A DNA stretch of 10,488 bases from a virus. Taxonomy: Duplodnaviria > Heunggongvirae > Uroviricota > Caudoviricetes. How positions within the stretch are numbered: position 1 is the stretch's first letter; each line of letters opens with the position of its first letter. The stretch lies in IMG/VR virus record IMGVR_UViG_2534681663_000022, one strand, 5' to 3'. Both the position numbers and the translations under genes were made by a program. Shown here one piece after another: positions 1-10,488 of the stretch. The notes beneath the pieces are model-generated. The model was not told the DNA's origin, did no database searches, and saw only the letters and a list, made by a program, of their open reading frames with translations.

Positions 1-1975
<1,975 letters not shown>

Positions 1976-1978
1976 CAG

Positions 1979-2230
1979 TTAGTCCTGATTTTTATCCACC
2001 CTGAGTAGTTCGCGCAGAGCAAAGGCATCCCCTTTTCTGGCAAGCTTAAACAATGCCGCTCGTAACTCGGCTTCACCTTTCGCTCTGCCCTTACGGATGG
2101 CCGCATAAAAATCTGTCATTGCTTCCCGATTTTCTTTCAGTCGGTTCAGATCAACATCCAGAACGTCAGCGATTTGTTGTGCAGTCATCCGGCACGCTGC
2201 CAGAGACTCGACTTTCGAATACGGAATCAT
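1979..2230 (-). CDS. Small hypothetical phage protein (83 aa), possibly DNA-binding, immediately upstream of the terminase small subunit
   Basis: ATG at 2228-2230 is preceded by GGGGGTGA; the stop at 1979-1981 lies 3 nt before the terminase start. It overlaps the 3' end of the upstream gene by 65 nt in another frame. No family recognised. Confidence 0.4.
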   Translation of the reverse strand: MIPYSKVESLAACRMTAQQIADVLDVDLNRLKENREAMTDFYAAIRKGRAKGEAELRAALFKLARKGDAFALRELLRVDKNQD

Positions 2231-3122
2231 TTGTCACCCCCATTGATATGCAGGGTGTCTTCTTCCTGTATTTTTCGTGAAGGATTTTTACTGCAGCGTT
2301 GTTCCAGGTGACCTGATGGTGAATGCGTTTATGGCTGGCACCCATCAGTGAGATTTTTACGCACGACGGCGAATACATGACGGAGTAAAAACTTTTAACG
2401 TAGGTTCCGGAATCCAGATACAGCTCGGTCATTCCGCCGCTGTTTTTCTGCGTCTGTTTCTGCCCTAACTGGACAGCACCGATCGTCATAAACAATTCAC
2501 CACAGCGACCGAGATTCGTGTACGTATTCACATCCTCGTTAATGCGCCCCATGAATGAGAACGGTCGATCAACCGAACAGATAAAGCTGTTCATTGCCTT
2601 GCGTTTCACCCACGAAGCATGGCCGCCATTGTCACCAAGAAAATCCCCGCCCTGCGACATAGCGATGGAAAGCGCGGGTATTGATTCGTAATACGCCAGC
2701 ATTTCAGAAAGGATCGCATCCAGTTTCCTTATCGGGAAATAGGCCTGGTCATAGTTGCGATCCACCCGAAACTGGAACTCGTGATAATCATCATCGAGCT
2801 GAATGAAGTATTTACACCCGACCAGTTTTGCCAGGTCGAAACAGGCATTACGGGCGTAAAAAATTGAGCGGCGATCACCAAAATTATCGGCTTCGTCAAA
2901 ACGACTGGCAATATCGGCTTTGGAAAATACCAGCACCTGTTCACCAAATTCAGCCATGTACTGATGCCGTGTCTTATCTTCATCATCAACAACGATAAAA
3001 ATTTTCCCGGTATAGCCAGCACGACGCAACGTCCGGTAAGTCAGAACTTTGTCCGGTCGCCCGTGAGTCAGAATAAAGGCGCAAAAATCATCACGCATAT
3101 TCCTCCTCCTCCTCCCCGCCAT
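2166..3122 (-). CDS. Putative GT-A fold (GT2-like) glycosyltransferase, soluble, with a DxD motif
   Basis: Motif order matches the GT2 N-terminal domain: FILTHGRPD (beta1), KIFIVVDDEDKT (beta2 with DD), KYFIQLDDDYHEF (DxD). No C-terminal transmembrane helices, so unlike GtrB. Alternative ATG at 3096-3098 sits directly after a GGAGGAGGAGGAGG run and overlaps the upstream stop. Confidence 0.5.
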   Translation of the reverse strand: MAGRRRRNMRDDFCAFILTHGRPDKVLTYRTLRRAGYTGKIFIVVDDEDKTRHQYMAEFGEQVLVFSKADIASRFDEADNFGDRRSIFYARNACFDLAKLVGCKYFIQLDDDYHEFQFRVDRNYDQAYFPIRKLDAILSEMLAYYESIPALSIAMSQGGDFLGDNGGHASWVKRKAMNSFICSVDRPFSFMGRINEDVNTYTNLGRCGELFMTIGAVQLGQKQTQKNSGGMTELYLDSGTYVKSFYSVMYSPSCVKISLMGASHKRIHHQVTWNNAAVKILHEKYRKKTPCISMGVTNDSVFESRVSGSVPDDCTTNR

Positions 3123-3885
3123 GCATGATCTCCACCATGCGCTGCGTCATTCGGACAAATCCATTTTCAATAGCCTGCTGATAATCAATGATCACCAGCG
3201 CCGACTCCTCGAAAAGGCACTGAATTTCAGCGGGGGCATGAGCGTAATAGTCCGCAATTCTGCTGAAATTAAACACTGTGTGACGTTCTGCCGCACACAG
3301 GAGGAATTTCTCAATATCAGGATCAAGGGACGCCGAACGTATCCGGCTGATCAGCTCCTGAGTTTTCGTATCGTCGTACAGTTCACTGATATCCGGTTTA
3401 CCGCCCGACGGCTCATAAACAGGCGTATCAATTTTCGTCGTATACGGCTCCTCCTCATTTCCTGTACCGGGCAAAACATCCGTCAACAGTTCATCAATTT
3501 CTGTCGGGATGAAGCCTGTCAGGGAGACATCAAAATCAGCATTGATTAGGTCCGACAGCTCCATCCGCAACAGATCTTCATCCCAGCCAGCATTCATCGG
3601 CAGGCGATTATCTGCCAGGCGGGACGCCTTTTTCTGCTCATCCGTCAGGCCAGACAGAACAATGACCGGAACAGAATCCATTTTGAGCATTTCAGCCGCC
3701 ATAACACGACCGTGACCCGCAATAATTTCGCCCTTTTCGTCAATCAGCACCGGATTAGTCCAGCCGAATTGCTTAATACTTTCTACCAGTTGTGCCACCT
3801 GCTCAGGGCTGTGCGTCCTGGCGTTGTGCGCATACGGTGACAATTCTTGTAATGGGCGATAGACTATCTTTAATTTCTCGCTCAT
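3091..3885 (-). CDS. ParB/Srx-like nuclease-domain protein with an acidic C-terminal tail; no methyltransferase motifs
   Basis: ATG at 3883-3885 is preceded by AAGG. The N-terminal domain carries ParB-type motifs (KIVYRPLQELSPYAHNARTH...IIAGHGR...). The C-terminal 160 aa lack DPPY/NPPY motifs and end GGEEEEEYA. Confidence 0.75.
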   Translation of the reverse strand: MSEKLKIVYRPLQELSPYAHNARTHSPEQVAQLVESIKQFGWTNPVLIDEKGEIIAGHGRVMAAEMLKMDSVPVIVLSGLTDEQKKASRLADNRLPMNAGWDEDLLRMELSDLINADFDVSLTGFIPTEIDELLTDVLPGTGNEEEPYTTKIDTPVYEPSGGKPDISELYDDTKTQELISRIRSASLDPDIEKFLLCAAERHTVFNFSRIADYYAHAPAEIQCLFEESALVIIDYQQAIENGFVRMTQRMVEIMHGGEEEEEYA

Positions 3886-3902
3886 ACAGCCTTGCTTTAT
3901 GA

Positions 3903-3936
3903 ATAAAACGCACCCCAGCAGCCAGTGCTACTGGGG
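3903..3936 (-). terminator. Putative intrinsic terminator downstream of trkG
   Basis: Minus-strand hairpin CCCCAGTAGC-ACTG-GCTGCTGGGG (10-bp stem with one T-G wobble) followed by TGCGTTTTATT. Confidence 0.5.
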
Positions 3937-4022
3937 ACGGAGGGGTTGCTGGTAAAGTTAGGTATTGGATCAATGAGTGAGTCAACATAATATTAAACTC
4001 ACAATTATAAATCAGCCATATA

Positions 4023-5480
4023 TTAGGAGCGCCAAAAAAAACCTGAAAACAATATAATAACAGGATAAATTTCAAGGCGACCAAGAATCATAGCTATGCA
4101 CATTAAACATTTTGCAATGTCATTAAGCACTCCGAATGACGATGCAGTAGCCCCAAAACCTAATCCCATATTATTAATACATGCAGCCACTGTTGCAAAT
4201 GATGTAAGAAAATCATATCCCATACCATTTAACACCAGTATAAAAAACACCGTGAAGAGAGTATAAAGAAAAAAGAAACTCCATACAGACCTCATTACAC
4301 GATCTGTAACTATCTTCCCTCCTACATTTACACTCAACAACGCTCTGGGATGAGAAAGCTGATTTATCTCGTGTTTGCTTTGTTTGAAAAGTATAAGAAA
4401 TCGAAGTGACTTAATTCCACCACAAGTTGAACCTATACATCCCCCAAAGAAACTTGACAACAGCAAAAACACTATCGTGTGCGTGGGCCAACTTGCATAA
4501 TCCTGCGTAGCTAAACCATTATCAGTGAGCATGGAGCTGGCAAGAAAAAACGAATGAATAAAACTTCCATGCAAGTCATACATACCTATATGCCAGACCT
4601 GGAAAGAGGTAACAATGATCACCCCTAAGGCTATTAACAGAAAGAAACGAAGTTCAATATCTCTGATTAAAGGTTTTATCGTTTTCCTGCTAATAACAAT
4701 ATACCAAAGAGTGAAGTTGAAAGCCGATAGCAGGGAAAAAGAACCAGCCACCAGCTCAACCAAATAGTTATTAAAATATCCGATACTCTCGCTATGAGTT
4801 GAGAAACCACCAAGCGAAACTGTGGAAATCCCGTGACAAATAGCATCAAACAAAGGCATTCCTGCAAGTCTATAACAGACAATACAAGCAATACCTAATA
4901 AAGAATAAGTTATCCACAGTGTCCGTGACGTATCGGCCAGGCGGGGAGTGAGTTTGTCATCCTTAAATGGCCCCGGCATTTCTGACTGATAAAGCTTTGC
5001 ACCACCAATACCCAATAATGGCAATACAGCAACCGCCAGAACAATAACTCCTAAACCACCTATAAAATTTAACTGTGACCGATAGTACAAATATGCCCGA
5101 GGTAATGAACTAACATCATCAATTACAGTTGCTCCTGTTGTTGTTATTCCAGAAACCCCTTCAAACAGAGCATCAATGAACGTTAAATTAAGTTCTGAGT
5201 CAATCCATAAAGGGAATGCACTAATAACAGAAAACAAAATCCAAAACATTACAATTATAATAAACCCATCACGGGTACGTAATTGAATGCCAGATTTCTT
5301 AGTTGTATACCACGCTCCGCCACCAATGCAAAAAAATATAACGAAAGTTATAAAGAAAACGAACAGGCTTTTTTCTTTATAAAACAATGCTACAACCATT
5401 GGTGGCAACATTGAAAGACTATAGAGCCAAACCAGGAACCCACACATATGAGTAACAACTCTTACATGAGATGTATTCAT
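4023..5480 (-). CDS. trkG: Trk-system potassium uptake protein TrkG (TrkH/TrkG family membrane transporter), prophage cargo gene
   Basis: The 485-aa product from ATG 5478-5480 (MNTSHVRVVTHMCGFLVWLYSL...) matches the recalled E. coli Rac-prophage TrkG in length and sequence. It is multi-pass hydrophobic with repeated glycine-rich pore motifs. The gene and its flanks are visibly AT-rich compared with neighbouring phage genes. The ORF track starts at a TTG 18 nt upstream. Confidence 0.9.
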   Translation of the reverse strand: MNTSHVRVVTHMCGFLVWLYSLSMLPPMVVALFYKEKSLFVFFITFVIFFCIGGGAWYTTKKSGIQLRTRDGFIIIVMFWILFSVISAFPLWIDSELNLTFIDALFEGVSGITTTGATVIDDVSSLPRAYLYYRSQLNFIGGLGVIVLAVAVLPLLGIGGAKLYQSEMPGPFKDDKLTPRLADTSRTLWITYSLLGIACIVCYRLAGMPLFDAICHGISTVSLGGFSTHSESIGYFNNYLVELVAGSFSLLSAFNFTLWYIVISRKTIKPLIRDIELRFFLLIALGVIIVTSFQVWHIGMYDLHGSFIHSFFLASSMLTDNGLATQDYASWPTHTIVFLLLSSFFGGCIGSTCGGIKSLRFLILFKQSKHEINQLSHPRALLSVNVGGKIVTDRVMRSVWSFFFLYTLFTVFFILVLNGMGYDFLTSFATVAACINNMGLGFGATASSFGVLNDIAKCLMCIAMILGRLEIYPVIILFSGFFWRS

Positions 5481-5617
5481 ATCTAAATATTCTTTCAATT
5501 ATAACCACCTTGCTGCAATATTATGATTATACTGTATAAAATTTAACTCCTCTTAGATCTTACTTCACTGTTCCTTATGAAACAATCATCAAAATGAATC
5601 ATATTGTAGTTAAGATT

Positions 5618-6082
5618 TTACTTTAAACACTGCTCGGTTATGTATTGCTGAGCACCTTCAAGTTGGGCCTGCATCATTACCAGTCGTTCCCGGAGGGTGA
5701 AATAATCCCGTTCAGCGGTGTCTGCCAGTCGGGGGGAGGCTGCATTATCCACGCCGGAGGCGGTGGTGGCTTCACGCACTGACTGACAGACTGCTTTGAT
5801 GTGCAACCGACGACGACCAGCGGCAACATCATCACGCAGAACATCATTTTCAGCTTTCGCATCAGCTAACTCCTTCGTGTATTTTGCATCGAGCGCAGCA
5901 ACATCACGCTGACGCATCTGCATGTCAGTAATTGCCGCGTTCGCCAGCTTCAGTTCTCTGGCATTTTTGTCGCGCTGTTCTTTGTAGGCGATGGCGTTAT
6001 CACGGTAATGATTAACACCCCATGACAGGCAGACGACGATGCAGATAACCAGAGCGGAGATAATCGCGGTTACTCTGTTCAT
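5618..6082 (-). CDS. Rz i-spanin (inner-membrane spanin subunit)
   Basis: Near-identical to the recalled lambda Rz ([15 protein letters not shown]...[52 protein letters not shown]...). ATG at 6080-6082 overlaps the endolysin stop as ATGA. The ORF track extends it to a GTG at 6094. Confidence 0.9.
5677..5862 (-). CDS. Rz1 o-spanin (outer-membrane lipoprotein), embedded in Rz in a different frame
   Basis: Signal peptide with lipobox VVGC and a proline-rich mature region ([16 protein letters not shown]); fully nested within Rz, as in lambda Rz/Rz1. Confidence 0.85.
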
Positions 6083-6576
6083 TGCTGACCCCACAAACAG
6101 ATTTCACGCTCAATCTCACGACGAGTCATGAGACCTTTCCATTGCTTACCGCCAGCATATGTCCAGCGACGTAGCTGATCACATGCGCCTTTGATATCGC
6201 CCTGGTTTATTTTGCGAAGAAGCGTCGATGTTCTGAAATTGCCAGCACCCACGTTGTAAACGAATGAGTAAAGAGCGCCGCGCGTTGTTTCCGGTATATC
6301 GACTTTGATGTACGGGTTAATTTGTCTGGCGACCGTGGCAAGGTCTTTATTCAAGAGTGTTTTGCATTCTGCTTTGGTATACGTTTTACCGAGCATGATG
6401 TCTTTTCCTGTATGCCCGTGACATACAGTCCATACACCAACAATATCTTTGTATGGTATGTAGCTGACACCTTCCAGACCATCGTTACCACTTGGGCCAG
6501 TGATTAACACTGATGCTATAGCAATTGCTCCGCCACCAATAGCAGCAGCAACGACTTTTCGTAATGATGGAGGCAT
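6079..6576 (-). CDS. SAR endolysin (T4-lysozyme-like muramidase, phage 21 R / P1 Lyz type)
   Basis: Gly/Ala-rich signal-anchor-release N-terminal domain ([18 protein letters not shown]) and the catalytic triad E35, D44, T50 at the positions seen in R21. The start ATG overlaps the holin stop. Confidence 0.9.
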
Positions 6577-6791
6577 TATTCACCTCTCGCAGCCTTGCGC
6601 TTATCTTCTTTAATCTTGAAATAAAGGTTTGTCAGGTACGTCAGCAGGCCAAATACCAGACTACCCAGCACACCGATTGCAGCCCACTGTGACGGAGTTA
6701 CTCTATCGAGCAACTGTAAAAACCAGTAGCCAGCACTGCCTGCGGAGGTGCCGTAGGCAATGCCTGTTGAAATTTTGTCCATGGATTTCAT
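6576..6791 (-). CDS. Pinholin, phage 21 S-type, with dual-start motif (71-aa and 68-aa forms)
   Basis: ATG at 6789-6791 is preceded by GGAGGTGA. Product [71 protein letters not shown] has Met1/Met4 dual starts and two transmembrane segments. The 90-aa ORF in the track uses an upstream non-ATG start and is probably over-extended. Confidence 0.9.
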
Positions 6792-6892
6792 AGCCTCACC
6801 TCCGCACGGAACGGATGGCATAGTTATTATGTGTAGGCTTTCAGACACATCAATCAGAGCCTTAATTGATATATATGCTGGAGACGATGCAA

Positions 6893-6917
6893 TATAAAAA
6901 GCTCGCCGTAGCGAGCT
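6893..6917 (-). terminator. Intrinsic terminator downstream of the lipoprotein genes
   Basis: Minus-strand hairpin AGCTCGC-TACG-GCGAGCT followed by TTTTTAT. Confidence 0.6.
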
Positions 6918-7042
6918 AATAAAATGTATTTCTCTGATATTATGTTTATTTGTATTAGCTCAGACTTGACATCACAGGTTTCGTATATAGAACATCATCA
7001 AATCTGTCAGTTTGCTATGAATGAGATATAGTAATTGAAGAG

Positions 7043-7438
7043 CTAACCTCGCATGTCAAAGCCAGATTTCTGAAAATCTCTGTAGACTTCCGGATTGTTG
7101 AAGGCCGGAAATTTGGCTTTATGAGCTGCGGACTTTATCGCTTCGCAATAGGCTTTATCACCGTTACTGGTAGATATTTTTAACGCCGTGCCATCCTGAG
7201 AGAATTCCATATGCAACCTGCATTTTTTCCCTTTCCAGTTATGCGGCTCATCAAGTTTGGCATTAATTGCAGCTCTGATTCCCCGCGCTTGCGCCCCCCA
7301 TTCATCCTGATCATCCCAGCGTCCTGAACTGCAACTACCTGTAGCAGTAGTTTTGTGGCAATCTGAAGGGTGTAAAGGTGTGCATCCCGCAACAAAACCG
7401 ACCCAAAAAGTCAACATAACGATTTTCTTTAATCCCAC
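7043..7438 (-). CDS. Lipoprotein with a divergent TolA domain III-like C-terminal domain (paralog of the gene at 7589-8017)
   Basis: GTG at 7436-7438 is preceded by AGGAG at 6-nt spacing. Signal peptide MGLKKIVMLTFWVGFVAGC has lipobox VAGC, Thr at +2. The C-terminal segment IRAAINAKL...GKKCRLHMEFSQDGTALKI...YCEAIKSAAHKAKFPAFNNPEVYRDFQKSGFD aligns with the other lipoprotein and with the TolA C-terminus. Confidence 0.65.
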   Translation of the reverse strand: MGLKKIVMLTFWVGFVAGCTPLHPSDCHKTTATGSCSSGRWDDQDEWGAQARGIRAAINAKLDEPHNWKGKKCRLHMEFSQDGTALKISTSNGDKAYCEAIKSAAHKAKFPAFNNPEVYRDFQKSGFDMRG

Positions 7439-7588
7439 TTCTTGCTCCTCAATCCATTAAAATCTCAGCAATAGTAGTTGTTACGTCCGCCACTGGCTCA
7501 GAGCTGACTATCCGCTAAATTTAGCTCAGTGCCGTAGCTGTGTCAGAACAAACCTAAGCCGAAACCGTTTATTACAAAACAATAAATA

Positions 7589-8017
7589 TCAGGGTTTAAA
7601 ATCCAGCACCCCATTTTGAAATACTTTATATACTTCCGGCGAAGGGGGGGCAGGTATATCAGCATTCTTTATCGCATTCATCGCTTCACGACATAAATCG
7701 AGGTCTCCACTTTCTCTTTTAACCTCCAGTAGAAGGCCATTCGGGGCCATATGCATTCTCAGTGTACACTCTTTTCCTGAATACTTACTCGCATCCCCGA
7801 ACTGTTTTTCGATGGCGCTCTTGATTTGATGGGCATACAGACGGATATCCTCACTAACATCAGAAGTACGTTCAGATGAACTCACATACTGTGTCTCTAT
7901 TGCTTTATCGGAGTAATATGATGTACGGTCATGATAATTTGTCGATACAGCATCAGTGCACCCGATAATAATCCCACTAATAATCAACGTAAGAATTGAT
8001 GCGCTACGAAAACCCAT
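7589..8017 (-). CDS. Lipoprotein carrying a TolA domain III-like C-terminal domain
   Basis: ATG at 8015-8017 is preceded by GAGG. Signal peptide has lipobox IIGC, Thr at +2, then a Ser/Thr/Tyr-rich linker. The C-terminal 85 aa (IRLYAHQIKSAIEKQFGDASKYSGKECTLRMHMAPNGLLLEVKRESGDLDLCREAMNAIKNADIPAPPSPEVYKVFQNGVLDFKP) closely parallel the recalled E. coli TolA C-terminus (..YAGQIKSAIESKFYDASSYAGKTCTLRIKLAPDGMLLDIKPEGGDPALCQAALAAAKLAKIPKPPSQAVYEVFKNAPLDFKP). Confidence 0.75.
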   Translation of the reverse strand: MGFRSASILTLIISGIIIGCTDAVSTNYHDRTSYYSDKAIETQYVSSSERTSDVSEDIRLYAHQIKSAIEKQFGDASKYSGKECTLRMHMAPNGLLLEVKRESGDLDLCREAMNAIKNADIPAPPSPEVYKVFQNGVLDFKP

Positions 8018-8046
8018 TTTTCCTCACATATGTCATATAGTAAAGG

Positions 8047-8076
8047 ATTATATATACCGTTGTTTTGGACGCTCAA
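8047..8076 (-). promoter_or_regulatory. Putative sigma70 promoter for the lipoprotein genes
   Basis: Minus strand reads TTGAGC (-35, plus 8071-8076), an 18-bp spacer, then TATAAT (-10, plus 8047-8052), about 30 nt upstream of the 8017 start codon. Confidence 0.45.
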
Positions 8077-8604
8077 ACAGCGAATCAGATCAAATAAAAC
8101 GCACATTTGTTAACATTTACACAAAGTCTGCGTGGGATATTCTGAAAGAATATCCATAATGTGGAGAGAATCTATTGAAGTGCATGGTGCCGGGTGCCTC
8201 CCGGTGAACAAAATGTTCGTGATACCTGTCGGCGACAGAAAAGGTTAATGGTATCACCCCACCGCACAGGGGGATTCACCATGCAGGAGTTTTCTTAGCA
8301 AACTCACTGCGCGCCCGGCAACTCCCAACCACATAAAATGCGGAGTTTGTGGTATTTATGCATATAACTCGCAGGAATTATCTTAAAAAACTGATGTCGA
8401 TCCGGATTAAAAAGAAGCAGGTCATCATCAGATGACTGGAAAAAAGGAAAAAAAAATACTCATCATACAGTTTTGATTGCAGGGATGAGCCTGCTATGCA
8501 CAATATGCAGAATATAAGCAAGATAAAAATATGCAGGCATATTATTTCGGATTTTGTTATTAACACAACCTTTTTAATAATCATTTGGCATACAATAAAC
8601 CAGT

Positions 8605-8632
8605 CCAAAAAGAACCGCCTAAACAGGCGGTT
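8605..8632 (-). terminator. Intrinsic terminator within the Q-to-lipoprotein intergenic region
   Basis: Minus-strand hairpin AACCGCCT-GTTT-AGGCGGTT followed by CTTTTTGG. Confidence 0.6.
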
Positions 8633-8876
8633 GGTCAATACAAAGGATGCTTCGTCTTTATTATAGTAATCTGAGGCGTCGGGTGTCTTGTATCAGACAA
8701 CATATTGTCCCGCTAAACAGCGAATTACAAACCACCCTGCAATGATCTCTCATCTCATTTTATATGAGTTGACGACATCAGGATAACGCATCATCAGCCC
8801 CTGCCAAGAAATATCAAAACTCCCGCCAGCAATGTGTTATCACAATATTGTAAAAAAAACACAGCACCGAAACTAT

Positions 8877-8915
8877 AACTGGTCTCTGTTATAATTTGGA
8901 GCAGAAAGACCAGTT
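8877..8915. repeat. Perfect 9-bp inverted repeat (AACTGGTCT / AGACCAGTT) with a 21-bp spacer containing an extended -10 element TGTTATAAT
   Basis: Arms at 8877-8885 and 8907-8915; TGnTATAAT at 8887-8895 on the plus strand. Confidence 0.55.
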
Positions 8916-8952
8916 GCCCAACTAGCAGCATTCTCCCCTGCTTTCCTGACGT

Positions 8953-8979
8953 AAAAAAACCGCATTAAGCGGTTTTTTT
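8953..8979. terminator. Bidirectional intrinsic terminator about 80 nt downstream of the Q-like gene (candidate tR'-type late terminator)
   Basis: AAAAAAACCGC-ATTAA-GCGGTTTTTTT: an 11-bp perfect stem with A-run and T-run flanks, so it is functional in either orientation. Confidence 0.7.
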
Positions 8980-9059
8980 ACGATGTCCATGTCTGCAATC
9001 CGCCTCGCGATACAGCTGTGCGAAGCATAGCAAAATTGAAGCAGTTTATACGTAAGAAA

Positions 9060-9602
9060 TCAAGCCATTTTCTCAGCAAATGATTCACGCATGGGAATAT
9101 ATAGGGCATACTCAGCAACAGCTAACCAATTAGCAATCCGTTTTTCGCATGTGCTAAAACACCACTCTGGGTGTCCATCATTTAGCAATTCAGCCATTTT
9201 GCGCTTAGTCATCCCCCGCCCTTCATAGCGTTGCCGGAGAATGCAAATCAATCCTGGATGCTCTGCCAGCACCTCACTTATGACTCGATCAATACATAAC
9301 GCCTCTGCATCAGTACAATGCGCCAGCCAGCTCTTTTGCTTGCCGTTGATCATCTCTCGCAAAAACGCTTCCAGCTCAGCTTTCTCTATTCCCGCTTTTT
9401 TCATTCTACGCAGGGCTTCATTAATGGCTGTTTTCGTCAGTTTTTTGGATGCCAACAACTGATTGAACATATTCCCTGACCTGCCACCGCCAATATACGA
9501 CCAGCGCCCCCACATACGTAGTTTTCCCTGAATCCAGACACTTTCCAGCGTGGTGAGGCGAAGGTGTTCTCCGCTTTTTCCTGTATTCGTTGGGTAAATC
9601 AT
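9060..9602 (-). CDS. Putative late-gene antiterminator Q (Q82-like family)
   Basis: Last gene before the terminator and lysis cassette; start overlaps the upstream stop as ATGA; contains a WGRW motif reminiscent of the ERWGAW motif of 82-type Q proteins. The family call is from recall and position only. Confidence 0.6.
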   Translation of the reverse strand: MIYPTNTGKSGEHLRLTTLESVWIQGKLRMWGRWSYIGGGRSGNMFNQLLASKKLTKTAINEALRRMKKAGIEKAELEAFLREMINGKQKSWLAHCTDAEALCIDRVISEVLAEHPGLICILRQRYEGRGMTKRKMAELLNDGHPEWCFSTCEKRIANWLAVAEYALYIPMRESFAEKMA

Positions 9603-9889
9603 ATATGACCTTTCTTTCTCCAGATTTCTTGTGTGCGAAAAACCCCTTCAGCATGCATCAGGCGCAATTCTTCTTTGGTGTAATCGCTGGTTTTTACCCG
9701 CCCGTCGATTAGATCGTGGCATGAGCTACAGGCTATCGCCGCCTGCATATCGTGTGGTTTTGTCGCTGTTCCGCACGTCCCCGCCAGCCTGTAATGCGCC
9801 AGCACAGAGGTTTCGGGATTGTGATTGCAGTAGCCAGGGATTCTGATCTGGCACATCTGGCCTTTAGCCGCTTTACGTAAATTCACCAT
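9599..9889 (-). CDS. YbcO-like (DUF1364) Cys-rich putative nuclease of the lambdoid nin region
   Basis: MVNLRKAAKGQMCQIRIPGYCNHNPETSVLAHYRLAGTCGTATKP...IACSSCHDLIDGR closely parallels the recalled DLP12 YbcO (MADLRKAARGRECQVRIPGVCNGNPETSVLAHIRLTGLCGTGTKP..IACSACHDEIDRR). The start overlaps the upstream stop by one base. Confidence 0.75.
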   Translation of the reverse strand: MVNLRKAAKGQMCQIRIPGYCNHNPETSVLAHYRLAGTCGTATKPHDMQAAIACSSCHDLIDGRVKTSDYTKEELRLMHAEGVFRTQEIWRKKGHI

Positions 9890-10488
9890 TACGCAAACTC
9901 CAGTAGTTGTGCGGCCACATTTTCAACTTCCTCCTGAGAGGAGAATTTACGAAACAGAATCCAGTTCCACAGCACATTCAGTACAGATTTATAAACCTGC
10001 TGAAACTCGACTTCGTCCATATTCGCAAAAGCGATGGATTTTGCCCGACGCCCACGGCTACCGTCCGGATAAATATGCTCGGTGTAAAATCCGGCCTGAA
10101 TGGTTACCCACTCGCGGAAAGCCTCAAACGACTTTAGCAACGCCGTATCCCGGGTTCTACGAGTCGCAACGGTGTTAAGGTATTGCTCTGCGGCATCACT
10201 CAGGGCTGGCGTGTGTTCCCGACCAACTGATTCGCACAGGTAATCAACGAAACCAGACAGCAGTTCTCGTTCGCGAGGCGTGATCGCCCCACCGACCGGA
10301 GTCCAGTAATCGAATCCCAGTTGCAGGAGTTTGAAAAAACGCTTGTGGAATGCGTAGTTACGCACACGCTTAAAGTCTGCGTGTATCCACTCACCTATTT
10401 TGATTTGATGCAGAAAATCGCAACTCTCCGGCGTCGCCGGGAGAAGTAAACCAGAAGAAGTTTGTTTGACCAGTTGTATATGCGCCAT
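9889..10488 (-). CDS. Conserved lambdoid nin-region hypothetical protein (199 aa; possibly DUF1367-type)
   Basis: Complete ORF with ATG at 10486-10488 at the window edge, coupled to the YbcO-like gene. The family name is a tentative recollection, not verified. Confidence 0.5.
   Translation of the reverse strand: MAHIQLVKQTSSGLLLPATPESCDFLHQIKIGEWIHADFKRVRNYAFHKRFFKLLQLGFDYWTPVGGAITPRERELLSGFVDYLCESVGREHTPALSDAAEQYLNTVATRRTRDTALLKSFEAFREWVTIQAGFYTEHIYPDGSRGRRAKSIAFANMDEVEFQQVYKSVLNVLWNWILFRKFSSQEEVENVAAQLLEFA

Follow-up and report, generated by a model that had tools for sequence, protein, structure and literature searches.

A conserved ParB-like partner of a TAGT-family glycosyltransferase ahead of the packaging genes of a Rac-type Escherichia coli prophage: a possible DNA glycosylation module

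A Rac-type prophage of Escherichia coli carries, just ahead of its DNA-packaging genes, two overlapping genes for a soluble nucleotide-sugar transferase of the TAGT (TET-associated glycosyltransferase) family and for a ParB-like partner, whose C-terminal domain is, judging by its distribution and co-variation, an obligatory, co-evolving companion of this TAGT clade. We propose, with about an even chance of being right, that the two proteins form a self-contained module for DNA glycosylation that is expressed late and depends on an adaptor, comparable to the ParB-activated thymine dioxygenases of phages. The window, i.e. the whole stretch of DNA analysed, comprises 10,488 nucleotides, and the argument rests on the following features:

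1235..1975, minus strand: terminase small subunit gene, truncated (246 aa versus 364 aa intact; Pfam Terminase_2; phrog_51, 8.2e-66)
1979..2230, minus strand: small HTH ORF, 83 aa from the first ATG, resembling part of a terminase small subunit (phrog_309, 8.3e-23)
2166..3098, minus strand: TAGT-family GT-A glycosyltransferase, 310 aa, predicted to be soluble
2787..2795, minus strand: DDD (D102-D104), the DxD metal/nucleotide-sugar motif of the GT-A fold, invariant in the alignments A1 and A2
3091..3117, minus strand: coupling junction with an 8-nt overlap, ATGCGTGA, as read from the sequence
3091..3885, minus strand: partner gene (ynaK-type), 264 aa, with ParB/Srx N-domain, disordered linker and conserved C-terminal putative adaptor domain (ORF call; Pfam ParB_N, phrog_620)
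3136..3444, minus strand: all-helical conserved domain at the C-terminus (residues about 148-250), which invariably accompanies this TAGT clade
3394..3423, minus strand: linker motif P155-V-Y157-E-P-S-G-G-K-P164 with near-invariant Y157
3466..3885, minus strand: ParB/Srx-fold N-domain, residues 1 to about 140, of a clade otherwise fused to phage DNA methyltransferases
3913..3936, minus strand: terminator-like hairpin after the trkG moron, directly upstream of the partner gene

A preliminary description of this DNA had noted a tight pair of a ParB-like and a glycosyltransferase gene before the packaging genes. This pair is real: it lies on the minus strand within the gene order Q, holin, lysozyme, Rz, trkG, partner, TAGT, terminase, and the TAGT start codon (ATG, 3096-3098) is preceded by a Shine-Dalgarno-like purine-rich run (3100-3117) and followed by the partner's stop codon (TGA, 3091-3093). 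Judged from this junction, the TAGT gene is translationally coupled to the partner gene. The first TAGT residue aligned by the HMM falls between -14 and +28 nt from the partner stop in 58 of 59 non-redundant loci. The 318 aa previously given for the transferase are possible via an in-frame ATG further upstream, at 3122; the length called from the ATG at 3096-3098 is 310 aa. The pair itself lacks a convincing promoter and is therefore probably transcribed by read-through, as part of the Q-dependent late operon. A search for parS-like repeats around the pair within the window gave just short two-copy matches, not above chance. On the terminase side, the small HTH ORF is 69 aa long as annotated in related phages and is a 210-nt CDS in the intact phage L004; the alignment of the terminase small subunit region with this phage stops at window position 1250.

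Profile HMMs, which had been suggested for checking both proteins, place the transferase within GT-A/TAGT and assign ParB_N and, over its full length, phrog_620 to the partner. The transferase matches Pfam family PF20691 (TAGT) with 121.5 bits (cut-off 27.5; E=6.1e-35) over profile positions 4-205 of 205, and phrog_842 with 1.5e-103. The initial GT-A/GT2 assignment is thus narrowed: the GT-A fold and the DDD motif stand, whereas a generic GT2 enzyme is replaced by a TAGT member. Acidic motifs are present downstream of the DxD motif, and the resulting R...DDD...ED[YF] pattern is the one reported for phage DNA GT-A enzymes (10.1101/2023.12.21.572611). A structure comparison gave a match to a T4-like TAGT member (E=1.8e-7); sequence similarity to the T2/T6-type enzymes is too low for BLAST, by which only the Aeromonas Ah1 clade was matched, at 24% identity. 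Residues 215-285 of the transferase, although conserved, have a poor structure model. No hydrophobic or membrane segment was found in the transferase, as had been stated for the lack of a membrane anchor. These profile and motif matches identify the product of 310 aa as a soluble nucleotide-sugar transferase of the TAGT family and GT-A fold, its catalytic motifs being intact. An association with TET/JBP (5mYOX), from which the family takes its name, or with an acceptor-supplying hydroxymethylase was found neither in the complete prophage nor among the listed families of upstream neighbours; it is not needed for TAGT membership, as 288 of 753 TAGT phages are 'solitary' (PMC13216743).

The partner is annotated in E. 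coli genomes as ynaK or as 'ParB/Srx family N-terminal domain-containing protein'; a literature search gave no paper on the function of ynaK. Its description as a ParB/Srx-like protein without a fused methyltransferase is borne out, as ParB_N is the only domain detected, though this N-domain is of the methyltransferase-fused clade (phrog_498 / PADLOC MTase_II; 1.6e-49 and 4.8e-38). The protein is, however, not ParB alone, since a conserved C-terminal domain of about 110 aa is added, for which no match was found in Pfam or the PDB and whose structure model is of low confidence (pLDDT about 50-80). In the N-domain, the candidate nucleotide-binding residues N21, G57, R60, D92, N93, W101, and D102 are 90-100% conserved; the arginine of G-x-x-R is substituted in two distant lineages (Porphyromonas, Nocardia). 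The linker motif overlaps a segment predicted with pLDDT below 50 (residues 136-160), and its Tyr 157 column is at least 90% conserved across 59 non-redundant partners, including those that consist of the C-domain only. With ParABS ParB, Noc and KorB, the partner shares the ParB/Srx N-domain fold and partial GERRxRA and EN boxes; it differs from them in having neither a ParA nor an HTH DNA-binding domain. A partition (ParABS) ParB was consequently rejected: no parA exists in the window or the prophage, and TIGR00180 scores 38.2 bits (cut-off 58.45). A component of anti-phage defence was likewise rejected, as PADLOC is silent on the glycosyltransferase and matches the partner only as the N-domain of methyltransferase fusions. 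A lead to M.EcoGII was dropped, since the papers on it are silent about a ParB domain.

In 237 of 241 related loci, a gene with the C-domain lies directly upstream of the transferase gene; after de-duplication (clusters at 80% identity), this holds for 59 of 64. The co-variation between TAGT and C-domain is r=0.95, compared with 0.50-0.54 between TAGT and the ParB N-domain and 0.42 between TAGT and the neighbouring TerL, which together with the adjacency points to a cognate pairing of the partner with the adjacent enzyme. Values of dN/dS are 0.06-0.07 for TAGT and C-domain and 0.10-0.22 for the N-domain; by this measure, both genes are under strong purifying selection. The C-domain alone, without the ParB N-domain, can accompany the transferase: short C-only partners were found with a TAGT away from terminases, in the replication regions of large phages. 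Natural fusions of partner and TAGT were detected in none of 248 loci, nor were they suggested by the lengths of C-domain proteins. In all, the C-domain proteins form roughly 1200 clusters. The pair is present in phages of Escherichia, Lactobacillus, Nocardia, Porphyromonas, Vibrio, and Haloarcula, with cultured phages among the latter five. Because it spans archaeal, Gram-positive and Gram-negative hosts, its substrate must be universal, which fits DNA. Downstream of the pair, the terminases (TerS/TerL) are of at least three Pfam types and the portals of four; going by these gene contexts, the pair stands at the head of packaging modules whose terminases and portals are unrelated in type from phage to phage.

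A phage DNA dioxygenase acting on dsDNA requires a ParB-like activator, and in the case of ParB176/5mYOX176 this activator is likewise a ParB homologue of phage origin that joins a nucleotide-binding N-domain to a C-terminal domain and has no recognisable DNA-binding domain (PMC13229309). The partner studied here also combines an NTP-binding-type N-domain with a C-terminal domain and has no canonical HTH DNA-binding domain. The ParB176 gene lies beside that of the DNA-modifying enzyme and shows cognate-pair specificity, to which the adjacency in 59 of 64 loci and r=0.95 correspond here. The two ParB proteins are likened by their descriptions, and the pair may work like the ParB-activated dioxygenase pairs; it falls outside the published class, because its client is a GT-A glycosyltransferase and not a 5-methylpyrimidine dioxygenase of the Fe/2OG type. 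A second parallel is given by the prophage fusions of ParB_N with DNA methyltransferases (phrog_498; PADLOC MTase_II; PMC12704722), which have the same N-domain sub-type and the same late-operon site near the terminase. The logic is presumably the same, a ParB module being attached to a DNA-modifying enzyme; in contrast to the fusions, the enzyme is here a separate polypeptide, a dedicated adaptor domain is proposed, and the group transferred would be a glycosyl instead of a methyl group. A role of ParB in directing modification machinery during packaging was proposed by Iyer in 2013, as cited in PMC8256090 and PMC13229309.

In the mechanism we favour, the two-protein module would act on phage DNA at about the moment when it is packaged. 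The ParB-type N-domain would engage double-stranded DNA; the grounds are that its clade is otherwise fused to methyltransferases and that the G-x-x-R and D-N residues of the nucleotide site are kept. It could be an NTP-gated clamp which gives the enzyme access to DNA or residence time on it, comparable to ParB176 as activator of 5mYOX176. The C-domain, perhaps together with the Tyr motif, would dock the transferase, and the sugar mark might shield progeny DNA from the restriction systems or other defences of the next host.

Several points on the acceptor speak against this proposal. To our knowledge, glycosylation of an unmodified DNA base is without precedent, and the DNA-sugar routes we know of all first install a hydroxymethyl (or hydroxy) group. 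The whole Rac-type prophage contains no 5mYOX/TET, no thymidylate-synthase-type hydroxymethylase and no other acceptor-making enzyme. The T2/T6 beta-glucosyl-HMC-alpha-glucosyltransferase resembles our transferase in PF20691 family, GT-A fold, solubility, and phage origin. The T-even enzymes, however, add a second glucose to glucosyl-5hmC from the dCMP hydroxymethylase and alpha-GT pathway, the genes of which are missing here: dCMP hydroxymethylase (gp42) and alpha-/beta-GT (GT-B) are absent from the prophage gene list. Moreover, T-even-type and large-phage TAGTs have no C-domain partner gene, unlike this module. The GT-As associated with TET/5mYOX in phages likewise show R...DDD...ED[YF] and a post-replicative setting, often near ParB and terminase (PMC8256090; 10.1101/2023.12.21.572611); in their clusters a C5-methyltransferase and/or 5mYOX supplies the 5hmC/5hmU acceptor, whereas our module has neither. 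Contigs with a glycosyltransferase but without 5mYOX/ThyS are regarded as less obviously DNA-modifying by Pyle et al. (10.1101/2023.12.21.572611). The catalytic domains of base J glucosyltransferase (JGT) and GREB1 are related GT-A domains (PMC7968844; Pyle et al.); JGT depends on 5hmU made by JBP, GREB1 modifies a protein, and both lack a ParB-type partner, unlike the enzyme described here. When about 725 proteins encoded next to the pair at 64 non-redundant loci were clustered, only the partner and packaging genes proved conserved, and a hidden third enzyme in relatives was rejected. In Pfam scans of the upstream neighbours at these loci, Tet_JBP is absent, to about E=5e-4, from the 25 most frequent or strongest families listed, a scope in which weak singletons could be missed. 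A single ThyA among the neighbours looks like an ordinary thymidylate synthase, and no acceptor-making candidate is encoded in small temperate genomes listed in full, such as those of phi jlb1, c5, and the Rac-type phage. In the papers searched, modified DNA was reported for no phage carrying the pair. We also consider, as conceivable though rather unlikely, an undescribed glycosylation in which the sugar would be placed directly on an unmodified base, a DNA end or the backbone during packaging, or, in a glycogenin-like manner, on the partner's invariant tyrosine. The C-domain would in either case be a new enzyme-docking domain and, if this is true, would make a ParB/CTPase-fold switch a glycosyltransferase carrier.

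Of the competing explanations, the glycosylation of a protein is the most credible and a live rival, although we judge it unlikely. The TAGT would add sugar to its own partner (at the Tyr or a nearby Ser/Thr of P-x-Y-E-P-[ST]-G, as in glycogenin-like priming) or to a packaging or virion protein, with the partner serving as substrate or scaffold. The near-invariant Y157, which resides in a disordered linker of every partner type including the C-only ones, would suit this role, although a docking peptide would equally predict a conserved linker motif. A DNA acceptor pathway is not present, and the TAGT-related GREB1 domain O-GlcNAcylates ER-alpha (PMC7968844); nevertheless, the bacterial and viral TAGT members of known activity all use DNA-linked acceptors (PMC13216743, PMC8256090). 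One related contig has four GT2 genes in its head module, so virion glycosylation occurs in such phages. Against a protein substrate speak the clade of the N-domain, otherwise fused to DNA methyltransferases, and the proximity of replication genes and of a DNA polymerase III beta clamp in relatives.

It is less probable still, and in our view distinctly doubtful, that the transferase needs 5hmC, 5hmU or a base already glucosylated, supplied by an enzyme whose gene lies elsewhere, by a divergent 5mYOX that goes unrecognised or by another phage during co-infection; in the E. coli prophage the pair would then be idle or would modify nothing but foreign DNA that is itself modified. Acceptors known for this family are hydroxymethyl-pyrimidines and the glucosides derived from them (PMC13216743, PMC8256090), the Pfam TET/JBP model misses thousands of 5mYOX-like sequences (PMC13229309), and the absence of Tet_JBP among the neighbours covers the 25 families mentioned. 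An idle pair is, however, hard to reconcile with strong purifying selection (dN/dS about 0.06) and with matches to the region in 1619 of 5426 complete E. coli genomes; the lack of a conserved third gene in the 64 non-redundant loci and of a candidate in the temperate genomes listed in full also speaks against this dependence.

There is very little chance that the pair is a packaging accessory without base modification, the ParB-like protein being a terminase nuclease or pac/cos-site binder and the GT-like protein having a structural or regulatory role. The constant position ahead of TerS/TerL and the frequent annotation of ParB-like 'nucleases' beside terminases would agree with it; the GT-A catalytic motifs are invariant and strongly constrained, though, C-only partners reside with TAGTs in replication regions, and the module travels with non-homologous terminase types and is therefore not part of any one packaging machine. 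Least credible of all, and already disfavoured when O-antigen conversion was set aside for a DNA- or protein-glycosylating module, a preference supported by the TAGT assignment, the lack of membrane segments, and the gene context, is a modification of cell-envelope glycans (lysogenic conversion or superinfection exclusion, cf. prophage TarP for wall teichoic acid and Gtr for O-antigen): gtrA/gtrC-like ORFs are missing, the gene follows the lysis genes within the late operon and is not a lysogeny-expressed moron, the envelopes of the haloarchaeal, actinobacterial, Bacteroidota, Firmicutes, and proteobacterial hosts have no common acceptor, and the obligatory ParB-type partner would be left unexplained.

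The ParB association and the TAGT family have already been published; neither the adaptor domain nor the arrangement without a hydroxylase seems to have been described before. Sugar-modified DNA is a major counter-defence of phages and a source of enzymes for the chemistry of epigenetic sequencing, and a 2026 survey assigned no known function to the 'solitary' TAGTs of 288 of 753 TAGT-encoding phages (PMC13216743). As this locus shows, a large share of such enzymes are not truly solitary: they have an obligatory co-evolving adaptor, usually with a ParB/CTPase-fold domain, and head the packaging operons of bacterial and archaeal viruses. A new DNA modification, a ParB-gated enzyme delivery or a phage protein-glycosylation system would each be an informative outcome, and ParB-gated delivery of DNA-modifying enzymes, if true, would extend the single dioxygenase precedent. 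With matches in so many complete E. coli genomes (867 of them with at least 80% of the region, in Rac-type prophages), the question of the acceptor is directly testable in the easiest host.

The N-terminal extension of large-phage TAGTs (Ah1, POP12, PTm1, Kuja) was considered as a fused C-domain and rejected, as no homology was detectable by HMM (E above 0.03). Only a short W-x-x-M-P-x-[FYH] motif in this extension recalls the P-x-Y-E-P of the partner. Some relatives of the pair have extra genes, namely a second TAGT, a radical-SAM enzyme, a methyltransferase, or a DNA polymerase III beta clamp.

The window falls in a lambdoid E. coli prophage of the Rac type and takes in its late region. All genes lie on the minus strand in the order DUF1367, YbcO, Q antiterminator, two TolA-C-terminal-domain lipoproteins, holin, lysozyme, Rz, trkG moron, ParB-like gene, glycosyltransferase gene, small HTH ORF and terminase small subunit. 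Positions 1900-4100 recur with 100% identity in many E. coli chromosomes, whose annotations name the genes ynaK and trkG; E. coli K-12 Rac has trkG in the same placement, with presumably only a truncated ynaK left beside it. The features of this region are:

1 to about 1249, minus strand: IS3-family element, running off the window and lying inside the terminase small-subunit gene
1-747, minus strand: IS3-family orfB (rve)
867-1214, minus strand: IS3-family orfA (HTH_Tnp_1)
1235-1975, minus strand: terminase small subunit gene, truncated
1979-2230, minus strand: small HTH ORF
2166-3098, minus strand: glycosyltransferase gene
3091-3885, minus strand: ParB-like gene (the partner)
3394-3423, minus strand: P-x-Y-E-P linker motif, partner residues 155-164, inside a predicted disordered linker
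3913-3936, minus strand: terminator-like hairpin 3' of trkG
4023-5498, minus strand: trkG potassium-transporter moron with its own terminator, between lysis cassette and ParB-glycosyltransferase pair

Homology to the intact relative vB_EcoS-683R6 ends at position 1250. The IS3-family insertion leaves only 246 of the 364 codons of the terminase small subunit; DNA packaging has probably been lost in this prophage copy, though the pair is still intact. No convincing promoter was found upstream of the pair, which is therefore most simply read as part of the Q-dependent late transcript.

As the preliminary description had stated, the stop of the ParB-like ORF (264 aa) overlaps the start region of the glycosyltransferase gene: The ATG at 3096-3098 overlaps it as ATGCGTGA, and a GGAGG-rich run lies 5' of this ATG. 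The length of 318 aa given for the downstream ORF is correct from its first ATG; the form in databases and phage annotations begins at 3096-3098 and has 310 aa. The motifs quoted for this ORF are present. It matches Pfam family PF20691 (TET-associated glycosyltransferase, TAGT) with 121.5 bits (cut-off 27.5) and phrog_842 with 1.5e-103; its matches among viral models include TAGT proteins and a T4-like beta-glucosyl-HMC-alpha-glucosyltransferase. Residues R14, DDD102-104, QGGD149-152, NEDVN187-191 and RxHH258-261 are invariant in the enzyme alignments and agree with R...DDD...ED[YF], the signature of phage DNA GT-A enzymes (10.1101/2023.12.21.572611). The PF20691 match and this signature thus bear out the original GT-A call, whereas the generic GT2 label gives way to a known DNA-modification family, which also takes in the T2/T6 enzyme adding a second glucose to glucosyl-5hmC (PMC13216743, PMC13390438). 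By sequence and fold the enzyme is a TAGT; only the name-giving TET association is missing, which is not required for membership.

Aligned to Noc/ParB, the partner reads GHGR in the GERRxRA box and DN in the EN box. Its N-domain belongs to a sub-type that elsewhere occurs as a fusion with phage DNA methyltransferases (phrog_498, 1.6e-49; PADLOC MTase_II, 4.8e-38; both span residues 3-144 only), and such fusions have been described (PMC12704722). Of 39 non-redundant N-domains, 35-39 retain the putative nucleotide-site residues N21, G57, R60, D92 and N93. A partition ParB was ruled out, with TIGR00180 below cut-off, no ParA and no HTH domain. When partners from cultured phages were aligned, a further conserved region without a Pfam or PDB match emerged, in which the P-x-Y-E-P motif is followed by a helical domain of ~100 aa (C-domain) with the pattern FL..AA.RH..F.F..IA.YYAH...E.Q.L.E.SALVIID. 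This region is common to E. coli, Lactobacillus phi jlb1 and c5, Nocardia NTR1, Porphyromonas phage005 and the haloarchaeal virus HHTV-2. With this region alone as the query, a search of 1.84 billion representatives gave 1191 clusters (1012 at E <= 1e-10); the domain nearly always forms the C-terminus of ParB_N proteins of 250-300 aa, a minority being C-domain-only (C-only) proteins of 120-190 aa. The motif's tyrosine (Y157), near-invariant in 59 aligned partners including C-only ones, could mark a docking peptide or a glycosylation acceptor.

For comparison, 248 loci were taken from phage records and from three IMG/VR scans that used the E. coli, Lactobacillus and Porphyromonas enzymes as seeds; ORFs were called mechanically and scanned with custom HMMs for TAGT, ParB N-domain and C-domain. 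In these loci, which are similarity-ranked samples and not a census, a C-domain gene lies directly upstream on the same strand in 237 of the 241 cases with room upstream (218 with, 19 without N-domain). After collapsing TAGT at 80% identity, 59 of 64 clusters have a partner. The first aligned TAGT residue is located -14 to +28 nt from the partner stop in 58/59 loci; tight coupling is thus conserved. Among 57 loci, pairwise identity correlates with that of TAGT at r=0.95 for the C-domain and 0.54 for the ParB N-domain; when the comparison is restricted to 27 loci with a common TerL family, r is 0.95 for the C-domain, 0.50 for the N-domain and 0.42 for TerL. Where dS is unsaturated, TAGT and C-domain have a dN/dS of 0.06-0.07, the N-domain one of 0.10-0.22. 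Pairing counts, co-variation and dN/dS therefore indicate that the C-domain, rather than the ParB domain, is the obligatory, co-evolving companion of TAGT; the ParB domain is often added to it and has more freedom to evolve.

The next conserved neighbours of the pair are packaging genes of unrelated types (large subunits Terminase_3, Terminase_6N and TerL_ATPase; portals SPP1, HK97, P22 and DUF4055). A verified TerL cluster follows <=4 genes downstream in 34/47 loci having both partner domains, and in Lactobacillus phage c5 the pair comes first after the cos site. The six short C-only partners are mostly away from TerL, e.g. among the replication genes of the 191-kb Vibrio phage pv27. Some C-only clusters have an extra second TAGT, a radical-SAM enzyme, a SAM methyltransferase or a DNA polymerase III beta clamp; the first two arrangements below, from metagenomic relatives, suggest larger glycan-building DNA-modification clusters:

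L103, 5649-8659: C-only partner, two TAGT paralogues, flanking radical-SAM/SPASM enzyme
L104, 3988-7964: C-only partner, two TAGT paralogues, flanking SAM methyltransferase and DNA polymerase III beta clamp
L101, 6840-7793: radical-SAM gene immediately adjoining the partner-TAGT pair
L106, 4392-5249: radical-SAM gene immediately adjoining the partner-TAGT pair

We see an even chance that the pair performs a two-protein glycosylation of DNA, late and around the time of packaging, with the partner as adaptor for TAGT. The genes encode a soluble TAGT with intact catalytic motifs and an obligatory partner domain that co-evolves with it; they are translationally coupled and lie in the late operon ahead of the packaging genes. 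The C-domain would dock TAGT, possibly together with the invariant-Tyr linker peptide; the ParB-type N-domain, perhaps an NTP-gated clamp, would engage DNA and thereby let the enzyme reach the duplex, and the resulting sugar mark may protect the packaged DNA. As the pair is common to viruses of haloarchaea, Actinomycetota, Bacillota, Bacteroidota and Pseudomonadota, the acceptor must be shared by all, which favours DNA. The main weakness of this reading is that we know of no acceptor on DNA lacking a hydroxymethyl group.

This missing DNA acceptor, like the GREB1 precedent (PMC7968844), speaks for protein glycosylation, including a glycogenin-like modification of the partner's own Y157, which we nevertheless regard as unlikely. 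Somewhat less probable still is a hydroxymethyl-dependent enzyme whose acceptor-maker is encoded elsewhere or went unrecognised; strong selection on the pair and the lack of a conserved third gene argue against it. The complete Rac-type prophage contains no TET/5mYOX or thymidylate-synthase-like gene. Among the upstream neighbours of 64 loci, one ordinary-looking ThyA occurs (locus L171) and no Tet_JBP was among the 25 families listed per alignment-mode Pfam scan, a hydroxylase negative limited by the fact that divergent 5mYOXs can evade PF12851 (PMC13229309). A non-catalytic packaging role and envelope glycan conversion are both very improbable; the earlier statement that there is no membrane anchor stands, as neither protein has a hydrophobic segment.

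For DNA glycosylation by the pair, the closest experimental precedent is the 5mYOX176 system, a phage thymine dioxygenase needing a ParB-like activator on dsDNA; this activator, too, combines a nucleotide-binding domain at the N-terminus with a C-terminal domain and has no DNA-binding domain (PMC13229309). The pair may work like ParB-activated dioxygenase systems and ParB-methyltransferase fusions but, because its client enzyme differs, falls outside both classes. A role of ParB proteins in guiding modification machinery while DNA is packaged was first proposed by Iyer et al. 2013, as cited in PMC8256090 and PMC13229309. The literature already describes the TAGT family, the loose linkage of its members to ParB and terminase genes (10.1101/2023.12.21.572611; PMC8256090) and many 'solitary' TAGTs of unknown function (PMC13216743). 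In the available literature we found neither the dedicated C-terminal adaptor domain and its near-obligatory pairing and co-variation with this TAGT clade, nor the C-only forms or the systematic absence of an acceptor-making enzyme. The finding is easy to test, since Rac-type prophages with this region occur in about 16-30% of complete E. coli genomes.

TAGTs of large lytic phages are extended at the N-terminus by 100-140 aa, in which a W-x-x-M-P-x-[FYH] motif is conserved:

L254, 4689-5888: Aeromonas Ah1/Aeh1
L255, 2315-3730: Tenacibaculum PTm1
L256, 2288-4976: Vibrio Kuja, with two tandem TAGT copies
L257, 2495-3658: Vibrio 1.124.O
L258, 2492-3646: Pectobacterium POP12

The Ah1 extension reads MPHYEPKD and resembles TPVYEPSG of the partner; HMM-level homology between these extensions and the C-domain was not detected. 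On a contig with a ParB-TAGT pair (L249, 17837-20316; also L250), four consecutive GT2-family genes just past the major capsid gene may point to virion glycosylation. In the window, the moron slot between Q and holin, which holds tRNA genes in vB_EcoS-683R6, is occupied by two adjoining small lipoprotein-like ORFs with a TolA C-terminal domain:

7043-7438, minus strand: Pfam TolA, 1.3e-14
7589-8017, minus strand: Pfam TolA, 2.4e-23

A decoy role against TolA-dependent colicins or filamentous phages is conceivable for these lipoproteins.

Follow-up and report, generated by a model that had tools for sequence, protein, structure and literature searches.

The stretch of viral DNA analyzed here, hereafter the window (10,488 nucleotides of the IMG/VR record IMGVR_UViG_2534681663_000022, assigned to Caudoviricetes), carries a gene for a potassium transporter among genes for lysis and packaging, which raises the question of how such a gene came to stand there and whom it serves. 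A preliminary description drawn from the letters of the sequence had taken the gene for trkG, horizontally acquired cargo in the Rac prophage of Escherichia coli K-12, and had seen around it a late region more complete than the K-12 remnant, which might represent a less decayed, ancestor-like state. We regard it as highly probable (about 0.93) that trkG is foreign, AT-rich cargo (a 'moron') of a Rac-type lambdoid prophage, of advantage to the host and retained by selection.

Gene Content of the Window and Identity of TrkG

The window holds a minus-strand run of lambdoid late-region genes (Table 1), in which trkG has Rz upstream and the gene for a ParB_N-domain protein downstream. The prophage copy in the window is itself defective because the IS3-family element at 1-1250 truncates terS. 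No trkA was found among the genes of the 10.5-kb window, and TrkG is not among the known defence components in PADLOC. Rfam and tRNA scans detected no RNA gene within 3903-5617. A match to the Rfam family isrC was recorded in the window.

Table 1. Features of the window, from high to low coordinates (strand: minus, or a dot for features without one).
Feature	Position	Strand	Basis or remark
NinB-like / DUF1367	9889-10488	-	ORF, Pfam
DUF1364	9599-9889	-	ORF, Pfam
Q-type antiterminator (DUF1133 / Phage_antitermQ)	9060-9602	-	ORF, Pfam
Two TolA C-terminal-domain genes	7589-8017, 7043-7438	-	ORF, Pfam
P21-type holin	6576-6848	-	ORF, Pfam
Lysozyme	6079-6576	-	ORF, Pfam
Rz (i-spanin, PF03245) with embedded Rz1 (o-spanin, 5677-5862)	5618-6094	-	Phage_lysis, 179 bits
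Only window segment retained in K-12 Rac (rzpR', rzoR, trkG, ynaK)	3632-6062	.	blastn
AT-rich, putatively imported block	3950-5627	.	right edge, end of Rz homology; left edge, 100-nt GC profile
Alternative promoter-like site (TTTAAA, 18 nt, TATGAT)	5598-5627	-	consensus scan, 9/12 matches
AT-rich Rz-trkG spacer; regulatory region, probable H-NS target	5481-5617	-	25.5% GC; identical to K-12
Candidate -10 element, perfect TATAAT	5526-5531	-	sequence; poor -35
Shine-Dalgarno-like AAGGTGG	5505-5511	-	6 nt upstream of TTG
Possible N-terminal extension from in-frame TTG (5498-5496)	5481-5498	-	ORF 4023-5498, 491 aa
trkG CDS, membrane subunit of the Trk K+ uptake system	4023-5480	-	ORF, Pfam TrkH, K-12 identity
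Intrinsic-terminator-like hairpin and U-tract	3903-3936	-	stem 3936-3913, U-tract 3912-3903
ParB/Srx N-terminal-domain protein, full length, 264 aa	3091-3885	-	Pfam ParB_N; PHROG 620
TAGT-family glycosyltransferase	2166-3122	-	ORF, Pfam
Small ORF with terminase-small similarity	1979-2230	-	
terS, truncated	1235-1975	-	
IS3-family element	1 to about 1250		

Read from its ATG, the trkG ORF encodes a 485-aa protein that matches TrkG of K-12 at 485 of 485 residues. In profile searches, the protein scores 484.2 bits against Pfam TrkH (PF02386; cutoff 27), covering positions 3-500 of the 502 in the profile, and passes the cutoff of TIGR00933 (415 bits; cutoff 331). Its 449.7 bits against NF008020, the TrkH equivalog model, fall under the cutoff of 866, and the window protein is therefore a paralogue and not trkH. 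A phage TrkG family is also present in PHROGs (phrog_1916).

Residues 7-485 align with few gaps to the TrkH structures of Vibrio parahaemolyticus (3pjz/4j9u; E = 1e-120). All four pore-loop glycine motifs (TTTGA, LGGFS, TDNGL, and NNMGLG) match their TrkH counterparts in this alignment, and the intramembrane loop of the form GGCxGSTxGGxK, which reads FGGCIGSTCGGIK in the window protein, is likewise aligned to the TrkH counterpart. The full-length TrkG-type transporter claimed in the preliminary description is thus borne out by the K-12 identity and the end-to-end TrkH alignment, which runs through the very motifs at which a failure to align had been named as refuting.

By sequence, the core TrkH of E. 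coli and the V. parahaemolyticus protein share family and fold with TrkG, including the four pore loops and the gating loop, and TrkH uses TrkA, as does TrkG (PMC9898762). The two differ in the equivalog score (450 bits for TrkG against the cutoff of 866), in the Na+ dependence of TrkG, and in base composition, the K-12 trkG having been described as a low-GC foreign gene in Rac with 38% GC compared to 53% for trkH (PMC9898762).

Composition and Boundaries of the AT-Rich Block

The composition of trkG departs from that of its neighbors. Its GC content is 0.381 and its GC3 is 0.323, compared to 0.522 for both measures in Rz and to 0.501 and 0.551, respectively, in the ParB-like gene. Codon usage was compared through GC3 and counts of leucine codons, and the latter are reversed between trkG (16 TTA and 11 CTG) and four flanking genes (7 TTA and 32 CTG). 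The 137-nt spacer separating the stop codon of Rz from the ATG of trkG (5481-5617) has a GC content of 25.5%. As a whole, the block at 3950-5627 has 36.5% GC against 47.8% in the remaining window (binomial z = -9.3), the lowest value of any equally long stretch in the window.

These figures uphold the claims that trkG is AT-rich, unlike its flanks (GC 38% versus 50-52%; GC3 32% versus 52-55%), and has its own AT-rich upstream region, and they exclude a GC content and codon usage indistinguishable from those of the neighbors. The concept of the moron, reportedly that of Juhala et al. in 2000, has as a criterion a composition differing from that of the flanking phage genes, and such a difference was found for trkG.

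On the right side, the window Rz has counterparts with about 93% DNA identity in phages 21 and 434 and in many lambda-like phages, but over 5628-6094 only, and in the alignment the divergence begins after ...GAGCAGTG, three codons ahead of the stop. The alignment places the right edge of the cargo at about 5628, within the last codons of Rz, and indicates that the junction rewrote these codons. The next gene after Rz in phage 21 is bor, encoded on the opposite strand. From the end of Rz homology at 5628 and the position of bor, trkG is judged to sit in the classic post-Rz cargo slot. The bor gene of lambda and phage 21 occupies the same slot, directly after Rz and before the packaging end, and is a host-benefit gene dispensable for lytic growth, as is proposed for trkG. 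The two genes differ in product, a small lipoprotein for bor and a 12-helix transporter subunit for trkG, and in strand, as bor runs against the late operon and trkG runs with it.

On the left side, the 100-nt GC profile shows the AT-rich block ending near 3950-3960, which gives a tentative edge of the cargo. We searched for an empty site with a query that joined the ParB-like gene to Rz, and among 5426 E. coli genomes the two flanks were never found joined without trkG. In the phage collection, high-identity matches to the ParB-like gene came solely from 10 trkG-bearing records, and the remaining matches had about 69% identity and were confined to the coding region. No sign of delivery of the block by an IS or transposon was seen, the direct and inverted repeats around the block being short and at chance level.

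In the hairpin downstream of trkG, 10 pairs (7 of them G-C) at 3936-3913 enclose a loop of 4, and TGCGTTTTAT continues from the stem to position 3903. The structure folds at -22.5 kcal/mol (z = -4.07), an energy that 0 of 200 shuffles reached. It is located 87 nt past the trkG stop and 18 nt ahead of the ParB-like start. The E. albertii allele, in which homology to the window stops at 4019, does not share the hairpin. The preliminary description was right that a strong terminator-like hairpin occupies exactly 3903-3936. The hairpin falls in the GC-normal portion of the downstream spacer. With the end of the AT-rich block lying near 3950-3960, it may be part of the phage backbone and not of the imported block.

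Comparison With the K-12 Rac Prophage

Between 3632 and 6062, blastn aligns the window to K-12 Rac at 99.7% identity over 2431 nt. The two sequences differ at 7 positions; two of these are synonymous substitutions within trkG, and the spacer ahead of the gene is unchanged. Beyond this segment, the K-12 sequence is unrelated to the window. The homology breaks inside Rz at 6062 and inside the ParB-like gene (ynaK) at 3632, such that the K-12 pseudogene rzpR corresponds to the 3' part of the window Rz and ynaK to the 5' 254 nt of the window ParB-like gene. K-12 Rac (trkG, b1363) has the same protein, the same spacer, the same hairpin stem, and the same position of the gene after Rz/Rz1 and before the ParB-like gene. 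The near-identical rzpR-rzoR-trkG-ynaK DNA identifies the window, at the level of sequence, as a member of the Rac group.

K-12 Rac has lost the Rz start, lysozyme, holin, Q, DUF1364, and NinB-like genes to the right of 6062, and the rest of the ParB-like gene, the glycosyltransferase gene, and terS to the left of 3632. The window keeps these genes, yet its terS carries the IS3-family insertion. The reading of trkG as horizontally acquired Rac cargo agrees with the identity of the protein and the DNA to K-12 Rac and with the foreign composition, and the late region is indeed fuller than the K-12 remnant, which is deleted on both sides of the shared segment. The suggestion of a less decayed, ancestor-like state stands in part: the context is fuller, but the state is common and terS is cut by an IS. 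It is not a rare ancestral relic, because 1096 of the approximately 1546 complete genomes that have both the ParB-like gene and trkG are intact across the K-12 ynaK breakpoint. The window thus displays the undeleted context from which the K-12 remnant derives.

Distribution of trkG and Rac-Like Prophages

Of 5426 complete E. coli genomes, 1551 carry trkG together with its flanks (1516 at 99% identity or higher), and about 71% lack the gene. At least 80% of the whole window is found in one place in 314 genomes, and many genomes match 1250-10488 at 100%, without the IS. K-12-type truncation accounts for much of the remainder beyond the genomes with an intact ParB-like gene, and the listed examples include K-12 laboratory derivatives, e.g., W3110-P.

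The same late-gene order together with a full Rac early region occurs in the record ON470595 ('vB_EcoS-683R6', a 55.7-kb 'phage' record), which adjoins ttcA, and in strain HB-Coli0. The Rac early genes in records sharing the late region are intR, xisR, ralR, recET, racC, kilR, sieB, racR, ydaS, and ydaT. Full Rac-like prophages have the order NinB-like, DUF1364/YbcO, Q, holin, lysozyme, Rz, trkG, ParB, hypothetical, terS, terL, and portal, as in the window. They differ from it in their IS insertions and in the cargo between Q and holin, which consists of tRNAs in ON470595 and of the two TolA C-terminal-domain genes in the window. Rac-like prophages more complete than that of K-12 have been described, with Sp10 and CP-933R named (PMC4632033). 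The fuller Rac state is common among E. coli and already public, and the locus itself is already known.

Transcription Signals and the Start Codon

A fragment upstream of K-12 trkG has promoter activity in a reporter assay (PMC9898762). The 137-nt spacer of the window is identical to that of K-12, which lies within the reported promoter fragment. The assignment of a candidate trkG promoter rests on this published assay (PMC9898762) and not on the present sequence analysis. The TATAAT element in the spacer recurs ahead of the homologous genes in E. albertii and E. fergusonii, and hence in three species in all, but was not selected in the consensus promoter scan, its -35 being too poor. The alternative promoter-like site shares positions with the stop codon of Rz and with the cargo junction. 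The region holds 5 promoter-like sites compared to a shuffle mean of 6.0, which is no excess. A hairpin scan found no terminator-like site between Rz and trkG.

The annotated trkG start may lie six codons too far downstream. Six codons ahead of the annotated ATG stands an in-frame TTG that is preceded by a Shine-Dalgarno-like sequence, and this pair is kept in E. albertii (AAGGTGG) and E. fergusonii (GGAGG), whereas no Shine-Dalgarno sequence is evident on reading the sequence ahead of the ATG itself. Relatives of 491 aa have ATG at the position equivalent to the TTG, and isoleucine or leucine in place of the annotated methionine of E. coli. The profile of PHROG 1916 has a length of 491 and is matched at 7-491, and the annotation of ON470595 uses the 491-aa form.

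Relatives and Evolution of trkG

The allele of E. albertii NBRC 107761 has 93% amino acid and 84% nucleotide identity to that of the window. It is chromosomal, located between yebY and the pphA-like/rsmF region, beside an NleF-like gene. A comparison of this allele with that of E. coli gives a dN/dS of 0.047 at a dS of about 0.93, and the GC3 of the E. albertii allele is 31.8%. Homology to the window spans 4019-5660 and includes about 33 nt of a degenerate Rz 3' end upstream of the E. albertii allele, in which the junction is of the window type and not of the phage 21 type. On the basis of the window-type junction in this short Rz fossil, the alignment suggests that the Rz-trkG junction is older than the split of the E. 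coli and E. albertii alleles. Together with the dN/dS and GC3 values, this short alignment might also hint that AT-richness was retained under strong purifying selection while trkG was phage-borne, an idea that is tentative.

More distant members of the TrkG clade in Enterobacterales have 61-79% identity and lengths of 485-491 aa. They include proteins from E. fergusonii (79%), Citrobacter (77%), Pectobacterium (75%), Buttiauxella (68%), and Morganella (62%), and further relatives from Pantoea and Enterobacter that fall within the range of about 62-77% amino acid identity outside Escherichia. These paralogues form one TrkH-family clade with the window TrkG, and E. fergusonii shares the SD-TTG arrangement. 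Unlike the window trkG, they stand in a non-phage context: where examined, TrkG-clade genes outside E. coli are chromosomal and not phage-borne. The E. fergusonii copy lies beside porin genes and hchA and has 42% GC in a neighborhood of 42-45% GC, the Morganella copy follows pth-ychF at a native GC of 47-49%, and the Buttiauxella copy lies among unrelated transport and metabolic genes at a native GC of 51%. A donor search across GTDB species representatives and 5.8 billion proteins returned no AT-rich, near-identical donor, and the nearest relatives outside Escherichia are not AT-rich where checked.

The low GC content of trkG could be a long-maintained trait of an old phage-borne gene instead of a mark of recent import. 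We offer this idea tentatively and consider it rather unlikely; it is prompted by the dS of about 0.93, at which both alleles nevertheless have a GC3 of about 32% and the same junction with an Rz of about 50% GC. If the idea were true, most of the divergence between the alleles would have arisen in enterobacterial lambdoid phages without drift toward host composition. This would point to selection for AT-richness, e.g., to hold a Na+/K+ transporter that could do harm under the control of H-NS, and the SD-TTG start with its 491-aa product may belong to the same low-expression design.

Function and Maintenance of trkG

The segment 3903-5617 is best explained as the trkG moron of an E. coli Rac-type lambdoid prophage, in which a foreign, AT-rich gene for a TrkH-family K+ transporter subunit occupies the slot between the lysis genes (S-R-Rz/Rz1) and those on the packaging side. 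In K-12, H-NS and StpA repress trkG without silencing it, with a transcript level similar to that of trkH, and TrkG mediates Na+-dependent K+ uptake with TrkA, Na+ being taken up as well (PMC9898762). On the K-12 literature, trkG in a lysogen would be transcribed from its own upstream region under partial repression by H-NS/StpA, and TrkG with the TrkA of the host would provide Na+-dependent uptake of K+ (and Na+), supplementing the core TrkH. Given that trkG has the orientation of the late operon and that no terminator stands between it and Rz, Q-antiterminated late transcripts are also predicted to continue through trkG and the hairpin and to reach the ParB-like, glycosyltransferase, and terminase genes. 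The benefit to the host would allow purifying selection to keep trkG while the prophage around it decays, as appears to have happened in K-12 and E. albertii.

The low dN/dS over a large dS and the intact trkG of K-12 and E. albertii, where flanking phage genes are deleted, make it very improbable that trkG is instead a neutral passenger silenced by H-NS, i.e., the product of an old, transduction-like capture that gives no benefit and persists through prophage fixation. The 25.5% GC of the upstream region is typical of H-NS targets, H-NS and StpA do repress the gene (PMC9898762), and trkG is dispensable, as seen from its absence in most complete E. coli genomes; however, repression short of silencing, a trkH-like transcript level, and K+ uptake with Na+ (PMC9898762) speak against a silent passenger. 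Less probable still is a mainly phage-serving role, in which co-transcription with the late genes would let trkG adjust the K+ content or the membrane potential late in infection, e.g., in support of synthesis or for holin triggering: the gene shares its orientation with S-R-Rz and the packaging genes, no terminator separates it from Rz, the hairpin after it would be passed by Q-modified polymerase, and PHROGs includes a phage family of TrkG, but trkG is retained in K-12 and E. albertii remnants unable to make phage, its own upstream region is active in uninduced K-12 (PMC9898762), and the other members of its clade, in Buttiauxella, Morganella, and E. fergusonii, are chromosomal. The dN/dS, the persistence of trkG in prophage remnants that are dead, and the published data on expression and uptake all weigh against both alternatives.

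Host-beneficial cargo kept by selection is thus the preferred reading of trkG. With little importance beyond housekeeping, the locus would represent a textbook case of prophage cargo turned into a working host gene.

Other Genes and Elements of the Late Region

The product of the glycosyltransferase-like gene scored 121 bits to Pfam TAGT (TET-associated glycosyltransferase) and also matched PHROG 842 (beta-glucosyl-HMC-alpha-glucosyltransferase). The gene lies immediately 3' of the ParB/Srx-N gene (3091-3885, minus strand), with the two ORFs overlapping, and is followed by the small terminase gene, terS. No TET/JBP gene was found within the window. The TAGT and ParB/Srx-N genes could be a DNA base-modification pair of Rac-like phages; the former has been lost from E. 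coli K-12. The terS gene is cut short by an IS3-family element and encodes 246 aa, compared to 364 aa in HB-Coli0, an E. coli strain with a full Rac-like prophage. Many IS-free genomes carry DNA identical to the window from position 1250 onward, and the exact insertion was found in one piece in no complete genome.

Features identified in the window
Feature	Position	Strand	Details
IS3-family element	1-1250 (end approximate)		orfA 867-1214, orfB 1-747
isrC	1060-1182		Rfam; inside the IS3-family element
Glycosyltransferase-like protein, 318 aa	2166-3122	-	Pfam TAGT, PHROG 842
Shine-Dalgarno AAGGTGG and TTG	5496-5511	-	Six codons 5' of the annotated trkG ATG
TolA C-terminal-domain proteins (two small paralogues)	7043-7438, 7589-8017	-	Pfam TolA, PHROG 5772
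STnc100 sRNA	8128-8314	-	Rfam, 86.6 bits (gathering score 47)

The cargo slot between the Q gene and the holin gene harbors the two TolA-like paralogues in the window, whereas it contains tRNAs in ON470595, a deposited 55.7-kb record of a full Rac-like prophage. Both paralogues have lipoprotein-like N-termini and belong to a PHROG family annotated as of unknown function; one possibility is that they are decoys, diverting TolA-dependent colicins or filamentous phages. Downstream of the Q gene, 1 kb is non-coding and includes the STnc100 match; the late promoter and leader would be expected here.

Start Codon and Distribution of trkG

Both E. albertii and E. fergusonii also keep the Shine-Dalgarno sequence and TTG upstream of the trkG ATG. 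In relatives 491 aa long, an ATG start codon stands at the position of this TTG. The annotated start of K-12 trkG may be wrong.

E. albertii NBRC 107761 encodes a divergent trkG allele (93% aa and 84% nt identity, GC3 32%; locus positions 5819-7462), flanked by yebY/copD on one side and a pphA-like phosphatase gene and rsmF on the other, with an NleF-like effector gene adjoining. Only a 33-nt fossil of the 3' end of Rz is left. This locus is a prophage remnant eroded still further, yet its trkG is intact. The corresponding locus of Shigella flexneri SFBU0723 aligns with window positions 1250-10488 at 98.3%, but the TrkG match is in pieces (best segment 57%), which suggests that trkG is disrupted in this strain.

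A fragment with trkG and Rz, 99.5% identical, is located on the C. freundii plasmid pA18-1 (NZ_CP022274.1, 7001-9180) and on 14 other plasmids, where it is surrounded by mobile elements (IS26, Tn5403, and IS5) and further remnants of prophages. These plasmids are large and mostly conjugative, and since their hosts include Citrobacter, Klebsiella, and Enterobacter as well as E. coli, the prophage fragment has been mobilized outside Escherichia.

Follow-up and report, generated by a model that had tools for sequence, protein, structure and literature searches.

Tandem lipoproteins with a TolA domain III fold between the Q-like gene and the lysis cassette of an Escherichia coli prophage: possible periplasmic decoys

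Several small outer-membrane lipoproteins of phages and plasmids protect the carrier of the element. They include Cor of phages phi80, N15 and HK022, Llp of T5, TraT of the F plasmid and Bor/Iss of lambda and ColV, and Bor/Iss is common to lambdoid phages and plasmids. Protection at the level of TolA has been reported as well. In 1982, Boeke, Model and Zinder reportedly found that periplasmic N-domains of g3p occupy TolA and thereby confer resistance to Ff phages and tolerance of colicins. Levengood-Freyermuth et al. are likewise said to have shown in 1993 that E. coli becomes tolerant to group A colicins when TolA domain III (TolAIII) is exported to the periplasm. Here we analyzed a window of 10,488 nucleotides (the whole stretch of DNA studied) from an E. 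coli prophage, in which two lipoprotein genes with TolAIII domains, A and B, are flanked by a Q-like gene on one side and a lysis cassette of the P21 type on the other. All features given with coordinates below are on the minus strand.

The similarity of A and B to TolA was already present in the RefSeq annotation. In a literature search on the function of TolA-like prophage or plasmid lipoproteins and on TolA decoys, no functional study was found. The papers found listed 'tolA' among the genes of plasmids or prophage islands and gave it no function (PMC6854850, PMC6807383, PMC10269471), and the presence of 'tolA' was the sole mention of the Klebsiella plasmid TolAIII genes discussed below (PMC6807383, PMC10269471). 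The gene EDL933_2012, described as 'tail fiber/TolA' with a 32-fold induction by ciprofloxacin (PMC11125564), was dropped as an expression lead. Its identity is doubtful because RAST-type annotation calls the neighboring holin a 'tail fiber protein'. No TolA-like gene was found in the one EDL933 prophage region that we inspected.

Gene A (7589..8017) encodes a lipoprotein of 142 amino acids. Its open reading frame was confirmed at these coordinates and a good Shine-Dalgarno sequence (GAGG) lies ahead of the ATG at 8017. In translation, the protein starts with MGFRSASILTLIISGIIIGC, followed by TDAV. As read from the sequence, residues 1-20 (7958..8017) form the signal peptide, in which a positively charged n-region is followed by a hydrophobic core and the lipobox IIGC, ending in Cys20 with Thr21 at position +2. 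The lipobox Cys was invariant (alignment A2). Residues 21-54 (7856..7957) form a tether that is predicted to be disordered, as AF2 gave a pLDDT <50 over residues 1-50, and it evolves fast (dN/dS 0.585). The TolAIII domain follows at residues 55-142 (7592..7855) and ends in the edge strand LDFKP. Residues 49-140 matched the Pfam family PF06519 (E = 2.4e-23, 82.6 bits, cut-off 25), and TonB_2 was also matched. A phmmer search against PDB sequences found the E. coli TolAIII chains 1S62, 3QDP, 2X9A and 1TOL at 5e-28, and 52 of 88 residues (~60%) were identical to E. coli TolA 334-421. The AF2 model of the domain had a pLDDT >90 and was superposed by Foldseek on 2x9a_B with an rmsd of 0.7 Å (TM 0.95). 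Compared with a 66%-identical variant, the domain had a dN/dS of 0.24. Hundreds of sequences contained A with an identity of 99-100%, and it was present in 79 of 80 related loci.

Gene B (7043..7438) was confirmed as an open reading frame of 131 amino acids that starts at the GTG at 7438, behind a good Shine-Dalgarno sequence (GAGGAG). We favored this start over the shorter ATG start of PGAP because Cys19, which is invariant, and the KKIV n-region are conserved among the homologues. The translation begins with MGLKKIVMLTFWVGFVAGC, followed by TPLH. In its signal peptide (residues 1-19, 7382..7438), the n-region carries positive charge and leads into a hydrophobic core and the lipobox VAGC, with Cys19 and then Thr20 at +2. 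The lipoboxes of both A and B fit the pattern [LVI][ASTVI][GAS]C; in the B homologues that we inspected, the +2 residue was A, G, S or T. The linker of residues 20-43 (7310..7381), TPLHPSDCHKTTATGSCSSGRWDD, is almost invariant in the B family and forms a Cys loop with the pattern lipid-Cys-x7-C-x8-C. The pattern recurs in distant short relatives, where 5-8 residues precede the first Cys and the loop contains 7-9. AF2 drew this region as a hairpin, with low confidence. The TolAIII domain occupies residues 44-131 (7046..7309) and its C-terminal edge strand is FDMRG. PF06519 was matched by residues 44-125 (E = 1.3e-14, 54.6 bits, cut-off 25), the same four PDB chains were found by phmmer at 5e-9, and identity to E. 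coli TolA 334-421 was 27 of 88 residues (~31%). The AF2 domain again had a pLDDT >90, and Foldseek placed it on 3qdp with an rmsd of 1.1 Å (TM 0.92). A match of B to But2 in Pfam was below the threshold. The B family comprised 370 clusters at 90% identity and is under strong purifying selection (dN/dS 0.03-0.17, at dS of at least 0.5).

Thus, A and B are lipoproteins of the outer-membrane type with a TolA domain III fold, with lipidation and outer-membrane sorting as predicted properties. The AF2 and Foldseek results gave both of them the three-stranded sheet packed on helices. This is what a sequence-only reading of the window had claimed, and the signal peptides with their lipoboxes and Thr at +2, the profile matches and the structure comparison all bear it out. 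That reading had also called the two copies strongly diverged, and they are 29% identical. A recent tandem duplication was therefore rejected; A is closer to the host TolA than to B. A pair of Cys residues (C84/C109 in A, C73/C98 in B) was invariant in alignments A1 and A2 and aligned with C363 and C388 of TolA. In PHROGs both proteins belong to phrog_5772, of unknown function, and neither had a PADLOC match to defense families at E ≤1.

The surfaces used by TolA ligands have fared differently in the two proteins. The beta3 edge strand of TolA (415-421) binds g3p-N1, colicin N and TolB via backbone hydrogen bonds of D418 and K420 (PMC4339652). In A this strand is GVLDFKP, with five of seven residues identical to TolA, the D and K kept and the final five (LDFKP) unchanged. 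In B it is SGFDMRG, which has one of seven residues in common with TolA; the D is kept, the K is replaced by R and the residues are beta-forming. Judged by its residues, the edge strand is retained in A and is beta-compatible in B. Colicin A binds on the other face of TolA, at L375-P380 plus K368, K379 and K396 (PMC3365938). This site is mostly kept in A (LLEVKR, with K379 and K396 retained) and lost in B, where the lysines are replaced by E, S and H. Such a difference would fit different ligand ranges of the two proteins.

We propose that A and B are motor-less TolAIII decoys, tethered to the outer membrane, against Tol-dependent bacteriocins and filamentous phages. We give this explanation about an even chance of being right. 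Both proteins would be exported and are predicted to be lipidated on the lipobox Cys. As neither has Asp at +2, their predicted destination is the inner leaflet of the outer membrane. The flexible tether would then display a folded TolAIII with no link to the TolQR motor. The invaders would be group A colicins and related bacteriocins, through their translocation domains, and pilus-specific filamentous phages, through g3p-N1. Once past the outer membrane these need TolAIII, and they would encounter the decoy first and be bound to it by beta-strand addition. Because the resulting complex could not be pulled, it would be unproductive, and tolerance would follow, whether the gene is carried by a prophage, a plasmid or the chromosome. 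The affinities speak for a decoy: TolAIII binds ColN and g3p-N1 at ~1 µM and TolB at ~40 µM, and on these values a moderate amount of decoy could trap invaders without titrating TolB. The two genes, which are diverged and independently mobile, are probably stacked in the prophage for different ligands. We infer that A and B bind such ligands, are expressed in lysogens and protect them. Against this proposal, B may bind a partner other than the known TolA ligands, considering the loss of the colicin A lysines and the single beta3 residue that it has in common with TolA.

The sequence-only reading had placed the pair between Q and the lysis genes, and its neighbors agree. The upstream gene (9060..9602) encodes a Q-like late antiterminator (Pfam DUF1133, 7e-107), whose product also matched Phage_antitermQ at threshold level (26.4 bits, cut-off 26). 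Downstream lie the lysis genes for the P21-type holin, lysozyme, Rz and Rz1. The holin gene (6576..6848, PF04971), the first of the cassette, travels with the A-B block and was found in all 80 related loci. The GC content of the block is 0.37-0.46, compared with 0.47-0.55 in the flanks, and the block is mosaic, recurring alongside different Q and endolysin modules. No tRNA was found in a search of the window.

The same reading had given the pair its own promoter and terminator. Both sites were recovered by our scan. A sigma-70 promoter-like site (TTGAGC-18-TATAAT, 8047..8076, 10 of 12 matches) lies ~30 nt upstream of the start codon of A, inside a block of which 79 of 80 related IMG/VR loci have a 100% identical copy. 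The spacer between A and B (7439..7588), which is conserved along with the block, holds the Shine-Dalgarno sequence of B and a weak promoter-like site (7546-7518). Between B and the holin there is an intrinsic terminator-like hairpin (6892..6917), with a 7-bp stem of five GC pairs followed by TTTTTAT. However, the totals for the window were close to those of shuffled sequences (11 promoter-like sites against 7.5±2.8, and four terminator-like sites against 2.4±1.4). Therefore, the sites are suggestive rather than proof, and expression in lysogens is unproven, which counts against the decoy proposal. The promoter-like site, the terminator, the GC content below that of the flanks and the mosaic block together give A-B a layout resembling that of a cargo (moron) cassette. 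Directly upstream of the promoter-like site of A, we found an STnc100-family RNA element (8128..8314; Rfam RF02076, 86.6 bits, gathering score 47). It belongs to the mobile block and recurred in 72 of the 80 related loci and in phage mEp460_ev081. The scan also gave a candidate pR' (8689-8660) and a promoter-proximal terminator tR' (8632-8613), together spanning 8613..8689. Given their location past the Q-like gene, the Q-antiterminated late transcript would include A and B as well.

This late position, between the candidate pR'/tR' and the holin, leaves room for a role in release. An outer-membrane-tethered TolAIII might bind the TolB N-terminus or another Tol-Pal partner, uncouple the mobilization of Pal from TolQRA and loosen the outer membrane. 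Bulk Q-dependent expression late in infection would then aid phage release or vesiculation and, on cloacin plasmids, the release of bacteriocin. An A variant of another phage, which sits in the stx slot of an Stx-phage-like late region inside the late transcript and has no convincing promoter of its own, is consistent with such a role and weakens the case for expression in lysogens. So are the exact TolB-binding strand kept in A (site in PMC4339652), the release of periplasmic proteins to the medium when periplasmic TolAIII is overproduced, which is used in biotechnology (PMC6195910), and a Klebsiella relative that adjoins a bacteriocin and lysis-gene cluster. However, the spanins Rz and Rz1 are already there to disrupt the outer membrane, and the promoter-like site and terminator set the cassette apart from the holin. 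The weak TolA-TolB affinity (~40 µM) means that titration would demand high expression. On the cloacin plasmid, the pair and the bacteriocin operon are transcribed in divergent directions. B homologues occur in the transfer regions of conjugative plasmids and singly on chromosomes, and in both settings leakiness of the outer membrane would come at a cost. We consider antagonism of Tol-Pal unlikely, although it keeps an appreciable minority share of the probability.

The distribution of the genes is wider than had been supposed from the sequence. Among 5,426 complete genomes of E. coli, 771 had the pair. TolAIII genes that resemble B or are more distant were carried by ~1,300 plasmids out of 72,556 in the catalogue; pO157 is one of them, as are epidemic resistance plasmids of the IncK, IncB/O and IncZ types. 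B homologues were also single genes in many Enterobacterales chromosomes. The family is thus not specific to prophages, as the sequence-only reading had taken it to be. Nor does its treatment of the pair as a two-gene system hold: variants of A occur alone, B occurs alone on plasmids and chromosomes, and an obligate two-gene system was rejected. In IMG/VR, the homologues were solely copies 99% identical to the B of the window. On plasmids of the I-complex (IncK, IncB/O, IncZ and IncI-gamma), the B homologue lies 68 bp downstream of the relaxase gene, after nikA/nikB. The pili of I-complex plasmids are receptors of If1-type phages. The g3p of If1 has been crystallized with TolAIII (2X9A). pO157 is typed as non-mobilizable, and therefore protection of a pilus-bearing host does not explain its copy of B. 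The surroundings of B fell into 22 different neighborhoods in 30 species, with no conserved gene neighbor. Together with the strong purifying selection, these unrelated neighborhoods point to a self-sufficient single-gene function. A Serratia homologue adjoins a pair made up of GmrSD_N (DUF262-type) and HEPN, which we read as defense-like from the domain content.

Klebsiella plasmids carry more distant relatives. On ColRNAI cloacin-type plasmids, a lipoprotein-TolAIII gene is paired with a gene for a secreted TonB C-terminal domain. The pair adjoins a cluster of bacteriocin and lysis genes, and the bacteriocin has a Cloacin-family translocation domain. The import of cloacin DF13 is Tol-dependent. 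To us, the arrangement looks like a pair of translocon mimics. Klebsiella IncFII plasmids also carry a lipoprotein-TolAIII gene.

Among short TolAIII proteins of 100-170 amino acids, we found 72 representatives, 49 of which have a lipobox-like motif. So large and diverse a family could also consist of physiological envelope proteins, in which the TolAIII/TonB-C fold acts at the outer membrane as a general beta-augmentation adaptor. Such a protein might dock on an outer-membrane protein or on the conjugation machinery, or have a serum-resistance or envelope-stabilizing role like Bor, Iss and TraT, and would be carried as a fitness or virulence factor and not for defense. The N-terminal Cys loop of B, for which TolA offers no equivalent, is strongly constrained, B lacks the residues that contact colicin A, and the I-complex gene trails nikA/nikB as though in the relaxosome operon. 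The chromosomal copies of B lie amid housekeeping genes, which fits an envelope role as well and counts against a decoy. On the other hand, no partner neighbor was conserved across the 22 neighborhoods, conflict genes more typically show such a patchy distribution and carriage by phages and plasmids, and the pairing with TonB-C on a bacteriocin plasmid is hard to square with housekeeping. We give an envelope role only a small chance.

PGAP labels A in complete genomes as a 'tolA pseudogene' with a missing N-terminus. The label arises because A (75.6 bits) passes the cut-off of TIGR02794 (59.45), the equivalog model of full-length TolA, on its C-terminal part alone; B (47.2 bits) falls under it. 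Under NF007065, both A (107.8 bits) and B (53.7 bits) are below the cut-off of 213, and in these TolA equivalog models (362 and 387 positions) they match the last ~95 positions only. The pseudogene label of A is a miscall, which has kept the gene hidden in RefSeq. That the two genes are non-functional pieces of a captured tolA, as this annotation would have it, is hardly credible, since the call is traced to the TIGR02794 score, both reading frames are intact with Shine-Dalgarno sequences and full lipoprotein signal peptides in place of the TolA anchor, A is nearly identical in hundreds of sequences, the folds are confident and the dN/dS values of both domains contradict debris.

Three observations make the decoy proposal more plausible, namely the retained edge strand, the presence of B in I-complex transfer regions and the pairing of relatives with TonB-C. 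A broader hypothesis can be put forward tentatively, with somewhat less than an even chance of being correct. Mobile elements of Enterobacterales may widely carry periplasmic translocon mimics, consisting of a motor-less, lipid-anchored copy of the TolA domain and, on some plasmids, a secreted TonB C-terminal domain. A single such gene would confer generic immunity to bacteriocins that depend on Tol or Ton and to pilus-specific filamentous phages. On this view, the A-B pair, the relaxase-linked gene of the I-complex and the TolAIII plus TonB-C operon of cloacin plasmids would represent three versions of a single, so far undescribed defense strategy. If the proteins are decoys, phages and plasmids would have a new way of protecting the host, with mimicry of a periplasmic co-receptor in place of the masking of a receptor at the surface. 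This could explain differences between strains in sensitivity to colicins, klebicins and filamentous phages, and would be relevant to bacteriocin and phage therapeutics and to phage display in wild strains. If they are Tol-Pal antagonists instead, they would be natural tools to control outer-membrane integrity and vesiculation.

Compared with known systems, A and B are closest to domain III of E. coli TolA, with which they have in common a homologous domain, the fold (rmsd 0.7-1.1 Å), the Cys pair and the C-terminal edge strand. They differ from TolA in the rest of the protein. TolA has an N-terminal inner-membrane anchor (domain I, for TolQR coupling) and a long helical domain II that spans the periplasm, whereas A and B have a cleavable lipoprotein signal peptide and a tether of 34 and 24 residues, respectively, that is predicted to be disordered or is modeled with low confidence. 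Lacking the anchor and domain II, they could not be coupled to TolQR. The genomic context differs as well, since tolA belongs to the ybgC-tolQRA-tolB-pal-cpoB operon and A and B are bordered by a Q-like gene of phage type and a holin gene. The Klebsiella plasmid lipoproteins have the same architecture as A and B (a lipobox LTAC, a short linker and a TolAIII domain ending in LDFRP or LDFRL). They belong to a different subfamily and replicon, and one has the TonB C-terminal domain as a partner. Identity to A is 39% for the ColRNAI protein and 33% for the IncFII protein; the values for B are 27% and 35%, respectively.

Engineered periplasmic TolAIII (Levengood-Freyermuth 1993; Wan & Baneyx 1998) is free of the motor, as A and B would be. 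It is artificial, whereas A and B are natural, diverged, predicted to be lipid-anchored and carried on mobile elements. Cor, Llp, TraT and Bor are small outer-membrane lipoproteins, as A and B are predicted to be, and phages and plasmids carry them as accessory cargo. Nevertheless, no relation in sequence or fold was found between them and A or B (TolA and TonB_2 were the only Pfam families matched), and their targets are a receptor in the outer membrane (FhuA, OmpA) or serum killing, whereas A and B would imitate a periplasmic co-receptor. The immunity mediated by g3p involves the same interaction of TolAIII with g3p and colicins that we propose as the target of A and B. In that system the receptor is blocked with its ligand; a decoy of the A/B type would work in reverse, with a copy of the receptor trapping the ligand.

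The products of two minus-strand genes, A (7589-8017; 142 aa) and B (7043-7438; 131 aa), are predicted lipoproteins that end in a domain like TolAIII, the C-terminal domain III of Escherichia coli TolA. The sequence-only reading had proposed this, and it was confirmed by signal peptides, Pfam, alignment to PDB sequences and superposition of AF2 models. By their sequences, both have typical lipoprotein signal peptides, MGFRSASILTLIISGIIIGC followed by TD in A and MGLKKIVMLTFWVGFVAGC followed by TP in B, and residue +2 is not Asp in either. B starts with GTG behind a GAGGAG Shine-Dalgarno sequence. We favoured this start over the shorter PGAP ATG start because homologues of B keep the KKIV n-region and the lipobox Cys. 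The TolA C-terminal family (PF06519) matched residues 49-140 of A (2.4e-23) and 44-125 of B (1.3e-14), and the full-length TolA models of NCBIfam matched both proteins only across their last ~95 positions. Among PDB sequences, A aligned without gaps to E. coli TolA 334-421 (5e-28); the value for B was 5e-9. The N-terminal tethers were disordered or of low confidence in the AF2 models and the domains had pLDDT >90. Superposed on TolAIII crystal structures, the domains deviated by 0.7 Å (A, 2X9A) and 1.1 Å (B, 3QDP).

The two copies had been described as strongly diverged, and they share only 29% identity. As A matches host TolAIII at 52/88 positions and B at 27/88, we rejected recent duplication; they are separate lineages. 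Public annotation already recognises the TolA domain, B being called [quoted passage not shown] by PGAP. A is labelled in PGAP/RefSeq as a "tolA" pseudogene "missing N-terminus" spanning just 261 nt (9740-10000 of compared locus L001). This label is an artefact, since the ORF is intact and has its own lipoprotein signal peptide; it arises because the C-terminal domain alone passes the cut-off of TIGR02794, the equivalog HMM for full-length TolA. Probably hundreds of genomes carry a mislabelled A. Both proteins belong to phrog_5772, a PHROG of unknown function, and our literature search found no account of how these proteins are built, how they are spread on mobile elements or what they are likely to do.

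The g3p-N1 domain, colicin N and the TolB N-terminus each add a strand to TolA beta3, which D418P and K420P abolish (PMC4339652). In A, the last five residues of beta3, LDFKP, are unchanged from TolA. Colicin A uses the opposite edge of TolAIII, L375-P380, and makes cation-pi contacts with K368, K379 and K396 (PMC3365938). This site is mostly kept in A (LLEVKR, with the K379 and K396 equivalents retained). B has a beta-compatible edge strand, FDMRG, and all three colicin A-contact lysines are replaced. The mature N-terminus of B has a C-x7-C-x8-C stretch followed by RWDDQDEW (residues 20-43; window 7310-7381), which is almost invariant across genera and has no counterpart in TolA. Distant relatives that are only 40-50% identical also have such a two-Cys loop. 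This conservation is suggestive of a disulfide-stapled hairpin that has a separate function.

The window belongs to a lambdoid, Rac-like (trkG-carrying) E. coli prophage, in which the genes of interest are all on the minus strand. The order is a DUF1367 gene (9889-10488), a YbcO-type nuclease gene (9599-9889), a Q-like gene (9060-9602; a DUF1133 protein that matches Phage_antitermQ only at threshold level), roughly 1 kb in which no protein gene is convincing, A, B, a P21-type holin (6576-6848), a lysozyme (6079-6576), Rz and Rz1, and trkG. The placement of A and B between Q and the lysis genes was thus borne out. As in Rac, trkG and an intact ParB/Srx-like gene (4023-5498; 3091-3885) separate the lysis cassette from the packaging genes; in strain ECCHD184, the ParB-like gene is present as a pseudogene (ynaK). 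The terminase small-subunit ORF (1235-1975) has 246 aa, compared with 364 aa in the otherwise identical ECCHD184 prophage, and adjoins a two-ORF IS3-family element (1-1214) that contains an Rfam isrC match (1060-1182). Packaging by this copy of the prophage is thus probably defective.

The pair was also thought to have its own promoter and terminator. A promoter-like site upstream of A (8076-8047, minus strand; 10/12 consensus matches) and a hairpin with a T run downstream of B (6917-6900, minus strand) are both present, but they are suggestive only, as such matches were only slightly more frequent in the window than in shuffled sequence. Another promoter-like site lies further upstream (8689-8660), with a strong terminator (8632-8613) no more than ~30 nt behind it, both on the minus strand; this candidate pR'/tR' pair would give a very short transcript. 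If they are pR'/tR', the late message antiterminated by Q would include A and B as well. An AT-rich 86-aa ORF overlapping this region (8378-8638, minus strand) has no Pfam match and is probably not a gene. A second hairpin (~8950-8978) with T runs on both sides, missed by the scan scoring, directly follows the Q-like stop codon.

Just upstream of the promoter-like site of A lies a full-length match to the Rfam sRNA family STnc100 (8128-8314, minus strand; 86.6 bits, gathering score 47). The element is present alongside A, B and the holin gene at 72 of 80 related IMG/VR loci. In phage mEp460_ev081 it has two tRNA genes on one side and A on the other. It may represent either the leader of a late transcript or what is left of a tRNA region. 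The cassette has a lower GC content than its flanks. Across the 80 loci, the stretch that comprises STnc100, promoter, A, B and holin is nearly invariant, while the Q-side genes, endolysin and Rz are swapped in about half; mEp460_ev081 carries it with a different Q and endolysin. A variant of A (66% identical) stands alone, without B, in a Stx-phage-like late region (loci L123 and L125, the latter at 3636-6429). The order there is Q, a TfpB-family gene, an AraC-like regulator, two tRNAs, the variant, terminators and nanS-p, and the slot is the stx position of Stx phages.

With query coverage of 80% or more as the requirement, the A-B pair was found in 771 of 5,426 complete E. coli genomes. Family A (46 clusters) is confined to E. 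coli and Shigella; family B (370 clusters, 78-89% identity) extends to Citrobacter, Enterobacter, Serratia, Klebsiella, Raoultella and others. Homologues of B occur on ~600 plasmids at 87% nucleotide identity. They lie 68 bp 3' of the relaxase gene and opposite trbABC on IncK2/Z, IncB/O and IncI-gamma/K plasmids; on pO157 the homologue has toxB or an IS3 element on one side and the hok-psiAB region on the other. On chromosomes the homologue stands by itself, and across 30 species at least 22 gene neighbourhoods were distinguished, made up of unrelated housekeeping or accessory genes; one copy adjoins a GmrSD_N and HEPN pair, defence-like by domain content. An exhaustive profile-free search gave 130 cluster representatives, 72 of them of 100-170 aa and 49 of these 72 with a lipobox-like motif. 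The short representatives bear only generic names in the sources.

A tblastn search of plasmids with B revealed distant TolAIII genes on another ~690 records, mostly from Klebsiella. ColRNAI plasmids of 10-12 kb have an operon that encodes a lipoprotein-TolAIII of 123 aa (lipobox LTAC, C-terminus NAPLDFRP) and a Sec-exported TonB_C protein of 121 aa (L132 1512-2245, on Klebsiella pneumoniae plasmid NZ_CP031718.1; also locus L133) and that is divergent from cloacin-type bacteriocin, immunity and lysis genes. Two papers just record these "tolA" genes as present (PMC6807383, PMC10269471). As the pair, carried by a bacteriocin plasmid, mimics the receptor domain of each import machine, it is the strongest contextual hint that the architecture concerns bacteriocin or phage import. 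On Klebsiella IncFII plasmid NZ_CP050361.1 (L134 5217-6246), a 144-aa lipoprotein-TolAIII lies among IS elements, directly downstream of a thioredoxin-like gene (Thioredoxin_2; weak DsbA and TraF matches).

We hold it about evenly probable that A and B act as decoys. A TolAIII without a motor, lipid-anchored on the periplasmic side of the outer membrane, would trap group A bacteriocins and filamentous-phage g3p by their TolA-binding epitopes, ahead of any contact with the real, energised TolA. Free periplasmic TolAIII is reported to confer colicin tolerance. The decoy is feasible because invaders bind TolAIII at ~1 µM, while TolB binds it at ~40 µM. It also makes sense in the ecology of pilus-encoding plasmids and of lysogens.

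The main rival is that A and B antagonise Tol-Pal and loosen the outer membrane so that phage or bacteriocin is released. Their late-operon position fits this, and overproduced TolAIII makes cells leaky (PMC6195910), but the prophage already has spanins, the affinity for TolB is weak, and homologues lie in plasmid transfer regions and chromosomes. We consider it unlikely. That they serve some other, physiological partner seems slightly less likely again. Gene debris is scarcely credible, being contradicted by selection: dN/dS of B is 0.03-0.17 at dS of at least 0.5, which is strongly purifying, and that of A is 0.24 in the domain and 0.585 in the tether.

TolAIII lipoproteins are common, uncharacterised and mis-annotated, and their putative function is directly testable. 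As decoys, A and B would resemble the accessory outer-membrane lipoproteins that protect their carrier, with protection in their case presumably achieved through receptor mimicry.

Follow-up and report, generated by a model that had tools for sequence, protein, structure and literature searches.

Analysis of positions 8605-9059 indicated that this interval, which lies in a Rac-like lambdoid prophage of E. coli, is probably a late-gene switch of the phage 21 style followed by a decayed copy of a prophage sRNA gene of a known type. The window, i.e., the whole stretch of DNA that was analysed, is 10,488 nt long. Three modules lying side by side on the late (minus) strand probably explain the interval, rather than one regulatory unit. 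A sequence-only reading had proposed one structured unit; all of the features that it listed were present, but their unity did not hold, as the second terminator (T2) was part of a separate, horizontally shuffled module similar to STnc100 and PasD.

Module 1 (9063-8950, minus strand) would be a Q antitermination cassette of the phage-21 type. Module 2 (about 8950-8850, minus strand) would be a poorly conserved leader ending in an AU-rich hairpin and a U8 tract, the position of which is conserved. Module 3 (about 8867-8605, minus strand) would be a diverged and probably decaying copy of a structured late-strand RNA, in which a long 5' hairpin is followed by an STnc100/PasD-like four-way junction, an AU-rich single strand and T2. 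The first terminator (T1), T2 and the promoter and pause pattern were above chance, while the inverted repeat and TGNTATAAT were at chance level. Complete genomes carrying the prophage (at least 80% coverage at 99% identity or more) numbered 444, strain LD22-1 being one example. Comparison of 36 near-identical copies revealed 11 variable sites, none of them within 8860-8920, and variation within the lineage was too scant to inform. The features were as follows.

9060-9602, minus strand: Q-like antiterminator gene (DUF1133, distant relative of Q21), from Pfam and a profile match to Q21 structures
9058-9063, minus strand: putative PR' -35 element TTGATT, overlapping the Q stop codon (9060-9062)
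9035-9040, minus strand: putative PR' -10 element TTCAAT, 17 nt after the -35 element
9024-9029, minus strand: candidate sigma-dependent pause element TATGCT, 5 nt past the -10 element
8998-9023, minus strand: conserved initially transcribed block (TCGCACAGCTGTATCGCGAGGCGGAT), with identity across unrelated downstream contexts
8950-8982, no strand: T1, intrinsic terminator of the tR' type with 14-nt perfect arms, symmetric (A7...T7) in this lineage
8900-8949, minus strand: post-terminator leader, about 72-76% identical to prophages of the O111/O157 type
8852-8902, minus strand: terminator-like late-strand hairpin with U8, arms AAAUUAUAAC (8898-8889) and GUUAUAGUUU (8879-8870)
8877-8915, no strand: perfect 9-bp inverted repeat, AACTGGTCT (8877-8885) and AGACCAGTT (8907-8915), with 21 nt between the arms
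8887-8895, plus strand: extended -10 motif TGTTATAAT, the sole TGNTATAAT in the window
8794-8931, minus strand: 45-aa ORF with a frame that is not conserved, judged not to be a gene
8769-8854, minus strand: long conserved hairpin that extends the sRNA module on its 5' side (alignment A3, helices 3 and 4)
8601-8762, minus strand: module A, a diverged sRNA copy of the STnc100/PasD superfamily (covariance model R1, 37 bits, E 4e-8)
8605-8632, minus strand: T2, the terminator of the sRNA module, with an 8-bp stem and a T-run (helix 11 of A3)
8128-8314, minus strand: STnc100 sRNA gene (Rfam), lying beyond the interval as a second module in tandem (86.6 bits against a gathering score of 47)

The Q-like protein matched Pfam DUF1133 at 7e-107 and, marginally, PF06530 (26.4 bits, cut-off 26). 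A profile built from 26 homologs matched the Q21 chains 6P18_P and 6JNX_P in the PDB (E 2.3e-5), and the match was colinear over residues 15-39 and 95-178. DUF1133 and PF06530 were both present in every homolog among those listed, and some sources gave homologs the names 'antiterminator' or 'late gene regulator'. With a pLDDT of 55, the AlphaFold2 model of the protein was too poor for confirming the fold, and a Foldseek search of this model against the PDB returned solely meaningless matches (E > 0.8). The weak but consistent match to PF06530 suggests homology to proteins of the Q21/Q933W type. The Pfam and profile matches upheld the earlier view of the gene as a Q-type antiterminator, distantly related to Q21. 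The late genes downstream encode a holin of the P21 holin S family, a lysozyme and Rz.

No minus-strand promoter had been seen by eye between 8980 and 9059; this was wrong. The pattern TTGATT-17-TTCAAT-5-TATGCT was found at 9063-9024 on the minus strand, with one occurrence in the window against 0.03 expected. Among 103 related loci, 98 carried TTNAAT-N5-TANGCT at the Q stop, and in all 98 of these TTGNNN stood exactly 17 nt 5' of TTNAAT, whether inside or outside coding sequence. The motif-bearing loci came from Escherichia, Shigella, Citrobacter, Klebsiella, Enterobacter, Buttiauxella and others. Relative to the Q stop codon, the motif started 1 nt before or 15, 20 or 22 nt after, and the spacer was always 17 nt. 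TAnGCT was invariant across genera and matched the annotated SDPE of phage 21, TAAGCT. The block at 8998-9023 was 88-97% identical (85% in one locus type) among loci of E. coli, Shigella and Citrobacter whose downstream sequence was otherwise unrelated.

At position 2, the putative -10 element TTCAAT (in relatives TTGAAT or TTAAAT) does not have the usual A. The sequence AA(C/G)TG(C/A) was conserved immediately 5' of the -10 element in all groups, and ACTGAGCA was found downstream of the SDPE in a distant group. No direct-repeat QBE similar to that of Q21 (ATTGAGCA/AATGAGCA) was recognisable in the 17-nt spacer TCTTACGTATAAACTGC; the DUF1133 branch is therefore predicted to use a Q-binding element unlike the Q21 one, and this prediction can be tested directly.

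From these patterns, sigma-70 RNA polymerase would start at the promoter overlapping the Q stop codon (TTGATT-17-TTCAAT), with a predicted start at about 9028-9030, and would pause at the -10-like TATGCT at the very start of the transcript, the expected pause position being about +16 to +25. The DUF1133 Q protein would be loaded at this pause, and T1 and every downstream terminator would then be read through, into the TolA-like morons and the S21-type lysis genes. PR' activity, pausing and Q dependence, like the expression and function of the RNAs discussed below, are predictions from sequence. The pattern TTGNNN-17-TTNAAT-5-TANGCT would define, at the sequence level, where the late promoter and the pause site lie in the large DUF1133 branch of Q proteins, and could be used for annotating PR' and tR' in thousands of enterobacterial prophages.

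Many loci have TG before TATGCT, so this hexamer might act as an extended -10 element instead. TATGCT (9024-9029) with TG at 9031-9032 would then be the extended -10 of PR' itself, the start would lie near 9017-9019, the terminated RNA would be about 64 nt, and the pause element would be the downstream TATCGC (TAAAGC in other genera). TGn is found directly 5' of the TAnGCT hexamer in most loci, but the CCGG, CAGC, CAGA and ACG variants have no TG before it. The key -10 positions A2 and T6 are kept by TAnGCT, while TTnAAT lacks A2; a second TA-containing hexamer stands 7-11 nt downstream of TAnGCT in all groups, although these candidate downstream pause hexamers lack T6. Against this assignment, the geometry TTGNNN-17-TTNAAT did not vary in any of the motif-bearing loci (98/98) despite unrelated sequence contexts, and experiments on phage 21 have defined TAAGCT, one base past the start site, as the pause element. 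Use of TATGCT as the -10 element was considered unlikely, and TTCAAT with TATGCT as the pause element was preferred.

The terminator of bidirectional type that had been placed about 80 nt past the Q-like stop was present. T1 has arms at 8950-8963 and 8969-8982 and a 5-nt loop, and begins 78 nt past the Q-like stop (9060-9062); the earlier coordinates, 8953-8979, cover its core (A7-CCGC-ATTAA-GCGG-T7). The 72-nt minus-strand fold of T1 had an energy of -27.1 kcal/mol (z = -4.6), and only four of the pairs are G-C. A simple terminator scan missed T1, probably because the T-run was counted into the stem. An intrinsic terminator at the equivalent position was found in all relatives, following within about 55-105 nt, with at least five different stem sequences. 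This agrees with the earlier proposal that T1 closes a short leader from the late promoter, the position being kept across genera while the stem sequence changes.

By its sequence and position, T1 is assigned as the tR' of a Q cassette of the phage-21 type. Without Q, termination at T1 would release an RNA of about 75 nt. The predicted PR'-to-tR' RNA extends from 9028-9030 to 8953-8959, as judged from the sequence and the homology to phage 21, and would be made constitutively in lysogens. Sub-threshold Rfam matches on T1 (Thr, Leu and Trp leaders, AgrB, isrK and OrzO-P; E 0.1-9) were rejected, as essentially the terminator hairpin alone was aligned.

In module 2, the interrupted stem of the late-strand hairpin reaches 8902/8864, and the U8 tract is located at 8859-8852. 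The fold of 8852-8902 had an energy of -12.9 kcal/mol (z = -2.2). A hairpin was found at the same place in every sequence type examined, with differing stem sequences, and 4 of the 13 consensus pairs of the 8870-8898 hairpin were compensatory. A G.U pair forms on the minus strand where the plus strand would give C.A. In relatives, the hairpin and U8 element comes after a tRNA array. A break of homology near 8900 had been considered as a recombination junction splitting the inverted repeat; this was weakened, as distant homology to the post-tRNA leader of relatives covers the whole leader, from one T-run to the next.

For module 3, covariance model R1 was built from 14 intact module A homologs, which share a structure with 7 compensatory pairs. 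R1 cross-matched the Rfam STnc100 loci (40 and 27 bits) and, weakly, PasD1 and PasD2. In the reverse test, the Rfam STnc100 model matched an intact module A copy at 22 bits (E 0.019). As this score for the intact homolog (L113 2746-2941) stands against a gathering score of 47, module A is a relative of STnc100 and not a member. On 8601-8830 of the window, the Rfam STnc100 model gave no match even at E up to 10.

The shared architecture is carried by the intact module A copies; the window copy keeps the outer helix, the AU-rich 3' single strand and the terminator, which were the only parts that aligned with R1. Its core, 94 positions in the model, was replaced by 71 unaligned nt, and half of the GGGAGGCACCC hairpin was deleted. 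The arms of T2 (8613-8620 and 8625-8632) form 8 bp and are followed by CTTTTT on the minus strand. T2 was conserved in all homologs, and T2 with its upstream sequence recurred at 66-79% identity in other prophages, after tRNA genes or arrays. The second terminator that had been described at 8605-8632 thus exists, but it belongs to the STnc100/PasD-like module and does not close a single unit.

In alignment A3, which covered the whole unit with 12 sequences, 96.2% of the cells were paired, compared with 38-53% in slid controls. A3 contained 14 compensatory pairs, against 6.8 +/- 1.6 in shuffles, and none of 500 shuffles reached the observed number. G.U was the commonest pair at 11 positions, which indicates that the structure is specific to the minus strand. 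The long 5' hairpin (helices 3 and 4) comprised 35 pairs with about 98% of the cells paired, 5 compensatory pairs and many G.U pairs; the minimum-energy fold of the window copy itself differs from this conserved hairpin at 8769-8854.

These results suggest that the unannotated STnc100/PasD relative is part of a late-strand structured RNA of about 300 nt with strong covariation. Because the core helices are lost and the copy's own fold is no better than shuffles (z = -0.9), module 3 of the window may be non-functional. About 300 of 5,426 complete E. coli genomes carried the relative with the long 5' hairpin, which broadens the view of sRNA modules that are shuffled in the region from Q to the lysis genes; one intact module A copy is that of strain FDAARGOS_1058 (NZ_CP065970 3634123-3634306). 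A promoter-like sequence, AAGACA-18-TATAAT (8689-8660, minus strand), was probably incidental, as it lies in the conserved AU-rich single strand of the module and relatives have ACAAT or ATAAT.

Other sRNAs were also compared. PasA, PasB and PasC of EPEC E2348/69 (loci from PMC8550237) had no similarity to 8315-9060, and the sole match of these loci was the STnc100/PasD-like stretch at 8181-8346. HnrS is an RNA of 66 nt (EcOnc10-12) with a reported 15-nt complementarity to the mazF end (PMC13502914), and this complementarity was absent from the window and from all loci.

The inverted repeat and the extended -10 motif in its spacer were at the positions described before, but both were at chance level; the repeat was not conserved, and the motif was absent from most relatives. 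For perfect 9-mer inverted repeats with a loop of at most 40 nt, 1.76 were expected per window (Markov-1) and about 8 distinct ones were present; the probability of at least one in a 455-nt interval was 0.055. The repeat was not conserved at the aligned columns in relatives. For TGNTATAAT, there was one match in the window against 0.48 expected, and at least one was found in 79 of 200 shuffles. TGTTATAAT is complementary to the late-strand hairpin's 5' arm. At its position, locus type L116 has CGTTATAAT, which keeps TATAAT, and types L094, L093, L113 and L114 have no plus-strand -10. The repeat and TGTTATAAT would be by-products of the AU-rich hairpin region, with no separate function.

The proposal of a plus-strand promoter and an antisense sRNA found no positive evidence, as the motif was at chance level, complemented a hairpin arm and was absent in most relatives. 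Transcription from TGTTATAAT would start at about 8900-8903 and end at T1 read in reverse, near 8979-8982; the product, about 80 nt long, would be antisense to the leader that lies directly past tR' and would damp late-gene read-through or act in trans; this was considered quite unlikely. TGnTATAAT is the full consensus of an extended -10, but the motif arose in the shuffles as above and has no -35 element (CCGAAA). AT-rich horizontally acquired DNA often carries active spurious promoters, and the A8 tract at 8852-8859 sits about 43-50 nt 5' of the predicted start, where a UP element would be; however, this tract is the U8 of the late-strand hairpin, whose 5' arm TGTTATAAT complements. T1 is perfectly symmetric (A7-stem-T7), and the predicted plus-strand RNA (8896-8985) had a fold energy of -32.5 kcal/mol (z = -6.4), a value dominated by T1, whereas symmetric A-tract/T-tract terminators were found in only 2 of at least 5 terminator types. 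The retention of TATAAT in L116 is set against its absence in the other four types named and against the O111/O157-type loci sharing 8900-8952, which have no plus-strand -10 nearby. A promoter-terminator pair was not conserved across related elements, as TATAAT was kept only in L116 and symmetry only in those two terminator types. The covariation, with its many G.U pairs, also argues for selection on the minus strand. That an active promoter at 8887-8895 and a two-way T1 would together produce the antisense RNA of about 80 nt just beyond tR' was judged improbable from these sequence comparisons. If true, this RNA could pair with Q-modified read-through transcripts or with the hairpin and U8 element, and an RNA-level brake would be added on late-gene and sRNA expression in a widespread Rac-like prophage.

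A role of the inverted repeat as a protein operator, bound for instance by a phage repressor or by the Q-like protein, is very improbable. The perfect 9-bp arms have centres 30 bp apart, about three helical turns, but the repeat was at chance level for the window, no relative conserved the two arms as a pair, dimer operators do not typically have a 21-bp spacer, and the region lies inside a late-strand RNA hairpin element. The suggestion of an operator or functional element was not supported. The 45-aa ORF is an open, hydrophobic frame with an ATG and GGGGAGA upstream, but it was not conserved as a gene and hardly could encode a small membrane protein, as the Shine-Dalgarno-like sequence directly abuts the ATG, the frame is broken or has no start in L116 and L073, no Pfam match was found and the ORF overlaps covarying RNA helices.

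The late-strand reading was compared with known systems. With cis-antisense RNAs of the lambda paQ/OOP type, only the antisense model would share the late-control location and the end at a symmetric A-tract/T-tract terminator; the phage 21 annotation (OL657228) itself includes an antisense promoter, paQ, inside Q. Unlike these systems, the interval has a chance-level motif alone, with no CII-type site and no conservation.

The prophage sRNAs STnc100 (RF02076) and PasD1/PasD2 (EcOnc13) have been described (Pearl Mizrahi et al. 2021, PMC8550237; Zhu, Shabalina and Storz 2026, bioRxiv 10.64898/2026.05.13.724894), and the evidence for PasD and STnc100 as sRNAs derives from other strains (PMC8550237). 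They share with module A a place on the late strand between Q and the lysis genes. With its intact copies they also share a helix that closes a multi-stem junction, together with a (U/C)CGGGAGGCACCCG(A/G) hairpin, a single strand rich in A and U, and an intrinsic terminator. Covariance models of the two cross-match, and a bona fide STnc100 copy is located 290 nt further downstream in the window. In contrast to STnc100, intact module A has the closing helix GAGGYG/CRCCUC, a different 3' single-stranded region and a conserved 5' hairpin extension of about 85 nt, and the core junction is lost in the window copy.

The predicted short RNA resembles lambda 6S RNA and the StxS precursor in that it would be constitutive from PR', ended at tR' in the lysogen and a by-product of antitermination. 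StxS derives from Stx-phage PR' transcripts, a 258-nt RNA being processed to 74 nt (Sy et al. 2020, PMC7547250).

The late cassette of phage 21 has been described as Q21, pR'21, QBE, SDPE and tR' (Yin, Kaelber and Ebright 2019, bioRxiv 10.1101/651190). In its annotation (OL657228), the Q stop is followed seven nt later by the -35 element and then by the QBE, the -10 element, the TSS and the SDPE TAAGCTG at +2; after the SDPE a terminator is reached in the space of about 46 nt, and the tRNAs and the S21 holin come next. The present interval differs in that its protein falls in Pfam DUF1133 with PF06530 only marginally detectable, the putative -10 element is TTnAAT compared with AACACT in phage 21, no direct repeat of two 8-bp subsites like the Q21 QBE is recognisable, and the predicted terminated RNA is about 75 nt compared with about 46 nt. 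Both have a Q gene, the product here being a distant Q21 homolog, with a promoter (putative here) within a few nt of its stop, a 17-nt spacer and, at the start of the transcript, the -10-like TA(A/T)GCT as pause element (a candidate here); in both, 50-100 nt or less separate this from an intrinsic terminator, and a holin of the S21 type comes later, with tRNAs before it in many relatives. By these comparisons, the supposed novel intergenic unit with an antisense sRNA resolves into recognisable parts.

Many E. coli chromosomes carry a Rac-like lambdoid prophage to which the window was 100% identical, and the 1-kb stretch around the interval between the Q-like gene and the cargo (8605–9059) was matched at a coverage of at least 80% in 444 of 5,426 complete genomes. 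All window genes were on the minus strand, which is the late strand, in the order DUF1367, YbcO/DUF1364, DUF1133 protein, a gene-free stretch of about 700 nt, STnc100, two TolA ORFs, P21-type holin, lysozyme, Rz, and trkG. The features were as follows:

9060–9602, minus strand: Q-like gene, DUF1133 protein of 180 aa
8950–8963 and 8969–8982: T1, the first terminator, 14-nt perfect arms
8877–8885 and 8907–8915: 9-bp inverted repeat
8898–8889 and 8879–8870, minus strand: leader hairpin AAAUUAUAAC/GUUAUAGUUU, then U8 at 8859–8852
8887–8895, plus strand: extended -10 motif TGTTATAAT
8613–8620 and 8625–8632, minus strand: T2, the second terminator, 8-bp arms and T-run
8128–8314, minus strand: STnc100 sRNA, full-length Rfam match (86.6 bits), 290 nt downstream of T2
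7043–7438 and 7589–8017, minus strand: two ORFs with a TolA C-terminal domain (Pfam PF06519)
1060–1182, minus strand: isrC, an Hfq-binding RNA of Salmonella islands, full-length Rfam match (150 bits)

T1, T2, the inverted repeat, TGTTATAAT, and a 45-aa ORF were all present where the sequence-only reading had placed them. We propose three late-strand parts for the interval: a phage-21-type PR'-pause-tR' cassette (late promoter, pause and terminator), a decayed leader whose hairpin is terminator-like, and an sRNA module of diverged STnc100/PasD-like type.

Situated after the sRNAs and before the holin, the TolA-domain ORFs are moron-like cargo of the late operon; in RefSeq, one is called a TolA C-terminal domain-containing protein and the other an incomplete tolA pseudogene of shorter span (about 7589–7849). 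In strain LD22-1, which was 100% identical to the window over the 1-kb stretch compared, the position corresponding to isrC is flanked by an annotated hypothetical protein and the ynaK pseudogene.

The Q-like DUF1133 protein showed a marginal Pfam match to PF06530, which Yin et al. (bioRxiv 10.1101/651190) name as the family of Q21 and Q933W, and a 26-homolog profile matched the solved Q21 chains 6P18_P and 6JNX_P (E 2.3e-5), colinear over both protein halves. In 103 usable loci with DUF1133 relatives, gathered from species-representative genomes and IMG/VR, a conserved block came after the Q stop codon, and beyond it an intrinsic terminator, constant in position and variable in stem sequence (at least five types). 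The minus-strand fold of T1 was -27.1 kcal/mol (z = -4.6). TAnGCT was invariant in the alignment of these loci (TATGCT at 9029–9024, minus strand, in the window), and TTGNNN, exactly 17 nt, TTNAAT, and 5 nt preceded it in 98 of the 103; the full pattern was expected by chance 0.03 times per window. The promoter motif started 1 nt before the Q stop, inside the coding sequence, or 15, 20, or 22 nt past it. Where no minus-strand promoter had been recognized by eye, a putative PR' overlaps the Q stop codon. Its -10 lacked the usual A at position 2, and no Q21-like repeat of the Q-binding element (QBE) was present at the window PR'.

TAnGCT would correspond to a sigma-dependent pause element, since phage 21 (OL657228) carries the pause element TAAGCTG, also of the form TAnGCT, one base after its start site. 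The reading of TATGCT itself as the extended -10 of the late promoter keeps some weight, because TG precedes the hexamer in many loci. With TAnGCT as the pause element, the likeness to phage 21 and the conserved promoter/pause pattern argue that T1 is tR', and the earlier proposal of a short Q-modified leader was correct. The predicted terminated RNA would extend from about 9028–9030 to about 8953–8959, roughly 75 nt.

Position 9018 (minus strand), within the conserved initially transcribed block, was C (TCGCACAGC) in the window and three other copies, and A (TCGCAAAGC) in 32 of the 36 near-identical copies, as it was in every other E. coli-type locus with one exception. Three chromosomal loci of E. 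coli, Shigella, and Salmonella (L010, L011, and L014) had DUF1133 genes 83–88% identical, without TTNAAT-N5-TANGCT at the stop codon; the L014 locus did have a copy of the PR' block, 86% identical to window 8984–9047, about 850 nt further downstream, suggesting that an insertion has separated Q from its promoter. Distant DUF1133 loci (L015, L019, and L021–L030) had a conserved ACTGAGCA beyond the pause element, some 20 nt past TAGGCT; its sequence is similar to the Q21 QBE subsites ATTGAGCA and AATGAGCA, but its position differs.

A 12-sequence alignment, extended upstream to cover window 8598–8962 on the minus strand, was folded with RNAalifold into 78 pairs, including a 35-pair hairpin (8769–8854) before the junction. 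In this structure 96.2% of cells could pair (38–53% in slid controls), and 14 pairs showed compensatory changes, compared with 6.8 ± 1.6 in shuffles, none of 500 reaching the observed value. G.U was the commonest state in 11 pairs, and such G.U-rich pairs work only in minus-strand RNA. Just upstream of the 35-pair hairpin, every sequence type examined had a hairpin at a fixed position with a differing stem sequence, and behind it GUGCUG and a U-run; in the window, this leader hairpin with its U8 folded at -12.9 kcal/mol (z = -2.2). In L094, L113, L116, and similar loci, 170–200 nt upstream of the sRNA module, a GGCACUG segment directly behind the last tRNA is able to pair with the CAGUGCU that immediately precedes the U-run; this 7–8 bp pairing is kept in four sequence types and encloses the whole leader. 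The GGCACUG partner is absent from the window, with T1 in its place.

The two elements carrying the novel interpretation of the sequence-only reading, a plus-strand promoter for an antisense small RNA and an operator, were at chance level. TGNTATAAT was expected 0.48 times and occurred at least once in 79 of 200 shuffles; TGTTATAAT is complementary to the leader hairpin's 5' arm, the A8 tract, which might be taken for an UP element, is the U8 of this hairpin read on the other strand, and at the aligned site only L116 among the relatives had a plus-strand -10. A plus-strand transcript might still be made, but a functional antisense RNA is quite improbable here, though late regions of related prophages do contain antisense-oriented sRNAs at other sites: by published coordinates, PasA and PasC of E2348/69 (L006 and L007) lie opposite in strand to the late genes, between a SASA esterase and the holin. 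Perfect 9-mer inverted repeats with loops of at most 40 nt were expected 1.76 times per window and about 8 distinct ones were present, several inside genes; the 455-nt interval had a probability of 0.055 of containing one or more. In this repeat the leader-hairpin loop pairs with a stretch lying some 20 nt upstream; at the aligned columns no relative kept this pairing. The antisense and operator readings were not supported, nor was the small protein, the 45-aa ORF being judged not to be a gene because its frame was interrupted or without a start in L116 and L073, it had no Pfam match, and it overlaps the covarying helices.

T2 and about 230 nt upstream recurred in other prophages at 66–79% identity, there after tRNA arrays. 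Intact copies of this module (module A) were aligned with STnc100 and PasD1/PasD2 (coordinates from PMC8550237), and shared their plan of closing helix, internal hairpins including (U/C)CGGGAGGCACCCG(A/G), AU-rich single strand, and terminator; the closing helix was GAGGYG/CRCCUC instead of GCAUGGUG/CACCAUGC. The consensus fold of 14 intact copies had 7 compensatory pairs, and their covariance model matched window 8601–8762 (minus strand, 37 bits), Rfam STnc100 loci (40 and 27 bits), and, weakly, PasD. With the Rfam STnc100 model, whose gathering score is 47, an intact copy reached only 22 bits. These reciprocal scores point to module A as an unannotated relative of STnc100/PasD; the family occurred in about 300 of the 5,426 complete genomes, where it carried no annotation. 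The window copy retained the outer helix, 3' single strand, and T2, but has other sequence in place of the core and has lost half of the GGGAGGCACCC hairpin; it is probably a relic. With STnc100 downstream of T2, the region from Q to the lysis genes in the window holds two STnc100-superfamily modules in tandem. TTGCCG-18-TAAGAA, upstream of the GCAUGGUG 5' end of STnc100, is a plausible promoter for it. The module A model also gave a weak match (6887–7020, minus strand; 19.6 bits, E 0.017) a short way upstream of the holin gene, which could represent either a third sRNA-like module, degraded further, or nothing more than a matching terminator.

Two by-products were the most useful: the promoter/pause signature that goes with DUF1133 Q proteins, and the STnc100-like family, which is unannotated. 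In the annotated phage 21 genome, the pR' -35 lies seven nt past the Q stop and is followed by the QBE, -10, and start site, with the terminator within about 46 nt, then tRNAs and the S21 holin; the QBE repeat is a feature of phage 21 that the window does not share. The predicted RNA of the window would be an analogue of lambda 6S RNA and the StxS precursor (PMC7547250).
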